DNA of 64,000 nucleotides, from assembly GCA_963809485.1 (NCBI GenBank), contig CAWEJX010000006.1:32001-96000 (forward strand). The letters are read 5' to 3'. The notes below the pieces were generated by a model. The model was not told where the DNA came from. It made no database searches and saw nothing but the letters and a program-made list of their open reading frames with translations. Both the position numbers and the translations under genes were made by a program. The stretch comes from an uncultured Acidobacteriota bacterium. GTDB lineage: Bacteria > Acidobacteriota > UBA6911. This document shows, in pieces, positions 1-64,000 of the stretch. Numbering within the stretch: position 1 is the first letter of the stretch; each line of letters begins with the position of its first letter.

Positions 1-2
1 GA

Positions 3-1053
3 GTCTACGAGTATTCCACGGGGTCTCTAAGGGGAGGTCACGCCGTTCTGATCGTTGGATATACCGATGATCCGACGCGCCCCGATGGGGGCTATTTCAA
101 GGTTAAAAACAGTTGGGGAACCGGTTGGGGCAGCAGCGGCTATTTCCTGATCGGCTATTCGCAAATGAACGGGCCCGTTTATTTCGGCGAGTGGACCATT
201 GCGTACACGGCGCCGGTTTTGGTCTCGCCTCCGGAAGCGCCAGGCAGCTTGACTGCATCCGCGATATCCGCCAGCCGGATCGATCTGGCCTGGACCGACA
301 ACTCGGACGATGAAGACGGATTTAGAATCGAGCGCTGCACCGGTTCAGGCTGCAGCAATTTTTCGCAGCTGGCCACGGTCGGAATCGGTGTTACCTCCTA
401 CTCCAACACAGGTTTGACCGGAGGCACAAGCTATTCCTACCGGGTGCGCGCGTACAACAACGGAGGCAATTCGGCCTCTTCCAACACTGCAGGCGCGACG
501 ACTCAGGCGGTCCAGCCTCCGGCAGCCCCGAGCGGTTTAACAGCAACGGCGGCTTCCACCAGCCAGATTAATCTTGCCTGGACCGACAATTCGAATAACG
601 AATCCGGCTTTAAAATAGAGCGCTGCACCGGTTCCGGTTGTACCGGCTTCGCGCAAATAGCGACGGTTGGAGCGGGCGTCCGGTCTTACAGCAACACCGG
701 GCTTTCGGCAAATACAATCTACAGGTACCGGGTGCGTGCCTATAATGCGGACGCAAACTCCGCATATGCGAATGAAGCGGGCGCCACGACTTTATGCAGC
801 TGCACCATTTCACCTACCAGCAAAAGTTTCCCGGCTTCTGGGGGCACCGCTCAGCGTGACTGTTACTGCGGCCGCAGGCTGCAACTGGACGGTAAATGAA
901 AGCCTGTCATGGGCAAATAGCGTGATTGGGACAAGCGGCACCGGCAACGGCACGTACACTTACAGGGTTGACGCAAATACAACGCGCGCCCGCCGCGCCG
1001 GGACGATCAATATCGGGGGAAAGACCCACACCATCACACAGGCGAAGAAATAG
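3..1053 (+). CDS. 5'-truncated papain-family (C1) cysteine protease with two fibronectin type III domains and a C-terminal BACON-like domain; one frameshift near 850
   Basis: Frame from nt 3 reads GGHAVLIVGY...FKVKNSWGTGWGSSGYF (C1 catalytic His/Asn motifs) into ORF 165..899 (two P-AP-GL...LAWTDNS...YRVRAYN FN3 repeats). The BACON-like tail (SVTVTAAAGCNWTV...RAGTINIGG) continues in the 667..1053 frame. Confidence 0.8.
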
Positions 1054-1105
1054 CCGCAGCAACAGCATGGGAGGGCTGAAGTTCCTGCTGTTTAAAACGC
1101 TTCAT

Positions 1106-1139
1106 TTTGGAGGGGGCGGCCGGAAGGCCGCTCCCCAAA
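1106..1139 (+). terminator. GC-rich hairpin downstream of the protease gene
   Basis: GGGGCGGCC-GGAA-GGCCGCTCC stem-loop; no strong U tract on the + strand. Confidence 0.4.
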
Positions 1140-1447
1140 CAGCCTCGTTTCAACAAAAGGGCAATCCTGCGACCTTCAGCCGGGAGCACGTATGTCCGCC
1201 TGAACCGCCGTAGCAGGAATTTCAGCGGATTTAACCGCTATTCACGGTGTTAGGAAAATTCCATTCGCGTTGTAAGCAGGCCTTCCGGCTTCTGGCACTC
1301 CAAAAACATCTAATCCGCCATTCCTGTCTGTTTGCCGCCTCCAAAAACCCGTTGCGAATTTATCGCTCATCATAATCAGATCCAATTCGGGGCTTTTGGC
1401 GTGTTTACATCAGCCGTTGCGGAATCGCTGCCTTTCCCGATAACTCG

Positions 1448-1476
1448 TTGACGATTGCCTGAATATCTTTTAAAAT
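1448..1476 (+). promoter_or_regulatory. Putative sigma70 promoter of the FHL operon
   Basis: TTGACG (1448-1453), 17-nt spacer, TAAAAT (1471-1476), about 400 nt upstream of fdhF. Confidence 0.55.
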
Positions 1477-1879
1477 AGGTGATTTTGAAAATAAAAACAG
1501 GCTAAAGAAAAGGTCCATAGGGGTGCCCCGTAACATAAAGCACACGCATCAAAGCGGTTATAGCATCTCTAAGAGGGGCAATCGAATACATCGGCTTCCA
1601 GGGTCAGCTGCCGGAGGATCCCATGTTGGCTATGAGGAGACGCGATTTGAAACCCGCGGAAGCCATGTTATAGGGACTCCAAGCCGGCTGCAACCATATG
1701 CCGGAGCAAAGGTCGACAAGCTGGTGGCGCGGAAAATTTTAGTTCCTTTGCAATAGGGAAAAGCCTGGTCAATTTTTATGTCTTTGAGAACGTTTGGCTG
1801 GTAGCCGGGATGCTCTCACGGATCCAGCGCAGGGCATGGATTAAGGCCGATTCAAAATAAACGGGCCTGAGGAGGCAAG

Positions 1880-3925
1880 TTGAAGGAAAGGCAGCTGATA
1901 AGCTCGATCTGTCCTTACTGTGGATGTGGCTGCGGATTGTATCTTTGTGTTGAGGACGGAGTAGCCAAGAACATAGAATACATGGAGGACCATCCTGTAA
2001 CCGGAGGGGCTCTCTGCCCCAAGGGCAACGCCGCACTCGAGGTGATCTATCACCCGGAGCGGCTCCAATATCCAATGAAGAGACAGGGTGGTGATTGGGT
2101 AAAAATCAGTTGGGAAGAAGCGCTCGGCATGCTGGCGGATCAACTGGCGCGCATCCAGAAAACCCACGGCGCCGACGCCCTGGGCTTTTTGGCCTCAGCG
2201 AAATGCACGAATGAGGAAAATTACCTTTTCCAGAAATTAGCCCGGCTGATCGGCACAAACAATATCGACCACTGCGCCCGCCTCTGTCATGCCCCCACGG
2301 TGACCGGCCTGGTCTCCACACTGGGAAGCGGGGCGATGACAAACCCCATCCCCGACATCATCAACGCGAACTGTATTCTTATTATCGGCGCAAACCCCGC
2401 CGAGGACCATCCGATCATCAGCGGATGGATCTGGGACGCCAAGGAACAGGGCGCCAAGGTCATCGTGGTGGATCCGCGGCACACGCCCACCGCCTGGATG
2501 GCGGATAAATTCATTCAACTGAAACCAGGCACCGACATCGCCCTGATCAACGGCATAATCCACGTCATCCTCAAAGAGGGGCTGTATAACAAAGAGTTTG
2601 TGGAGGCGCGTACCACCGGTTTTGCCCAGATCCAGGAGCTTGCGGCCAAATACGATCCGGCGAGTGTCGAGAAGCTCACGGGCGTACCGAGCCATCAGCT
2701 TGAAGAGGTAGCCCGGCTTTATGCAAAATCGGCGGCCTCCTCAATTATCTACTGCATGGGGATTACGCAGCATTCCTCGGGGCACCAGCACGTTGTCAGT
2801 CTGTCCAATCTGGCGTTGATCTGCGGGCACATAGGGCGGCCCGGGACGGGCATGTTGCCGCTCAGGGGGCAAAATAATGTTCAGGGCGCTTGCGATATGG
2901 GCGGCTTGAACTCTTTCTTCCCCGGTTATGTGCGGGTTACAGATGAAGAGGGCAGAAGGCGGTTGGCCGAAAAATGGGGCGCAAAAGGCTTGCCTGGCGA
3001 ACCGGGGCTCACCGTGGTTGAAATGATCAATGCCGCCGGCGAAGGCAAAATCAAGGGCATGTACATCATGGGGGAAAACCCCGTTATCAGCGATCCGGAC
3101 TCCAATCATGTCGAAGAAGCTTTGAGCCGGCTCGAGTTCCTTGCGGTTCAGGACTTGTTCCTCTCCGAGACCGCCAAGCTGGCGCACCTGGTCCTTCCTG
3201 CTGCCAGCTGGGCGGAGAAGGAGGGGTCGTTTACGGGAACGGAACGGCGCGCCCAATGGATGCACAGGGCCATTGAGCCTCAGAGCGGCACCAAGACGGA
3301 CTGGCAAATCGTCAGCGAGGTCGCTAAAAGGCTGGGCTTCAATTTCAATTATGCCGGTCCACAGGATATCCTAAGGGAGATAAATGGGGTTGTCCCACAA
3401 TACGCCGGGATCACTCCGGAACGGATTTCACACCGGATAGGCGGCCTCACATGGCCCTGCCCTACCCCCGAACATCCCGGCACGCCCATTCTGCATGTTG
3501 AACGGTTCGCGACCCCGGACGGACTGGGCAGATTGATTCCGGTCGAGTATAAACCACCGGCGGAGGAAACAAACAGTGAGTATCCCCTGTTATTGACCAC
3601 CGGGCGGGTAGTGATGCACTACAACTCCGGCTCCATGACCAGGAGAAGCAAGGCCCTGCTTAAGCGAAGCCCCGGTCTGTTTGTCGAGATCAACCCGGGC
3701 GACGCCGAAACAGCCAAAATTAAAAACAATGAGGAGGTAAAAGTGCTGACCAAGCGCGGTGAGGCTTCGGCTGTGGCCAGCGTCACCGACAAGGTGCCTC
3801 CCGGCATAGTTTTCGTGCCTTTCCACTTTGAGGGAGCCAATGCCCTAACGATAAGCGCTTTGGACCCTGTAGCCAAAATTCCGGAATATAAGGTTGCCGC
3901 CTGCCGCATTGAAAAGAGGTCATAG
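1880..3925 (+). CDS. fdhF: Formate dehydrogenase alpha subunit (Mo/W-bisPGD, FdhF-like), Cys at the catalytic site
   Basis: CPYCGCGC 4Fe-4S motif, GTNNIDHCARLCHAPT (TGT codon at the Sec/Cys position), PLRGQNNVQGACDMG, molydopterin-binding C-terminus IPEYKVAAC; no Tat signal; GAGGAGG RBS before a TTG start. Confidence 0.93.
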   Translation: MKERQLISSICPYCGCGCGLYLCVEDGVAKNIEYMEDHPVTGGALCPKGNAALEVIYHPERLQYPMKRQGGDWVKISWEEALGMLADQLARIQKTHGADALGFLASAKCTNEENYLFQKLARLIGTNNIDHCARLCHAPTVTGLVSTLGSGAMTNPIPDIINANCILIIGANPAEDHPIISGWIWDAKEQGAKVIVVDPRHTPTAWMADKFIQLKPGTDIALINGIIHVILKEGLYNKEFVEARTTGFAQIQELAAKYDPASVEKLTGVPSHQLEEVARLYAKSAASSIIYCMGITQHSSGHQHVVSLSNLALICGHIGRPGTGMLPLRGQNNVQGACDMGGLNSFFPGYVRVTDEEGRRRLAEKWGAKGLPGEPGLTVVEMINAAGEGKIKGMYIMGENPVISDPDSNHVEEALSRLEFLAVQDLFLSETAKLAHLVLPAASWAEKEGSFTGTERRAQWMHRAIEPQSGTKTDWQIVSEVAKRLGFNFNYAGPQDILREINGVVPQYAGITPERISHRIGGLTWPCPTPEHPGTPILHVERFATPDGLGRLIPVEYKPPAEETNSEYPLLLTTGRVVMHYNSGSMTRRSKALLKRSPGLFVEINPGDAETAKIKNNEEVKVLTKRGEASAVASVTDKVPPGIVFVPFHFEGANALTISALDPVAKIPEYKVAACRIEKRS

Positions 3926-3927
3926 AG

Positions 3928-4431
3928 GTGAAGAAGGTTCTTTACATTGATATAAAGCGCTGTATCTATTGCCGCTCGTGTGAGGTTGCCTGTGAGCGTG
4001 AGCATGAGGGGCATTCACATATGAATGTTGTGCCTATCCATGGAAGGCACGCTGTCCCGATGAATTGCCGCCATTGTGAAAAGCATCCGTGCCTGACGGT
4101 TTGTCCAACGAAGGCCATCACGCGGGAAGAGGGCGGTCCTGTCATCATCCACACCATGAAATGCATCGGCTGCCGAATGTGCGCCATGGTGTGTCCGTTT
4201 GGGATTCTCAACTTTGACGTCCTTGGACGAGTCATGCGGAAATGCGACCTGTGCATTCATCGCCTCAGCGAAGGCAAAAACCCCGCCTGTGTCACCACCT
4301 GCCCGGCTCGCGCGTTGGTATTTGATGACTTCGATTCGATAATGTCGAGAACCAAGGAGAAAGCAGCCCACGCTGTAATCAGCGGAGTGGGGTCACAGCC
4401 GGGTACGGTGATCATCCCACCGAAAGGCTAA
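3928..4431 (+). CDS. 4Fe-4S dicluster electron-transfer subunit (HycB/HyfA/HydN-like)
   Basis: CIYCRSCEVAC, CRHCEKHPCLTVCP, CIGCRMCAMVCP, KCDLC...PACVTTCP. Confidence 0.9.
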   Translation: MKKVLYIDIKRCIYCRSCEVACEREHEGHSHMNVVPIHGRHAVPMNCRHCEKHPCLTVCPTKAITREEGGPVIIHTMKCIGCRMCAMVCPFGILNFDVLGRVMRKCDLCIHRLSEGKNPACVTTCPARALVFDDFDSIMSRTKEKAAHAVISGVGSQPGTVIIPPKG

Positions 4432-4459
4432 TCTAGAACTTAACGTGTAACTGAGGCAG

Positions 4460-6148
4460 ATGCTGTTTTATGCAAGATACCAAAAAAGTGCTGTCGTAAG
4501 AGAATCGGTTGACCAACTCGTCCGGAAATTCCCGCAAGCCGTTCTCAAAACCGAAATGGTGGATTCACAAACCGTTTCCGTAAACATAATCCCCTCCGCC
4601 ATCCAAGGCGTTTGCAAAGAAATTTACGACCAGGGCGCCCGATTTGTCTCCTCCGCGGCTACCGATCAGATCAGGAAAAACAACACGCTCGAGCTTAGCC
4701 ATTTCTTTTCTTTTGATGAGGAGCACCTGACCTGTATCGTCAAGACCCAGATCGATGCTGCAGCCCCATCGGCCCAATCCATTTCCTCCATTATCCCGGG
4801 GGCAAACTGGGCCGAGCGTGAATGCCAGGATCTGTTGGGGATTGAATTCGTTGATCATCCGGATTCAAGAAGACTCATTCTGGCCGATGATTGGCCGAAA
4901 GGGGTTCATCCGCTAAGGAAGGATTTCCCTTATAACTACAAGCCGCCATCGGCGCCCGAAAACGCAGTCATCCTTAAGGCGCCGGATCCCCCGGCAAGTG
5001 TCGTGCCAATCGGCCCGTTCTACCCGGTCCTCGAAGAACCGGCATATTTCAGGGTTTTCGTCGAAGGCGAAAAGATAACCGGTTGTGATTATCGGGGATT
5101 CCACAATCACCGGGGCATTGAAAAGTTGGGCGACAGCTCGATGACCTATAACGAGGTGTGCTTTCTCGCAGAGCGCATATGAGGGATATGAGGATATATA
5201 CACAGTACGTGCTACTGTGAGGCCATCGAAAACGCAGCAAACATAGAAGTCCCCCAAAGAGCCCGCTTTATCCGGACTCTGCTCCTGGAGCTGGAAAGAA
5301 TCCACAGCCACCTTCTCTGGCTTGGTATCGCCGGGCATATCATCGGCTTTGACACGATCTTGATGCAGGCATGGCGAGTGCGCGAGCCGATAATGTGGCT
5401 TTGCGAGCTCATCACCGGCAATCGCAAAACCTACGGCATGAATCTGGTCGGGGGCGTGCGGCGGGACATCACCAAGGAGCAAAAGCCCAAGATCCTTGAA
5501 GTCGTCGGCAAAATCGAGTCCCAGCTGAAGGAGATCATCGACGCTATTCTGGGTGACACGACTCTCCATCTGCGGCTCAAAGACGTGGGGGTTCTGACAA
5601 AAGAAACCGCGCGGCAATTCTGCCCCGTCGGTCCAACGGTGCGTGGTTCAGGCATTGCCATCGACAGCCGTGTGAACCACCCCTATGCGGCTTATTCAGA
5701 AATACCGCCTCAGGTAATAACCCAATCGGAGGGAGATATCTGGGCGCGAACCATTGTCAGACTGCTGGAAACGCTCGAATCTGTCAACATGGTAAGGCGA
5801 GCCGTGCAGGAAATGCCCGGTGGCGAGATTATGGCGGACGTCCAGGAAATCCCCCCCTGGCAAGAGGGCATCTCATACATCGAGGCTCCGCGCGGGGAGT
5901 GCATGCACTATGTGATAACGGGTCCCGATAACCGGCCTCACCGATGGCGCGTGCGGGCGCCCAGCTATATGAATCTGCAATCCGTTCCTGCCATGCTTAT
6001 GGGGTATTCCATCGCGGACGCGCCCATAATCATCGGCAGCATCGATCCGTGCTTTTCCTGCACCGAGCGGCTTGAGGTGGTGGACACCAGAACCAATAAG
6101 GCTAGGATTTACACCCAGAAAGAATTGCTGGCGCTCAGTAAGAGATAA
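4460..6148 (+). CDS. hycE: Group 4 [NiFe]-hydrogenase large subunit (HycE/HyfG-like, NuoC+NuoD fusion) with two in-frame TGA codons, predicted Sec241 and Sec244
   Basis: ORFs 4460..5182 and 5360..6148 share a frame and are joined by FLAERI*GI*GYIHSTCYCEAIE...ELERIHSHLLWLG. C-terminal motif DPCFSCTER is followed by a cleavable tail. 562 aa with read-through. Confidence 0.92.
5201..5219 (+). promoter_or_regulatory. Putative bacterial SECIS hairpin
   Basis: Perfect 7-bp stem CACAGTA/TACTGTG with loop CGTGC (G at loop position 2). The loop starts 16 nt after the second TGA and 25 nt after the first. Confidence 0.75.
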
Positions 6149-6153
6149 GAACC

Positions 6154-6675
6154 ATGCTGCTAAGCAAACTCAAAGAGGCGCTGATCTGTTTTAAAAACCT
6201 GCGGGTGACCTTGCCTTACCCCTTCCAGCCTGCGCCGCCTCCTCCGGGATTCAGAGGACGGGTGGAGGTTGACATCAATAAATGCATCGGTTGCGCCGCC
6301 TGCGCCGTAGCTTGCCCGCCAAAGCTGATTGACATCAAGGACCTGGATGGCAAGCGCATCCTTGAGTTTCGGATGGGGAGATGCACCTACTGTGCCCGGT
6401 GCGCCGAGGTCTGTCCCACAGTCGCCATCACCATGACCCCGGACTTTGAACTGGCTACCGATAACAAGGCCGACCTGAACATCAGCGTGGAGTTAAACAT
6501 GGTGAAGTGCGAGCACTGCGGAGATGCCTTCACCACCCAGCGCATCATGCACAAGCTGGTGGCTGAAGCGTCCAAAGAATTGGGCATGGAACCTGCCGAC
6601 ATGAAGTGGCTCCATTTATGTCCCGAATGCCGCGTTGCTTCGGAGGTTGAAAAAATGATGGAGGCGGAAAGCTAA
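6154..6675 (+). CDS. hycF: Hydrogenase Fe-S subunit (HycF/HyfH/NuoI-like)
   Basis: TLPYPF...FRGR, CIGCAACAVACP, CTYCARCAEVCP, C-terminal CEHC...CPEC. Confidence 0.88.
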   Translation: MLLSKLKEALICFKNLRVTLPYPFQPAPPPPGFRGRVEVDINKCIGCAACAVACPPKLIDIKDLDGKRILEFRMGRCTYCARCAEVCPTVAITMTPDFELATDNKADLNISVELNMVKCEHCGDAFTTQRIMHKLVAEASKELGMEPADMKWLHLCPECRVASEVEKMMEAES

Positions 6676-6678
6676 GGC

Positions 6679-8145
6679 ATGAATGGCTTAATGGCAAGCC
6701 TCATACTAATACCGATGGCAGGGGCTTTCCTCAGCTATCCCTTAAAGTCCCGTACGGGCGACAGGATACCGGCCCTGGCGGCCGGTATCACTTTTATTAT
6801 CGCGATCGTCTCAATAGTTTTGGGTTATCCCCGCACGAACCAAACCTTCGTAGGCCAACTCCCCTGGCTTGAAACCAAAGTCCAGCTCTTTGGATTTCTT
6901 CTGGATCCCCTAAGCTCATTAATGCTTATTGTAATCACCGCCATCGGCGTGCTGGTGGTTATCTATTCCTCCGAATACCTGAGCCCCAGAAACAAAGACC
7001 ACGCATATTCGGAGGCTAAAGGGAGTTACTACTTCTGGCTGCTGTTGTTTATTGGTTCTATGGTGGGTATCGCGGTCTCCCCGAGTTTTCTGCAGCTTTT
7101 TATGTTCTGGGAGATGACCACCATGTGTTCCTGGGCGCTCATCTCTTACCATAAGGACAGCAAGTCCCTGTTTAGCGGATTCAAGGCACTGCTTTTGACT
7201 CACCTGGGCGGTGCAGCGCTTCTCACCGCCCTGGCGATTCTTTTTGTGAACACGGGATCGCTGGCCTTCAACGCCCTGGACAGTCTGACGCCCAATACGA
7301 GATTGGCTGTCTTCCTGTTGATTGTGGTAGCCGCCTGGGCCAAGGCGGCTCAGATTCCGTTCTACACCTGGCTGCCCGATGCCATGGCAGCTCCGACGCC
7401 GATCAGCGCCTATCTTCATGCCGCTGCTATGGTCAAGGCGGGCGTTTACCTGGTAGCGCGGGTGGCCGTATCGAATGCCGAAATCCCTCACACTGGGGGA
7501 ATGATATTGGGCATCATGGCCGTGATCACCATGATTGTGGCCGTCATCATGTACTTTTTCCAAGACGACCTGAAACGGCTGCTTGCCTTTTCCACCATCG
7601 GGCATTTGGGCTATATCCTCTTTGGCGTCTCGCTTGGAATCATGGGCTCCAACACCGGCCTGCAAGGCGGCATTCTGCACATTATCAACCATGGCTGCGC
7701 CAAAGGCCTGTTGTTCCTGTCCGTCGGCGCTATAGCCTATGCTACGGGTTCCAGGAGCATAAAGGAGTTGAGTGGTCTGGGCAGCAAGTTGCCCGTGATT
7801 TCAATGGGATTTATCATCGGCCTTTTTGCCGTGACCGGAGTGCCGCCCCTCTCCTGTTTCTGGAGCAAGTTTATGATGTTCACCGGCGCTTTTGAAATTG
7901 GCGGAGTTGCCGGACCCGTTATGGGAGTGCTGGCGATAGCGGAAAGTCTGGCGGCCTTCGCATGGTACCTGCTGGTGGGACAAAAAGTGTTTTTTGGAAA
8001 AGTTTCGGAAAGGGCGGATACGGCTACCAGGAATATTTCACCGCTGATTACCGTGCCGCTGATCATTCTGATGGCATTATGCTTTTTGGCGCCCTTGATC
8101 GGATGGCCGTTCGTGCAATATCTGAAGATAGGAATATTTCACTGA
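6679..8145 (+). CDS. hyfD: Hydrogenase-4 antiporter-like membrane subunit D
   Basis: FWEMTTMCSWALISY, KALLLTHLG, AWAKAAQIPFYTWLPDAMAAPTPISAYLHAAAMVKAG, closely resembling HyfD. Confidence 0.85.
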   Translation: MNGLMASLILIPMAGAFLSYPLKSRTGDRIPALAAGITFIIAIVSIVLGYPRTNQTFVGQLPWLETKVQLFGFLLDPLSSLMLIVITAIGVLVVIYSSEYLSPRNKDHAYSEAKGSYYFWLLLFIGSMVGIAVSPSFLQLFMFWEMTTMCSWALISYHKDSKSLFSGFKALLLTHLGGAALLTALAILFVNTGSLAFNALDSLTPNTRLAVFLLIVVAAWAKAAQIPFYTWLPDAMAAPTPISAYLHAAAMVKAGVYLVARVAVSNAEIPHTGGMILGIMAVITMIVAVIMYFFQDDLKRLLAFSTIGHLGYILFGVSLGIMGSNTGLQGGILHIINHGCAKGLLFLSVGAIAYATGSRSIKELSGLGSKLPVISMGFIIGLFAVTGVPPLSCFWSKFMMFTGAFEIGGVAGPVMGVLAIAESLAAFAWYLLVGQKVFFGKVSERADTATRNISPLITVPLIILMALCFLAPLIGWPFVQYLKIGIFH

Positions 8146-8167
8146 TGAATCCACAGGGAAGCAGGCT

Positions 8168-10234
8168 ATGGGCCCAGTAGTGTTTTTATTTATCGGATTT
8201 CTGCTTCTTGTTGCAGGGGCTGTGCTGGCCATGGCGACCCATCGGTCGCGTTTGGTTTGCTCATGGCTTTCTTTTTCCTTCGTTTTGCCGGCGGCAGGGT
8301 GTTTTCTGTATCTGGCCATCCTGGTCTTCACCCATGGCCCGATTACGATGCCCGCGCCGTTGCTCGTCCTGCCTGGAATTGGAGCCGGTCTCACCATTGC
8401 TATTGATCCGCTCTCGGCTCTGCTGCTTCTAATCGTGGGCATAATTTCCACGTGCACGACCCTTTTCTCAGTCAAATACACACTGCGCTATCAGGGTGAA
8501 TCGCTGATTCGCTATTATCCTTTCCTTTTGCTGCTCTTTGCTTCTATCGTCGGCGTTGTTTGCACCCGCGACATGCTTTTCCTCATCGCCTTCTGGGAAA
8601 TAATGACCCTAACCTCTTACGCCTTGGTGGTGTTTGAGCGGGGCAACACGGTCGGCCTGAAAGCGGGATTCACGTATTTCCTGGCGACTCACATAGCTAC
8701 TGCCTGCCTGATCATTGCGGCGATTATGCTCTATATCAGAACACCGGCGCCGCACTCGTTCGCTTTCGAGAGTATCAGCGCATCGCTTGGAACAATGATG
8801 GCGGCTCATTCTGGCCTGGCCCATCTGGTTCTGGCTCTGTTTTTCATCGGTTTTGTCACCAAGGCGGGCGTTCTGCCTTTCGGCTTCTGGCTCCCGGACA
8901 CCTATCCCGCGGCGCCCAGCGGCGCCTCAGCGGCCTTTGCGGGAACCATGACCAAGCTGGGTGTCTATGGCGTGGTCCGTGTTTTCTGTGAGATTCTGCC
9001 CATATCCCATCATTCTTACGTATGGGGACAGGTCATTGCCGTTTTGGGCACTCTCTCCATTTTTGTCGGCACCCTGTCGGCCCTGGTTCAAGATGACTCG
9101 AAGAGACTCATGTCCTTCCATGTTATCGGGCAGATCGGATATATGCTTCTCGGAATCGGCCTGGGCGTATTTTTGCTGCCGGTGAATCCGCCTCTGGCCA
9201 CGATAGCGCTCGTCAGCGGCATCTTTCACCTGCTCAACCACACGATGTACAAGTCGTGCCTCTTCCTCAATGCCGGCTCGATTCTTTACCGGACGGGGAC
9301 TCGCGATTTGAACAAGGTCGGCGGGTTATTGAGAATAATGCCGTTCACGGGGGCTACCGCTATCATCGCGTCGTTATCGATTGCCGGCCTTCCGCCTTTC
9401 AGCGGCTTTTCCAGCAAACTGCTCATTTTTGAAGCCTCTATAATAAGCGGAGTAGGATCGCCCCTTTTTATTGTCCTCGGCCTGATTGCCATCTTTATTT
9501 CAGCGGTCACGCTGGCCTCTTTCCTGAAGTTCCTGAACACCGCTTTTTTGGGGAAACTTTACGCCGAGGGAGGGATAAATGATCTAAAGGATGTCCCTCT
9601 CTCAATGAAAATACCTCAGGGCGTGCTGGCTTTCCTGTGCATCTTTTTTGGTGTGGTGCCCCTGTTGCCCATCCGGATGATACACAGCGCGGTCAGCTCT
9701 ATACTGCCGGCAAATTACTCGCCGGCGGCGGGCTCTCTCTTTGGAACATCCATGCCCGGGTTTAGCCTGGATCTGGGGCAGGGAGTTTTTGGCACCTGGA
9801 ATCCCCTTTGGGCTTTGATTGCCATTACGATCCTTTTTGCTTTTGGGTTCCTGATATCCAGGGCCGGGGTAGCACGGAAAAGGGAGGCAGAGACGTGGTA
9901 CGGGGGCAGGGATCACGAGGTGGAACATGTCCGCTACCCGTCGCACAGCTTCTACATCCCTTTCAAACAGCTGTTTTCCTTTACTCTTGGGAATACCAGG
10001 TTTGAAGGGATGTACCCCAAGTCCCTCGAATTGCCCAAGTTGGCCGTGCCCGGTGGACTAAAAGCGGTGCTGGATATCGACCGCTGGCTCTACTATCCCT
10101 TTGTCAGCGGCTTTATGAGGCTGAGCCGGTGGTTCAGCCGAATCCATGTGGGAATACCGCAGGTCTATGTGTTATGGATCATCATGGGAGTAATCGCCTG
10201 TATCATCGTTCTTTTCCTGTTGCCGGCGAATTAA
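8168..10234 (+). CDS. hyfB: Hydrogenase-4 antiporter-like membrane subunit B (HycC/HyfB-like)
   Basis: 688 aa polytopic protein; KAGVLPFGFWLPDTYPAAPS, GLPPFSGFSSK, C-terminal amphipathic arm with HVGIPQVYV. Confidence 0.82.
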   Translation: MGPVVFLFIGFLLLVAGAVLAMATHRSRLVCSWLSFSFVLPAAGCFLYLAILVFTHGPITMPAPLLVLPGIGAGLTIAIDPLSALLLLIVGIISTCTTLFSVKYTLRYQGESLIRYYPFLLLLFASIVGVVCTRDMLFLIAFWEIMTLTSYALVVFERGNTVGLKAGFTYFLATHIATACLIIAAIMLYIRTPAPHSFAFESISASLGTMMAAHSGLAHLVLALFFIGFVTKAGVLPFGFWLPDTYPAAPSGASAAFAGTMTKLGVYGVVRVFCEILPISHHSYVWGQVIAVLGTLSIFVGTLSALVQDDSKRLMSFHVIGQIGYMLLGIGLGVFLLPVNPPLATIALVSGIFHLLNHTMYKSCLFLNAGSILYRTGTRDLNKVGGLLRIMPFTGATAIIASLSIAGLPPFSGFSSKLLIFEASIISGVGSPLFIVLGLIAIFISAVTLASFLKFLNTAFLGKLYAEGGINDLKDVPLSMKIPQGVLAFLCIFFGVVPLLPIRMIHSAVSSILPANYSPAAGSLFGTSMPGFSLDLGQGVFGTWNPLWALIAITILFAFGFLISRAGVARKREAETWYGGRDHEVEHVRYPSHSFYIPFKQLFSFTLGNTRFEGMYPKSLELPKLAVPGGLKAVLDIDRWLYYPFVSGFMRLSRWFSRIHVGIPQVYVLWIIMGVIACIIVLFLLPAN

Positions 10235-10238
10235 AGGA

Positions 10239-11147
10239 ATGAGATTTGTAATTGGCATCAGCATATTAAACCTGTTTGTCGCCCTGGGCCTTTCGCCGCT
10301 GTTTGAGGGCCTGGCCAGGAAACTCAAGGCCCTGGTGCATTCCCGCATCGGCCCGCCCGTAATCCAGCCCTACTACGACTTGCTGAAACTGGCAGGGAAA
10401 GAAGACCTCCAGCCGAAGGGCATGCCTTTCGCCCGGTTTCTTCCCGGGATTTGCTTTGTTACGGTGGCTGTGGCAGCCCTATTCGTACCGATGGGCACCG
10501 GCAGAGCTCCCCTGGGAACCGCCGGGGATTCCATGTTCTTTATCTACATCGTTACTTTGGTTGCCGTAAGCATGATCATGACCGCGGCGGCGTCGGAAAA
10601 TCCGTTCTCTTATATCGGCGCATCGAGGGAAGTGATGCTGCAACTGACGGTGGAGCCGGTGATGGTGATCGCCCTGGTCACGGCTGCCTTGAATGCCCGT
10701 TCCTTCGGTTTTGGTGATATGGTGGATTGGTATCACTTCAGCGGTCCCTCGATTTCAATGATCATCGCCACAATCTCCCTTTTCCTGGCGCTTCAGGCAC
10801 AGGTAGGCAAGCTGCCTTTTGACATGGCTGAAGCTGAAACTGAGATAGCGGGCGGATTATTTATCGAGCAAAGCGGTCCCAAATACGCGCTTCTGCGGTG
10901 GACGATGATGGCGAAGCAGGTCATCTTCGCCTCCCTTTTCGTGCAAGTTTTCATCCCCTGGCCGAGAACGGGGAATCTGGCTTGGGATGTCCCAATTCAC
11001 CTGGCCAAGGTTCTTGTGTTGGTGGCGATCATCAGTGTCATCGATACGGTCAATCCCCGGCTCAGGATTGACCAGGCAGTGAGATATTATCTGATATTGG
11101 TTTTCTTCTCACTGGCCGGTATTGCCTTTGCCGTTATCGGCGCCTAG
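10239..11147 (+). CDS. hyfC: NuoH-like membrane subunit (HycD/HyfC)
   Basis: SRIGPPVIQPYYDLLKL, IGASRE, KLPFDMAEAETEI. Confidence 0.88.
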   Translation: MRFVIGISILNLFVALGLSPLFEGLARKLKALVHSRIGPPVIQPYYDLLKLAGKEDLQPKGMPFARFLPGICFVTVAVAALFVPMGTGRAPLGTAGDSMFFIYIVTLVAVSMIMTAAASENPFSYIGASREVMLQLTVEPVMVIALVTAALNARSFGFGDMVDWYHFSGPSISMIIATISLFLALQAQVGKLPFDMAEAETEIAGGLFIEQSGPKYALLRWTMMAKQVIFASLFVQVFIPWPRTGNLAWDVPIHLAKVLVLVAIISVIDTVNPRLRIDQAVRYYLILVFFSLAGIAFAVIGA

Positions 11148-11167
11148 ATTGACAGAGGAGACCAAGG

Positions 11168-11848
11168 ATGGTTGAGAGCATTGCTCTGGGGGACTTCATT
11201 GTCACCCTGTATCTGATCCATTTTGGATTTTCGCTGCTTGCGGCCGAGCTGCGCAACCTGAAATGGTCTGTCGCTGCTATCGTGGTGCAATCCCTGACGT
11301 TATCCGGCATACTCATTACTTTCGCCAGCATTGGGTCCAACCCCTCATTGTACTGGTGGGGTTTTACTACACTGGGAACCAAGGTCTTCGCAATTCCCTA
11401 TTTGTTGTGGCTTTATATCCGTCGTTTGCCGACCGCCGAGACTCGTCCGTGGCTGGGAACAATTCCTTCTGTGGGAGTTATGCTGGTTCTTGTTGTTGTA
11501 TTCTACAACTTCCTGCATACCCATGTGGAATTTATCGCCCCCAGCCTGGAGGCAGCCCTTGAGCCGGCCAGGTCGAATCTGGCGCTTTCTTTAACAATTT
11601 GTGCCTTGGGATTGTGGGTGCTTCTGGTGCGGAGGGATGCTGTCAAAGCCGTCATCGGCCTGGTCTTGTTGGAAAACGGCGTTCACCTTGCGCTGGTGAC
11701 CCTGGCGCCTACCTTACCTGAGACCACGCTGATCGGCATCGTCACCAATGTCATCATTACCGTTTGGCTCCTTCTGTATCTTGCGGGCAGGATTTTCAAG
11801 GTTCTGGGGACGACCGACACCGCGGTGCTGTCCGAACTGAAGCATTAG
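11168..11848 (+). CDS. hyfE: Hydrogenase-4 membrane subunit E (NuoK-like C-terminus)
   Basis: TKVFAIPYLL, VIGLVLLENGVHL, TTDTAVLSELK. Confidence 0.85.
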   Translation: MVESIALGDFIVTLYLIHFGFSLLAAELRNLKWSVAAIVVQSLTLSGILITFASIGSNPSLYWWGFTTLGTKVFAIPYLLWLYIRRLPTAETRPWLGTIPSVGVMLVLVVVFYNFLHTHVEFIAPSLEAALEPARSNLALSLTICALGLWVLLVRRDAVKAVIGLVLLENGVHLALVTLAPTLPETTLIGIVTNVIITVWLLLYLAGRIFKVLGTTDTAVLSELKH

Positions 11849-11863
11849 CCGAAAAATGGAATA

Positions 11864-13375
11864 ATGGAAAGCTCAAGAGAAGTAACCTCTATATTGCCGG
11901 TTCTGGTATTTGCATTGCCCGCAGGCGTCGCCATCCTAATTTTCGCTCTCGGGCGGTTGCACGCCATCTTCCGTGAAGGCCTTGCCCTTTTAGGCCTGGC
12001 AGCCACATTTTTGGTCTCGCTGGCCATCTCAGGGCGGGTGCTGCACGGGGAACTCCTGATAGCCTGGGGACGCAATCTGTATGTCGACGGGTTGAGCGCT
12101 CTAATGGAGACGCTCGGCTCCGCTATGGCCATAATAATTGTCTTGTACTCTACCAGGTACTTGACACAGCACCAGATCGGCATGCCGCTGAATCCTTGGC
12201 GGCACACATATTTTTATGGGTTGCTGGTACTGTTTGTGGCTACTCTCAATTGGACTTGTGCCACCAACAGCCTTATCTGGATGTGGGTCTCGCTGGAAGC
12301 AACCACGCTCACATCGGCGCTTCTGGTGACCTTCTACTGGAAACGGGAATCCATGGAGGCAGGATACAAATACCTGCTTTTGATAAGCGTGGGAGTGACC
12401 CTGGCGCTGTTGGGCTGCGTCCTTATTTACGCGGCAGCCATTCCGCTTCTGCCGGGACCTCATGTGATGCTTCTCACTGAAATTGGCAGGATCGCCAAAA
12501 TGATGCCGGAAAGCGTTGTGCTGATAGCCTGCGCCATGTTTGTGGCGGGTTTCGGCACCAAGGCGGGACTTATCCCGTTTCATGCCTGGCTTCCCGACGC
12601 CCATTCCGAAGCGCCGGTTCCTGTCAGCGCGCTGCTCTCCGGCGTGGTGATCAAGATCGGGGCTTATGCCCTTGCGCGCACCGTTACCATTTTCGCTCCC
12701 CACTATGCCGCTGTGGTCCTCTTCGTCGCCATTCTGGCCTCGGTCAGTATGGTGATCGGCATCGTCATGGCGCTGGTTCAGGACGATCTCAAGAGGCTTT
12801 TAGCCTATTCCAGCATCAGCCAGATTGCCTATGTGATTGAGGGTCTGGGACTGGGCACCTACCTGGGAATCTATGGCGGGCTATTTCACATGGTCAATCA
12901 TGCCATCGTAAAGGCCTTGCTGTTCCTCTGCGCCGGAGCCTTGATGTACGCCGCCGGCACGAGGGAAATAAGCAAGCTGGGCGCGGTGGCAAAAAAAATG
13001 CCGGTGACCACGTTTTGCTTTTTCGTCGGCGCCCTTGCGATTGGGGGTATGCCGCCGTTCAACTGCTTTATGAGCAAGGTGACGATTTTCTTTGCACTGG
13101 CCGAGCGAGGAATACTCTGGGCTGCAATTATAGGAATAGCGACGGGAATACTCACCGTGGCCTGTTTTGCCTGGACTGCCTTCAGGATATTCTGGCAGAA
13201 GCCGACGGCGGAACCGAATCCTGACACAGAGGTGAAGCAAGTGCCGGTCCTCATGCAGGCCAGCATGCTGGTTTTGGCGTTTGCTTGTATTCTTTTAGGG
13301 ATCTATCCCCGAATGCTCTATCCCGTGTTGAACACCGCTACCGAAAGCATACTTAGAATTTTAGGGGCAGGGTAA
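11864..13375 (+). CDS. hyfF: Hydrogenase-4 antiporter-like membrane subunit F
   Basis: MWVSLEATTLTSALLV, EAGYKY, GFGTKAGLIPFHAWLPDAHSEAPVPVSALLSG. Confidence 0.87.
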   Translation: MESSREVTSILPVLVFALPAGVAILIFALGRLHAIFREGLALLGLAATFLVSLAISGRVLHGELLIAWGRNLYVDGLSALMETLGSAMAIIIVLYSTRYLTQHQIGMPLNPWRHTYFYGLLVLFVATLNWTCATNSLIWMWVSLEATTLTSALLVTFYWKRESMEAGYKYLLLISVGVTLALLGCVLIYAAAIPLLPGPHVMLLTEIGRIAKMMPESVVLIACAMFVAGFGTKAGLIPFHAWLPDAHSEAPVPVSALLSGVVIKIGAYALARTVTIFAPHYAAVVLFVAILASVSMVIGIVMALVQDDLKRLLAYSSISQIAYVIEGLGLGTYLGIYGGLFHMVNHAIVKALLFLCAGALMYAAGTREISKLGAVAKKMPVTTFCFFVGALAIGGMPPFNCFMSKVTIFFALAERGILWAAIIGIATGILTVACFAWTAFRIFWQKPTAEPNPDTEVKQVPVLMQASMLVLAFACILLGIYPRMLYPVLNTATESILRILGAG

Positions 13376-13381
13376 ACAGTT

Positions 13382-14254
13382 ATGCTGAAAAAACCCCCCA
13401 TTGCATTTGCCATCGTCAGCCTGCTCGCATTGCTGTCAGGTTGTATCGCGCCTGCCCCGCCGAAACCCGGCAAAAAGCTGGTTACGATCTGCGTCCAGCC
13501 AATATATTCTCTGCATGTAATGACACAGAAGTACTCGCCCCTTTTTCGATATCTTGCCGATGAAACAGGGTATGACATAAGGGTTGTCTCGGCGATGAGC
13601 TATGATAGTTATCTGCCCACACTGGAGAGCAACCAGGTCCATCTGGGGATTCAGAATCCGCTGGCCTATATCACATTGGTCAAGACCAGGGGCGCGCATC
13701 CCCTGGCAAAGATGGTTGAATTGAATGGGAGTACCTTATATCGCGGTATAATCATTGCACGTAAAGACAGCGGCATACAAAAAATAGAGGATTTGAGGGG
13801 CCAGACAGCCGCCGCCTCCTCCCGCAGGGCGATCGGGGGATTCTTTGCTCAGGCCTATCACTGCAGGCAGCATGGCCTGGATGTCAACAAAGATCTTCGA
13901 CTCTTCCTGGTGGACACTCAGGATGCTGTTGTCAATGCCGTCTATCAAGGAAAAGTGAAGGTGGGTTTTGTGAGGGAGGACGCTTTGCCGCCTGCAAAAG
14001 AAGGAACAGACTTAAAGGCGATTACGGTTATCGCCCATACGGACTATTATCCGACATGGTGCGTAGCAGCTTTCGCCGAAACACCCCCGGAGGTTGAGCG
14101 AGAGATAACCAAGGCGCTTTTGAATCTCGACCCGGGAAATCCGGGACACCGCGGCGTATTGGCATCGATCGGGATCGCCGGGTTTCAGGAGGCATCGGAC
14201 CTCGATTACGACATACTACGAAAAGCCATGGACGGTTTGAGTCTTCCGTACTAG
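13382..14254 (+). CDS. PhnD/PtxB-family (phosphate/phosphite/phosphonate-type) substrate-binding lipoprotein with no cognate permease or ATPase in the window
   Basis: Lipobox LLSGC; PLFRYLADETG, YRGIIIARKDSGIQKIEDLRG, QDAVVNAVYQG. Confidence 0.8.
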   Translation: MLKKPPIAFAIVSLLALLSGCIAPAPPKPGKKLVTICVQPIYSLHVMTQKYSPLFRYLADETGYDIRVVSAMSYDSYLPTLESNQVHLGIQNPLAYITLVKTRGAHPLAKMVELNGSTLYRGIIIARKDSGIQKIEDLRGQTAAASSRRAIGGFFAQAYHCRQHGLDVNKDLRLFLVDTQDAVVNAVYQGKVKVGFVREDALPPAKEGTDLKAITVIAHTDYYPTWCVAAFAETPPEVEREITKALLNLDPGNPGHRGVLASIGIAGFQEASDLDYDILRKAMDGLSLPY

Positions 14255-14267
14255 GGAAGGTTGCGGC

Positions 14268-14768
14268 ATGCTGAAATCTCTGATCCAAAAGATAACAGGA
14301 AAGGCTTTCACGAAGGCACTCTGGGTTTACCATGTCAACACAGGGGCCTGCAACGGATGTGATATTGAGGTCATTGATGTCTTGACTCCTTATTACGATG
14401 CGGAACGGTTTGGGATCAAGCTGGTAGGTTCGCCCCGGCAGGCCGATGTCCTTCTCGTTTCCGGACCGGTGACTCGACAGATAGCCTCAGGCCTCCTCAA
14501 AGTATATGAGGCTACGCCCGAACCCAAGCTGGTCTTTGCCATCGGCTCCTGCGCAATCGACGGGAATATTTTTCATGACAGCTATAACGTAATCGGCGGC
14601 GTGGACAAGGTAATTCCCGTGCATTTATACATCCCCGGTTGTCCCCCACGACCGGAGGCTATCCTTTATGGCGTGGCCCAGGCCCTGGGCCTGGTGCCCA
14701 AGAAGGTTAAAGCAGTCCGGTTGACGCAGGAAGGCGATGGGGCGCCCGCCAACTTGCCCCCGAAATGA
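14268..14768 (+). CDS. hycG: Hydrogenase small subunit (HycG/HyfI/NuoB-like)
   Basis: NTGACNGCDIE, SPRQADVLLVSGPVT, GSCA, IPGCPPRP. Confidence 0.92.
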   Translation: MLKSLIQKITGKAFTKALWVYHVNTGACNGCDIEVIDVLTPYYDAERFGIKLVGSPRQADVLLVSGPVTRQIASGLLKVYEATPEPKLVFAIGSCAIDGNIFHDSYNVIGGVDKVIPVHLYIPGCPPRPEAILYGVAQALGLVPKKVKAVRLTQEGDGAPANLPPK

Positions 14769-15250
14769 AGACACTGGAGTCGCTGTTTCGGAAAATGGGC
14801 CCCAAGTTTGTGCTGCTGGGCGTGGGGAATCCCTTACGCGGAGATGACGGCGCGGGACCGGAATTATTGCGACGCCTCAGGAACAAAACGAGCGCCATCC
14901 TGCTTGATTGCGAAGAAGTTCCCGAAAACTATCTTGGTGAGATCGCGGCAATTCAGCCTGAAACCGTTGTTGTCATTGACGCCGTGAATCTCGGAACCGG
15001 AGCCGGTGCGGTAGCGCTATTGGAAGAAGACAACTTCCAGTCCATCGGCTGGTCGACACACCATGGTTCCCTGAGAGCGCTGGTCCAATATATTAAGGCG
15101 ACCACACAGGCTGAGGTTTTCGTTCTGGGAATCCAGCCGAAGTCGACAGAACTGGGCGGCGAGCTAAGTCCCGAGGTCACACAGACGATTGACCTATTGC
15201 AGGAGATCATCACAACGCATTCTGTTTCAGGTGAACCGCCCCGTCTCTAG
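14765..15250 (+). CDS. hycI: Hydrogenase maturation endopeptidase
   Basis: GVGNPLRGDDGAG, EVPEN, IDA, STH motifs; ATGA overlap with the upstream gene. Confidence 0.9.
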   Translation: MKTLESLFRKMGPKFVLLGVGNPLRGDDGAGPELLRRLRNKTSAILLDCEEVPENYLGEIAAIQPETVVVIDAVNLGTGAGAVALLEEDNFQSIGWSTHHGSLRALVQYIKATTQAEVFVLGIQPKSTELGGELSPEVTQTIDLLQEIITTHSVSGEPPRL

Positions 15251-15409
15251 CCAATGTTTGCCAGGGTAGGGCCGCAATCTATTGAAAACAAGGGGGCGGG
15301 TTTTTGCCGGTGTTCCCTGTGCGGTTTTTTTACGGCTTTGACAAGCGTTGCCAATCGCCAATACAGATGGCGGCGATGGCATTGATTCCCGGACCCTATG
15401 GGTACTGCA

Positions 15410-16840
15410 TCATTGTTCCGCTGCACGGGCGATGCCGCGCAACATTCCGGAAAACACAAACTGATGAGCCAGGTAAAGGGAATACCAATATAGAAGCCCC
15501 CATAAACCTATGGGATCGAAGATGGCGGTTTGCCGGATAACGGAGCCGCCCGCATCCTCCGTTACTTCGAATTCCAGCCATGCGCGGCCGGGCAGTTTCA
15601 TTTCCGCCGTCAGAAGCAGCCTGCGTTCCGGCTCAAACGCTTGCACGCGCCAGAAGTCGAGAGAATCACCGATTTTCAAATGAATCCTGTCGCGCCGTCC
15701 GCGGCGCATCCCTGCCCCTCCCGCAAGCAAATCGATCCAGCCGCGAAGATTCCACAGCCAGTTGCCATAATACCAGCCTGTCGAGCCGCCAATCCGCTGA
15801 ATAGGCATGAAGGCGACTCGAGGGGGGACGGAGACATGGACCGTTCGCGAATCTATCAGTCGGTTGCCGAAACGCACACCTCCCCAGCGGGAAACAACTC
15901 CGGCGGACGAAAGCGCGTCCGCCCAATGGGTTTCGGAATACTCATGGTCTTCATTGCGCAGCGCGCGCGCAATGGCTTCTTCCACGCCCGTCGGCCTGAT
16001 GGAGAATGCGCGCATTGCGGCATCATCCTGCACAATCGTGGTATGACGAATGCTGTCGATTAGCTTGCGGCCGACACGGGCATATAAAGGCGTAACCAGA
16101 CCCAGCCACAGGCTTGACAGGCGGGGCGTTAAAACCGGAACCGGTATCATGAAACGGCGAAGGCCGCGCTGGCGCGCGTATTCGCGCATCAAACCGCCAT
16201 AGGACACCCGGTCCGGTCCCCCGATCTCGAAAATTGCAGATACCTGGACGGGCAAATCCAGGGCGCAGCGCAAATACTGAATCACATCATCAACCGCAAT
16301 GGGTTGGGCGAGCGCTTTGGCCCAGCGCGGTGTAATCATAATCGGGAGCCGTTCGACCAGAGCCCGAATCATTTCAAACGAAAGGCTGCCGGACCCCAGG
16401 ATAATCGAGGCCCGAAACTCGATGACCGGCACTCCCGACCGGCGCAGGATGGCGCCAACCTCCTGGCGGCTTCGCAAGTGAGGAGAGAGCCTGAGGTCGT
16501 TCCCCAAACCTCCGAGGTAGATGATTCTTTCAATCCCCGCAGCCCGCGCAGCGCCGGCGAAATTTTCGGCTGCTTTGCGGTCCATTTCCTCAAATCCGTG
16601 GGCCGTCCCCATGGAGTGAACAAGATAATAAGCCGTGCGGACCCCTGCCATCGCGCTTTTGAGGGAGTCTGGATTCAAAAGGTCGCCGGCAAAAACCTCA
16701 GTTCGGGTTCCGGCATGATCCCGCAGCATTTCAGGTCGCCGGACAATACATCGCACGGGATGCTGTTCGGCCTCAAACCGTTTCAGAAGACGGCCGCCGA
16801 TATAGCCCGTGGCGCCCGTCAGGAGAATCAGGGATTCCAT
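15410..16840 (-). CDS. NAD(P)-binding SDR-like oxidoreductase with DUF2867 domain (YbjT-like)
   Basis: LLTGATGYIGG, YYLVHSM, AEMKLPGRAWLEF, GLLYWY. Confidence 0.85.
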   Translation of the reverse strand: MESLILLTGATGYIGGRLLKRFEAEQHPVRCIVRRPEMLRDHAGTRTEVFAGDLLNPDSLKSAMAGVRTAYYLVHSMGTAHGFEEMDRKAAENFAGAARAAGIERIIYLGGLGNDLRLSPHLRSRQEVGAILRRSGVPVIEFRASIILGSGSLSFEMIRALVERLPIMITPRWAKALAQPIAVDDVIQYLRCALDLPVQVSAIFEIGGPDRVSYGGLMREYARQRGLRRFMIPVPVLTPRLSSLWLGLVTPLYARVGRKLIDSIRHTTIVQDDAAMRAFSIRPTGVEEAIARALRNEDHEYSETHWADALSSAGVVSRWGGVRFGNRLIDSRTVHVSVPPRVAFMPIQRIGGSTGWYYGNWLWNLRGWIDLLAGGAGMRRGRRDRIHLKIGDSLDFWRVQAFEPERRLLLTAEMKLPGRAWLEFEVTEDAGGSVIRQTAIFDPIGLWGLLYWYSLYLAHQFVFSGMLRGIARAAEQ

Positions 16841-16871
16841 TATCCGTTCCTCTCATCCTGTTCAATCTCCG

Positions 16872-16940
16872 GTTTCCATTGGCACCAAACTCAGCCTATA
16901 TGGAATCCTCGAGCGCATTGGCGCCGGCGGAATGGGGATG
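16872..16940 (+). pseudogene. N-terminal remnant of a Ser/Thr protein kinase gene
   Basis: Translates VSIGTKLSLYGILERIGAGGMG (kinase Gly-rich loop) and stops at the adjacent repeat element; no start codon. Confidence 0.55.
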
Positions 16941-16947
16941 TCGGCCA

Positions 16948-17187
16948 ATTACATTGGTAAACTCCCGGCTCTGCCGGGGGACTCAAAGAGTTTGACAGCT
17001 CCGTATTTTGAAACGCTGAGAAACGCTGATAAAAGCGCTGACAAACACCGATTTGTTCGGCGGGGATCGGAAGCGCCTCATCAGCTTTTGCCCGCGTAAG
17101 TCAGCCTTCAAGTCCGGCGTAACTCCTCCAACCGCTTTGAGCGGTTCAAATCTTTCCAGCCTCCGGCTTTGCCGGAGGTACCTGACT
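16948..17187 (+). mobile_element. Non-autonomous IS200/IS605-like palindrome-ended element, copy 1
   Basis: Left hairpin CCCGGC-TCT-GCCGGG, right hairpin CCTCCGGC-TTT-GCCGGAGG; shares internal sequence with four other copies in the window. Confidence 0.75.
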
Positions 17188-17221
17188 CGTCAGCAATTCT
17201 TCCAGCCTGGGCCGGAGAGGT

Positions 17222-17416
17222 TCACTTTCGCCCTTTTTTAAGGATTTGAAGAATTTCCGTCTCGCCGAGACCCTGGCTGCGCAAAGCCGCAATCCTTAGT
17301 TTGCGTGCTTCCATGCTCAGCGAGAAGGCTGCCATCATTTTCTGGCCAGGGGACAATGTGTTTCGCGCCAGCCGCCGCTTTATTTTCGCTTCCAGCAGCA
17401 GTTGAGATCTGCCCAT
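17222..17416 (-). CDS. Small basic hypothetical protein (64 aa), resembles the small partners of nucleotidyltransferase-type gene pairs
   Basis: MGRSQLLLEAKIKRRL...LSPGQKMMAAFSLS...AALRSQGLGETEI; GGAGAGG upstream. Confidence 0.45.
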   Translation of the reverse strand: MGRSQLLLEAKIKRRLARNTLSPGQKMMAAFSLSMEARKLRIAALRSQGLGETEILQILKKGRK

Positions 17417-17602
17417 CGGATGGAATCCTCTCCCGATATAAATAGCAGGAATTGCGCAGCCTGTCTCTATATTTGTTACAGGCCAATACGACTGACATAG
17501 GGCTGCTTCATAGCCATTAAATTGATAGTAGTTCGCTTTTTCCGAAGGGGGCAGGAAAGAGCTTGTCGGACAACTCCCGGAATTCTCCTGCACTGCATGT
17601 AA

Positions 17603-17715
17603 TATTTGAAACGCTGAGATACGCGTAAGTCAGCGTTCAAGACCAGCGTAACTCCTCCAACCGCTTTGAGTGGTTCCCATCTTTCAAGCCCCCGGCTTTG
17701 CCGGAGGTGCCTGAC
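17603..17715 (+). mobile_element. Same element, copy 2 (left end missing, internally deleted)
   Basis: TTTGAAACGCTGAGATACGC joined directly to GTAAGTCAGCGTTCAAGACC..., ending in the right-end hairpin. Confidence 0.7.
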
Positions 17716-18006
17716 ATCTGTCTCTGATAAATCGGAGAAAAGTCTGCCCTATAAAAGGGCATGGAGTAAAATACATGAGCTGGCGGCGTGGCATGGCGCG
17801 TTGGATGGCCGTTCTCCCCATAAAGATTTCTCCTCGTGCAAATGCCGCGAGGAGGCCAGAAATATCGCCCGATCTCTGCCGTCGGGCATAGGCCGAACTA
17901 TTGCGGATAGAGATTGTGACGAGGCAACAGAAGTGTCCGAACGGTTGACTCATTGAAAAGCTGATGCCTGAAGCAGTGATGAAACCTGCATAGAACGGGA
18001 AAAAAC

Positions 18007-18882
18007 ATGTCCAATGTCAAATATTTCGCGCTTGCAGGACAGGGAAACCCTGTCCATAAATCTGTGGAACCTGAAGACGCCAGAGTCAACGCCGTTTGGA
18101 TGGACGGCGGTGTGGTGGAAGGCTGCATGTTTAATGAGATGTCCTGGTATGTAAAGAGCTGCAGGGAGCCCGGGCTGATAAAACACAATTCCGACAAAGT
18201 AATGTTTTTTCTCGGAAGCGATTTTGAGGATCCTGAAAACCTGAATGCTACCGTGGAGCTATGGATAGAGAACGATAAACTTACTCTCACAAAGACCTGC
18301 GCCGTTTTCGTCCCCGAAGGCGCCGCCCATGGAAATATTCAGGTTGGAAATCTAAAAAAGCCCTTTTTGAATTACGCCTGCCATCTCAACACCAGCAATT
18401 ATCAAACACTTCCCGCAAAGGCAAAGGCGGCTCCCGGAACTTATGCCGGCTATTATGTTGAAAGATTTGAGCGGCCGGACGGGACATTGCCTTTGGCGCC
18501 GGAAGGCTTTCTCAAGTTTCTGGTGTTCCTGGACGGCAAAAGACTGAAAGGCGCACCCTATGCCGAGGCGGTCTGGTTCCTTACCACAAATGACACGGGT
18601 CCCGCGCCGCATACTCATGACAGTTTTGACGAATTTATAGGGTTCATAGGATCTGACCCCGAACATCCTGACGCATTGAACGCTGAGATAGATTTTTATA
18701 TAGAGAATGAAAAAATAACCGTAACAAAGAGCTGTCTTGTCTATATCCCGAGAGGCCTCACTCACAGCCCGATATACGTCCCAAAGCTTCAACGCCCCAT
18801 AATTCATTTCTCCGGCGGCAACGGCGGAGACTATGCCAGAGGGGGCGGTGAACACCGCGATGATAATTTGTTCAAGATGTAG
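18007..18882 (+). CDS. Hypothetical protein with two tandem cupin-like domains
   Basis: Internal duplication: FLGSDFEDPENLNATVELWIEND...AVFVPEGAAHG versus FIGSDPEHPDALNAEIDFYIENE...LVYIPRGLTHSP; PHTHD..DE in domain 2. Confidence 0.75.
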   Translation: MSNVKYFALAGQGNPVHKSVEPEDARVNAVWMDGGVVEGCMFNEMSWYVKSCREPGLIKHNSDKVMFFLGSDFEDPENLNATVELWIENDKLTLTKTCAVFVPEGAAHGNIQVGNLKKPFLNYACHLNTSNYQTLPAKAKAAPGTYAGYYVERFERPDGTLPLAPEGFLKFLVFLDGKRLKGAPYAEAVWFLTTNDTGPAPHTHDSFDEFIGFIGSDPEHPDALNAEIDFYIENEKITVTKSCLVYIPRGLTHSPIYVPKLQRPIIHFSGGNGGDYARGGGEHRDDNLFKM

Positions 18883-18957
18883 CGGGATGCGGGACGGCGG
18901 GGGCCGGCTGCCGGAAATCAGGCTGAAGAGGTTTGGATCGCCGGCTCCGCAGTTGCC

Positions 18958-20877
18958 CTACGCGGGCTTGAAAAATGTGACGGCCAGGGGTGGAAGCGTC
19001 AGGCCCAGGGAGAAGCTCCGGCCGTGGGAGGGTATCGGCTCCGCGCAAACTCCACCAAGGTTGCCCATTCCGCTGCCTCCATATTCCAGCCCGTCACTGT
19101 TCAGGATTTCCTTCCAGTATCCTTCCTCCGGGATGCCGAGACGGTATTGGAAGCGCGGGACCGGCGTGAAATTAAATACGGCCAGCACAATCTGGCGGGA
19201 ACCGGTTCCCTTGCGCATGAAGCAGATTACGCTGTTGTCCGAATCGTCGCCGTCCACCCATTCGAATCCGGCTGGTTCCGTGTCCAGGTGCATGGCGGCT
19301 TCGTTTCGATAGAGCCGGTTGACGTCCTCAATCCATCTGTGGAGCCCTTGGTGGGGCTCGTATTCCAACAGGTTCCAGTCCAGGCTGGCATTGTGATTCC
19401 ATTCCCGCCACTGCCCGATTTCGGCCCCCATGAACAGCAGCTTTTTGCCCGGCTGTGCGTACATATATCCGATCAGCAGCCGCAGGTTGGCAAACTTCTG
19501 CCAGTTGTCGCCGGGCATTTTGGATAAAAGAGAGCTTTTCCCATGAACCACTTCGTCGTGGGAAAGAGGCAATATGAAGTTTTCGGAAAAGGTATAGAGC
19601 GACCGGAAGGTAAGCTCATTATGGCGGTACTTGCGATAGACAGGATCATGCCGGATATATTTCAGCGTATCGTGCATCCAGCCCATATCCCACTTGAATC
19701 CGAAACCAAGTCCGCCGACATAGGGGGGCCTTGTCGCCATGGGCCATGAAGTCGATTCCTCCGCCATGGTCTGGGTGTCCGGATAGGATTGGTAAGCCTC
19801 CTGGTTGAACCGGCGAATAAAATCGACGGCTTCCAGATTTTCTCTTCCTCCGTATCGGTTGGGAACCCATTCCGCTTCTTTGCGCGAATAGTCCAGGTAC
19901 AGCATGGAAGCCACGGCGTCCACGCGCAAACCGTCGATATGATATTTGTCCAGCCAGAACAGGCCGCTGCTGACCAGGAAGCTTCTGACCTCGTTGCGGC
20001 CATAATTGAAAATGCACGTGTTCCAGTCCGGGTGTAATCCCTGCTGCGGATCGGCATGCTCGTAAAGGCACGTTCCATCGAAAAAAGCGAGTCCATGCTC
20101 GTCGTTGGGGAAATGCGAAGGCACCCAGTCCAGAATTACCCCGATGCCATGCTGATGCAGGCAATCGATGAGATACATGAAATCCTGGGGAGTGCCGTAA
20201 CGGCTGGTAGGCGCGAAAAAACCTGTCACCTGGTATCCCCAGGAGCCATAGAACGGATGCTCCATGACGGGCAGGATTTCCACATGAGTGAAGCCCAACT
20301 GGGCGATGTATTCGGGAAGCGCAGACGCCAGTTCCCGATAGGTCATCGGTCGATGCCCCTGCTCGGGGACACGTTTCCAGGAACCCAGGTGAATCTCATA
20401 AATGGCCATGGGTGCATGCCGCGAATTGCGGGTACGCCTGTCGCGCATCCATTCCTGGTCTTTCCATGCGTAGTCGAGATCCCAGACAACCGAGCCCGTC
20501 TCGGGCGGGACCTGGCAATAGGAGGCAAAAGGGTCGGCCTTATCCACGACGTACCCGTTATATTTGGTCCAGATTCGGAATTTGTACCGGACGCCTTGAT
20601 CAACGCCGGCCAGGTAACCTTCCCAGATTCCGGAATCCTTCCTGGGCCGGAGTGAATGCCGAATGCCGTCCCACTGGTTGAAATCCCCGATAACGGAAAC
20701 CCTCTCTGCGTTGGGTGCCCAGACGGCGAAATAAGTCCCGCGTTTGCCTGACAGGATCGCGGGATGGGCCCCCAGCTTTTCATAGAGACGGAAATGCGAT
20801 CCTTCATTGAATAGATACAGATCGTCGTCCGTGATCAGGCGCATGTCATAGTTCGCCTCGATAATGGTTTCAGCCAT
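18958..20877 (-). CDS. glgB: 1,4-alpha-glucan branching enzyme (GH13)
   Basis: FAVWAPNA, YEIHLGSW, SWGYQVTG, LDWVPSHF, DGLRVDAVASM, AEES, LPLSHDEVVHGK. Confidence 0.96.
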   Translation of the reverse strand: MAETIIEANYDMRLITDDDLYLFNEGSHFRLYEKLGAHPAILSGKRGTYFAVWAPNAERVSVIGDFNQWDGIRHSLRPRKDSGIWEGYLAGVDQGVRYKFRIWTKYNGYVVDKADPFASYCQVPPETGSVVWDLDYAWKDQEWMRDRRTRNSRHAPMAIYEIHLGSWKRVPEQGHRPMTYRELASALPEYIAQLGFTHVEILPVMEHPFYGSWGYQVTGFFAPTSRYGTPQDFMYLIDCLHQHGIGVILDWVPSHFPNDEHGLAFFDGTCLYEHADPQQGLHPDWNTCIFNYGRNEVRSFLVSSGLFWLDKYHIDGLRVDAVASMLYLDYSRKEAEWVPNRYGGRENLEAVDFIRRFNQEAYQSYPDTQTMAEESTSWPMATRPPYVGGLGFGFKWDMGWMHDTLKYIRHDPVYRKYRHNELTFRSLYTFSENFILPLSHDEVVHGKSSLLSKMPGDNWQKFANLRLLIGYMYAQPGKKLLFMGAEIGQWREWNHNASLDWNLLEYEPHQGLHRWIEDVNRLYRNEAAMHLDTEPAGFEWVDGDDSDNSVICFMRKGTGSRQIVLAVFNFTPVPRFQYRLGIPEEGYWKEILNSDGLEYGGSGMGNLGGVCAEPIPSHGRSFSLGLTLPPLAVTFFKPA

Positions 20878-20892
20878 AAAGCCCCCAAACCT

Positions 20893-21071
20893 AATTACGA
20901 ATTACGAATTACGAATGACGAATTTGGACATACCATCCGTTTATCGGATAAACCATTCCTGTAGTTCTGCTTTCTTTCATGGCCAGAGTAAGAAAACGGT
21001 CACAGCTCGTGCAGCCATTGCAGCCGTGGACTGCAATTCGTGAAACGGGCCAACCTATGTGATTCGTAATT
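20893..21071. repeat. Heptamer array (AATTACG)n with an inverted partial array about 130 nt away
   Basis: AATTACG x3 plus AATGACG at 20893-20925; ATTCGTAATT at 21062-21071. Confidence 0.7.
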
Positions 21072-21308
21072 ACATTGGTAAACGCCCGGCTCTACCGGGG
21101 GACTCATAGAGTTTGACAGCTCCGTATTTTGAAACGCTGAGATACGCTGACAAAAGCGCTGACAAACGCCGATTTGTTCGGCGGGGATCGGAAGCGCCTC
21201 ATCGGCTTTTGCCCGCGTAAGTCAGTGTTCAAGACCAGCGCAACTCCTCCAATCGCTTGGAGCGGTTCCAATCTTTCAAGCCTCCGGCTTTGCCGGAGGC
21301 GCCTGACT
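21069..21308 (+). mobile_element. Same IS200/IS605-like non-autonomous element, copy 3
   Basis: Near-identical to 16948-17187 along its length. Confidence 0.78.
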
Positions 21309-21323
21309 CGTCACTCGGAATTT

Positions 21324-22181
21324 TCAGGCTGCTCCGTGTTTTCGGAACCATGCAAGCAGCCTTTTCCAGGCGTCCTCTGCGTCTTCCTTGCGGTAGCTCG
21401 GACGCACATCGGCAAAAAATCCGTGTCCTGCCTCCGGGTAAACGATAATTTCAGAGGGATTCCCGGCCTTTTTTAGCGCGTCCCGCATGCGGTCGACGGT
21501 GTCAAGCGGGATACCCTGGTCTTTGCCGCCGTATAAGCCCAGAACCGGAGCTTTGAGCGATGGAGCGATATCGATCGGGTGCTTCGGCTGCAATGCTGTC
21601 GGATCGCCAACCAGTCGTCCATACCACGCCACACCGGCTTTTACTTTTGGGTTATGGGCGGGATAAAGCCAGGTGACGCGGCCACCCCAGCAGAACCCGG
21701 TTACTCCCATCTTGCCGGTATTCCCTTGATTTTTGGCAGCCCACTGGACAGCGGCATCCAGGTCGGATAGAACCTGCGCGTCCGGGGACTGGGAAACAAT
21801 TTTGAAAACTTCGTCCATCTTCTCAATTTTGGATACATCTCCCTGCCGGAAGAAAAAATCCGGAGCGATGGACAGATAGCCTTCCTTGGCAAAACGACGG
21901 CAGATGTCCTTAATGTGCTCCTGCAATCCGAATACCTCACAGACAACCAAAGCAATCGGAAAGGGCCCGCCGGAAGCCGGCCTCGAGCGGTAGGATGGAA
22001 TTTCCCCGTCCGGGACAGGGATTTTTACGTCTCCGGAAATTAGTCCGCCTGCATCCGTTGTGATTTTCTGGGCGGAGACAGGCGTTGCGGCCAACGCGAA
22101 TCCGGCCGACACAGTGGCGGCAACAAATTCCCTACGAGTCAGTTCGGTCTCAGACGTATGCTTCACTGGGTCTTCATGCAT
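21324..22181 (-). CDS. Dienelactone hydrolase family protein with Tat-like signal
   Basis: TRREFV twin-arginine motif, EVFGL, GFCWGG nucleophile motif, AGHGF. Confidence 0.9.
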
Positions 22182-22398
22182 GCCTTTTCCCTCCTTCAAT
22201 CCGTAGCGCTGCCTCAATGTTACCGGAAACCGGGTGGTATTCTGCAACTAATTAATCGCCACTCACCCTTCCTGGCCCCGGGTTGCGGATCCTACAGGAG
22301 GATCGGCTCAAGAGCCGGGTCCCGCGATTTCTTCAAACCCGATGGCGGAAAATGGTAACCTTGCATTCAGAGCCCGATTGCGACGGCGGAGGATGTCT

Positions 22399-23157
22399 AT
22401 GGAATTCACAAACGAAGAATTGCTGCGGTACAGCCGGCAGATAATGATTCCCGAAATCGGGGAAGAGGGACAGCGGAAGCTCAAGGCGGCCAAAGTATTT
22501 GTGGCCGGCGTGGGCGGATTGGGCTCCATATCGTCCTATTATCTGGCGGCAGCCGGGATCGGCTATTTGAAGATCGTGGACAGGGACAAGGTCGATTACA
22601 GCAATCTGAACCGGCAGATCATTCACTGGACCGATGACATCGGCAAGTACAAAACCGAATCGGGCCGGCGAAAACTCCAATCCCTGAACCCTCACTGCAC
22701 GATCGAGGCCATTCAAACGGAAATCACGGAGAACAATTGCCAGGAACTCATCGGCGACTGCAGCCTGATTGTGGACGCGATGGATAACATGAAGGGAAGG
22801 AGGGTATTGAACTCCGCTTCGGTCAAGAAAGGGATCCCGTATCTTTACGGGGGCGTTCATCAGCTGGACGGGATGTCAACCACCTTTATTCCGGGTCAGA
22901 CTCCTTGTCTGGAATGTGTGTTTCCCGGCGGGCACGAGGAATCCCCGCAAGCCCCTCCGGGAATCCTGGGCCCTGCGCCGGGGATTGTCTCATGCATTCA
23001 ATCCATCGAAACCATTAAAATCATACTGGGCATTAAGGGTCTGCTAACCGGCAGGCTGCTCTTTTTCTCCGGATTCGACATGACCTTCAGAGAATACAAA
23101 ATAACCAGCAATCCCCGGTGCCCGGTCTGCGGAGCACAGGCGCAGCAGGCATCATAG
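22399..23157 (+). CDS. HesA/MoeB/ThiF family adenylyltransferase
   Basis: RYSRQIM, GVGGLGS, SNLNRQ, PCLEC, CPVC; GGAGG RBS. Confidence 0.9.
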   Translation: MEFTNEELLRYSRQIMIPEIGEEGQRKLKAAKVFVAGVGGLGSISSYYLAAAGIGYLKIVDRDKVDYSNLNRQIIHWTDDIGKYKTESGRRKLQSLNPHCTIEAIQTEITENNCQELIGDCSLIVDAMDNMKGRRVLNSASVKKGIPYLYGGVHQLDGMSTTFIPGQTPCLECVFPGGHEESPQAPPGILGPAPGIVSCIQSIETIKIILGIKGLLTGRLLFFSGFDMTFREYKITSNPRCPVCGAQAQQAS

Positions 23158-23267
23158 ACTCGGATTATTAAAAGAGCCATTTGTGACGGCCATCACCTCA
23201 CCAAACTGTCCGAGAACGATACTACATTAATAGGGCAGGGAATCGCGGATATACGGAGGACGTTTCT

Positions 23268-23741
23268 GTGAGAAAATATGGGTGGCTGGTGTTGACCGCT
23301 GCAGCTCTTTTTTTTTGTGGCGGAAGCAGTGTCATTTCCAAAGACAATCAGGCGGCCAAAGGACAGGGGAAGGATAAATCCCAATGGGAAGAACCGACCC
23401 TGGGTGACCAGGTGCGCAAGACGCTCCCGCCCTCGGAAGGGATTTTCACCGAGCACGAGCGGGTGCTGATAAATGGATGGTATCAAAACGGGGCTAAGGG
23501 CCTGCCGCCGGGGCTGGCTAAGAAGGAGCAATTGCCGCCCGGGCTTCAGAAACAGCTCAGGAAAAATGGCACCCTTCCGCCGGGACTGCAAAAGAAGGTT
23601 CAGCCTTTGCCCATCGACATAGAGCGCCGGCTCCACGTGCTCCCCACCGGCTATCGCCGCGTTCTGTTAGGCGACAATGTCCTGATCCTCAATGCCAAAA
23701 ACGCCCTCATTTATGACGTCATGCGTATGGCGATCCCGTGA
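23268..23741 (+). CDS. Exported RcnB-like protein with PPGL repeats
   Basis: Signal peptide; LPPGLAKK/LPPGLQKQ/LPPGLQKK repeats. Confidence 0.7.
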   Translation: MRKYGWLVLTAAALFFCGGSSVISKDNQAAKGQGKDKSQWEEPTLGDQVRKTLPPSEGIFTEHERVLINGWYQNGAKGLPPGLAKKEQLPPGLQKQLRKNGTLPPGLQKKVQPLPIDIERRLHVLPTGYRRVLLGDNVLILNAKNALIYDVMRMAIP

Positions 23742-23808
23742 GCCGGCAATCCCGGAAACCCGGGGCCTGTCAGTGCGCGCCCCCGGGTCTCCTGGAAACG
23801 AAGATCGC

Positions 23809-24979
23809 TCATGAGCATTTCCGGAACGCGCGCGCGAAGCTCGGGAGCGAACGCACTATGGTTTCCCGAGGAACGGTCAGTGAGAGGCGGATGTAAGGGC
23901 CGCGTCCAAAGCCTGTGCCGGGCACAGCGAGTACACCCTCTTCCTGAAGTATCCGCAGGAACGCCACATCATCCGGGATAGGTGTCTTCGGAAAGACATA
24001 GAAAGCCCCCTGGGGTTTGCAGACTTCGTATCCGATCTCGGCCAGCCCGTTGCACATCAGGTCCCGCTTCTCCTGGTAGGCAGCCACATCCGGAAGCTCT
24101 TCCGGCGCCTCGGCCGTGACCATCTGCCAGACCGCAGGAGCATTGATATACCCGAGGATACGGTTTGTAAAAGTGCAGGCGTTGGCCAGATCTTCCGCTC
24201 CGGGCAGCCTGGGCGAGATGGCCAGGTAACCGATGCGCTCACCGGCCAATGCCCAGGTTTTGGACCATGAAGTGGCGATGATGCAATTGCTGATGATCGA
24301 TGCGGTTTCCGGACACTTCACGCCATCGTAAACGATGGCTTTATAGGGCTCGTCGCTGATCACCGCGATGGTGTGATCCGCCTTCTGCAGCACGGCCTCG
24401 AGGTCCCTTAGCGATGCTTCAGAATATATGACGCCGGTAGGGTTGTTCGGCGAGTTGATGATGATTGCCCGTGTGCGTGAGGTGATTTTCGACTCGATGG
24501 CCGGCACATCCAGCGAAAAATCTTTGCTGGTTTCCACCGGCACGGTGCGTCCGCCGTGATTGAGGATGTAAAAATTGTAGTCGGGGAAGTACGGATTGCA
24601 AACGATGACCTCGTCTCCCGGGTCGAGAATGGCCTTCAACGCTGTATTCATGGCGCCCGCACAACCGACCGTCATGAGAACCAGGTCTTCGTTGAAGGGT
24701 ACTCCTGTATCCCGCCGCAGGCGCTGGGCAACAGCCCGGCGCACGGCAGGGAATCCGGCGTTGGGCATATAGCCGTGATGCCGTGGGACGGTTTTCACCT
24801 GCCAGCCGGCGAAAAGTTTTCAGCACGCCTGAGGGCGGGTCTTCACTCGGATTCCCGAGCGTAAAATCGAATATGTTTTCTGCTCCCCGTTCTGCCTTCA
24901 ATCGAATGCCTTCCTCAAACATCCTGCGGATCCATGAGGAGTTTTCCAGCTGCTTTTTAATCACATCCGCGACAATCAT
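23809..24979 (-). CDS. PLP-dependent class I/II (aspartate-type) aminotransferase, one frameshift near 24785
   Basis: N-terminus SSWIRRMFEEG...FDFTLGNP in one frame; HGYMPNAG...NSPNNPTG...DEPY...SWSK...GERIG in another. Confidence 0.85.
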
Positions 24980-25117
24980 TATTGGCTCCCATAGCAATGC
25001 CTGTATTCATCCGGCTTGCCGGACGCCTGCGGGGTCCGGCAGACAATGAGCCCAAATTCTAACTTCCGTTGCGGCAGCATGCAAGTCAGTTGCTGACTTT
25101 CCGGCTGCCTGTCTGTT

Positions 25118-26395
25118 TCAGGGGACGTATTCCGGGAAAAAGGAGCGGATGACCATGAACAGCGTCAACGTGATGATCACAATGCATGTAGTCCAGGCGA
25201 TGATATTGAATGTCCGGCTGTTGCGGTGCGAGCCCATGAGATCTTCACGGTTGCACAGCTTTAGCATAAATATCAAAACGAAGGGCAGCAGGATTCCGTT
25301 GGCGACCTGGGTGAACAGAATAATGGGAATCTGTTTGCTCTCGCTGAGAACCAGCACGGCGAGGCCGCCCAGAATGATCAGTCCCGTATAGAGGGAATAA
25401 AACACGGGAGCTTCGTGAGGCCGTTTATCAATGCCGGATTCAAAGCCCAGCCCTTCGCAGACGGTGTAGGCTGTCGCCAGCGGCAGAATGCTGGCTGCGA
25501 ACAGTGAGGCATTGCACAGCCCCAGTGCAAAGAGGGCGCTGGCGGCCCTCCCGGCGAGAGGCTCCAGCGCGAGGGCTGCGTCCGCCGCGCCATTAATCTG
25601 GCGATGACCCCCCATAAAGATCGTGGCCGCGCAAGCCACGATAATGAAGTAGGCGACCACGCTGACGAGGATGCAGCCGATGATGACGTCCAGCCTCGAC
25701 TGCCTGTAATTTTCAACCTTGATGCCCTTCTCGACGACTGCGGCCTGCAGGTAAAACTGCATCCAGGGGGCGATGGTGGTTCCTACCAGGCCCAGTATCA
25801 TATAGAGCTCGCCGGTACTTAGGTTCATCGTGGGAACGATCGTTCCCAATAGCGCCGACTCCCAATCCGGATGCGCCAGGAAACCCGATACCAGGTAGGC
25901 AAAATAAAACACGCAGGCAGTGAGAAATACCCTTTCTACGGTTTTGTGGCTTCCCCGGATCACCAGAAGCCAAACCATGACTGCTCCCAGGGGAACGGAA
26001 ATGAACCTGCTGACATGAAAAATGGACATTCCCGACGCCAGACCGGCAAACTCGGAAACGGTATTGCCCCAGTTGGTCAGCAGAAGCAGCACCATGAGGA
26101 TAAAGGTCATGCGGAACCCGTACTCCTCCCGAATAAGGTCTGCCAGCCCCTTGCCGGTGACGACGCCCATTCGTGCCACCATTTCCTGCACAATGATCAG
26201 AGCCGCCGTTATGGGGATCAGGGTCCATAGAAGCGCATAGCCATAGCGGGCGCCGGCCACCGAATAGGTGTAGATGCCTCCGGCATCATTGTCTACGTTG
26301 GAGGTGATGATGCCCGGGCCGACCACGCTCAAGAAAATTAGCAGACTGGTCCGCCAGCGCCGGAGCTTTGCGATATGCCATGGCAGGGTGAACAT
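25118..26395 (-). CDS. NRAMP-family divalent metal transporter (Mg2+ type)
   Basis: GPGIITSNVDNDAGGI, QEMVARMG, GTTIAPWMQFY. Confidence 0.88.
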   Translation of the reverse strand: MFTLPWHIAKLRRWRTSLLIFLSVVGPGIITSNVDNDAGGIYTYSVAGARYGYALLWTLIPITAALIIVQEMVARMGVVTGKGLADLIREEYGFRMTFILMVLLLLTNWGNTVSEFAGLASGMSIFHVSRFISVPLGAVMVWLLVIRGSHKTVERVFLTACVFYFAYLVSGFLAHPDWESALLGTIVPTMNLSTGELYMILGLVGTTIAPWMQFYLQAAVVEKGIKVENYRQSRLDVIIGCILVSVVAYFIIVACAATIFMGGHRQINGAADAALALEPLAGRAASALFALGLCNASLFAASILPLATAYTVCEGLGFESGIDKRPHEAPVFYSLYTGLIILGGLAVLVLSESKQIPIILFTQVANGILLPFVLIFMLKLCNREDLMGSHRNSRTFNIIAWTTCIVIITLTLFMVIRSFFPEYVP

Positions 26396-26401
26396 GACCG
26401 G

Positions 26402-27643
26402 TCACCTTTCTTTAACAACCAGTTCCAGAACGTCGTCGGCTGTTACCACACCCAGAAGCCGGCCGTTATCGTCTACCACCGGCAGAGTAAGCAGGTTGTA
26501 TTTGTGAAAGGTGCTGATGACGGTTTTTTTATCCGCATGGAATGGAACTGATATCGGCGGATCCGCGACCAGATCGCCAAGCCGGGAATCCCTATCCGCA
26601 ATGAGCAGGCGCGCCAGGGGTATGGTCCGTGTCAGGTCCAGGCTTTCCGATATCAAATAGACGGAATGGACGGTCTCGACCGGACCGCTGAAATTCTTGA
26701 GGGCTTCAACGGCGGCCTCCACGGTCGCCGTCTCTGCCAGCACTATGAATTCCGTTGTCATGAAGCCGCCGGCCGTGTTTTCCTCGAACCCGAGCAGTTC
26801 ACGCACTTCTTCGGCCTCCTCGGCCTCCATATTCGCAAGGACCTCCGCCGAGGTTTCCGGCGGCAGTTCCTGCAGCACATCGGCTGCCTCATCCGGAGCC
26901 ATCTCTTCGACAATGTCGGCAGCCTTCCCGGCAGAGAGGCTGTTCAAGAGCGCCACCTGCATGCGTGTCGGAATTTCCGAAACGGCTTCGGCGGCCGTTT
27001 CGTCGTCCAGCGACTCGATGACGGACCTTTGGTCGTCCCGGCTCAATTCTTCGAGAATATCGGCCAGGTCCGCCGGATGAAGCTGGGCCAGCCGGTTGTA
27101 GGAAATCCTTAACTTGACGCGCCTTGCCGGGTCCGGTTCGATCAGGTTGACGAATTTCCAGGGGATGGTCTGCGTGGGCAAAACGGATACGATGGTGCGG
27201 ATCCGGTGTTTTGCGAATAGGCCCTGGAGCAGGCGGCGGACGGCGGCGGCCGCCCCGACGTTCACCGCAACGATGCGCAGTTCCGTCTGTTTGTGATCGG
27301 GCTGAATATCAAAATCCACGTCGATGACACGGACCACCTTCCGGTCATTGACGTCGATAATCTGCTGATCCAGGACATCCTTCTTGATGCAGATCAATCC
27401 CTCGTCGGGAGTGGAGCTGCCGATTTCGTTCGCGGGAACACTGGTCTGCACGGCACGCACCGAAATAGTGGAAATCCATCCATGCTCGATGCACAGAAGC
27501 TTCTTTTGAGGCGTCAGGACATAGAAATAAGCTACCAGAAAGGAATTCTGGCTCGGGTTGATCGCCAGTTCCACAAGACGTCCGAGATATTCACCCTTGG
27601 CGTCATAGGCCGGCAGATTTACGAGTTCGGTGAAATAGATCAT
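26402..27643 (-). CDS. MgtE N-terminal/CBS domain protein with PRC-like N-terminus, no transmembrane part
   Basis: LHPADLADILE, EMAPDEAADVL, TAGGFMTTE, LPVVD...GVVTADD. Confidence 0.85.
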   Translation of the reverse strand: MIYFTELVNLPAYDAKGEYLGRLVELAINPSQNSFLVAYFYVLTPQKKLLCIEHGWISTISVRAVQTSVPANEIGSSTPDEGLICIKKDVLDQQIIDVNDRKVVRVIDVDFDIQPDHKQTELRIVAVNVGAAAAVRRLLQGLFAKHRIRTIVSVLPTQTIPWKFVNLIEPDPARRVKLRISYNRLAQLHPADLADILEELSRDDQRSVIESLDDETAAEAVSEIPTRMQVALLNSLSAGKAADIVEEMAPDEAADVLQELPPETSAEVLANMEAEEAEEVRELLGFEENTAGGFMTTEFIVLAETATVEAAVEALKNFSGPVETVHSVYLISESLDLTRTIPLARLLIADRDSRLGDLVADPPISVPFHADKKTVISTFHKYNLLTLPVVDDNGRLLGVVTADDVLELVVKER

Positions 27644-27832
27644 GGTAGCCTCACTGACTGAGGTAGGATTCAGGAATCATAGTATACCAACACGCTGGAG
27701 AATGGGGGTGGGAAACGCCGCCGGACAACCCCGATGTCTCAGGTCGCAAGTCTCCTGCTGCCATAAACCTGTCACAGGTTTCGGGTGCTTTGGCGCTGTT
27801 TTTCAACCCCGGCTTGGTCTAGAATTTCGGGG

Positions 27833-28747
27833 ATGCATATCCCAGATGGATTTTTGTCCAACCCGATGGCAATTTCCCTGAACGTGGTTTCTGCGGCAAA
27901 CGTGCTCTATGCGGCGCGGCGAACCAAGATTGATCTCTCGGGGCGCATGGTGCCTATGATGGGGATGCTCGCGGCATTCGTTTTCGCCGCCCAGATGCTC
28001 AATTTCCCGGTTCTGGGCGGCACCTCGGGCCACCTGATAGGCGGCAGCCTCCTGTCCATCCTGCTCGGGCCATTGGCCGGATCTCTGGCCATGACAACGG
28101 TGATGGTTGCCCAGGCGCTCTTCCTTCAGGATGGGGGTCTGGTCGCCCTTGGGGCGAATATCTTCAACATCAGCATCATCACTTGCATGAGCGGTTATGC
28201 GATATTCCGGCTCCTCGGGGGGAATGCGGGCGGCGGCAAACGCCTGTTCTTGGCCGGATTTCTTGCCGGATGGTTCTCTACGGTTATTTCGGCTGCGTTT
28301 TGTGCGCTGGAACTGGGCTTGTCGGGAGCCATAACCTTGCGCATCGGTTTGATGACGATGGTCGGATATCATGCCGCCGTGGGGATTCTGGAGGGAATGC
28401 TGACGGCGGGGGTATTAAATTTCCTGCGCAAAGTCAGGCCGGATCTCCTGGCGCTGGAAGGCGTGGGAAAATTCAGGATTCCGGATTGGATCGGGGCTGT
28501 TCTTTTTGTGGCAATCCCCGCCGCCATCCTGGTCATGGCCGGAAGTTCGACTCTTCCGGACCCTCTCGAGACACTGCTGGAAACAAGCCCGCTCCCGCCC
28601 GAACTCGGATCCGGCAATATTCCGGAAAGGCTTGCATCCACCCTGCGCCTTGAGGAGTACCTGTTCCGGGCTGCAATATTCATTGGATTGATTGGCCTCG
28701 GATTCCTCGCGGTTCGCCTGACGCGGCGAAGGAGAAGCCGATCATGA
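27833..28747 (+). CDS. cbiM: ECF Co/Ni transporter substrate component CbiM/NikM with PDGLE-like extension
   Basis: MHIPDGFL N-terminus, GTSGHLIGG, DGGLVALGAN, LPDPLE. Confidence 0.88.
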   Translation: MHIPDGFLSNPMAISLNVVSAANVLYAARRTKIDLSGRMVPMMGMLAAFVFAAQMLNFPVLGGTSGHLIGGSLLSILLGPLAGSLAMTTVMVAQALFLQDGGLVALGANIFNISIITCMSGYAIFRLLGGNAGGGKRLFLAGFLAGWFSTVISAAFCALELGLSGAITLRIGLMTMVGYHAAVGILEGMLTAGVLNFLRKVRPDLLALEGVGKFRIPDWIGAVLFVAIPAAILVMAGSSTLPDPLETLLETSPLPPELGSGNIPERLASTLRLEEYLFRAAIFIGLIGLGFLAVRLTRRRRSRS

Positions 28748-29454
28748 GACACAGCTTCATAGACCGCTACGCTTCTCTGGAATCCCCTCTTCATGTTCTG
28801 GAAGCCCGTTCCAAGCTTCTCGCCTTTACCGCCATGATCGTGGGCGTTTTATGCATCCCGGCTGACCGGGGATCGCTGTTTTTCATCTATTTTTTTGCCG
28901 CTGCAATCCTGATGGGCGTCTCCCAGATCCCGTTGACATACATCGTAGGGCGGACTTTTCTGATCCTGCCGTTCATTGTGCTGGCCGGCCTGGCGGCTCC
29001 CTGGAAGGGGGGATATCTGGGTTTGGGCATCCTGTTTATCCGGGCTGTTCTGTGCCTGTTCCTGCTGGTTCTCCTGACAAACACCACGCGCTTTGTCGAG
29101 CTGCTGCGCGGGCTGCGGAGGCTGGGCTGCCCCCAAATCCTGGTTATGAACCTTGGTTTCCTCTATCGCTATCTTTTTGTTCTCACCGAAGAAGCGATGA
29201 GGATGAAACAGGCGCGCGACTGCCGCCGTGTCGGACGCGCCCGGTTCAGGGAAGAGCTGAAAATATTGAGTTCGATGATCGGAACTCTCCTGATACGCTC
29301 TTTCGAGCGGGCGGAACGCATGCATTCGGCCATGCTTTCCCGCGCCTATGCAGGCGATTTCCCTGTCGTCTCGCCGCGGAAATTTACGCTGCGGGATGCC
29401 GCATTCCTTGCGGGAGTTGCGCTCTTTATCATTTTATCGTTCTGGATACGATGA
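28744..29454 (+). CDS. cbiQ: ECF transporter T component
   Basis: YRYLFVL, RSFERAERMHSAMLSR. Confidence 0.88.
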   Translation: MRHSFIDRYASLESPLHVLEARSKLLAFTAMIVGVLCIPADRGSLFFIYFFAAAILMGVSQIPLTYIVGRTFLILPFIVLAGLAAPWKGGYLGLGILFIRAVLCLFLLVLLTNTTRFVELLRGLRRLGCPQILVMNLGFLYRYLFVLTEEAMRMKQARDCRRVGRARFREELKILSSMIGTLLIRSFERAERMHSAMLSRAYAGDFPVVSPRKFTLRDAAFLAGVALFIILSFWIR

Positions 29455-29508
29455 GACCTGGCGGACGACGAGTACGCCCGGATTTACTGTCCGCCGAGCA
29501 GGAATGAT

Positions 29509-30252
29509 ATGACCGACTATGCGGTTCGTATAACCCGGCTGAACTACACCTATCCTGATGGCACGAAGGCGCTGGAAGGGATCGATCTCGATGTGCGTCC
29601 GGGAGAACGGGTGGCAATTGTGGGCCCGAGCGGGGCCGGGAAATCCACGCTGCTCCTGCACCTGAACGGGATCCTGCCGGGCAGCGCGGCCGTGCGGATC
29701 AAGGGCCAAAGCATGGATTCTGCCGATTTAAGGCAAATCCGCAAACAGGTCGGATTGCTCTTTCAGGATCCCAACGACCAGCTTTTTTGTCCGACCGTAT
29801 TTGAGGATGTGGCCTTCGGCCCATTGAATCTTGGAGTGCCTGCAGCCGAAATTCCCCGCAGGGTGGAGAAGGCGCTGCTGGATTCCGGTCTGGACTACGC
29901 CATCCGGTCGCGTTCGTCGCATCATCTGAGCCTTGGTGAAAGAAGGCGGGTTTCTCTGGCAGCCGTCCTTGTGATGGAACCCGAAATCCTGGGAATGGAC
30001 GAACCGACGAGCAATCTCGACCCAAGGAATCGCCGTCATTTGATTGAAGTGGTCTCCGGACTCAAGGCAACCCTGATCATTGCCACGCACGATCTGGAAC
30101 TCGTGCTCGACGTGTGCCCGCGGACGGTTTTGATGGATCACGGCAAGATTTGGGCGGATGGCGAGACGCGGGCCATGCTCGCCGATGCCCGGCTGATGGA
30201 TCTCCACGGTCTGGAGGTGCCGTTGAGCCTGAAATCCGGGACCAGGACATAG
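29509..30252 (+). CDS. cbiO: ECF transporter ATPase
   Basis: GPSGAGKST, FQDPNDQLF, DVAFGP, DEPTSNLD. Confidence 0.9.
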   Translation: MTDYAVRITRLNYTYPDGTKALEGIDLDVRPGERVAIVGPSGAGKSTLLLHLNGILPGSAAVRIKGQSMDSADLRQIRKQVGLLFQDPNDQLFCPTVFEDVAFGPLNLGVPAAEIPRRVEKALLDSGLDYAIRSRSSHHLSLGERRRVSLAAVLVMEPEILGMDEPTSNLDPRNRRHLIEVVSGLKATLIIATHDLELVLDVCPRTVLMDHGKIWADGETRAMLADARLMDLHGLEVPLSLKSGTRT

Positions 30253-30396
30253 GATTTCAAACAGACGGAGGCTGCCGGCTGGGTTGAATCAAAGCCCGGC
30301 GGATGTATGAAGGCCGCAAGCCGCGGATCGTAAATCGGTTATCGGACGATTCCGGGGCGCGGGCTCAAAAGATTTTTTAAAGAAACTGGAGTTCCT

Positions 30397-31032
30397 ATGC
30401 CGTTGACGATTCCGGCCGGATCGGTGCAGCTTGAAGCACATCTGCGGGAGCCCCGGGAAACCCTCCGGGGGGCGGCCGTATTCTGCCACCCCCACCCGGT
30501 CTACGGCGGTACAATGGATAACCGGGTTGTCTACCGGGCGGCCAAATCTGCGGCTGCAGCCGGCTTTGCGGCTTTGCGCTTCAACTTCCGCGGCGCAGGC
30601 AACAGCACAGGTTCCTTTGACCAGGGAATCGGTGAAAAGGATGATGTCGCGGCGGCGTTGGATTGGCTGGAGGGAAGATACCCCGGACGCTTTATGGCGC
30701 TGGGGGGATACTCGTTCGGCGCCTGGGTAGGTCTTCAGATCGGGTGCGAGGACCGCCGCATTCGGGCGTTGCTGGGCCTCGGATTGCCCCTCAATCTTTA
30801 CAGCATGGACTTTCTCGCCGATTGTGCCAAGCCGGCGCTTCACATCGTTGGAACACGGGATGAATTCTGCTCCCCGGAAAACCTGGACCGATTGTCCCAA
30901 CGGCTGCCCGCGACTTCAAGGGTGCACCGCATAGCCGGGGCGGATCATTTTTTTAATGGGCATATAGAATTTGTCGAACGGCTTATGGCTGAATTTTTCG
31001 AGGAATTGCGGACCGATCAGGATACGGCATGA
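30397..31032 (+). CDS. Alpha/beta hydrolase
   Basis: CHPHPVYGGTMDN, RFNFRG, GYSFG, ADHFF. Confidence 0.88.
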   Translation: MPLTIPAGSVQLEAHLREPRETLRGAAVFCHPHPVYGGTMDNRVVYRAAKSAAAAGFAALRFNFRGAGNSTGSFDQGIGEKDDVAAALDWLEGRYPGRFMALGGYSFGAWVGLQIGCEDRRIRALLGLGLPLNLYSMDFLADCAKPALHIVGTRDEFCSPENLDRLSQRLPATSRVHRIAGADHFFNGHIEFVERLMAEFFEELRTDQDTA

Positions 31033-32048
31033 CAAAAGCTTTTTTGGCGGCAGCTCTCGTTTTCGTCCTTGCTCAGGTCCCGGAGACTTCATTTGCCGCA
31101 GCGCGCTTCGAAAGGGTGAGCGATCACTGCTACTGCTTTCAGTCGACCGAGGGCGGGGGAAATGTCGGGGCTGTGGTAACGGATGAAGGAGTTGTAATAA
31201 TTGATCCCCCGCCGGAGCCGGCTTTGTCCGCTGCGGCGGAAGCCCTGAAAAAACTGACCTCAAAAGCCGTACGGTGGGCAGTTTTTACCAGTCCCTCCCG
31301 CATCGGGGAGGAGAGTGCCCGTTATTACTCCGGCCAAGGGGCTGTTCTTGTGGCAAGCGCACAGCTGTACGGCCTGTACGCATCCAGGAATGGCGATTCG
31401 AAGGCTGCGGGCCCCGAAGCCCGCGGAGGAAACCCCGCCAAGCCGACGGACGCATCCTGGTACATTTTCGACCGTCAGATGCGCCTGTTTCCCGCAAATC
31501 TGGAAGTGCGCATAGTCGCATTGCAGCCGAAATCCCGGACCGGCGGGGATGTCTTTGTATTTGTTCCCGCGGAAAAAGTTCTGTTCGTGGGAGGGCTCTA
31601 CGAACCCGCGAGATACCCGGACATCGATGTGGCGCTGGGGGGGAATGCCGATGGCTGGATTGAGGGGCTGAGCCAGGTCGTCGATTCGGTGCCGTTGTTG
31701 AAAGCCGCAATCCCCGCAGCAAAAGCTTCACCTAAATCCTCGCCGAAACCGGCGGCAAAGCCTGAGAAAAAACCTGCCGCAAAACCCGAAGAAGCGGAGG
31801 ACGAAGAGGAGAAGACCCTCGAAGAGTCAGTTACCATCGTATCCGTTTCCGGCAACGCCTCAAATCTTCGGGAAATGAAGGACATGCTGCAAACATCGCG
31901 GAAGCTTCGGAATGATATTTCGAGGTCTGCCAGGACAGGAGGCAGCTGTGAGAATTTCCTCGCTTCCTCCCGGTCGGGAGCGTACCGGAATTTTGCGAAT
32001 CTTGATTCCTATGCCTGCCGCCTCTTCGAGGCCCTTCGGCGGAAGTAA
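31029..32048 (+). CDS. Exported metallo-beta-lactamase-fold protein lacking the metal-binding motif
   Basis: Signal peptide; GGNVGAVVTDEGVVIID, TGGDVFVFVPAEKVLFVGGL; no HxHxDH. Confidence 0.65.
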   Translation: MTKAFLAAALVFVLAQVPETSFAAARFERVSDHCYCFQSTEGGGNVGAVVTDEGVVIIDPPPEPALSAAAEALKKLTSKAVRWAVFTSPSRIGEESARYYSGQGAVLVASAQLYGLYASRNGDSKAAGPEARGGNPAKPTDASWYIFDRQMRLFPANLEVRIVALQPKSRTGGDVFVFVPAEKVLFVGGLYEPARYPDIDVALGGNADGWIEGLSQVVDSVPLLKAAIPAAKASPKSSPKPAAKPEKKPAAKPEEAEDEEEKTLEESVTIVSVSGNASNLREMKDMLQTSRKLRNDISRSARTGGSCENFLASSRSGAYRNFANLDSYACRLFEALRRK

Positions 32049-32135
32049 ACTGCGACAATCAGCGAAGAAGGTCATCCCGCGAATCAACAGGGCAAAACTA
32101 TCGGGGCTGTTTTTCCTTCGCGGCGCATTTCATCG

Positions 32136-32888
32136 TCACGGTTCCAAATGCGCGACGACAGGGGCGTGGTCGCTTGTGCCAAACTGGGCGAGTACGGTGC
32201 ATCGCGTAATGCGGGTTGCGGCAGGCTGGCTCGCCAGTACATAATCGAGCCGCCAGCCTATGTTCTTCTGCCGCATGCTCCGCCAGGGCGGCCACCAAGT
32301 GAAAAGCTGATCGTTGTCGGGATCCAGGGCCCGCCCGACATCGACCATTCCTCCACCGGCGAGCACACGCTCAAAAAGCTCCCGCTCGTCGGGCCGCTGA
32401 CCGATGGCATCGGGCTTGCGTTCCTTGGGATGAACATCTTGGTCGGTCCGGGTGACGTTCATGTCCCCGCAGAGAATTAGATTCCATCCGCGGGCCTGGC
32501 AGTCTGCGGCATAGCTTTCCATGGCCTGGAGAAAACGAAGCTTGGCTGCAAAGTCCTTTCCTCCGTTCGGCACATAGACGGACCCGATGACGAGGTTTTC
32601 GATGCGGGCAGTCACGATCCGTGTCTCGAAGTCGAATTCGGGATGCTCGAACCGGGGCTCATCGGAAGACACGCCGCGGCGGATATGCAGGCCGACGCCG
32701 GAATAGGCGCGCTCTCCGTGCCAGCAGCACCAATAGCCGGCCAGGTTGCGGAGCAGCTCGGGAACCTGCTCGCGCGCAGCCTTGATTTCCTGAAGACAGA
32801 CGATATCCGGCCGGTCGCGCTCGATCCACTCCAGGACCTGCTGCTGACGTGCGCGAATTCCATTCACGTTCCAGGTCGCGATTTCCAC
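32136..32888 (-). CDS. xth: Exodeoxyribonuclease III
   Basis: ATWNVNGIRAR, CLQEIK, YVPNG, GDMN, GWRLDY, SDHAPV. Confidence 0.93.
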   Translation of the reverse strand: MEIATWNVNGIRARQQQVLEWIERDRPDIVCLQEIKAAREQVPELLRNLAGYWCCWHGERAYSGVGLHIRRGVSSDEPRFEHPEFDFETRIVTARIENLVIGSVYVPNGGKDFAAKLRFLQAMESYAADCQARGWNLILCGDMNVTRTDQDVHPKERKPDAIGQRPDERELFERVLAGGGMVDVGRALDPDNDQLFTWWPPWRSMRQKNIGWRLDYVLASQPAATRITRCTVLAQFGTSDHAPVVAHLEP

Positions 32889-32897
32889 GTGTGCACC

Positions 32898-34037
32898 TCA
32901 GGGATGGGGGAGGTAAATTCTGGGGACTCGCGCGGCGATTCCACAAAGGATTTCGTAGGGAATGGTATCCAGAGCTGCCGCCCAATCCTGGGCCGTGCAG
33001 CGGCACAAGCCGCTCGATCCCAGCAGAATCACCTCGTCCCCTTCCCGGACGTCCGGGAGGTCTGTAAGGTCCACCGCTATCATGTCCATGGAGACTGCGC
33101 CGATAACCTCGGCGCATCGGTCACGAACAATTATGCGGGTTCGGCCACTCAGGCGTCGATGGAAACCATCCGCGTAGCCTACCGGCAAAATGCCGATCCT
33201 CGTTTCCCTGGATGCGATGAATCTTCTGCCATATCCCAGGGATTCTCCCGCTGCAATCGAGCGAATAGGGCCGATCGTGGTTTTGAGAGTCAATATGGGG
33301 CGCAGTTTAACGGGAGAGCGGTGCGAGTCCGGGGAATATCCGTAGAGCGCGATTCCGGACCGCGCGCTCCACTGCCGGAAGCACTCGTGATACAGAATGC
33401 CTGCGCTGTTTGCGAAATGAATGGTTCCCGGATTCAGGCCGGCGTCCCGGACCGCGGAGAGGGCGCCTTCGAACCGGCGCTTCTGCTCCATTGTGTAGGA
33501 CGGATCGGTCTCATCCGCGCTGGACAGGTGGGAAAAAACACCTTCGAGGCGGATGCGGCCCGAGCGCTGCACGGCGGTCAGCAATGGATCCAATGCATTC
33601 CAGCGGGCTCCCAGACGGGCCATTCCTGTGTCCACTTTGAGATGGATGGGAATGGAAACGGACATCTCCCCGGCTATGGATTCGAGGCCGCGCACGCTTT
33701 CAGGGGTATCGACAGATAGGGTGAGATGATTCCGCACGGCCGATCTTTCCAATCCCGGCCAGGCTGTTCCGAGCACCAGGATCTCCTGGGAAATTCCGGC
33801 CCGGCGCAAAGCAACGCCCTCGTCGACGATGCCCACCGCAAACGACGTGGCTCCTGCCGACGCCAGCGCCCGTGCGACAGGAATCATCCCGTGCCCGTAG
33901 GCGTCTGCCTTGACGACCGGAAAAATTCTCGGGTTGCCGCCGCCGGAAGGCGATAAAAGAGAAGAGAGCGCCTTGAAATTTTCCGCCAGGGCATTCAGAT
34001 CAACCTCCGCCCATGTCGGCCTTCCCGCCGGTCTCAT
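32898..34037 (-). CDS. alr: Alanine racemase
   Basis: VVKADAYGHG, HLKVDTGMARLG, GYADG, SMD, TIPYE; start codon uncertain. Confidence 0.93.
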   Translation of the reverse strand: MRPAGRPTWAEVDLNALAENFKALSSLLSPSGGGNPRIFPVVKADAYGHGMIPVARALASAGATSFAVGIVDEGVALRRAGISQEILVLGTAWPGLERSAVRNHLTLSVDTPESVRGLESIAGEMSVSIPIHLKVDTGMARLGARWNALDPLLTAVQRSGRIRLEGVFSHLSSADETDPSYTMEQKRRFEGALSAVRDAGLNPGTIHFANSAGILYHECFRQWSARSGIALYGYSPDSHRSPVKLRPILTLKTTIGPIRSIAAGESLGYGRRFIASRETRIGILPVGYADGFHRRLSGRTRIIVRDRCAEVIGAVSMDMIAVDLTDLPDVREGDEVILLGSSGLCRCTAQDWAAALDTIPYEILCGIAARVPRIYLPHP

Positions 34038-34141
34038 CCCGCAGTTGCCGCCAACCCTTTCGCAGTCCATCGTCTTCCTGACCGCATCTTTCACGTTCGT
34101 TAAGTTCCTAACCGCCAGCCTGAATCTAATCTAATGGGAGA

Positions 34142-34228
34142 TCCACCGGCTCTGCCGGAGGATACTTACTCGAGATCCTTTGTTCCCCGACTAACCACTA
34201 ACCGCTAACCGCTAACCGCTAATAACTA
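34142..34228. repeat. Isolated IS200-like right-end hairpin plus a (CTAACCG)n heptamer array at the dnaB stop
   Basis: CCACCGGC-TCT-GCCGGAGG at about 34144-34161; CTAACCA CTAACCG x3 at 34191-34218. Confidence 0.6.
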
Positions 34229-35572
34229 AGTTCCTTCCTGGTACAGGCTGTCGAATTTCGTAAACTGTTTGCTGAAGGCGAGCTGTATGGATCCCGTGGG
34301 CCCGTTTCTTTGTTTTCCTATGATCAATTCCGCAAGCCCGTTGTTTTCCTCCGTGGGATTGAACATATCCTCGCGGTAGATGAACAACACCACATCGGCA
34401 TCCTGTTCGATGGAACCGGACTCCCGGAGATCCGAAAGCTGCGGCCGGCGGTGCTCGCCGGTTCTGGATTCGACGGCGCGGCTGAGCTGAGAGACCGCGA
34501 TGACGGGAATACCGAGGTCTTTAGCTATTGCCTTCAAGCCCCTGGAAATCTGGGAAATCTCCTGGGTGCGGTTTTCGTAGCGCTGATTGGAGCCCGACAT
34601 GAGCTGCAGGTAATCGACAATTAAAAGGTCCAGTCCGTGTTCCAGACTCAGGCGCCGGGCTTTGGTGCGCAGTTCGGAGACAGTAACGCTGGCGGTATCG
34701 TCGATAAAAATTTTGGTGTCGGACAGGTCGCCGGAAGCGCGGCTCAGCTTGTTCCAGTCTTCCTTGTTCAGGAAGCCCGTGTTGACCCGGTGGGCGTCAA
34801 TTCTGGCCTCGCTGCACAAAAGCCGCTTGACCAGCTGTTCCTTGCTCATCTCCAGGCTGAAGATCCCGACAGTCTTGTGCTTTCTGATGGCGACATGTTC
34901 GGCGATGTTGAGGCAGAGACTGGTTTTTCCCAAGCCGGGGCGCGCGGCAACGATGATAAGGTCCGACGGCTGCATTCCGGCCGTCATCCGGTCCAGGTCG
35001 GCAAATCCGGTTTCCAGGCCGGTGACGGGGGCTTTGCGATTGGACAACTCCTCGATCTTCTTGAAGACGTCGCTGACGATGGGCGTGATGGATGAAAAAC
35101 CCGTGTGGAACTGCTGGCTGGCTATGTCGAAGATTGTCTTTTCGATGTGCTGGAGGATGTCTTCGGCGGGCTCCTCGTCCTGGTAGCTGCGGGCCATGAT
35201 CTCGCCGGAGATCTGGATCAGGCGGCGCAAGGTAGATTTGGATCTGACAATCTGTGCGTAGTACTCGATATTGAGCACCCGGGGCAGGTAGTCCGTAAGG
35301 CTTGCCAGGTAAGCGGCTCCGCCGATGCTTTCGAGCTCGTTCGCGCGCTGGAGCTCCTCCTTGAGAGTGACCAGGTCGATCGGCCGGGAATTGTTCATGA
35401 GCTGGAGCATTCGATCGAAGATTCTCCGATGACTCTCCAGGTAAAAGTCCTGCGACTTGAGGATTTCAAAAACGGGAAGCGCGGCCTTATCGTCCAGGAG
35501 GATGGCCCCCAGGATAGAGCGCTCCGCTTCCAGGTTGTGGGGAAGCGTTTTTTCCAGGCTGATATCGGCCAT
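34226..35572 (-). CDS. dnaB: Replicative DNA helicase
   Basis: PHNLEAE, AARPGLGKT, FSLEM, DYLQL, SQLSR, DLRESGSIEQDAD, KQRNGP. Confidence 0.97.
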   Translation of the reverse strand: MADISLEKTLPHNLEAERSILGAILLDDKAALPVFEILKSQDFYLESHRRIFDRMLQLMNNSRPIDLVTLKEELQRANELESIGGAAYLASLTDYLPRVLNIEYYAQIVRSKSTLRRLIQISGEIMARSYQDEEPAEDILQHIEKTIFDIASQQFHTGFSSITPIVSDVFKKIEELSNRKAPVTGLETGFADLDRMTAGMQPSDLIIVAARPGLGKTSLCLNIAEHVAIRKHKTVGIFSLEMSKEQLVKRLLCSEARIDAHRVNTGFLNKEDWNKLSRASGDLSDTKIFIDDTASVTVSELRTKARRLSLEHGLDLLIVDYLQLMSGSNQRYENRTQEISQISRGLKAIAKDLGIPVIAVSQLSRAVESRTGEHRRPQLSDLRESGSIEQDADVVLFIYREDMFNPTEENNGLAELIIGKQRNGPTGSIQLAFSKQFTKFDSLYQEGT

Positions 35573-35851
35573 TTCGAATGACGAATTTCGAATGTCGAGT
35601 TACGAATTAAATCATAAACGCAGCGACGGGCGGCGTATTGCCAAGGCGTCACCCGCAGGTCGTTGATATCGGAAATGGAAACAACAAAACCATTCGGCTA
35701 AGAGGCGCTGCCGTGACGGGGCATCCGGCCTACGGAGAGCCATGGAGCGCTTTATTAACGAATATTAGACCTTTCGAATAACGAATTGCCAATTAAGGGT
35801 AGCAAACAAAAAATCGCGTTCTTTGTAGTTCGTCATTCGTCATTCGTAATT
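35573..35851. repeat. Inverted heptamer arrays bracketing the rplI-dnaB spacer
   Basis: TTCGAATGACGAATTTCGAATGTCGAGTTACGAATT (35573-35608) and GTTCGTCATTCGTCATTCGTAATT (35828-35851). Confidence 0.65.
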
Positions 35852-36309
35852 TAAGCGGTGGCTTCCGGTTCCGGTTCCACGATGACCTTGATGGGCACTG
35901 TGACTTCGCGGTGCAACCGGATCGGCACCTGGTATTCTCCGAGCGTCTTTATCGGTTCTTCCAGCTGTATCTTGCGCTTGTCGATATCGATCTTGTGGCC
36001 GACCAGGAAATCCGCGATGTCCAGCGCAGTCACCGATCCGTAAAGCGAACCCTCTTCTCCGGATTTCCTCTGGATTGTCACCGTAAGCTTAACGATATCC
36101 CGGGCCAGCAGAGTGGCGGACTCCTTCTCCCGATGATCGCGGCGCGCCTGGGAGATCTTTTCCATCTCGGCTACCTTCATGTTGCCCGGAGTGGCCTCAA
36201 TCGCGAGATTTCTGGGGATCAGATAGTTGCGCCCGTAGCCGGGGGCTACTTTCACGACATCGCCGGTTTTACCCAGTTTCTCTACGTCCTGCTTTAAAAT
36301 GACCTTCAT
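35851..36309 (-). CDS. rplI: 50S ribosomal protein L9
   Basis: MKVILKQDVEKLG...GYGRNYLIP, LYGSVT. Confidence 0.97.
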   Translation of the reverse strand: MKVILKQDVEKLGKTGDVVKVAPGYGRNYLIPRNLAIEATPGNMKVAEMEKISQARRDHREKESATLLARDIVKLTVTIQRKSGEEGSLYGSVTALDIADFLVGHKIDIDKRKIQLEEPIKTLGEYQVPIRLHREVTVPIKVIVEPEPEATA

Positions 36310-36333
36310 GTCTTACCCTCTGGGAAAAAAGTC

Positions 36334-36567
36334 TCAATCCGCTACGAATGGGAGAATCGCCATGTGTCTCGCACGCTTGATGGCTTCCGCGAGCAACCGC
36401 TGATGCGTCGAGCAGACGCCGCTGATTCTCCGGGGCAGTATCTTCCCTCTTTCTGGAATAAAATGGCCGAGGAGTTTCCCGTCTTTAAAGTCGATATAAG
36501 TAATTTTTTCCGCGCAAAACTTGCATACTCTCTTGCGCCGCACACTGAATCGTCTTGGACCTGGCAT
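36334..36567 (-). CDS. rpsR: 30S ribosomal protein S18
   Basis: [20 protein letters not shown]. Confidence 0.96.
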
Positions 36568-36627
36568 AGTTCTTAGCCTTTCTACTGTGGGGGGCCGGGT
36601 TTTCGAATGCGGTCCCCGATGAAGACC

Positions 36628-37026
36628 CTACAGATCGGATAGCGACGCCTCTTGCGCGTCGATACCCTGCGAGATACCCGGCGCCTGCTTCGGCGCCTTT
36701 CTTTGTCTTGCCGTTTTGATCTTTTCGGAGCGCTTGAGATCCTCGTCGATTCGCACCGAAATAAAACGGATGATGTAATCGGTCACACGGAAGCGGCGCT
36801 CCAGTTCCGCAATGGCGCCGCCATCCCCCTCAATGGAAAGCACCACGTAATAGCCCTCCCGGAATCTCTTGATCTTGTAGGCCAGGGATTTCTTTCCCCA
36901 GTTGTCGACTTTGACCACCTTGCCGTTCTTGCTCTCAACCACGGTCTTGACGTGATTGATAAAGCCGTCCAGCTCATCGCTGGTTAGAGTGGGAGCGGCA
37001 ACAAAGACCACTTCGTAATTTCTCAC
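36628..37026 (-). CDS. rpsF: 30S ribosomal protein S6
   Basis: MRNYE, WGKKSLAYKI, EGYY. Confidence 0.96.
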   Translation of the reverse strand: MRNYEVVFVAAPTLTSDELDGFINHVKTVVESKNGKVVKVDNWGKKSLAYKIKRFREGYYVVLSIEGDGGAIAELERRFRVTDYIIRFISVRIDEDLKRSEKIKTARQRKAPKQAPGISQGIDAQEASLSDL

Positions 37027-37044
37027 GGCCTTCTCCTTACAGCT

Positions 37045-37622
37045 TCATGCGTTAAAAATCGCCATTGTTTTGGAAACACCGTCGCACAGTATCGATTTCA
37101 CGGCATTCCCCGGCTCTGAATAATCATTTCGTTAACCCCGGTTCGTTTTTCCGGCGGAAAATCCGACAGAACGAAGTCCGCCTTGTCTTCGGGCATCTGT
37201 TCCTCGCCGATTCCGACCCGCACGCGCAGGATCTCCTCGGTCCCCAGCATCGTGAGGATCGATTCGAGGCCATGATGCCCGCCGGCGGATCCCTCGTTCC
37301 CTGATCGCGTATGCGGCCGAACGGGAGATTCAAGTCGTCGACCACCAGCAGCAAGATCCTCGCGGCCCCTTCCTGAGGGTGGAAAGCAGCGCCTGGACAG
37401 CCTTTGCCGCTTGCGTTCATAAAGGTCAGACGGTTCACCAGCAGCACCGGATGCCCGGCAATTTGCGCCCGGCAGGTGCGTGGAAACGAATCCGTCGACC
37501 AGATCCCCGATTCCTCCCGGGCGAGGGCGTCCAAAACCATGAATCCGACATTATGCCGGTTCCCGCGAATACCTTTCGCCGGGATTGCCCAGTCCGACGA
37601 TAACCTTGGACAGTGTCTCCAT
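37045..37622 (-). CDS. pth: Peptidyl-tRNA hydrolase, several apparent frameshifts
   Basis: VIVGLGNPG, RHNVGF, TFMNASG, VVDDLNLPFG and SAGGHHGL are spread over different frames. Confidence 0.85.
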
Positions 37623-37685
37623 GAGTGCTGAAGCGCCCGCATCCCACTCCGCCTGAACGTTGCGATGGGTTCAGCCGGACAGCCT

Positions 37686-38373
37686 TTACTGCTTGGACTC
37701 AGGCTTGGGGGCTTTGGATTTCGGCTCCTCCTCCGCGCCTTCCTCCGCAACCTTGCCCTTCTTGATTACCTCCGGTTCCGCCGCCTCGCGGCGCAGCCTC
37801 GACCGGGACCTCTTCCTTGATCGGAGGAACGATGGTCACGATCACGACTTCCGGGATCGGTGAGAATCTTGACCTTTGCGTCGGTCTGAATGTTCTTGAC
37901 CCGGATATAGTCGTTGATCTTCAGGTGGCTGACATCCACTTGATCGATTCGGGAATGTCCGAAGGCAGGCACTCGACCTGGATCGAGCGGGTGACGATAT
38001 CCATGATGCCGCCGTCGAGCTTTACGCCTTCGGCTTCGCCGACGATCTCGACGTTGACGGTCAATTCAAGCAGGCGGTCCATTGCGATTTCGAGAAAATC
38101 CGCATGGATCAGCTTCCCCTGGACGGGATCCAACTGATAGTCCTTGACCATGGCGTTGCTTTGCTCAGAACCGTCCACACTTACGCCGAAGATGGTATTG
38201 CGCCCGGTTTCCGAGTGGAGGATGGACTGCACCTTGCCCGGATCCACCGAAACCACAATCGACTGCTTGCCCGGGCCATAGATAACGGCCGGAATTCTTC
38301 CCGCTTTCCGGAGCCGCCTGTTGGCATTTTTGCCGCCCGGGGTCCGTACCTGAGCTTCGATTACTGTTGGCAT
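37686..38373 (-). CDS. rplY: 50S ribosomal protein L25/Ctc, apparent frameshifts
   Basis: RRLRKAGRIPAVIYG, HADF, CLPSDIPE, then DVSHLKIND and EPEVIKKGK in other frames. Confidence 0.9.
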
Positions 38374-38461
38374 GAAACCCAACTCCTTCCTAATAATCTC
38401 AGAATTTTGCAGCCTGCCGGTTTATTGCCCCGCCAGGGCTCCAATGCTCGAAGACTCGACT

Positions 38462-39402
38462 TTAAACAAAAAGATTACTGACGCTCGTTTCCTCATGAAT
38501 GCTCTGAATGGCGGTGCCCAAGAGGCCGGCAACACTCAGGATGGTCATATTGGGCAGATTTCCTGGAATCGTCCACCGGAACTGTGTTGGTAAGAATGAT
38601 CTGCTCGATCGGGGTTTTGCGCAACCTCTCGATCGCCGGCCCGCTCAGGATTCCGTGGGTCGCGCAGGCGATGATTCGCCCCGCCTTTTTCTTCCGGAGT
38701 GCGAGGACCGTATTGACGAGTGTGCCCGCCGTGTCGATCATGTCGTCGCAGATGACTATGTTCCTCCCGCTCACATGGCCGATGATGTGAAGCAGTTCAG
38801 CCTCGTTGGGCCCGGTGCGGCGTTTGTCGACGATGGCAAGATCCGCGTTGAGCCTCTTGGCGAATGCCCGGGCCCGTTCCACTCCTCCTGCGTCGGGCGA
38901 GACGATCGTGAGGTCCGGGATATTCAGTTTTTTCATATGCTCGATTAACACAGGCGCCGCGAACAGATGATCGACCGGGATGTCGAAAAATCCCTGGATC
39001 TGTCCCGCATGCAGGTCCATCGACAGGATCCGGTCCGTTCCGGCGGCCGTGAGCAGATCCGCCACCAGCTTGGACGAAATCGGCACGCGGGGCTTGTCTT
39101 TTCGATCCTGCCTCCCATACCCGTAATAAGGCATCACGGCCGTAATCCGGGTGGCGGAGGAGCGCTTGAACGCATCGATCATGACCAGCAGCTCGATCAG
39201 GTTGTCGTTCACCGGAGAAGCAGGTGGGCTGGATCAAAAAGACATCCTTGCCGCGGACGTTTTCCAGGATCTGGCAGTAAAGTTCACCGTCGCTGAACCG
39301 TGTCAGGTTTATCTTTCCCAGCGGAATTTTAAGATGATCGCAGATCTCCTGCGCCAGGGCCAAGTTGGCATTTCCCGAAAAAACCTTCAGTTCTCTGTTC
39401 AC
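38462..39402 (-). CDS. prs: Ribose-phosphate pyrophosphokinase, apparent frameshifts near 39215 and 38560
   Basis: FSGNAN, FSDGE, PYYGYGRQDRK, DLHAGQIQGFF, SPDAGG, DDMIDTAGT. Confidence 0.93.
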
Positions 39403-39453
39403 TCGCTTGTATCCAGTGTTAATCATGAGCTCGCTCCTGGAGGCGCTGCGAGA

Positions 39454-39528
39454 TGGCTGGGGCGGGAGGATTCGAACCTCCGAATGCAGGTTCCAAAGAC
39501 CTGTGTCTTACCGCTTGACGACGCCCCA
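39454..39528 (-). tRNA. tRNA-Gln(TTG)
   Basis: TGGGGCGTCGTCAAGCGGTAAGACACAGGTCTTTGGAACCTGCATTCGGAGGTTCGAATCCTCCCGCCCCAGCCA: cloverleaf, TTG anticodon, CCA end; usual ispE-tRNA-Gln-prs position. Confidence 0.95.
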
Positions 39529-39664
39529 GCAGTATCAAATTAGAAAGCGGCGCAATCTCAGCCATCCGCAAACAAATCCGCGCTTGTCCAAAGCCGCCCC
39601 GGACGGCAGAACCGTCGCCGCTTCAGGGCAAAACCTTTTGAGAAATGCGGGCAGGAACCGGCGT

Positions 39665-40549
39665 CTACCCGAACATGTTTTGGAAATACTCGGCCCGAGA
39701 AAGGGTCTTCGCCGGAAACACTCGCCAGGTCTCCCGGGTGTTTTCCCGGGCTACCGCGAACGCTGATTCCTCATCAGGGAAGAATCCGAAGACAGAGGAT
39801 CCGCTGCCGGACAGCAAGGTTGCTATTGAGCCCCGTTCCTCCAGGAAACTCTTGGCTTCCCGGATGGGCGGGTAGGCAGGCAGGATCGAAGCCTCGAAAT
39901 CATTAAAGATCCCGGACAGGCAACTTTTACCCTCTTTCGCCTGACCGTAAAAACCTTGAATTCTATGGTCCTCGCGGCCGTAAGTCAATCCCAAATTGAG
40001 AGACCGGTAGGCCTCGCCGGTGGATACGTTTATCCCGGGAAAGATTACAACCAGATATCCGGAGGGCAGATCGGGCCAGGGCAAAATCCGTTCTCCCCGC
40101 CCAGTGCCCAGGGCAGTACCGCCGCTAAGGAAAAAGGGCACGTCGGAGCCGAGAACTGATGCCACTGCGGGCAGGAACATGTCCTCTTCGACATTCCAGA
40201 GGCGGCAGAGCCCCAGCAGCGTAACGGCCGCATTGCTGCTCCCTCCGCCCAAACCCGCCCCCGCAGGGATATTTTTCCTGAGCGTAATGGATGCGCCGCG
40301 CTTCTCCGGCAGCCTGGCTGCAAGCGCCTCGGCCGCCCTCCAGACCAAATTTTCTTCCCGCGGGACGCCGCGAAGGTTTTCGCAGCTCAGCTCCAGCCTC
40401 GAAGATGGCTGGAATTCGAGCTCGTCGTGCAAGCTGATGCTCTGAAAAACGGTCTGAATGTCATGGTATCCATCCGTTCTCCGGCCCAGAACAGACAGCG
40501 CCATGTTTATCTTTGCGAAGGAACGTGCCCGAAGCCGCCGAGTTGTCAC
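39665..40549 (-). CDS. ispE: 4-diphosphocytidyl-2-C-methyl-D-erythritol kinase
   Basis: AKIN, DGYH, IPAGAGLGGGSSNAA, GSDVPFF, LSGSGS; GTG start overlaps the upstream stop. Confidence 0.93.
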   Translation of the reverse strand: MTTRRLRARSFAKINMALSVLGRRTDGYHDIQTVFQSISLHDELEFQPSSRLELSCENLRGVPREENLVWRAAEALAARLPEKRGASITLRKNIPAGAGLGGGSSNAAVTLLGLCRLWNVEEDMFLPAVASVLGSDVPFFLSGGTALGTGRGERILPWPDLPSGYLVVIFPGINVSTGEAYRSLNLGLTYGREDHRIQGFYGQAKEGKSCLSGIFNDFEASILPAYPPIREAKSFLEERGSIATLLSGSGSSVFGFFPDEESAFAVARENTRETWRVFPAKTLSRAEYFQNMFG

Positions 40550-42570
40550 TTTACCGATTTTTGTTTTTGAATCATTTCCTGAAGCATTTCCAGCTTTTGA
40601 CGAACCTTTTGAATGTCTTCCGGTTCCGTCCCGATGCTGACCGATCTCTTCCAATAGTCCTGCGCCTTGGTAAAATCGCCGGTTTTGAAATAGAGATCCC
40701 CGAGGTGTTCGTCAATGACGGGATCGTTTTTGACCAGTTCGTCGGCCTGCAGGAGGTATTTTTCCGCATTCTCCATGTCGTTCAACTTGAAAAACGCCCA
40801 GCCAAGGGAATCGAGATAAGCACCGTTATGGGGATCGATGGCCAGGGCTCCTTGGACGTATTTGAGAGCTTCCTCGAGCCGGACTCCGCGGTCGGCCAGC
40901 ATATACCCGATGTAGTTCAGTGCGACGGCATTGTCCGGGTTCGCCTGCAAAATTTCCCGGAAAAGCGATTCCGCGCGATCGAAATCCTTCTGCTTCTCAT
41001 AGACGGTGGCCCGCTGGAACTTCAGCCTTTCCTTGTCCGACTCGTTTTCCAGCTTTTTCTCTTCGGCCCGGAGAAGAATTTTTTCCGCATCGCCGTATTT
41101 TTTGTCCTGCAGGTAGACCTGGCTGAGATTTACGTAGATGTCGATGTTCATCGGATTGGATTGCAGCAGCCGGGATAGAATTTCAGCGCCTTCCCGGGCT
41201 TTGCTGGCGTCGGCCAGGGTTCGAGCGTATATGACCGCCGTATGAATGTCGGAGGGATCCTTTTCGTACAGTTGTTTTCCCAGGGCCAGGGCTTTGTCGA
41301 ACTGCCGGTCGACCCGGTATGCATTCGCAAGCTGCGGACTGAATTTGGGATCGGACTTTGCCAGTTCCTGATAGATCGCGATGGCTTTTTCATTTTCGCC
41401 CATTTCCTGATAATTCGCAGCCAGGTGCTGCTGGAACACAATTCGGTTTGCCTGGCCTTCCTCGTTGGCGTTTGTGGTTATTTCCAGGAGCCGGGAGAAT
41501 ATTTTCGCGGCCTGCGCCGGTCTGCCGCTCTGCTCGTAAGCCGAGGCAAGATAAAATTGAGCCTCGAGATCCTCCGGATTAAGCGCAACCACCGATTGCA
41601 GGATTTCAATCGCCCTGGGGAACTCCCGCCGGGCAATCAGCGATCGGCCCAAAAGAACCTGAGAATCCCTGTCCTTGGGCGCTGCCTTGATAAGATCCTC
41701 AAGGATTCGGGCTGCTTCGCCGTACTCTCCCGCCTCGACGAGCGACGCGGCGAGCCTTCGGGTCACGTTGGGATTATTTCCCGCAACTTCCAGAAATTTC
41801 TTGAAAACCGGGATTGCCTCCTTGTGCTTGCCCTGTCTTGCATAGATCGAGCCCAGCATGTAGAGGCTTTCGGCGGAACCCGGCCAGGTTTTCAGACCCT
41901 TGTTCAGGTATTCAATGGCTTTTTCAACATTGCCCTCGCGGTCGTAGTACTTGGCAATTTCCCTGTAGCCGCTGTCCCCGTCAGGAGACAGGCTCTGATA
42001 CTTCTCGTACGCCTGGATCGCCTTTTCCGGTTCGTCCATCTCGAAATACGCCCAGCCCAGGGCAGAGAATATCCGCTCGTCGTCCGGAGTCAGCGCTTTC
42101 AGCAGCTCCAGTTCCTGGATCGCCTTTTTCATATTCTCGGCTCCAGCTGCGCCCTGTTCCTGAGACTTGAAATAGATATTGGCCAGGAGCCAATGCGGAT
42201 CCGGATCCTTGGGATCAAGCCGGACTGCTTCCTGGGCATATTCAATAGCTTCTCGCAAGTTTCCGGATTTTTCCAGCAACGATGCCAATTCAAGGCGGAT
42301 CGCGGCGCTATCGGGATTGTATTTCAAGGCCGTGTGCATTTCCGAGAGAGCTTTGGGCAAATCGCCCTGATCTTCGCTCCATTTTGACAGGGAGTAATGG
42401 TAGTAGCTTGCGGCCCGATCCGCAGGCACCTGTTCTTCCAATGCCTTATCCAGGTTAATAGGCTGAGAGGGACGAGAGATCTTCTCCTGGGCGGATGCCG
42501 GTACAGCACAAAGCATTAAAGCCAGACACAGAATCCCGCATCTCAGGGAAAGCAAGAGGCTGCATTTCAT
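40546..42570 (-). CDS. Exported tetratricopeptide repeat protein
   Basis: Signal peptide, many TPRs, ALNYIGYMLAD...YLDSLGW...EHLGD. Confidence 0.88.
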   Translation of the reverse strand: MKCSLLLSLRCGILCLALMLCAVPASAQEKISRPSQPINLDKALEEQVPADRAASYYHYSLSKWSEDQGDLPKALSEMHTALKYNPDSAAIRLELASLLEKSGNLREAIEYAQEAVRLDPKDPDPHWLLANIYFKSQEQGAAGAENMKKAIQELELLKALTPDDERIFSALGWAYFEMDEPEKAIQAYEKYQSLSPDGDSGYREIAKYYDREGNVEKAIEYLNKGLKTWPGSAESLYMLGSIYARQGKHKEAIPVFKKFLEVAGNNPNVTRRLAASLVEAGEYGEAARILEDLIKAAPKDRDSQVLLGRSLIARREFPRAIEILQSVVALNPEDLEAQFYLASAYEQSGRPAQAAKIFSRLLEITTNANEEGQANRIVFQQHLAANYQEMGENEKAIAIYQELAKSDPKFSPQLANAYRVDRQFDKALALGKQLYEKDPSDIHTAVIYARTLADASKAREGAEILSRLLQSNPMNIDIYVNLSQVYLQDKKYGDAEKILLRAEEKKLENESDKERLKFQRATVYEKQKDFDRAESLFREILQANPDNAVALNYIGYMLADRGVRLEEALKYVQGALAIDPHNGAYLDSLGWAFFKLNDMENAEKYLLQADELVKNDPVIDEHLGDLYFKTGDFTKAQDYWKRSVSIGTEPEDIQKVRQKLEMLQEMIQKQKSVK

Positions 42571-42776
42571 AGGCGATCTGTTCCTTTATATCCAGGAATC
42601 TATTGCGTTAACAATTATGGCACAGGCGGTTCCCGGTTTCCACATTTCGTGCCGTCGCGGCAGTTGAGTTTTGCAGAAAGCTGTGATTTTGGTCCGCCAT
42701 GCGAACGTTTTTCGGATTCCCATTCCAGGCAGGCGCAAGAAGCCGGAATACACCTCTTTTTTACATAATTCTATTT

Positions 42777-42993
42777 GTAAACTCCCGGCTCTGCAGGGGG
42801 ACTCATAGAGTTTAGCAGCTCCGTATTTTGAAACGCTGAGATACGCTGACAAAAGCGCTGACAAACGCCGATTTGTTCGGCGAGGGTCGGCTTTTGCCCG
42901 CGTAAGTCAGCGTTCAAAACCGGCGTAACTCCTCCAACCGCTTTGAGCGGTTCCAATCTTTCAAGCCTCCGGCTTTGCCGGAGGTGCCTGACT
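42777..42993 (+). mobile_element. Same IS200/IS605-like non-autonomous element, copy 4
   Basis: Both terminal hairpins present, with a different internal deletion. Confidence 0.78.
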
Positions 42994-43192
42994 AATTGGC
43001 TCTGTATGCCGAGCGGCGCCTTTGACTTCCGGCTTCTGAGAATGGTTCAGCTATCCTGTTCCCAAAGAAATAGTTAAAACCAGCTGTGCGAGGGGGCGTC
43101 CGGGAAACTGGCGGCTGTTTTTATTTTTGGCTCAAATGACAGGCTGCCCATTAGATATCGGGAAGCAACTCAATTTCACAAAGGAGGTTTCC

Positions 43193-43489
43193 ATGATACC
43201 CAACAAGATCAAGGTGGCTTGTGTAGTGATGTTGTTATTGGGCCTGGCCATAGGGCCTGTTTCCGCGCTGGCTCAAAAATCCGGCCCGGTGTCGACGGAG
43301 AAGGTCAACCTGAATACGGCAACCGTCGAGCAGCTTCAATCTCTTCCCGGGATCGGTCCCTCGATTGCCAAAAGCATTGTGGATCATCGGACCAAAGTGG
43401 GGAAATTCAGCCGCATTGAAGAAGTCATCAATGTGAAAGGCGTCGGGGAGAAGAAGTTTCAGAAAATAAAGGACCGCCTGGTAGTTTAG
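43193..43489 (+). CDS. comEA: ComEA-family helix-hairpin-helix DNA-binding protein
   Basis: Signal peptide, VNLNTAT, LPGIGP, VKGVG; AAGGAGG RBS. Confidence 0.85.
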   Translation: MIPNKIKVACVVMLLLGLAIGPVSALAQKSGPVSTEKVNLNTATVEQLQSLPGIGPSIAKSIVDHRTKVGKFSRIEEVINVKGVGEKKFQKIKDRLVV

Positions 43490-43569
43490 CGCCTGCGGCT
43501 TCGAGTCTTCGAGTCCCGGAGGCCTCCAACCCGGCCTTAAAAGCTCGAAGACTCGAAGATTTCGCGGAA

Positions 43570-44484
43570 TCAGTTGCCGAATATCAAGTGAGGATGGATC
43601 CGGATCCATTGAGCCGGTTGTGCAACGGGAGGCGAAAATGATTGAATTCGACGGGCCAGGGCAATGAGATCGCCCGATTCATCCAGCATGCGGAATTCCC
43701 CCGATTCCCAATCGGCGCTGAGGAGGTTCAGGTCCATTCCATGAATCAGTTTTTTTCTGTCTCCCTCGGAAATTACTATGGCGGGAATCTCGCGGAGAAG
43801 GTCGCGCATCGGGATAATCCGCGTCAGGAAAAACTCCCGGGGATAAAAGTCCTGGCCCTCACTCAGAGCAACCGCCGCCTCAATCGAAAATTCGCCGCTG
43901 CGAGTCCGCCTCAAACGGACGAGATGGGCGCCGCAGCCATAATCCCTGCCGATGTCATGAGCCAGGCTGCGTGCATAGGTTCCCGTGGTGCAGGCGAGTT
44001 CGAATTCGGCCTCGCAACCATCCACCGCGAGCAGTTTCAGCGATTTGATAGTGACGGCCTTGGTTGCCTGGCCCATATCGATGCCTTTTCGGGCGTAGGA
44101 ATACATGGGCCTGCCCTGGATTTTCTTGGCTGAATAGGGCGGCAGCGTCTGATGAATTGCGCCGAGGTACGCGGCAAAAATTTCCTGAAGCCGGGACATG
44201 TCCAGCTGAGGACGGCATTCGCTTCCGAGCGGCTCGCCGTCCACGTCATAAGTAGTGGTAGCGAAGCCGAAACGCATGACTCCGTGATAGGTCTTATCGG
44301 AGGCAAGAAAATAATTCGTCAGCCGGGTGGCATGGCCGAGAGTGAGGGGAAGAACTCCGGTAGCAAACGGGTCGAGGGTGCCGGTATGTCCCACTTTCTT
44401 GATCTTGGTCAGATTCCGGATCTTGGCCACAACATCGTGTGAAGTCCATCCGGAAGGCTTGTCGATGATCAACACTCCATCCAT
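43570..44484 (-). CDS. truB: tRNA pseudouridine(55) synthase
   Basis: DKPSGWTSHDVV, GHTGTLDP, PPYSAKK, GTYARSL. Confidence 0.95.
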   Translation of the reverse strand: MDGVLIIDKPSGWTSHDVVAKIRNLTKIKKVGHTGTLDPFATGVLPLTLGHATRLTNYFLASDKTYHGVMRFGFATTTYDVDGEPLGSECRPQLDMSRLQEIFAAYLGAIHQTLPPYSAKKIQGRPMYSYARKGIDMGQATKAVTIKSLKLLAVDGCEAEFELACTTGTYARSLAHDIGRDYGCGAHLVRLRRTRSGEFSIEAAVALSEGQDFYPREFFLTRIIPMRDLLREIPAIVISEGDRKKLIHGMDLNLLSADWESGEFRMLDESGDLIALARRIQSFSPPVAQPAQWIRIHPHLIFGN

Positions 44485-44485
44485 G

Positions 44486-44842
44486 CTAACTTTCCTCATG
44501 CTCCCGGATTTCGTCTATGAGCCGGTCGATGTGTTCGCCATAATCCTGCGAGGTATCGGCCAGAAATACCAGGTCGGGCAGGAATTTCATGCGGATCCTC
44601 TGCCCAAGCTCGTGCCGGATCCAGCCGGACGCATGGTTGAGTGTTTCCAGGCTTTCTTTTTTTTCGCTCTCGGATCCCATTTGTGAGACGTATATCTTTG
44701 CGTGCCTAAGATCGGGCGTCATCTGCACTCCCGTTACGGTCACAAAACCGATTCTTCTATCCTTCATGTCGCGGGAGATCATCAGGCTTACTTCGTGCTG
44801 GACCTGAAGCGCGAGTCTTTGGGGTCTTCGGGATGGCTGCAT
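44486..44842 (-). CDS. rbfA: Ribosome-binding factor A
   Basis: KDRRIGFVTVT, DLRHAKIY; follows infB. Confidence 0.92.
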   Translation of the reverse strand: MQPSRRPQRLALQVQHEVSLMISRDMKDRRIGFVTVTGVQMTPDLRHAKIYVSQMGSESEKKESLETLNHASGWIRHELGQRIRMKFLPDLVFLADTSQDYGEHIDRLIDEIREHEES

Positions 44843-44850
44843 AAGGGGCT

Positions 44851-45138
44851 CTAGGGATCAATGAATGAAACCTGGCAATCGATCAGGAGGCCTTCGAGCG
44901 TATTCTCAGCCTCATGGACAAATTGCTGGGTGACTCGTTCCAGAACTGCATGGTCGGCGCCTACCGTGACCGCAGCCAGTTTCGCGCGCTGCCACAAGTC
45001 CTGGTAATCGACTTCCGCGATCGAAAAATTCGATCTCGCGCGCAGGCGGTCCTGAGCTTTTCGCAGCACCATCCGCTTTTCTTTAAGCGATTGGGAATAG
45101 GGCAGGAAAAGCTCCAATGTGCAGTAGGCTATCGGCAT
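44851..45138 (-). CDS. DUF503 (YlxP-like) protein
   Basis: SLKEKR, NFSIAEVDYQDLWQR; between infB and rbfA. Confidence 0.85.
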   Translation of the reverse strand: MPIAYCTLELFLPYSQSLKEKRMVLRKAQDRLRARSNFSIAEVDYQDLWQRAKLAAVTVGADHAVLERVTQQFVHEAENTLEGLLIDCQVSFIDP

Positions 45139-45143
45139 TTTCA

Positions 45144-45218
45144 AATTACGAATTACGAATTACGAATGACGAAGGACGTTTTCTGTCAAATTCCTAACTC
45201 GTAATTCGTCATTCGTAA

Positions 45219-45220
<2 letters not shown>
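45144..45220. repeat. Inverted heptamer arrays forming a hairpin between infB and the DUF503 gene
   Basis: AATTACG x3 AATGACGAA (45144-45173) and AATTCCTAACTCGTAATTCGTCATTCGTAATT (45189-45220). Confidence 0.75.
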
Positions 45221-47930
<2,710 letters not shown>

Positions 47931-48065
47931 TTGCGCAAAGACCTCTGCCAAGTTTATCTTCGGGCTTGGCTCATCGGAGCCAAATAACAGATCTTAAATC
48001 AATACTGCTATCGTTTGCAACCGCGGGATTTTGCTCTTCAGGAGCTTAGGAAGGCGTTTCGGCTT

Positions 48066-49559
48066 TCATTCCCGGCTATTCTCATCCTCGGCCGCATCGG
48101 TATCGGGAGCATCCTCCGGGGCCTGGGAGTCTTTTCCCGCTGCCTGTTCTTCCTCGGCTGCAGCACTGCCGGATACGGAATCGTTACCGGCGGGCTCTGT
48201 CGCGGTTGCGGAGCTGCCCTCTTCAACGTTTTCTTCTTCTCCAGGGGCGTTTGCCTTGATAGCGGTAGGCAAATCCATTCCCTCGGGGACCTCAATCTCC
48301 ACTTCTTCAAAAAGATCCCGGGCCGCTTCCATAATCTTGGCTGCGGTTTTATCCCCAATCCCCTGAATTTCCATGAGCTTTCCCTCTCCCAATTCGAGGA
48401 TGCGCTCGACATTCTCGATCCCGGCCTCGCGCATTCGCTCGATAAGCCGGTCGCTGATGCCCTCCAGTTCCGTCAGGGAAGTGGAGGATGAAGTCAGGGA
48501 TTCCATAACGCTGAGCACTTCCTGCTTTTTCTGCTCTTCGCTCTTGACGTCTATCTGCCATCCGATGAGTCTCGAGGCCAGACGCACATTCTGGCCTTTC
48601 TTGCCGATAGCCAGGGATTGCTGCTTTTCCTCGACGATTACTTCCATCCGCTTTTCGGACGGATCTATGATTAAAACCTTGGATATCTTCGCCGGATTCA
48701 GCGCATTGGCTGCGTACTGCGCCGCGTCCTCGGACCACTGCACGATGTCGATCTTTTCTCCGCGCAGTTCCCGTATAATCGAATTGATGCGGGAGCCTTT
48801 CATGCCCACGCATGCCCCGACCGGGTCCACATCCCGGTCCAGTGAAGCCACGGCAACCTTGGCACGGTCGCCCGGCTCGTGGACGGCGCTTTTTACCACG
48901 ATGGTGCCGTCATAAATTTCCGGGATTTCCATTTCGAAAAGACGAATGAGCAACTGGGGATCGGTGCGGGAAAGAATGACCTGAGGGCCTTTGGCAACCG
49001 GAAGAACTTTGACGATCACGGCGCGGATCCGTTCGCCCTGCTTGTAGGTTTCCGCTCTCGACTGCTCACGGAGAGGAAGAAGGGCTTCGGTCTTCCCGAT
49101 ATCCACGATGATGTCCGGCCCCTCGAACCGCTTGGCGACGCCGTTAACCATTTCGCCGATTTTCTGTGAATATTCGCTGAAAATATTCTGACGTTCGGCT
49201 TCCCGGACCTTCTGCAAAATGACCTGCTTGGCTGTTTGAGCCGCTATTCTGCCCAATACGTCCGTAGCTTTCGGTATCTCGACCGTATCATCGATTTCCA
49301 GAGTTTCATCGATTTCTTTGGCTTCGCTCAGCGATATCTCCAGGCTCGGATTTTCAACGGTTTCAACCACGCGCCGGACCGCGAAGATTTCCACCATGCC
49401 GGTCTCAGGATCAAAGCGCGCATTGATGTCCTCGTTCGTTTTGTAGAACTTCCTGGAAGCAGCCACCATTGCGTCTTCCAATGCGCTGATGATGATTTTG
49501 GGATCGACGTTTTTTTCTTTGCTTATCTGTTCGATCGTTTGCGCAATTATATTCGACAT
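48066..49559 (-). CDS. nusA: Transcription factor NusA
   Basis: RIAAQTAKQVI, DPVGACVG, GEKIDI, AIGKKGQNVRLA. Confidence 0.96.
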   Translation of the reverse strand: MSNIIAQTIEQISKEKNVDPKIIISALEDAMVAASRKFYKTNEDINARFDPETGMVEIFAVRRVVETVENPSLEISLSEAKEIDETLEIDDTVEIPKATDVLGRIAAQTAKQVILQKVREAERQNIFSEYSQKIGEMVNGVAKRFEGPDIIVDIGKTEALLPLREQSRAETYKQGERIRAVIVKVLPVAKGPQVILSRTDPQLLIRLFEMEIPEIYDGTIVVKSAVHEPGDRAKVAVASLDRDVDPVGACVGMKGSRINSIIRELRGEKIDIVQWSEDAAQYAANALNPAKISKVLIIDPSEKRMEVIVEEKQQSLAIGKKGQNVRLASRLIGWQIDVKSEEQKKQEVLSVMESLTSSSTSLTELEGISDRLIERMREAGIENVERILELGEGKLMEIQGIGDKTAAKIMEAARDLFEEVEIEVPEGMDLPTAIKANAPGEEENVEEGSSATATEPAGNDSVSGSAAAEEEQAAGKDSQAPEDAPDTDAAEDENSRE

Positions 49560-49562
49560 ATC

Positions 49563-50066
49563 TCAGGACCCCTGAGGCCTCATGCTTAAATCAGCTATCA
49601 AGCTGGCCTTTTCGATGTCCGCCAATGCGATTTCAACCTGTTTGCCCGGGGCGATTTCAAGTTTTATGCGGCCCTCGAACACCCCTGCAATCCTGCCCTT
49701 GAAATTTTGCTGACCTTCCAGCGGATACCGCGTTCGCAACCTGGCGTTCTTGCCACTGAATCGAACGTAATCCGCCTCTTTTACCAGCGGCCGGTTAACG
49801 CCCGGCGAGGAAACCTCCAAAACGTAGCTGAACGGTATCCAATCCTCCACGTCCAGCGTTACGGAAAACCGTCGGCTGAATCGCTCACAATCGTCCAGGG
49901 TTATACCGGAAGGCTGATCGATATACGTCCGGACGACAGAATGATTCCCATCTCCTTTGATTTCAACGAGAACCACTTCCATCCCCATTGCCGAGGCAAC
50001 CTGCTCGGCCAATCCGGAAACCCGGCTTATCAGGGATTCCCGCTGATTCGGATCCGACACTGCCAT
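49563..50066 (-). CDS. rimP: Ribosome maturation factor RimP
   Basis: ITLDDCE, YVLEVSSPGVNRPL. Confidence 0.93.
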   Translation of the reverse strand: MAVSDPNQRESLISRVSGLAEQVASAMGMEVVLVEIKGDGNHSVVRTYIDQPSGITLDDCERFSRRFSVTLDVEDWIPFSYVLEVSSPGVNRPLVKEADYVRFSGKNARLRTRYPLEGQQNFKGRIAGVFEGRIKLEIAPGKQVEIALADIEKASLIADLSMRPQGS

Positions 50067-50080
50067 TTTGAACCCTAAAC

Positions 50081-50106
50081 AAAAAAAGTGGGCACACGCC
50101 CACTTT
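50081..50106 (-). terminator. rimP leader terminator-like hairpin
   Basis: AAAGTGGGC-GTGT-GCCCACTTTTTTT just upstream of rimP. Confidence 0.7.
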
Positions 50107-50173
50107 GTACAAAAGCAGCATTGGGAAGTATACCGGACGCGGGGGCAAATAGCAACTCCCCCCAATCCGTTAG

Positions 50174-50389
50174 GAAAATCCCCTGGCTCTGCCGGTGAGG
50201 CAGTGGAAGCTTGACGAATACAGAAGTCGTTGGGCGATGTGTTTCAATTGTGACTTGCCCAAAAGGGGTCCGCGCAGCAGCAGTATGGCTAGCGGGGTCG
50301 CAGTCGAAATCGGGAAACGAAAAGCTGTATCGATACCAGTGAGGAGCTCAAAAGCTATGGCCTCCGGGTCTGCCGGAGAGTGGCTGACT
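50174..50389 (+). mobile_element. Second, divergent IS200/IS605-like palindrome-ended remnant
   Basis: AAAATCCCCTGGCTCTGCCGGTGAG...TTGAC left end and GCCTCCGGGTCTGCCGGAGAG...CTGACT right end with an unrelated interior. Confidence 0.55.
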
Positions 50390-50481
50390 GAGCTATGAAC
50401 TATCTGTTTGTTTTGATTGCTGCTGCGGCGGGTACCGCGGGATTTGCATAAACGGCCTTTTTCAAGTCGCGAGTCCCGGAA

Positions 50482-51921
50482 TTACTTTTTGGGAACCGCT
50501 GCGGCGGCAGGCGGTTCAGTCAGGTCCGCTTCGCCCTTATCCAGCTTCTCATAGCTTTCAGGATCGGCCACCTTGATAGAAGGATCCCCTTTAAGCTGTG
50601 CGTAAAAGCCTTCCCTGGCTGCCTTGCCCAGAGTGCATTCCACGGTCACGGTGCTCCCTTGTTTGAGGACCACGCGAATCGCGGGTTTGTCCAAACCATA
50701 GACCGAAAAAGCCGAGGGATTGTCAATCAGCTTTTTGACCGGCTTTTCCATGGCATCCAGGATTCCGTTGACGGCATCCCATTTGGCCTTCTTTCCTTTA
50801 TCGCCAAGGAACCATTCTCCGCCTCTTTTGTTGAAATCGAAACTTCCTTTGGAATTGGATAAATATATGGAATCGATATCCCAGCGCTGGAATGACGCAA
50901 GAGCCTTGTCGCGCAAATCATCGGCTGTCTTGAGAAGCTTGTCGACGACGTCCTTGTCCACAAAGAAGAGATCCGCCCGCGATTCGTCTTTTGCCAGGTA
51001 AAGCTGCGAGGAAGACAGCTCTGCGCCGGATGCTTCCGCTGGCGTGCCCTCCTGCGCGATTTCCTTGCCGCCCTTTTTGACAATAGCCGCTTTGGGCGAA
51101 CCGATGACAAGGCGCTTGATGGCTTTGTTTTTGCCATAGGCGACGCTCGCTTCCACGAGCGCTTTTTCCAGGCCGAGATTTGTGTAGTCAGCCGCTTCTC
51201 CGGCCAAAAACTCTTTGATTCTGCCCAGGGAAAGCGCGTTCAGGATACCCCGTACCAGGGGGGAATCGGCAGCGACCCGGTGAGTGCCCTCGATCCACCA
51301 CCGGTCATTGCTGTCCTTCACAAGATTGAGATCCCCTTTGGAACTTTTCAGGTTCAGGGACTGCGCTTCAGGCTGATCGAAGCTCAGGACCGTATGATTT
51401 CTCAGATCATCCAGCTTCTTGTCCAAGGCGCTTGCCGCAGCAGCGGACACTAAATATACGGTTTTAGAGCCGGGGATAGCGGCATAGGTTGAATTGCCGG
51501 TTGGATTGTTGTTGCCGAAGTCTATAGCGTATGCTTTGCCCTCTTTTGTTTTGAATTTCAAACTGAACCTGGCAGGACTCAATCCGAACTTCGCCGGGTC
51601 CGATACGTTGGGATCCAGGACGGAATCACGCTGGAGGCTCGAAGCCGAGCCGGCCAGGCGGCTAAGCTCGTCGGAGTCCGCATCCAGGGACCGGGGCGCG
51701 GTGATAGCCCAGTCTGTTTCCCCTTTTCTTGCCGAGGAGATATGCTGATTTGAGGAAATCAAGTCAATCTGGCGGATATCCTTGGCTTCAAGTTTCCAGA
51801 ATTGTTTTTCCGCCTGCTCTTCTTTTTCGCGCTGCTTGCCCCCCTTGATTTCATAAAAGTAAAGGAAGCTTCCAAGGGCCAGGCAGGCTATCAGCAACAC
51901 TAAGGTTCCTTTGAAACGCAT
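50482..51921 (-). CDS. DUF4340 repeat protein (Gld-type ABC accessory)
   Basis: N-terminal anchor and three repeats with W.I...AD...FGL..P...LR. Confidence 0.8.
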   Translation of the reverse strand: MRFKGTLVLLIACLALGSFLYFYEIKGGKQREKEEQAEKQFWKLEAKDIRQIDLISSNQHISSARKGETDWAITAPRSLDADSDELSRLAGSASSLQRDSVLDPNVSDPAKFGLSPARFSLKFKTKEGKAYAIDFGNNNPTGNSTYAAIPGSKTVYLVSAAAASALDKKLDDLRNHTVLSFDQPEAQSLNLKSSKGDLNLVKDSNDRWWIEGTHRVAADSPLVRGILNALSLGRIKEFLAGEAADYTNLGLEKALVEASVAYGKNKAIKRLVIGSPKAAIVKKGGKEIAQEGTPAEASGAELSSSQLYLAKDESRADLFFVDKDVVDKLLKTADDLRDKALASFQRWDIDSIYLSNSKGSFDFNKRGGEWFLGDKGKKAKWDAVNGILDAMEKPVKKLIDNPSAFSVYGLDKPAIRVVLKQGSTVTVECTLGKAAREGFYAQLKGDPSIKVADPESYEKLDKGEADLTEPPAAAAVPKK

Positions 51922-51922
51922 C

Positions 51923-53512
51923 CTATTTCCTCCGGCGGTTCCAGACGACGGCGATTCCTGCTATGAGAGCGATGCCGGGCAGCAGAAACATGCAGATCAG
52001 GCGCAGCATCGCCAGCTGGCTTTGAGACAAAAGTATCCGGCGGTCTTGCGTGGATTTTGGCCGGATCGAGATCAGGTCCTCGTCCTGGGCCAGCCAACTG
52101 ACCATGTTCAGGAACAGGTTGCCGTTGCCCTGTTCGCCGAAGTACGCATTGACGGGGAAAGAGGATGTTCCCGCCACTACCATCCGGGACCGTGTGGCGG
52201 AGGTTTTGTCCGAGGCCGGTTTGATTTCTCTGGTGACCGCCACGGCGAGCGAAAGAGGTCCCTTCGTATCTTTGGCTGCGTTGAAGGAGGCTTCACCGCT
52301 TTCGAGGTTCGTCTCGCCCCAGCTGTCGGGATTGCTCTTGAACAAAGTCTCTACGGTTGTGCCGGACGCGATAGTCTTTGCGGGCTGAACAGATCGCGTG
52401 TACGGGAAAAACGTCATCGCCTTGAATTTGTCGGTGATCTTGTGATTCTCGTAGTTGAGAACCAGCGGAATGCTCGGGCCGGCTCCCATGAGACGGCCGG
52501 CGCCGCTGACGTCGAGGACAATGTTGTTGTCAATCTGCACTCCCCAGCTTTGGACGAACGACTGGAGCGATGGGGCAGGGGGAGGATCCGCAAGCAGAAG
52601 CAATCCGCCGGAACCTTTGTTCAGGAACTCGCCGATGAAGCGGAGTTCTTCAGGGAAAGGCTCCGTTTGGGGTCCTGCCAGGATAAGGACTTTTGCGTCC
52701 GCCGGAACCTTGCCCTCGCTGGCAAGGTTCACGCTCTCAACTTTGTATCCCTGGTTTTCCAGGTTTTTCCTGGCGTCCGAATAGCCCGCACGTTCGGTAT
52801 CGGAGGGATCCTTTTCTCCGTGACCCTGCACAAAATAGATCTTCTTGGCTTCAGACCTTCCGGCTTTGATGATGGCGTTGGTCAGATCCTCTTCGGTAAC
52901 TTCCTCCGAACGCTTTTCTATCTTTTCCCTGCGGTCGCCCTGAGTCACGACCACAGACCCGAATTTCAGCTGGCTGTTGGTAAAGGGATTCTGAAAGGTG
53001 CCGTAAACCGTGACATCGTATCGCTTGGCGACATCCGGCTGTCTGTCGGGATCGACGAATTCATACCGAATGTGGGGACTGGCTGCCCTATACTCGACAA
53101 GCAATTCCTTGAGAGGAGCGTAATCTCCGCCCGGGAAGAATGCCTTGATTTCGACATCCCGGTTCAGGTTCCCGAGTATTTGTGTCGTTTGCGGAGCCAG
53201 GGTGTACTGGCCGACTCCGGTTGTATCAAACCGTTTGGGATGCCTGTTGCCCAGGTAGTTCAGGCCCGAAACCACCGCAATAACAAGAATCAGAGAGATC
53301 ACGTAATTGCTGGCATACTTGGTGGATCGCTTCCCCAGAGATGCCAGGATCTGCCTGTAATTGGCGGCGACGCCGACGACGACCAGCACCGCACCGGCGA
53401 TCGCGAGGCCCAGATTCCATTTGTCCCAGATATTCGTTACCGAATACCAGATCACCGCGGCTACCAGGAGCAGCAGGCCTATAGTGTCAAGCTTCTGTAG
53501 ATATTTTTTCAT
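51923..53512 (-). CDS. GldG-family ABC-type uncharacterized transport component
   Basis: RFDTT...YTL, FVDPD, YFVQGHGE, GNGNLFLNMVSWL. Confidence 0.85.
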   Translation of the reverse strand: MKKYLQKLDTIGLLLLVAAVIWYSVTNIWDKWNLGLAIAGAVLVVVGVAANYRQILASLGKRSTKYASNYVISLILVIAVVSGLNYLGNRHPKRFDTTGVGQYTLAPQTTQILGNLNRDVEIKAFFPGGDYAPLKELLVEYRAASPHIRYEFVDPDRQPDVAKRYDVTVYGTFQNPFTNSQLKFGSVVVTQGDRREKIEKRSEEVTEEDLTNAIIKAGRSEAKKIYFVQGHGEKDPSDTERAGYSDARKNLENQGYKVESVNLASEGKVPADAKVLILAGPQTEPFPEELRFIGEFLNKGSGGLLLLADPPPAPSLQSFVQSWGVQIDNNIVLDVSGAGRLMGAGPSIPLVLNYENHKITDKFKAMTFFPYTRSVQPAKTIASGTTVETLFKSNPDSWGETNLESGEASFNAAKDTKGPLSLAVAVTREIKPASDKTSATRSRMVVAGTSSFPVNAYFGEQGNGNLFLNMVSWLAQDEDLISIRPKSTQDRRILLSQSQLAMLRLICMFLLPGIALIAGIAVVWNRRRK

Positions 53513-54282
53513 TAGCCTTTCCACCGCATGGACTCAAGAGAGCGATATGTAAGAAAAAGCCCGACAAAAGCAAACGTCACATAGTAGATGACGTGCGAGG
53601 TGTCTATGACGCCTTTGATGAAATCCTCGAGATGGCCGATTACGGACAGATAGCTTATTACATTCTTGGCCACGCCCACGGTTGAGCCCGACAACGATTC
53701 GATCAGCCAGAGAACAAGGCTCACGCCGAAGGTAATTACCACGGCTACAATCTGGTTTTCCGTGAGGGTTGAAATGAAAAGCCCTATGGCCAGAAGCGCC
53801 GCGCCGTAAAGATACATCCCAAGGTAGCCCGAAAGAATCGGTTTCCAGTCCGGCTGGCCGTAAATGAAAAGCGGGGAGATGGTGATCGCGCTGGCCACGA
53901 ACAGGATCAAAAGGAAAGTCAGGCTGGCGAGGTATTTTCCCAGCAGGGCCTGCAGGTTGCCAACCGGCGTTGTGAGCAGAAGCTCAATGGTTCCGCGTTT
54001 CCTTTCTTCCGAGAAAAGCCCCATGCTCAGCATGGGCACGATGAAAAGCAGGACGACGCTGGTTGTCTGAAACAGAGCCCGGGTCACGATTCCGGGGACA
54101 TCGTATGCCTGTGAACCCTGGCCAAACTGAGACTGCGTCATGATGGCCTGGACAACCGAAGAGAGAATTGAGAAGAAAAAGAAACCGGAGAGGAAGAGAA
54201 AAACGGTCAACACGACATAAGCAATCGGCGAGGCGAAATAGCTCTTCATTTCACGCTGCCAGATCGCCAGTATATTTTGCAT
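53512..54282 (-). CDS. ABC-2 permease (GldF-like)
   Basis: YFASPIAY, EERKRGTIELLLT, GKYLA, TENQIVA. Confidence 0.88.
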   Translation of the reverse strand: MQNILAIWQREMKSYFASPIAYVVLTVFLFLSGFFFFSILSSVVQAIMTQSQFGQGSQAYDVPGIVTRALFQTTSVVLLFIVPMLSMGLFSEERKRGTIELLLTTPVGNLQALLGKYLASLTFLLILFVASAITISPLFIYGQPDWKPILSGYLGMYLYGAALLAIGLFISTLTENQIVAVVITFGVSLVLWLIESLSGSTVGVAKNVISYLSVIGHLEDFIKGVIDTSHVIYYVTFAFVGLFLTYRSLESMRWKG

Positions 54283-54568
54283 ATCGGGCCTCTATAGCAT
54301 TTATTCGGATCGTTGCACGTATTCTTCCGGATCCCCGCATGAGCTGCGAGAAGCCGCAGGCCAGGAGCAGGAGGCAGAAGCCTTCATGAACTCATGTTCC
54401 ACGCGGTCTGGATGCATAAACCTTCGCACGGATTGCAGCCTGGGGGGAACTGGCCCGCGCAGCACACCGGCTTCCGGCTCCCCATTTCTGGATCCATCGG
54501 CGCTTATTCCTCATGAGGAAACACGCATCCGCCGCTCAAGCTTCATCCGGTCAACCAATCGTTGTCAA

Positions 54569-55510
54569 TTACTCCTGGGTAATCAGGTTGATAAAAACAT
54601 CTTCCAGGCTCAGCGAGACACCGCGCAATTCGAGCAATCCCCATCCCTGGTTGATCACGGCCGCCGCCAGCACACCGCGAAGATCACTGTTTAAGCGGCA
54701 TTCAACGTTGAACTGGGAGGAGCTGCCCTGAGTTCCCGCCGACGCCTGTACGCTCAGCACTCCGTCTATGGTTAGAAATTTGTCACGGACCGCTTCCATC
54801 GGGCCGTCGACCGTCAAGGATATTCTCTCGGCCCCTTTCATCTGATGAGCCAGGCCTTCGGGCGTATCCATGGCCACAACTTTGCCTTTGTTGATGATGA
54901 CGACGCGATTGCAGGTCATACTCACTTCGGGCAGGATGTGCGTTGAAAGTATCACCGTATGAGCGGCGCCGAGGCTTTTGATCAATGACCGGACCTCGTG
55001 GATCTGTTTCGGGTCCAGACCGAGCGTGGGTTCGTCAAGAATCAGGACTTCGGGATTATTCAGCAGAGCCTGGGCCAGGCCGACACGCTGCTTATAGCCT
55101 TTCGAAAGTCTGCCTATGATTCGCTTGCGAACATCACCCAGGTTGCATTGGCCGATCGCTTCATCCACCTGATGCTTGCGCTGGCTGGAACGAGTTCCCT
55201 TTATCTTGGCCACGAAGTTCAGGTAGCCGTCTACGGTCATCTCGGTATACAAAGGCGGATTTTCCGGCAGATAACCAATGCGCTTGCGAACCTCTATGCT
55301 TTCATCGAATACATCGTATCCGGCAACCCTTGCCGTTCCCTCAGTCGAGGGCATATAGCAGGTCAGGATGCGCATGGTGGTGGTTTTCCCGGCTCCATTC
55401 GGGCCCAGAAATCCAAGAATTTCGCCCCTTTCCACCTTGAACGAGATATCATCCACTGCCTTGCGGCCACTGTAAGCCTTGCTGACATGTTCTACTTCGA
55501 TCACGCTCAT
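54569..55510 (-). CDS. ABC transporter ATP-binding protein (GldA-like)
   Basis: GPNGAGKTT, LSKGYKQR, LDEPT, STHIL. Confidence 0.92.
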   Translation of the reverse strand: MSVIEVEHVSKAYSGRKAVDDISFKVERGEILGFLGPNGAGKTTTMRILTCYMPSTEGTARVAGYDVFDESIEVRKRIGYLPENPPLYTEMTVDGYLNFVAKIKGTRSSQRKHQVDEAIGQCNLGDVRKRIIGRLSKGYKQRVGLAQALLNNPEVLILDEPTLGLDPKQIHEVRSLIKSLGAAHTVILSTHILPEVSMTCNRVVIINKGKVVAMDTPEGLAHQMKGAERISLTVDGPMEAVRDKFLTIDGVLSVQASAGTQGSSSQFNVECRLNSDLRGVLAAAVINQGWGLLELRGVSLSLEDVFINLITQE

Positions 55511-55597
55511 TCCTCCCGGAGACGGCTTGGCGAATATGGATTTTTAAAGGTTTCCATAATAGTTAAATCCAGAGGATGAGTCAATTGGCCCGATTCG

Positions 55598-55997
55598 ATT
55601 ACATTGGTAAATCCCCGGCTTTGCCGGAGGACTCAAAGAGATTGACAACTCCGTATTTTGAAACGCTGAGATACGCTGATAAAAGCGCTGACAAACGCCG
55701 ATTTGTTCGGCGTGGGTCGGCGAGCAAAAGCCGATGAGGCGCTTCCGATGGAGTTTTCTGCGGCGGCACTGTGGCAAACGCCCGGTTTCTCATACCCTTC
55801 ATCTGCTTGCCGCACGGCGCTTGCCACAGTGCCGCCGCAGAAAACTGTCCAGCGCGGAGCGCTGGCCCCTGCGGGGATCGGAAGCGCCTCATCGGTTTTT
55901 GCCCGCGTAAGTCAGCGTTCAAGACCGGCGTAACTGGTCCAACCGCTTTGAGCGGTTCAAATCTTTCAAGCCTCCGGCTTTGCCGGAGGTACCTGAT
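55598..55997 (+). mobile_element. Same IS200/IS605-like non-autonomous element, longest copy (5), with a long internal hairpin
   Basis: Both ends present; internal inverted repeats 55724-55749/55877-55902 and 55753-55777/55821-55845. Confidence 0.8.
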
Positions 55998-56552
55998 TGA
56001 AATTCTCCCCCTCAGCACCGCCCCTGTTTTTCAACGGATTTTCAGCCCAGGCGCATATCCGGGCGTCTCCGTTCAGGCCGCAGGTTGCGGGTTACCCGGG
56101 GCTTGCGATAAGATCCGTGGCCTTCAATCAGGAGCCCGTGTGCCCACCTGAGCCTTTGCAGCAGGAAAGCCGTAAGAAATAACGGCTAATACCCTGAAAG
56201 CGCCGGAGCAATTCATACGAAAAACTTAGAAACCAGTTGCGAAAAATGGCCTTCGATGTTATAAATAAAATCGGAACGAAATAGGTTCTCTTCCGTATTA
56301 ATCGGGCGTTAACGGGCGGTTCAAGATGTTCCAACCAAATACACGAGGTGATCAATTTGAATCTACAAAAAATCATCCCGCCCGCTGAAACTATTCGCTG
56401 GCTTCGACTATCTAAATATAGGATGGAAACATCCTAGCATATGGAGAGGTCGGAATCGAAGGCACTGAGCGCCCTTAAGTCATTACAATAGAAGGCTTTG
56501 TTTAGAAAAAGGGAGTTTTCCGATAGAATCTCCTTAAAGGATAATACTAACC

Positions 56553-58154
56553 ATGATCGAGCTAGAACAAGAAGAATATCTGGAGGAAACCGAATACGAC
56601 TCCATAAATTTGGATGAAGATGATTCGGCGAATTCAGATGCGTTTCCAGGTCTGACGCGGGCTAATTATGTGGATAGAGTGCGGTTTACCCGCGTCCCCA
56701 ACGAAGACAGGACGGTGGCCAAAGGGGAGGAATCCACAGCTTCGGGAGATCCTCTTTACATCTATTACAGAAGCATGAGCAAGATACCTCTGCTGACGCG
56801 CGAAGAGGAAGTGTATCTGGCCAAAAAAATTGAGTCGGCAAAACTCAATACGCTCAGACTTCTGTCGCTGACAACAATTAACTCATTTAAAATCATGGAA
56901 ATATCGGATGAGCTCCAGCCTGTAGGAGTGCCCGCCGCCATACCGCAGTTTGGTGTTGAGGAAAAGAGGGACGCGGAAAGCGATGTTTCCCTGGAGGAGC
57001 GTACTCGGATGCGCCTCCGGAAGATTCGGCGGATTGTAAATCGTCTTGAGAAACTGGAGGCCAAATACCGGACGGCCAAAGGGAGCCTCCGGCGCGGCAA
57101 GTCCCAAAACGGGCATTCATGCAAGGATTTCAACAAAATCAAAAGCAACAGAGAGGCAATTTTCCTGTCCCTGAAGAGAATTGATTTTTCCGAAAGCCAG
57201 ATAGGGGTCCTGATCGGCAGCGTTGAAGAAGTTTTGCACAAGATGGAGGAAGCGCAGGCGGCGATCAAGCGCATGTCCGGTCGTCAGGATTCAAACAGCA
57301 AGGCGCTGAAGGAAGCAAAAATCCGGCACAACGAGCTGGAAGGACAGTATCTTACCAACGTCGAGGAACTGCGCAAGATTCTGGCGCTCATCAGTGAGAA
57401 CAAGATGGAAATGCTTCATGCCAAGGACCAGTTTGTACGTTCCAACCTGCGCCTGGTTCTGAGCATAGCGAAAAACTATTCCTATCCGGGGCTGGATCTC
57501 CTTGATCTTGTGCAGGAAGGCAACATCGGCCTCATGAAGGCCGTCGATAAATTTAACTACAGGCTCGGCCACAAATTTTCGACCTATGCGACCTGGTGGA
57601 TCCGGCAAAGCATTACCCGGGCGATCGCGGATCAGGGAAGGACCATAAGAATTCCCGTTCATATGGTGGAAGCTATGAACCGTGTCCTCAAGGTCGCCAA
57701 CGAGCTGACCAAGCGGATGGGCCGGGAACCGTCAGTTCATGAGTTGGCCAAGGAATTGAAAACGCCTGTCTCCAAAGTCACTCAGATTCTTAAAGCCGCT
57801 CAGGAACCGATTTCGCTTGAAGCCAGCATCGCGGACAACAAGGATGCCGTGCTCAATAAGTTCATCGAGGACAAAAACGCGATATCGCCCGATGAAGATG
57901 TGATGAAGCACAATCTTCGGGATGTGACCAATTCCGCGCTGCAGTCGCTGTCTCCGCGGGAACAGGAAATCGTGCGCATGCGCTACGGTTTGAACGAAAA
58001 CGGGAAGGAATACACGCTCCAGGAAGTGGGTGAGATATTTCAGGTAACCAGGGAGCGTATCCGTCAAATCGAGGAAAAAGCTCTTCTCAAACTCCGCAGC
58101 CCATACCGCTCCAACAGACTGCGCGAGTTTGCTGATTTCGTCAGCAAAAACTAG
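56553..58154 (+). CDS. RpoD-like sigma-70 factor (probable paralogue)
   Basis: Region 1.2 DPLYIYY...LLTREEE; SNLRLVLSIAK; FSTYATWWIRQ; RTIRIPVHM; TRERIRQIE. Confidence 0.9.
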   Translation: MIELEQEEYLEETEYDSINLDEDDSANSDAFPGLTRANYVDRVRFTRVPNEDRTVAKGEESTASGDPLYIYYRSMSKIPLLTREEEVYLAKKIESAKLNTLRLLSLTTINSFKIMEISDELQPVGVPAAIPQFGVEEKRDAESDVSLEERTRMRLRKIRRIVNRLEKLEAKYRTAKGSLRRGKSQNGHSCKDFNKIKSNREAIFLSLKRIDFSESQIGVLIGSVEEVLHKMEEAQAAIKRMSGRQDSNSKALKEAKIRHNELEGQYLTNVEELRKILALISENKMEMLHAKDQFVRSNLRLVLSIAKNYSYPGLDLLDLVQEGNIGLMKAVDKFNYRLGHKFSTYATWWIRQSITRAIADQGRTIRIPVHMVEAMNRVLKVANELTKRMGREPSVHELAKELKTPVSKVTQILKAAQEPISLEASIADNKDAVLNKFIEDKNAISPDEDVMKHNLRDVTNSALQSLSPREQEIVRMRYGLNENGKEYTLQEVGEIFQVTRERIRQIEEKALLKLRSPYRSNRLREFADFVSKN

Positions 58155-58161
58155 GCAAAAT

Positions 58162-58190
58162 CCCGCGGCAGTCAAATCCCTGCCGCGGGT
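58162..58190. terminator. Hairpin between the convergent sigma factor and HU genes
   Basis: CCCGCGGCAG...CTGCCGCGGG perfect 10-bp stem. Confidence 0.65.
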
Positions 58191-58193
58191 ATC

Positions 58194-58466
58194 CTACCGT
58201 ACAGCCTTCTTCAAATCACTTCCGGGAGTAAATTTGGGAACTTTATGAGCGGGAATCTTGATCGGCATCCCGGTCTGAGGATTCCTTCCCATTCGAGGTT
58301 TTCGCTTCACAATTGAAAAAGTGCCGAAACCCACGATCACTACTTTCTGGCTCTTTTTCAGCGAAGCATGGATGCCCCCAATCAGAGAATTGAAGGCAGC
58401 CTCTGCCTGCGCTTTAGTAAGGCCGGCATCTTTTGCTATTCTTCCCACCAGATCACCCTTGTTCAA
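58194..58466 (-). CDS. hup: DNA-binding protein HU
   Basis: MNKGDLV, GFGTF, GRNPQTG, PKFTPG. Confidence 0.93.
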   Translation of the reverse strand: MNKGDLVGRIAKDAGLTKAQAEAAFNSLIGGIHASLKKSQKVVIVGFGTFSIVKRKPRMGRNPQTGMPIKIPAHKVPKFTPGSDLKKAVR

Positions 58467-58566
58467 AGAGCCCCCCCTTTCTGCGCCACTTTTATCGGAT
58501 TTTTTAGGAAACGGCCGAGTAATAGCACCCTGATGTTATGGGAGTCAAGTGAAATCCTTGTAACTA

Positions 58567-58861
58567 GTTTCTGTCGCGAAACCGGTTTGTGCCGCGTAGC
58601 GGCACTATGATTTTAGCCCGGCCTTTCAAGGCCGGGAACCATGGTACAGCGAGCAGCGCGTCGCGTAGCGACGGCTGAATTCAGCCGTCGCTACCGACGA
58701 AAACTTAACTGCTTTCGATCCAGGCCTTAAAAGGCCTGGCTAAATTCAGCTGGCCGCTACGCGGCCTGACTCCAATTATCGGCTTCTATGTAATATCAAA
58801 TATCCTATTGACGGTTGAAAAATTTGGCTTTTTCACAAAACCCGAGTTTCGCGACAGAAAC
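58567..58861. mobile_element. MITE with terminal inverted repeats and a 6-bp target duplication, containing a REP-like palindrome cluster
   Basis: TIR GTTTCTGTCGCGAAAC / GTTTCGCGACAGAAAC flanked on both sides by TAACTA; internal nested palindromes at 58591-58765. Confidence 0.75.
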
Positions 58862-58991
58862 TAACTAGCGATGGGGACTTCATGCGCGGGATCCCCGCCA
58901 TTTTTACCCCGGGCGCGGGACTGTTCATGGGGGGCTCGTCCTGCTATTCTAAATTGCCTGAAGGAGGTCGCCTCGCAGGCCAGGAGAGTCC

Positions 58992-61160
58992 ATGCCCAAG
59001 AAACCGCTCTGTGTAGCATTCCTCTGGCATATGCATCAGCCGGATTACCAAGATCCCCGCTCCCGCGAACTGTTGCTTCCGTGGACAAGGTTTCATGCGG
59101 TCAAAGACTACTATGACATGGGCGCCCTGATTGAGCGGGAACCTCAGCTCCACGCAACCATCAACGTCGTGCCGTCGCTTGCGGAACAACTCGTGTCCTA
59201 TGGGGCCGGAACGGCTCGTGAGAGTTATGCCGATATCACGCTCCGGGATGCCTCTGAATTGAATGAGCACGAGAAATCCTTTTTGCTGCGCAAATTTTTT
59301 CAGTTGTCGCCGAAGCAGATGGTAGCGCCCTATCGCCGGTACCAGGAACTCCTGGACCGGCGGGGCCGCCCGGATCCATATGGGATTTACTCCACTGCGC
59401 TTCGACTCTATGGCGCGCAGGACTACCGCGACCTCCAGATGTGGTACAACCTTGCCTGGTGCGGGCAGGAACTGAGGCGGCATCCGGAAATTGCGGCCTT
59501 CCTGGCGCAGGGCAGAGGCTTCACGGAATCCGACAAAAAACGGCTTCTTGAGATCCAATACTCGTTTGCGGGGCGTATCCTTCCTTTTTACCGGAAACTT
59601 TGCGAATCGGGAAAGGTTGAACTCTCGGTTTCGCCTTACTTCCACCCGATACTCCCGCTGCTGTGCGATTCGCGCAGCGCGAGGGAATCCTTGCCCTCGC
59701 TCCCCCTTCCATCAAATCCTTTTGCATTCCCGGAGGACGCGAGGCAGCACATAAGCCGGGCGCTGCGGATTCATGCCCAATTCTTCGGCAGCGCCGCGCG
59801 CGGCATGTGGCCGTCCGAGGGTGCCGTCAGTGATGCGGTGCTTGCCCTGGCGCAGGAGCAAGGGGTGGAATGGCTGGCCTCGGATGAGATTGTGCTTTGG
59901 AATTCGCTTTTCAAAGGAGGCTATACGGCTGCTTTCCTGCCTCCAGACAGGAAATATTGCGCGTACCGATGGGGACAGGACGGTCCCTGCATTTTCTTCC
60001 GCGATCATGCGCTTTCGGACCTTTTCGGATTCTCCTATTGCCAGTGGAATGCTGCAGACGCCGCCGCCGACTTTCTACGCCGTCTTAATGCAATCCATCA
60101 AAGCCTGCCGGACGACGGGAGGCACTATGTCGTTCCCATAATTCTGGACGGTGAAAATGCATGGGAGCACTATCCCCATAATGCCTCCGACTTTCTGAGC
60201 CTCCTCTATCTCAGGCTATCGGAATCCGAAAGCCTGCGAACCGTGACATTTTCCGAATTCCTGGAACTCGAATCGCATCGGGAAGTTATAAAGTCGGTCA
60301 TGCCGGGCAGCTGGATCTATGGGAATCTTGCCACCTGGATCGGCCATCCGGAAAAAAACAGGGCCTGGGAAGAACTGACTGCCGCCCGCAGCTTATGGAA
60401 TTCGTTCCAGATGCGCGGCGATGCTGTGGCTGCCGCGGACGCAGCCTTCCGGGAAATCATGATCGCGGAAGGTAGCGATTGGTACTGGTGGTACGGCGAC
60501 GACCATCAGACGGAAAATGCCGCGGAATTTGACGCCCTGTTTCGCAGCCACCTGAAGAATGTTTACACCCTCCTCGGAGAAACCCCGCCGGTCAGGCTGG
60601 ATGAAGCAATCAAAAAGGTCGGGGCCCGCCCGAGCCATCAAAATCCGATGCACACGATTACGCCTAAACTCGATGGAAAAGTGACCGATTACTTTGAATG
60701 GCTGTCTGCAGGATTCACGGTACCGGGTGGAGGCGACTCCATGCATCGCACCGACAGGTTCCTGGACAAGGTGTTCTTCGGATTTGACCTGCAGTGCTTC
60801 TATTTTCGAATCGATCCGGTATCGGAAAAGATTGCGGATTTTTCGCCGGCCAGCTCCATCGAGGTGCAATTTGCATCCCCCGAAGAATGCCGCTTGGTCC
60901 TGGAATACACGGGGAGAAATTCCTGGAGCTGCAGGACGATTCAGTGGCCTCTGCCCGATCGGCAACCACGTTTCGCCGGAAACAAAATCCTGGAACTGGG
61001 GATTCCGCTCGAAGTTTTGGGCGTGAGCGAGCCTGTCGAGGTCGCATTCCTCATCCGCGTGCTGGATAATGGCCGGGAGGTGGAACGATTCCCCGCCTAC
61101 GGATTTTTATCCGTGCATACGGATCCATGGAGTTTGAATGAGCAGCAATGGATTGTTTGA
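58992..61160 (+). CDS. Glycoside hydrolase family 57 (amylopullulanase-like)
   Basis: WHMHQP, PYFHPILPL, GMWPSEG, LDGENAW, AEGSDWYWW. Confidence 0.93.
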   Translation: MPKKPLCVAFLWHMHQPDYQDPRSRELLLPWTRFHAVKDYYDMGALIEREPQLHATINVVPSLAEQLVSYGAGTARESYADITLRDASELNEHEKSFLLRKFFQLSPKQMVAPYRRYQELLDRRGRPDPYGIYSTALRLYGAQDYRDLQMWYNLAWCGQELRRHPEIAAFLAQGRGFTESDKKRLLEIQYSFAGRILPFYRKLCESGKVELSVSPYFHPILPLLCDSRSARESLPSLPLPSNPFAFPEDARQHISRALRIHAQFFGSAARGMWPSEGAVSDAVLALAQEQGVEWLASDEIVLWNSLFKGGYTAAFLPPDRKYCAYRWGQDGPCIFFRDHALSDLFGFSYCQWNAADAAADFLRRLNAIHQSLPDDGRHYVVPIILDGENAWEHYPHNASDFLSLLYLRLSESESLRTVTFSEFLELESHREVIKSVMPGSWIYGNLATWIGHPEKNRAWEELTAARSLWNSFQMRGDAVAAADAAFREIMIAEGSDWYWWYGDDHQTENAAEFDALFRSHLKNVYTLLGETPPVRLDEAIKKVGARPSHQNPMHTITPKLDGKVTDYFEWLSAGFTVPGGGDSMHRTDRFLDKVFFGFDLQCFYFRIDPVSEKIADFSPASSIEVQFASPEECRLVLEYTGRNSWSCRTIQWPLPDRQPRFAGNKILELGIPLEVLGVSEPVEVAFLIRVLDNGREVERFPAYGFLSVHTDPWSLNEQQWIV

Positions 61161-61258
61161 CGGATGATGGGATTCTCTTTGGGGCAGTTTCTGGGAGTGG
61201 GGCTCCTGCAAAACCGGCATGAAGAGCTGTTTCGAATTCCAGACAGGGAGGTAGTGCG

Positions 61259-63418
61259 CTGAACGCAAATTTCACGGCATCGCATCGGGATGAAACTGCA
61301 GAGCTGCTGGCCAGGTTGAAAATTCTCGCGGGCAATCTGTGGTGGACCTGGAACCAGGAGTGCCAGGAGATTTTCCAGGAGCTTTCGCCCCGGGGTTGGC
61401 AGGACCTGTATCACAACGCCGTGGCCGTCCTCCAGGATATCTCGGAATATGAGCTTCGTACGCGGCTTCGGGATCCCGTATTTGCCCGGCATGTCCAGGG
61501 CGTTCTGGCCGCCTTCGATGCGTACATGAATCGAGGGGATACATGGGCGTCGCGCTACGCGCCCGGGTTTGCCCACTATCCTGTCGCCTACTTCACTGCC
61601 GAATACGGTTTTCACGAAACCCTGCCCATCGCCGCAGGAGGGCTCGGCATATTGTCGGGGGATCATGCCCGCTCTGCAAGCGATCTCGGCCTGGGCCTCG
61701 TAGGCGTCAGCCTGTTTTACCGGGAGGGCTATTTCCAGCAGGCGATCGATCCGGAAAACTTGCAGACGGAGTTCTACTCCCCGCTCAATCCGGCGGCGCT
61801 GCCGCTCGAGCCCGTGCTGAACCGTAACGGGGAGCGGCTGGTCGGCCAGGTGGAGATCAATCTGTCTCAGGTCTGTTTTCAGGCATGGAAAGTCAACGTC
61901 GGGCGCATCCCCATTTATTTGCTGGACGCCAACCGGCCCGAGAACGAACCGTTCCAAAGAGATCTGACGCTGCATGTTTACGGCGGCGACAGCTCGACCC
62001 GCATCATGCAGGAGATACTTTTGGGCGTGGGGGGGATCCGCCTCTTGCGTGCCCTCGGCATCGAACCTTCCGTCTATCATATGAACGAAGGTCATGTGGC
62101 ATTCCTCTCTCTGGAACTGATACGGGAAAAAATCGCGCAGGGTGGCACTTTCGAGGACGCACTTTCGAGGACGCGCCAGCAATGCGTTTTCACGACCCAC
62201 ACGCCCGTGGAGGCCGGCCACGACCGGTTCAGCCCGGAACTCACACAATATGCTTTGAAAGGATTGCAGCCCCGCGTGACATCCTCTTTCGATGAGCTGA
62301 TGGCGCTGGGGCGCGTCGACCCTTCCGATGATGAGGAACCTTTTTGCATGACCGTGCTGGCGCTGAAGACTTCGCGCGCGGCAAACGCTGTGAGTGAATT
62401 GCACGGGCGCATCAGCCGTAAGATGTGGCATGTGCTTTACCCCGAAAAACCTGTGGATGAGGTGCCCATCGGGCATATCACCAACGGCATCCATCTGATG
62501 GGATGGATGAAGGGCCCGGTGCGCAGCTTCTGGCGGCACAAACTGGGACCCGAGTGGGATAAAGACATAAACTCTCCAGCACTCTGGCAGCGCTTGCTGG
62601 AGCCGGAATTCATATCGGACGAGGAGATCTGGGCCCTGCGATACAGACTGCGGCGTGCGCTGATAGAGTTTGCAAGGCGCCGCATCCTTACGGGCCGCCG
62701 CTGGACTTTCGGCAGCGTGGACTCCTTCGACCGTATCCTGGATCCCGATGCTTTAACCATCGGATTTGCGCGCCGGTTCGCGACCTATAAGAGGCCCCCC
62801 CTGGTTTTTGAAGACTATGACACCATCATCAGACTGGCTACGGATCCGCTCCGGCCTGTTCAGTTCATCTTTTCCGGAAAAGCACACCCGGCGGACACCG
62901 AGGGCAAACGCTGCATCCAGAAAATAATTCATCTCAGCAAATTCAGCGAGCTGAGAGGACGCCTTGTCTTCCTGGAAAACTACGACGTTCATATTGCGCG
63001 CCAGATGATCTCCGGGTGTGATGTCTGGCTGAATAATCCCAGGCGCCCGATGGAGGCTTCAGGCACCAGCGGGCAGAAGATCATCTGCAACGGAGGATTG
63101 AACCTGAGTATCCTGGACGGCTGGTGGCGGGAAGCCTATGACGGGACGAATGGCTTTGCGATTGGGGAAGATGATCAGCCCGCATCCGTGGCGGAACAGG
63201 ACCGTCTGGACAACGCCAATTTATGCAAAGTTTTGAGTGAAGAAGTAATCCCTTGCTTCTACAACCGGGACGGACTCGGCATTCCCCGCGAATGGATAGC
63301 CAGGATCCGGCGCGCCATGGCGACCCTGCTTCCCCGGTTTACCACGTGGCGCATGGTGCAGGAGTATGTGTTTAAATACTACCTCCGGGATACCGACACC
63401 CCCAACCTCTGGCCCTAA
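61259..63418 (+). CDS. glgP: Alpha-glucan (glycogen) phosphorylase, probable CTG start
   Basis: NLWWTW, GGLGILSGD, HMNEGH, FTTHTP, RRFATYKR, EASGTSGQK, DGWW. Confidence 0.93.
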   Translation: MNANFTASHRDETAELLARLKILAGNLWWTWNQECQEIFQELSPRGWQDLYHNAVAVLQDISEYELRTRLRDPVFARHVQGVLAAFDAYMNRGDTWASRYAPGFAHYPVAYFTAEYGFHETLPIAAGGLGILSGDHARSASDLGLGLVGVSLFYREGYFQQAIDPENLQTEFYSPLNPAALPLEPVLNRNGERLVGQVEINLSQVCFQAWKVNVGRIPIYLLDANRPENEPFQRDLTLHVYGGDSSTRIMQEILLGVGGIRLLRALGIEPSVYHMNEGHVAFLSLELIREKIAQGGTFEDALSRTRQQCVFTTHTPVEAGHDRFSPELTQYALKGLQPRVTSSFDELMALGRVDPSDDEEPFCMTVLALKTSRAANAVSELHGRISRKMWHVLYPEKPVDEVPIGHITNGIHLMGWMKGPVRSFWRHKLGPEWDKDINSPALWQRLLEPEFISDEEIWALRYRLRRALIEFARRRILTGRRWTFGSVDSFDRILDPDALTIGFARRFATYKRPPLVFEDYDTIIRLATDPLRPVQFIFSGKAHPADTEGKRCIQKIIHLSKFSELRGRLVFLENYDVHIARQMISGCDVWLNNPRRPMEASGTSGQKIICNGGLNLSILDGWWREAYDGTNGFAIGEDDQPASVAEQDRLDNANLCKVLSEEVIPCFYNRDGLGIPREWIARIRRAMATLLPRFTTWRMVQEYVFKYYLRDTDTPNLWP

Positions 63419-63681
63419 TCGGTTGCGAGATCCTCAGGCTTTGCGGGTGAGGCAGCACGAGTTTAACAAAGCATAAATTTTTTTGCTCCCAGGTCCCGGG
63501 CCGATGGAAGCACTTCAGAAAAAGTCAATCATGCGGACCTTTTATGCCGATTTCTATATCGGACGTTGATTTGCCGGGCCCGGGATGATAGCATCACGGG
63601 TTACTTTCGGGTCCGCACACATTTCAGCAGCAGGCTGAGGTTGAACGAGGCCGGACAAGCGCTGACAGTTGTAAGAAAAAT

Positions 63682-64000
63682 ATGCCGGAATTGCGCCACG
63701 ATCCCATTCAAAGACGCTGGGTTATCATAGCAGCAGAACGCGGCCGCAGGCCCGATGACTTCATCCGGGAAGAACCCCACCCCAATGGAGCCTTTTGCCC
63801 TTTCTGCGAAGGGAATGAAGGCAAGACGCCTCCCGAAATAACCGCTATCAGGAACGGGAGTCAGCCCAATCAGCCCGGATGGGAAGTGCGCGTCGTGCCC
63901 AACAAGTTTCCCGCGCTGCGCATCGAGGGGGGCCTCGATCGCAAGGGCCTTGGCGCCTATGACCGCATGAACGGCGTGGGGGCGCACGAGGTTATCATCG
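63682..64000 (+). CDS. galT: Galactose-1-phosphate uridylyltransferase-like protein, 3'-truncated by the window edge
   Basis: [24 protein letters not shown]...[14 protein letters not shown]...[10 protein letters not shown]...GAHEVII (not in the ORF track). Confidence 0.88.

Follow-up and report, generated by a model that had tools for sequence, protein, structure and literature searches.

Does a group 4 [NiFe] hydrogenase gene with two in-frame TGA codons, placed where two of the four nickel-binding cysteines are expected, encode an enzyme with two selenium ligands? This question is raised by the large-subunit gene of a putative formate hydrogenlyase cluster found in a 64-kb window (the whole stretch of DNA that was analysed; all coordinates are positions in it). 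From comparison of sequences, we give a probability of about 0.8 to the reading in which two of the four Ni-binding Cys of this large subunit would be replaced by selenocysteine (Sec). The sequence-only reading of this DNA had proposed two Se ligands, one of them bridging, and this interpretation is supported by the Sec machinery, a candidate SECIS hairpin, the relatives of the gene, the selection acting on it and a search of the genome in which no tRNA-ReC was found.

It should be stressed that the UXXU hydrogenase class itself is not new. It was described by Takano, Inoue, Aono, Ochi and Mihara in a study of group 4 [NiFeSe] hydrogenases (Front Microbiol 2026;17:1925269, September 2026; PMC13582414). 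As far as the available text of that article goes, the work is purely in silico, with no mention of mass spectrometry; it describes 16 UXXU sequences, some of them from Acidobacteriota, and assigns the Sec clades with the ERI[C/U]GI[C/U]G motif to group 4b.

The Large-Subunit Gene and Its Two In-Frame TGA Codons

The gene and its metal-binding motifs are as follows.

4460..6148, + strand: HycE/HyfG-type group 4 [NiFe] hydrogenase large subunit, a NuoC-like and NuoD-like fusion, 562 codons through the two TGAs
5180..5182, + strand: UGA1, codon 241, first Cys of RxCGxC, terminal Ni ligand position (alignment to 7z0s_E)
5189..5191, + strand: UGA2, codon 244, second Cys of RxCGxC, Ni-Fe bridging ligand position (alignment to 7z0s_E)
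6044..6061, + strand: C-terminal Ni-binding motif DPCFSC, ordinary Cys 531 and 534 (TGC codons), then TER and a 25-residue tail

A single frame extends from the ATG at 4460 to the TAA at 6146-6148, and its only internal stops are the two TGAs. ORF calling with table 11 breaks it into 4460-5182 and 5360-6148. The N-terminal motif (codons 238-248) reads ERI[TGA]GI[TGA]GYIH, both ligand codons being TGA and not TGY, and the two TGAs fall on the CGIC motif of E. coli HycE, the closest solved relative (7z0s_E, E 2.6e-134). The C-terminal motif DPCFSCTER occupies codons 529-537. The sequence-only reading, which had attributed the splitting of the frame to these TGAs alone, had placed them on both Cys of the L1 motif and had described an ordinary L2 motif followed by a tail, is confirmed on these points. 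The product matches the Pfam families Complex1_30kDa (PF00329, 92.7 bits), Complex1_49kDa (PF00346, 211.1 bits) and NiFeSe_Hases (PF00374, 58.3 bits), while no NCBIfam model is matched above its cut-off; the HysA model NF045518 gives 52 bits for a cut-off of 780.

The Putative Formate Hydrogenlyase Gene Cluster

The same reading had also considered the remainder of the gene and of the operon to be intact, and the 12-gene cluster is indeed whole. Besides the large subunit, it includes the following genes.

1880..3925, + strand: formate dehydrogenase catalytic subunit (FdhF/FdhH-like), Cys-type, without in-frame TGA (Pfam Molybdop_Fe4S4, Molybdopterin and Molydop_binding)
3928..4431, + strand: HycB-like 4Fe-4S ferredoxin subunit (Pfam Fer4_11 and related families)
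6154..6675, + strand: HycF-like 2x[4Fe-4S] subunit (Pfam Fer4 families)
6679..8145, + strand: antiporter-like membrane subunit, hydrogenase 4 subunit D type (Pfam Proton_antipo_M; NCBIfam NF005097, 559 bits, cut-off 430)
8168..10234, + strand: antiporter-like membrane subunit (best match hydrogenase 4 subunit B, below cut-off)
10239..11147, + strand: HycD/HyfC-like (NuoH-type) membrane subunit (Pfam NADHdh)
11168..11848, + strand: HyfE-like (NuoK-type) membrane subunit (Pfam Oxidored_q2)
11864..13375, + strand: antiporter-like membrane subunit (best match hydrogenase 4 subunit F, below cut-off)
14268..14768, + strand: HycG-like (NuoB-type) hydrogenase small subunit (Pfam Oxidored_q6; NCBIfam NF005012, 150.9 bits, cut-off 116)
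14765..15250, + strand: HycI-type maturation endopeptidase (Pfam HycI; TIGR00072, 99 bits, cut-off 47)

All the partners of a group 4 cluster are therefore present, i.e., the NuoB-like small subunit, the NuoH-like and antiporter-like subunits and the HycI protease. In a complex of the Hyf type (hydrogenase-4 or FHL-2-like), the product of 4460-6148 would be the large subunit with the catalytic site, and this complex would act as a formate hydrogenlyase. Electrons released by the Cys-type formate dehydrogenase (Fdh) would travel via the ferredoxin-like proteins, and then via the NuoB-like small subunit, to the Ni-Fe site, where protons would be reduced to H2. By analogy with the E. coli FHL structure, the membrane arm, with its three antiporter-like subunits, could couple H2 formation to ion translocation. 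The Fdh subunit scores 864.9 bits with the NCBIfam model TIGR01591 (Fdh-alpha, cut-off 666) and its motif CARLCHAPT aligns to ARLXHSAT of 9t1s_L.

The predicted Ni-Fe site would hold a terminal selenolate (Sec241), a selenolate bridging Ni and Fe (Sec244) and the two ordinary C-terminal Cys.

Conservation of the TGA Codons and Selection among Relatives

In a comparison of 20 loci, both positions are TGA in 2/20, the second position alone in 2/20 (CGI followed by TGA) and neither in 16/20 (CGIC); among the full-length relatives from the database in which the motif is present, 120/120 are CxxC. Larger numbers came from pattern scans, which require the ERI and GI contexts and miss RV or GV variants, so that the counts are lower bounds. 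Among the genome-contig loci listed (80 of 87), 29 have no hydrogenase match (chance matches), one (L111) is NuoD-like without the motif and 50 are HycE-like, of which 12 are UxxU and 38 CxxU; the UGA2 position is TGA in all of these 50. The metagenome loci of the GYIHST subfamily are UxxU in 28/30 cases, the two others being UxxC (L159) and CxxC (L149), which makes TGA at UGA1 in 29/30 and at UGA2 in 28/30. The relative G001 also has TGA at UGA1. Furthermore, the closest independent assemblies, L148 (91.1% nucleotide identity) and L143 (93.8%), retain both TGAs. The TGAs are not due to chance, since independent assemblies have them at identical positions. Another match, G043, has one TGA and 32% identity.

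Purifying selection acts 3' of the TGAs, with dN/dS of about 0.05-0.10. The values are 0.072 against G001 (dS 0.81), 0.052 against L148 and 0.088 against L143; these are downstream values only, ungapped upstream values being possibly inflated by indels. In the UxxC gene L159, too, the frame is intact, and dN/dS past the TGA is 0.078 in the comparison with the nearest relative. The gene is thus intact and under selection, and its UGAs are conserved at Cys positions. The sharing of one or both TGAs by homologues, their joint retention in close relatives and the selection downstream of them all favour the sequence-only reading, as does each of its refuting tests that was run.

In a search of sequencing runs, the highest share of sampled words was 0.33, and the four runs compared gave contigs of relatives. 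Contigs from two of these runs (X2 and X3) cross 5180-5191, with pieces covering 4885-5199 and 5171-5325, and none of the 40 differences listed, out of 186, lies at 5180-5191, which falls short of proof. A contig from an RNA library (X19) spans 5616-5823 with 7 differences, which is no demonstration of transcription.

In a quick tree (SH-aLRT), built without the sequences of Takano et al., the window gene joins other UxxU genes with 98-100% support. This tree omits three duplicates (L086, L081 and L108, the last being the same as G001), loci in which the motif is followed by fewer than 300 residues, genes of the Ech-like kind that have Ser behind it and most CxxU loci of the GSVH/GTVH type, and it was not used for the order of gains and losses.

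A Candidate SECIS Hairpin

A candidate SECIS element was found downstream of the TGAs by folding and by conservation across relatives.

5201..5219, + strand: candidate SECIS hairpin CACAGUA-CGUGC-UACUGUG

This hairpin starts 9 nt past UGA2 and 18 nt past UGA1. Position 2 of its loop is occupied by G5209, with which a Thr ACG codon ends. It is conserved: its core pairs are standard in 45/47 distinct sequences, and none of the 10 Cys-type genes that were folded has a hairpin at the same register. Two CxxU genes of the same genus (L023 and L025) do not fit the helix and carry a different, shifted hairpin. The 91-nt segment is not more stable than shuffled versions (z 0.32; 126/200 shuffles fold equally well or better). 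Thermodynamics alone thus gives the SECIS no support and conservation was relied on instead. A compensatory double change from UA to CG was found in 3/47 distinct sequences; covariation support is weak, because this is a single two-sided change, confined to three sequences that are related, and every shuffle (500/500) reaches the observed number of further pair types. Conservation of the hairpin may also in part reflect that of the encoded peptide, HSTCYC.

A single hairpin would serve both UGA codons. In E. coli the optimal spacing between UGA and hairpin is about 11 nt, and the 18 nt of UGA1 is longer.

Selenocysteine Machinery and Decoding of the UGA Codons

The genome possesses the Sec machinery on which the proposal of two Sec depends, i.e., tRNA-Sec, selA, selB and selD. 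Its one tRNA-Sec, the sole tRNA with a tca anticodon, has the tRNA-Sec shape with an 8-bp acceptor stem and G73. SelA is matched with 462.6 bits and SelB with 391.3 bits (cut-off 242). The selD gene is itself of the Sec type, with its own in-frame TGA (context AAG[TGA]ASK) and a hairpin with the loop GGC that begins 13 nt past this UGA; it was the one usable case in a search of the genome for further selenoprotein genes, most other matches coming from wrong frames. TGA is also the commonest ordinary stop, ending 1549 of the 3570 open frames of at least 300 codons in the genome and terminating two genes of the hydrogenase cluster itself.

The UGAs could also be read as Cys, one or both, by a SelB-dependent tRNA-ReC (selC*) or by another route, which would give a normal [NiFe] hydrogenase with four Cys ligands, though unusually encoded. 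Such recoding of UGA to Cys by tRNA-ReC was reportedly described by Vargas-Rodriguez and colleagues in 2018. It shares UGA, SECIS and SelB with the present system and needs a tRNA-Sec-shaped tRNA with Cys identity. According to the available text of PMC13582414, tRNA-ReC-like tRNAs occur in nine UXXU genomes (5/5 from Armatimonadota, 2/6 from Desulfobacterota and 2/3 from JAPLJL01), and the authors warn that either UGA may be Cys in such genomes. Moreover, the CxxC gene L149, whose hairpin is intact, is 97.7% identical to the UxxU gene L062; therefore, Cys is tolerated at both positions. However, neither a tRNA-ReC nor the UCA-anticodon tRNA-Cys envisaged in the sequence-only reading was found here among the 48 tRNAs predicted by ARAGORN and the 10 matches to Rfam RF01852. 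The former include one tRNA-SeC and two canonical tRNA-Cys(gca) (76 nt, 7/5), and the latter all resolve to Sec, Ser, Leu, Tyr or Gly tRNAs. In the same way, the single match above cut-off in G001 is a tRNA-SeC; in another relative, the CxxU genome G016 (91% complete), no tRNA-Sec was found at or above the Rfam cut-off. The totals in the available text of PMC13582414 also seem to imply that other UXXU genomes, which should include Acidobacteriota, are devoid of tRNA-ReC. The assembly being 95.67% complete (with 7.32% contamination), a tRNA-ReC could sit in its unassembled part. On balance, decoding as Cys appears improbable and Sec rather than Cys is presumably inserted at the UGAs. Because no tRNA-ReC was found, the genome is a clean di-Sec candidate.

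Another possibility, slightly less probable still, is that efficient decoding as Sec is confined to UGA2. In that case UGA1, poorly decoded or passed by near-cognate read-through, would act mainly as a selenium-dependent or translation-limiting throttle, most ribosomes stopping after 240 residues. The canonical spacing of UGA2, compared with that of UGA1, and the excess of CxxU over UxxU among the listed loci of species genomes (38 vs 12) would fit this scheme. Against it, UGA1 is retained in nearly all metagenome loci of the subfamily, its position holds either TGA or TGY in all sequences seen, and a residue other than Cys or Sec at this Ni ligand position would destroy the site. Furthermore, the intact frame of the UxxC gene L159 and the selection downstream of its TGA indicate that UGA1 is evidently decoded alone with the same hairpin.

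Lastly, a pseudogene or an assembly or sequencing artefact, in which the TGAs would be plain nonsense, might be suspected from the frame split under table 11 and the lack of an NCBIfam match above cut-off, but it is already contradicted by the same two TGAs in many independent assemblies, by downstream dN/dS of 0.05-0.09 at dS up to 0.8, by the intact remainder of the cluster and by the position of the TGAs, exactly on metal-site Cys codons in every case seen.

Returning to the replacement of both Cys by Sec, the gene series as a whole is informative. With UxxU, UxxC (L159), CxxU and CxxC (L149) forms all in existence, Se and S would seem to replace each other readily at each ligand in the course of evolution, and UGA1 would seem to be decodable alone at a spacing of 18 nt. 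Near-isogenic natural enzymes of this series might also serve to measure what Se does at each position.

Comparison with Known Hydrogenases

The large subunit resembles E. coli HycE (7z0s, 7z0t) in its NuoC-NuoD fusion, its L1 and L2 motifs, its C-terminal tail and the type of complex. HycE has four Cys ligands, whereas two N-terminal codons are TGA here, and three antiporter-like subunits accompany the enzyme, as in Hyf, unlike the HycE complex. In the formate hydrogenlyase of E. coli, the selenoprotein is the formate dehydrogenase FdhH. The situation is reversed in the window, where the Fdh is of the Cys type and the hydrogenase of the Sec type.

Evans and colleagues are said to have engineered, in 2021 and 2024, Sec at each Cys ligand of a group 1 [NiFe] hydrogenase, each of which can allow catalysis. 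Those were single laboratory substitutions in an H2-uptake enzyme, whereas here two ligands would have been replaced in nature, in a group 4 enzyme that evolves H2. As in the classical [NiFeSe] hydrogenases of groups 1 and 3 (Desulfovibrio HysA, Methanococcus Vhu/Fru), Sec would be a Ni ligand in the large subunit. However, the single Sec of HysA, Vhu and Fru is placed by the available text of PMC13582414 at the C-terminal motif, in its first position, while here the C-terminal DPCFSC is all Cys and the two Sec codons lie in the N-terminal motif.

Compared with the UXXU-type enzymes of group 4b, as the available text of PMC13582414 presents them, the window gene shows no difference in kind. 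It shares with them Sec codons confined to the N-terminal motif, at both Cys positions, and an ordinary C-terminal Cys motif. The gene cluster agrees as well, with Fdh, ferredoxins, HyfC/HyfE-like proteins, the small subunit and several antiporter subunits. So does the SECIS: a G, with which a Thr ACG codon ends, lies at loop position 2, and one element is proposed for both UGAs. The active-site Cys-His of Fdh is kept here, whereas it is absent in about half of theirs. In addition, UXXC is restricted to group 4e in the same text, whereas L159 is a UxxC member of the GYIHST clade. The additions made here to that work are small: a genome in which no tRNA-ReC was found, a CxxC contig 97.7% identical to a UxxU gene and a UxxC relative within the clade. 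We lean towards a di-selenolate site, with one terminal and one bridging Se, that would be free of the tRNA-ReC ambiguity affecting most published UXXU genomes and would depend on one hairpin for two UGAs 9 nt apart.

If both residues are Sec, an H2-evolving, ion-translocating enzyme would possess a Ni-Fe site with two Se ligands, one of them bridging. Such a site bears on O2 tolerance and on the bias towards H2 production, and two UGAs three codons apart would be recoded by one SECIS. To our knowledge, the chemistry of a Ni-Fe site with two Se ligands is not known in any characterised hydrogenase. The remark in the sequence-only reading that no characterised example was known still holds in this sense, although the class, including UXXU, had already been described in silico in PMC13582414, as its available text indicates. 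The class having been reported in September 2026, the value that remains is experimental. For such work the genome appears well suited, as the search for a tRNA-ReC found none and the Fdh partner is apparently catalytically competent, and the natural UxxU, UxxC, CxxU and CxxC relatives would be useful comparators.

At a practical level, gene callers split or mistranslate such genes. One database protein of this kind is translated with TGA as Gly.

Gene Cluster and Large-Subunit Gene

Judged by Pfam and NCBIfam profile matches, the genes around the hydrogenase large subunit form a complete cluster, in agreement with the intact operon claimed by the sequence-only reading. The features are as follows.

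1880-3925, formate dehydrogenase (Fdh) alpha subunit (TIGR01591, 864.9 bits against a cut-off of 666)
4460-6148, forward strand, hydrogenase large subunit
13382-14254, forward strand, periplasmic phosphonate-type ABC substrate-binding protein (Pfam PF12974, 186.7 bits)
in the cluster, HycB-like and HycF-like ferredoxins
in the cluster, three antiporter-like subunits, the first of which passes the 'hydrogenase 4 subunit D' model (559 bits against a cut-off of 430)
in the cluster, one NuoH-like and one NuoK-like subunit
in the cluster, NuoB-like small subunit
in the cluster, HycI-type protease

The PF12974 gene follows the last antiporter-like subunit and precedes the NuoB-like small subunit, on the same strand and with small gaps on both sides.

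The large subunit is encoded by a single frame from the ATG at 4460 to the TAA at 6146-6148, whose only internal stops are the TGA codons at 5180-5182 (UGA1, codon 241) and 5189-5191 (UGA2, codon 244), in the context E-R-I-*-G-I-*-G-Y-I-H. Under table 11, the frame is broken into two ORFs, 4460-5182 and 5360-6148. The C-terminal motif is DPCFSC (Cys 531 and Cys 534); TER and a tail of 25 residues come after it. Translation of the window thus bears out the frame, both TGAs and the ordinary C-terminal motif with its tail, as first read. The protein matches the NuoC-like PF00329, the NuoD-like PF00346 and the N-terminal portion of PF00374, the Ni-dependent hydrogenase family, and its closest solved structure is E. 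coli HycE (7z0s_E, E 2.6e-134). No NCBIfam model scores above its own cut-off for this subunit, which is consistent with the name 'NADH-quinone oxidoreductase subunit C' given to Cys-type relatives in databases.

The Fdh gene carries no in-frame TGA. Its motif CARLCHAPT aligns with ARLXHSAT of the top structure match, 9t1s_L, and the active site is read from this alignment as Cys-type with an adjacent His, at the position which we take to be Sec140-His141 of E. coli FdhH. Here, the Fdh is of the Cys type whereas the Sec codons are found in the hydrogenase. The formate hydrogenlyase (FHL) of E. coli shows the opposite selenium pattern, so that the window cluster is its reverse.

Homologues with TGA or Cys at the Ligand Codons

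Homologues are described below by the residue, Sec (U, encoded by TGA) or Cys (C), at the two N-terminal Ni-ligand positions. Matches at E <=1e-60 were found in 28 of 61 relatives' genomes, the window genome (G000) included. Comparison of residues 201-300 at 20 loci revealed *GI* in G000 and in G001 (same genus, 83% identical), CGI* in G022 and G016 (also of this genus, 55-56% identical) and CGIC at the other 16. An exact-pattern scan (ERI[C/U]GIUG) of 185,579 species genomes gave 87 stretches, 80 of which were sorted by match: these 80 comprise 50 HycE-like loci (12 UxxU, 38 CxxU), a single NuoD-like gene lacking the motif and 29 matches due to chance. As labelled in their records, the UxxU loci are of Acidobacteriota, Armatimonadota, Thermodesulfobacteriota or 'delta proteobacterium', and also include Chloroflexota-labelled MAGs and two Proteobacteria; one of them, L108 (labelled Acidobacteriota), is identical to the G001 gene. 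At the CxxU locus L064, the read-through frame stops at 277 codons, after ...GNRKTY, which could reflect a frameshift, a break in the assembly or another in-frame stop.

Metagenome contigs were scanned with ERI[C/U]GI[C/U]GYIHST, a Cys or Sec codon being permitted at either site, and yielded 30 loci: 28 UxxU, one UxxC (L159) and one CxxC (L149). Homologues sharing one or both TGAs, by which the first reading was to be checked, are therefore found in relatives' genomes, species genomes and metagenome contigs alike. Since both TGAs are kept in the nearest independent assemblies, L143 (93.8% nucleotide identity over 984 nt) and L148 (91.1% over 1683 nt), a sequencing error is dismissed in practice.

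All 120 full-length database proteins showing the motif are CxxC. A 121st, P0004 (729 aa), has ERTGGVGG at this place and continues into the HycF-like gene. Apparently, a gene of the UxxU type was here called with TGA read as Gly, an illustration of how such genes become misannotated.

Several natural variants deserve mention. The CxxC gene L149 (TGT and TGC), which encodes the same protein as P0002, shares 97.7% identity with the UxxU gene L062 (40 mismatches in 1737 nt) and still has the hairpin sequence described below; by this comparison, Sec and Cys were exchanged very recently at both ligand codons. The UxxC gene L159 (TGA then TGT; contig match 5055-5092, minus strand) has an intact frame of 576 codons, shares 85-86% nucleotide identity with the UxxU genes L098 and L102 and falls inside the GYIHST clade, whereas UXXC is confined to group 4e in the accessible part of Takano et al. 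2026 (PMC13582414). The CxxU genes L023 (G022) and L025 (G016), although from the window's genus, are just 55-56% identical to the window gene and, in a quick tree, adjoin Cys-type sequences apart from the window clade. This suggests a separate Sec origin or horizontal transfer.

Selection Downstream of the TGA Codons

Downstream of the TGAs, dN/dS between the window gene and its homologues is 0.072 for G001 (318 codons, dS 0.81), 0.052 for L148 (11 non-synonymous and 55 synonymous differences) and 0.088 for L143. It is 0.097 for the CxxU pair G022/G016, 0.076 for UxxU L062 against CxxC L149 and 0.078 for UxxC L159 against UxxU L098. These low values indicate that the part of the gene past the stops is translated and constrained, which is the purifying selection expected from the first reading; a pseudogene fails to account for them.

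Candidate SECIS Hairpin

A 7-bp hairpin, CACAGUA-CGUGC-UACUGUG (5201-5219), starts 9 nt past UGA2 and 18 nt past UGA1. It occurs at the identical register in 52 of 54 TGA-bearing genes; the exceptions, L023 and L025, have another hairpin, ACUCCAC-CGGGUAU-GUGGAGU, shifted by 2 nt. At this register, no hairpin appeared in any of the 10 Cys-type genes that were folded. Of the 47 distinct 54-nt sequences, 45 keep standard core pairs, and one pair changes from UA to CG on both sides in three Armatimonadota sequences, covariation being thin in this set. The loop base G5209, with which a Thr codon (ACG) ends, is the very guanine described as conserved for the group 4b SECIS in the accessible text of Takano et al. 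(PMC13582414). The 91-nt segment is not more stable than shuffled sequence (z 0.32), and conservation of the hairpin may be partly owed to the peptide HSTCYC.

Over 5177-5191 and its aligned counterparts, the Ile just ahead of UGA2 is encoded by AUA in 44 of the 47 distinct sequences and by AUC in the other three; nine Cys-type genes whose motif is followed by Gly use AUC or AUU there, apart from L032, with AUA. GG directly follows each UGA. This pattern may reflect a codon-context effect on recoding.

Selenocysteine or Cysteine at the UGA Codons

The G000 assembly (6.04 Mb, 21 contigs, completeness 95.67%, contamination 7.32%) holds the Sec machinery sought as a check: one tRNA-Sec (Rfam, 70.6 bits; tRNA-SeC for ARAGORN, with anticodon tca, an 8-bp acceptor stem and G73), SelA (462.6 bits), SelB (391.3 bits against a cut-off of 242) and SelD (G000:C8:80982-81905). 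The SelD gene has its own in-frame TGA (AAG*ASK), making SelD itself a selenoprotein, and a 7-bp hairpin with the loop GGC begins 13 nt past it. A further molybdopterin oxidoreductase match (G000:C20:1207473-1208783, forward strand), with one TGA inside the matched region, may be a Sec-type Fdh.

Genome-wide reassignment of TGA is ruled out, as TGA is the commonest stop in G000 (it closes 1549 of the 3570 open frames that are 300 codons or longer) and also terminates two genes within the hydrogenase cluster. The main caveat in the literature is that a tRNA-ReC (selC*) would let SelB insert Cys, not Sec, at UGA. Among the 48 tRNAs predicted by ARAGORN in G000, however, a tca anticodon occurs solely in the tRNA-Sec with G73; both tRNA-Cys(gca) genes are of the canonical 76-nt form, and all 10 sub-threshold Rfam tRNA-Sec matches are Ser, Leu, Tyr or Gly tRNAs. 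G001 and G022 have one tRNA-SeC apiece without a second candidate, and G016 (91% complete) has none above the cut-off. At 95.67% completeness, the absence of tRNA-ReC from the G000 assembly is not proof.

An intact and constrained gene, TGAs at the ligand Cys positions, a conserved hairpin and the Sec machinery are thus all observed. Together with the TGA-sharing homologues and the failure to find tRNA-ReC, they support the di-Sec interpretation first proposed, and both UGA codons are probably read as Sec (probability about 0.8).

In the proposed mechanism, SelB with Sec-tRNA(Sec) on the hairpin would decode UGA1 at the 18-nt spacing, and a second ternary complex would decode UGA2, three codons on, at the 9-nt spacing. 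The UxxC gene L159, being intact, constrained and provided with the same hairpin, suggests that UGA1 can be decoded alone at the longer spacing. In the mature site, Sec241 would be the terminal Ni ligand and Sec244 the Ni-Fe bridge, according to the roles of both positions described for E. coli 7Z0T (PMC13582414, accessible text). If it works like E. coli FHL, the complex would oxidise formate, evolving H2 and translocating ions. HycI would cut off the C-terminal tail once the metal is inserted; in HycE, tail removal after metal insertion is established.

Relation to Published Work

Hydrogenases of the UxxU kind are already described in print, from sequence data. The accessible part of Takano et al. 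(PMC13582414), an in silico paper on Group 4 [NiFeSe] hydrogenases, counts 47 non-redundant Sec variants across nine phyla, with Sec confined to the N-terminal motif; 27 of them are CXXU, 4 UXXC (group 4e only) and 16 UXXU, Acidobacteriota UXXU included. Its clusters are likewise Fdh/Hyf-like and its SECIS guanine is the one seen here; it also notes an enrichment in selABCD, proposes one SECIS for both UGAs and raises the tRNA-ReC caveat; this text holds no protein-level data ('mass spectrometry', 0 occurrences). A review of the prokaryotic selenoproteome from May 2026 (PMC13188914), in its accessible part, restricts [NiFeSe] hydrogenases to sulfate reducers and methanogens and gives UxxU motifs only for other families. 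The paper of Takano et al. therefore appears to be the first report of the class.

The additions made here are all minor. G000 joins UxxU, without detectable tRNA-ReC, to an Fdh keeping Cys-His; a CxxC gene (L149) 97.7% identical to a UxxU gene has kept the hairpin; and a UxxC relative (L159) occurs within the window's clade. Finally, the class is commoner than 47 sequences, as TGA at one or both positions was found, with restrictive patterns, in at least 50 species genomes and 29 metagenome contigs.

Follow-up and report, generated by a model that had tools for sequence, protein, structure and literature searches.

Group 4b [NiFeSe] hydrogenases of the UXXU type were described by Takano, Inoue, Aono, Ochi and Mihara (Front Microbiol, September 2026; PMC13582414), who report 47 sequences. 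These enzymes confine selenocysteine (Sec) to the N-terminal Ni motif, the gene cluster is formate hydrogenlyase (FHL)-like, and Acidobacteriota is among the phyla represented. A SECIS-like stem-loop lies downstream, with a conserved loop G that ends a Thr ACG codon; its core is alike in CXXU and UXXU forms, and both UGAs possibly share this one element. Other bacterial UxxU selenoproteins listed in PMC13188914 are a Prx-like thiol:disulfide oxidoreductase, the NF041115 metal-binding protein and the FmdB-family TIGR02605, and the GOS survey also lists bacterial UxxU selenoproteins (PMC2398784). In these genes too, the second Sec codon follows three codons after the first, and their SECIS is necessarily in the coding region just downstream, but they are small redox or metal-binding proteins, whereas the case presented here concerns a hydrogenase active site.

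A bacterial element for comparison is the SECIS of E. coli fdhF, which according to a review (PMC8659212) has its upper stem-loop 11 nt after the UGA, a bulged U17 and a loop G23-U24; the same review gives 11 nt from the UGA for the minimal E. coli stem-loop. The more general bSECIS model, as set out in the legend to Figure 2 of PMC13188914, allows a loop of 3-9 nt, a stem of 4-16 bp, 16-37 nt from UGA to loop and a minimum free energy (MFE) of -7.5 kcal/mol or below. It also expects one or more G at loop position 1 or 2, usually with G or U as the next base (PMC13188914).

The gene described here lies in a window of 64,000 nucleotides from an uncultured Acidobacteriota bacterium (contig CAWEJX010000006.1, positions 32,001 to 96,000), and its surroundings are listed in Table 1. 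Translation gives a reading frame of 562 codons when both in-frame TGAs are read through. The product has the architecture of a HycE-like large subunit, a fusion of NuoC-like and NuoD-like parts, and among solved structures it comes closest to E. coli formate hydrogenlyase subunit 5 (7z0s_E, E 2.6e-134). In the alignment with 7z0s_E the two TGAs stand opposite the Cys of ..RVCGICGFAHST.., so that the N-terminal Ni motif reads RIUGIUG, with an in-frame TGA for both motif Cys, while the C-terminal motif DPCFSC keeps its Cys. The N-terminal RxUGxU and the C-terminal CxxC of the UXXU type are both present in this group-4 large subunit. Pfam matches indicate an FHL-like cluster, with an Fdh subunit, ferredoxins, HyfC/HyfE-like and antiporter-like subunits and a small subunit. 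Downstream of both UGAs dN/dS is 0.05-0.09 against six relatives (dS 0.24-1.29), and the frame there is under purifying selection. Standard gene callers break the gene in two at 5182, and such hydrogenases are therefore under-reported in genome annotations of this kind.

Table 1. Features of the hydrogenase locus, in window coordinates
Feature	Position	Strand	Basis or remark
FdhA-like molybdopterin oxidoreductase subunit, Cys type	1880-3925	+	PF04879, PF00384, PF01568; no in-frame TGA
HycB-like 4Fe-4S ferredoxin subunit	3928-4431	+	Pfam Fer4_11
HycE-like large (catalytic) subunit, group-4 membrane-bound [NiFe] hydrogenase	4460-6148	+	Translation; Pfam PF00329, PF00346, PF00374
UGA1	5180-5182	+	First Cys of N-terminal Ni-binding CxxC, residue 241; AUA before, GGG after
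UGA2	5189-5191	+	Second Cys of N-terminal Ni-binding CxxC, residue 244; AUA before, GGA after
9-nt spacer GGAUAUAUA (Gly-Tyr-Ile)	5192-5200	+	UGA2 to stem; Tyr-Ile dicodon A/U only
Candidate bacterial SECIS hairpin	5201-5219	+	7-bp stem CACAGUA/UACUGUG, apical loop CGUGC
HycF-like 4Fe-4S subunit	6154-6675	+	Pfam Fer4_7
Membrane arm	6679-13375	+	Pfam PF00361, PF00146, PF00420
Antiporter-like subunits (n=3), membrane arm	6679-8145, 8168-10234, 11864-13375	+	
NuoH/HycD-like subunit, membrane arm	10239-11147	+	
NuoK-like subunit, membrane arm	11168-11848	+	
Hydrogenase small subunit, NuoB-like	14268-14768	+	Pfam PF01058 / PF01750 search of 14268-15250
HycI-type maturation protease	14765-15250	+	Pfam PF01058 / PF01750 search of 14268-15250

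The locus shares with the enzymes of Takano et al. each of the features described above, and there is no essential difference between their UXXU type and the gene in the window (PMC13582414). Assignment to subgroup 4b rests on the gene cluster, the detail of the SECIS and the phyla of the relatives, and is made on that footing. Two differences lie outside the gene itself. The UXXU genomes of other phyla are enriched in tRNA-ReC (PMC13582414), whereas none was found in the present genome; and no stop was found inside the Pfam match of the Fdh subunit, which lacks TGA and has apparently kept its Cys. A Sec-type formate dehydrogenase was also sought elsewhere in the genome through PF00384, but the sole TGA-bearing match (C20:1207473) had no SECIS-like hairpin and was rejected.

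The hairpin after UGA2 is perfectly paired, with arms CACAGTA (5201-5207) and TACTGTG (5213-5219) enclosing the loop CGTGC (5208-5212). The distance to the stem is 9 nt from UGA2 and 18 nt from UGA1; to the loop it is 16 and 25 nt, as the earlier note had it. The loop and stem sizes fall within the bSECIS ranges, as does the distance to the loop from either UGA; there is a G at the second loop position, followed by U, and this G5209 closes the Thr codon ACG at 5207-5209. The energy limit is passed narrowly, the 21-nt hairpin alone having -7.6 kcal/mol, while variants with a 6-bp stem have -4.5 kcal/mol. RNAfold places the hairpin in both the MFE and the centroid structures of 5177-5260, although the 84-nt fold as a whole is unexceptional (z = -0.36). 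Only 16 of 33 UxxU and 27 of 39 CxxU sequences retain the hairpin when 100 nt are folded to the MFE. The chance rate for a hairpin of this kind is 0.46%.

Compared with fdhF as the review presents it, the hydrogenase hairpin is likewise in the coding region just 3' of a UGA; its small apical loop presents G-U about 20 nt from that UGA, and SelB is the presumed partner. It has no bulged U, its stem is perfect and starts 9 nt (UGA2) rather than 11 nt from the UGA, and its G-U is at nt 21-22. To serve UGA1 as well, it would have to act over a spacer of 18 nt, with the G-U at nt 30-31. It would therefore work like the fdhF SECIS while belonging to a different sequence type.

The genome has the complete set selA, selB, selC and selD, as expected in a bSECIS context where an in-frame UGA stands opposite the Cys of homologues. 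The tRNA-Sec scores 70.6 bits (Rfam) and has anticodon UCA and discriminator G (ARAGORN); SelA, SelB and SelD score 565, 391 and 346 bits, and the SelD gene itself contains one TGA.

Homologues were collected with a degenerate pattern in which the Ile and Gly codons were left free and TGA was required at position 2. Of the 110 metagenome stretches with a match, 80 were retrieved, and every one of these was a homologue. Together with genome loci, the distinct sequences comprised 33 UxxU, 39 CxxU and 34 CxxC forms; the Cys-type set includes more distant relatives than the Sec-type set. UGA1 is TGA in the 33 distinct UxxU homologues and UGA2 in 72 distinct homologues, and a genome of the same genus (83% identity) has both. 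The hairpin is found at identical codons in all 72 Sec-type homologues, UxxU and CxxU alike. It occurs in four sequence types (ACAGUA-N5-UACUGU; CACAGCAC-GGU-GUGCUGUG; GCAGU-AGUU-ACUGC; CUCCAC-CGGGUAU-GUGGAG), and all 18 hairpin variants carry G as the first or second base of the loop. In the 34 Cys-type homologues the hairpin is mostly absent and other codons stand at the stem positions; the mean local dG is -4.2 kcal/mol, against -6.9 and -7.5 kcal/mol in the Sec-type sets. Neither observation that the earlier note had named as fatal to its proposal, a hairpin missing from TGA-containing homologues or equally present in Cys-only ones, was made.

RNAalifold gave no consensus structure for the 72 Sec-type sequences, and support for the structure was then taken from counting pairs on the named hairpin. 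Over 67 distinct rows, 89.1% of cells are paired in register, compared with 11-54% in slid controls. Two of the seven pairs have changed on both sides, one is invariant, and four depart by unpaired cells only. Evidence from covariation is thin, since the stem hardly varies. In the Sec forms the stem codons are Ser AGT in 62/72, Thr ACG in 65/72, Tyr TAC in 66/72 and Cys TGT in 65/72, and the codon wholly inside the loop is variable (C, G, A, S, V). One lineage combines a synonymous AGT>AGC change with Tyr>Cys (TAC>TGC), which restores the base pair. The nearly fixed stem codons, the varying loop codon and the compensatory change support the suggestion that the residues HSTCYC are constrained by the RNA.

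Selenoprotein genes of the UGSC family (PF24696) in the same genome, which share its SelB, provide an internal standard. There are 58 matches, 41 with TGA; a regular expression for a Cys-form motif found none in 15 examined of the 17 matches without TGA. Of 40 UGA sites, 26 have a spacer of 10-13 nt before the stem and 29 have a loop beginning at nt 20-24. Stems as far away as 18 nt are outliers, and several of these proved on inspection to be long stems whose base is in fact only about 10 nt from the UGA. Loop sequences in this set are GGUC, GUU, CGUGA and AGUU, of which CGUGA, at nt 21, resembles the CGUGC of the hydrogenase. Counted from UGA2, CGUGC starts at nt 20, inside the usual range of the genome. 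The hairpin is thus specific to Sec forms and matches the SECIS consensus of the genome, and the view that 5201-5219 is a bacterial SECIS is well supported by these sequence comparisons.

Whereas UGSC genes have one UGA per hairpin and the hydrogenase has two, there is one exception. A UUGC paralogue has adjacent TGA-TGA codons and one hairpin, GCGAUGG-GUU-CCAUCGC, in 9/9 orthologues found in 61 genomes, and in eight relatives the hairpin is 12 nt after the second UGA. A search of the whole genome for read-through ORFs gave 2657 and then 153 candidates, too much noise for any use. In a screen for paired TGAs, only the hydrogenase and this UGSC gene looked real among 62 candidates.

The best reading of the locus, and a probable one, is that a single SECIS serves both UGA1 and UGA2, because the spacing of UGA2 matches that of the genome's SECIS elements, UGA1 is within 16-37 nt, and there is no hairpin for UGA1; no second conserved hairpin for UGA1 was found in the Sec-type homologues. 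We hold this jointly, and with the same confidence, with the proposal that 4460-6148 encodes the catalytic subunit of an FHL-like group-4b hydrogenase in which U241 and U244 replace both Cys; both residues are predicted to be Sec. SelB with Sec-tRNASec would bind the hairpin at the apical loop G5209-U5210 and supply Sec to a ribosome whose A site holds a UGA. The same hairpin would most likely also serve UGA1, which lies 9 nt farther upstream; the additional 9 nt, unstructured and A/U-rich, would provide the slack. In E. coli, a SECIS fused to 16S rRNA helix h16 was engineered for Sec insertion (PMC10945757), which suggests that position at the mRNA entrance counts for more than exact spacing on the mRNA.

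The residue at position 1 has switched between U and C at least three times (five on the best tree), among close relatives with the same hairpin (for example, L145/L147 versus L174/L130). With distances in range and no second hairpin, this agrees with the idea in the earlier note that one element directs two Sec insertions, which we keep as probable. Against it stands the 18 nt between UGA1 and the stem, compared with 11 nt in E. coli.

This distance also speaks for a second reading, in which the hairpin is the SECIS of UGA2 only and UGA1 is read by near-cognate suppression (Trp or Cys) or by an inefficient, mispositioned SelB. The mature enzyme would then be a mixture, or carry a residue other than Sec at 241. 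The canonical hairpin distance holds for UGA2 alone, 18 nt being outside both the 10-13 nt of most UGSC sites and the E. coli value. CxxU forms with the same hairpin are also at least as common as UxxU forms (39 vs 33), and the element therefore either arose for UGA2 alone or functions with it alone. Against this, the TGA of UGA1 is kept in 33 distinct sequences, over dS of up to about 1.3. Residue 241 is a Ni ligand, where Trp would hardly be functional, and leaky suppression would leave most of the product of a large operon truncated. UGA1 also has the same AUA-UGA-GGG type of context as UGA2 (ATA before in 28/33 UxxU forms, GGG after in 30/33), and the UGA-UGA gene of the UGSC family means that a further UGA at non-canonical spacing recurs in the genus. 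We therefore consider the reading with UGA2 alone unlikely, though it is the most serious competitor of the shared SECIS.

An unrecognised second RNA element that aids UGA1 appears quite improbable. The candidates are GGGAU (5183-5187) pairing with GUCCC about 65 nt downstream, and AUAU/AUAU around UGA2. The MFE fold of 5177-5260 does pair 5180-5187 with 5249-5256, complementarity over the five pairs reaches 89% of cells in UxxU forms (6-72% when slid), and in UxxU 100-nt folds the partners of the UGA1 spacer cluster at +70 to +90. The same complementarity is seen, however, in 83% of CxxU and 71% of CxxC cells; it is not Sec-specific, and is therefore largely due to conserved Gly-Ile and Val-Pro codons. 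The AU-only pairing of 4 bp is too weak for stability, and the bSECIS model has no such element.

It is more improbable still that a SelB-dependent tRNA-ReC (selC*) reads one or both UGAs as Cys, which would make the protein partly or wholly a Cys enzyme. Takano et al. name this possibility themselves as a limitation, and tRNA-ReC-like genes occur in about 56% of UXXU genomes compared with about 2.3% of other Sec-type genomes (PMC13582414). Their counts name Armatimonadota, Desulfobacterota and JAPLJL01, however, and not Acidobacteriota (PMC13582414). No tRNA-ReC-like tRNA was found among the 48 tRNAs of this genome, which is 95.7% complete and in which ARAGORN may miss odd tRNAs. The only one with anticodon UCA is the tRNA-Sec, with its discriminator G. 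The two tRNA-Cys(GCA) are 76 nt each, all tRNAs of at least 80 nt are Ser, Leu, Tyr or Sec, and the Rfam tRNA-Sec matches all fall on Ser, Leu, Tyr, Gly or Sec tRNAs.

The suggestion of a pseudogene, or of a product that ends after 240 residues, with a coincidental hairpin, has only the split by gene callers in its favour and is already refuted as far as sequence data go, given the low downstream dN/dS, the low chance rate of the hairpin, stops placed exactly on two Ni-ligand Cys codons and kept in 33 distinct sequences, and an intact operon with small subunit and HycI protease.

Returning to the single SECIS for two UGAs, the RNA between the first UGA and the stem has some features of its own. 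The sequence 5177-5200 is ATA TGA GGG ATA TGA GGA TAT ATA, and it bears out the earlier observation of an ATA-TGA-GG context at both UGAs and three ATA among eight codons; in the genome's long ORFs, 16% of Ile codons are ATA. The A-rich spacer in a GC-rich gene is also confirmed: 5183-5200 has 33% G+C against 54% for the gene, a value equally low in 88 of the gene's 1672 windows of 18 nt. In the Tyr-Ile dicodon the G+C fraction is 0.11 in the 33 UxxU forms, compared with 0.42 in the 39 CxxU and 0.39 in the 34 CxxC, an A/U-only dicodon being a feature of UxxU forms. Under phylogenetic control, the ATA before and GGG after the UGA come down to 2-3 independent contrasts, all as expected or without difference; these are too few for significance, and the counts are therefore reported as a regularity only. 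The base before the UGA in the UGSC genes is T in 26/40 and C in 14/40, so that avoidance of C before UGA is not general.

It is tempting to see double-UGA decoding as a tuned property, one hairpin being used twice within three codons. The structure-free A/U-only linker, together with a rare AUA before each UGA and GGG after, would slow the ribosome and give time for a second SelB-Sec-tRNA complex to form on that one hairpin. The adjacent UGA-UGA of the UGSC-family protein in the genus would be read by this machinery too. We put this forward as a tentative possibility, with the odds against it, and the part assigned to the AUA codons and the A/U-only linker is speculation. A literature search on SECIS spacing and codon context, which covered the classic E. 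coli spacing work through reviews, found no report of an AUA context and none of a measured tolerance of a 9-nt shift. A term search of the main text of Takano et al. (PMC13582414) found neither the AUA-UGA-GGG context nor the A/U-only UxxU spacer.

The enzyme class and the one-hairpin hypothesis are already known, having been published by Takano et al. in 2026 (PMC13582414), and the addition made by this window is limited because both are in print. It adds one more well-supported instance, from a 95.7% complete genome with a rich Sec system. Three details are new, namely the AUA-UGA-GGG context, the A/U-only spacer of UxxU forms, and the conserved UGA-UGA with a single hairpin in a UGSC gene, and these sequence regularities could guide reporter work on double-UGA decoding. 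The case raises the question of whether one bacterial SECIS serves two UGAs at different distances, which bears on the E. coli spacing rule and on the making of multi-selenocysteine proteins in bacteria. If tuned double decoding were true, the strict 11-nt spacing of E. coli would not be general, and the natural sequences would amount to a design rule for such proteins. To our knowledge, no natural UxxU enzyme has been studied to date. Selenium at both the non-bridging and the bridging Ni ligands could alter the activity and oxygen tolerance of a proton-reducing membrane hydrogenase.

The genes around the large-subunit frame (see the table) form a formate-hydrogenlyase-like cluster. The product of this frame carries NuoC-like, NuoD-like and NiFeSe_Hases domains, and its closest solved relative is subunit 5 of E. 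coli formate hydrogenlyase, HycE (7z0s_E, E 2.6e-134). In this alignment both TGAs fall on the two Cys of RVCGICGFAHST, and the product is therefore read as ERI-U-GI-U-GYIHSTCYCE; Cys is retained in the C-terminal DPCFSC motif. Between the last antiporter-like subunit gene and the small-subunit gene, the operon also encodes a periplasmic binding protein of the phosphonate type. The window's own genome (G000) has a second, shorter group-4 large-subunit homologue at G000:C21:164216-165052, with about 43% identity and neither NuoC fusion nor TGA, which is also found in many relatives, including same-genus genomes.

Genes of the hydrogenase cluster and operon in the window.
Feature	Position	Strand	Remarks
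Hydrogenase large-subunit frame	4460-6148	+	562 codons, given read-through of TGA 5180-5182 and 5189-5191
FdhA-like subunit	1880-3925		no in-frame TGA; cluster member
HycB-like and HycF-like ferredoxins			cluster members
Antiporter-like subunits (three), NuoH-like and NuoK-like subunits			cluster members
Small subunit and HycI protease			cluster members
Phosphonate-type periplasmic binding protein (PF12974)	13382-14254		within the operon

Genes for tRNA-Sec, SelB, SelA and SelD are all present in the genome, which is 95.7% complete. The selD gene (G000:C8:80982-81905, locus L238) has one in-frame TGA and is of the Sec type. 3′ of the hydrogenase UGAs, dN/dS against six relatives is 0.05-0.09 (dS 0.24-1.29), so both stops are translated through. 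Both TGAs and an identical hairpin occur in one same-genus genome (83% identity); of the other same-genus genomes, two are CxxU and about ten CxxC, where U and C denote Sec and Cys at the first and second motif positions. Metagenomes were scanned with a degenerate pattern in which the second TGA alone was fixed and the Ile and Gly codons were free; UxxC forms lie outside the reach of such a pattern. It matched 110 stretches, and 80/80 fetched loci were homologues. Metagenome and genome loci together gave 106 distinct sequences (33 UxxU, 39 CxxU and 34 CxxC), the CxxC set coming from genome searches only and being more distant on average.

A published caveat is that tRNA-ReC may read UGA as Cys (Takano et al., PMC13582414). 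No tRNA-ReC was found among the 48 tRNAs detected in this incomplete genome. The anticodon UCA occurs in tRNA-Sec only, with discriminator G, the two tRNA-Cys are each 76 nt long, and all Rfam tRNA-Sec matches coincide with Ser, Leu, Tyr, Gly or Sec tRNAs of the usual kind.

The earlier note had described one SECIS-like hairpin behind the two UGAs, with a stem of 5201-5207 and 5213-5219 and the loop CGUGC. It is present as described, and hairpin and UGAs are confirmed in the sequence, the reading frame and the homologues. It begins 9 nt 3′ of the second UGA and 18 nt 3′ of the first. A comparable hairpin follows 91 of 19,948 Cys codons (0.46%) in the long ORFs of the genome, and the hairpin at 5201-5219 is more than chance. 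On its own it folds with −7.6 kcal/mol; the wider 84-nt fold is unexceptional (z = −0.36).

The hairpin proved specific to Sec forms, lying on the same codons in all 72 UxxU and CxxU sequences, in four sequence types that each have G at loop position 1 or 2. Cys forms have other codons and weaker folds (mean −4.2 kcal/mol vs −6.9 and −7.5 kcal/mol for Sec forms). For the window structure, 89.1% of cells are paired in register vs 11-54% with the partner slid. Both sides have changed in 2/7 stem pairs, and in one case a synonymous AGT>AGC together with Tyr>Cys restores the pair. Three results count against this picture: stem variation is too low for strong covariation, RNAalifold gave no consensus structure, and only 16/33 UxxU and 27/39 CxxU sequences retain the hairpin in 100-nt MFE folds. 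Overall, the hairpin is very probably the SECIS of the hydrogenase gene. The suggestion that the encoded residues, HST-x-YC, may be constrained by RNA is supported by near-invariant stem codons in Sec forms (AGT 62/72, ACG 65/72, TAC 66/72, TGT 65/72), a variable loop codon, and different corresponding codons in Cys forms (AGC, TCC, ACC, GCC, TGC).

The UGSC family (PF24696) has very many selenoprotein paralogues in this genome. Among its 58 matches, 41 have TGA, and 40 single-UGA sites were used as an own-genome SECIS reference, with loop positions numbered from the U of UGA (nt 1). The stem begins 10-13 nt past UGA in 26/40 and the loop at nt 20-24 in 29/40, with loops GGUC, GUU, CGUGA and AGUU; in the subfamily GxCTK[YF]L a long stem likewise begins about 10 nt past UGA, and its apical loop lies at nt 32-37. 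Counted from the second UGA, the hydrogenase loop begins at nt 20, which is canonical for this set. Counted from the first it begins at nt 29, beyond the main UGSC cluster and within the 16-37 nt window of the published bacterial SECIS model (PMC13188914).

No second conserved hairpin for the first UGA was found in the homologue set. Long-range pairing of the first UGA region was rejected, as complementarity is nearly equal in Cys forms because the Gly-Ile and Val-Pro codons are conserved. On a tree of 100 rows, built from 322 aligned columns 3′ of the motif after exclusion of rows with <250 available residues, UxxU and CxxU interleave. The UxxU label requires five changes, and well-supported branches force at least three of them. 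Position 1 differs even between very close relatives under the same hairpin, and gain or loss of the first UGA therefore requires no new RNA element. The best reading of these sequence comparisons, which we consider moderately probable, is that the single hairpin serves both UGAs and that both residues would be Sec.

In the homologue alignment, the Ile codon just 5′ of UGA is ATA in 89/105 cases, and in 8/107 before the corresponding Cys codon; the Gly codon just 3′ is GGG in 77/105, and in 18/107 after Cys (genome-wide shares: ATA 16%, GGG 20%). The 39 CxxU genes have ATC before Cys in 28 and ATA before UGA in 37. The dicodon between Gly and His has a G+C of 0.11 in UxxU vs 0.42 in CxxU and 0.39 in CxxC, and in UxxU is mostly Tyr-Ile (TAT ATA or TAT ATC); the window has the ATA-TGA context and an A/U-only Tyr-Ile dicodon at 5177-5200. 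A phylogenetically controlled test has 2-3 independent contrasts, too few to reach significance, and these regularities are therefore leads, not findings. Speculatively, the AUA/GGG context and A/U spacer might slow the ribosome before each UGA and provide a structure-free linker. A term search of the main text of PMC13582414 returned no mention of AUA-UGA-GGG or an A/U-only spacer.

A UGSC paralogue at G000:C13:46038-46043 (L239:639-644) has adjacent in-frame TGA-TGA in the motif GG-U-U-GC, kept in 9/9 orthologues among 61 related genomes (including loci L241-L248). A lone hairpin, GCGAUGG-GUU-CCAUCGC, follows, 12 nt past the second UGA in eight relatives. The G000 copy, with an 18-nt spacer, no Cys and a frame of 291 vs about 600 codons, is possibly undergoing decay. 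A single hairpin following two UGAs is thus a recurrent arrangement in the genus.

Takano et al. (Front Microbiol, September 2026, PMC13582414) report 47 Sec variants among group-4 hydrogenases, 16 of them UXXU, with Acidobacteriota among the phyla and Sec always in the N-terminal motif. They propose that a single downstream SECIS may serve decoding of both UGAs. In their group 4b a Thr codon, ACG, supplies the SECIS loop G with its third base, and the window shows exactly this arrangement. Bacterial UxxU selenoproteins of other protein families have been listed in a review (PMC13188914) and a survey (PMC2398784). A hydrogenase with two UGAs and one hairpin is thus already known, both as a kind and as a hypothesis.

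At the position of the Sec in E. coli FdhF, the FdhA-like subunit appears to retain a Cys. If it is indeed Cys-type, the hydrogenase rather than the formate dehydrogenase would receive the selenium.
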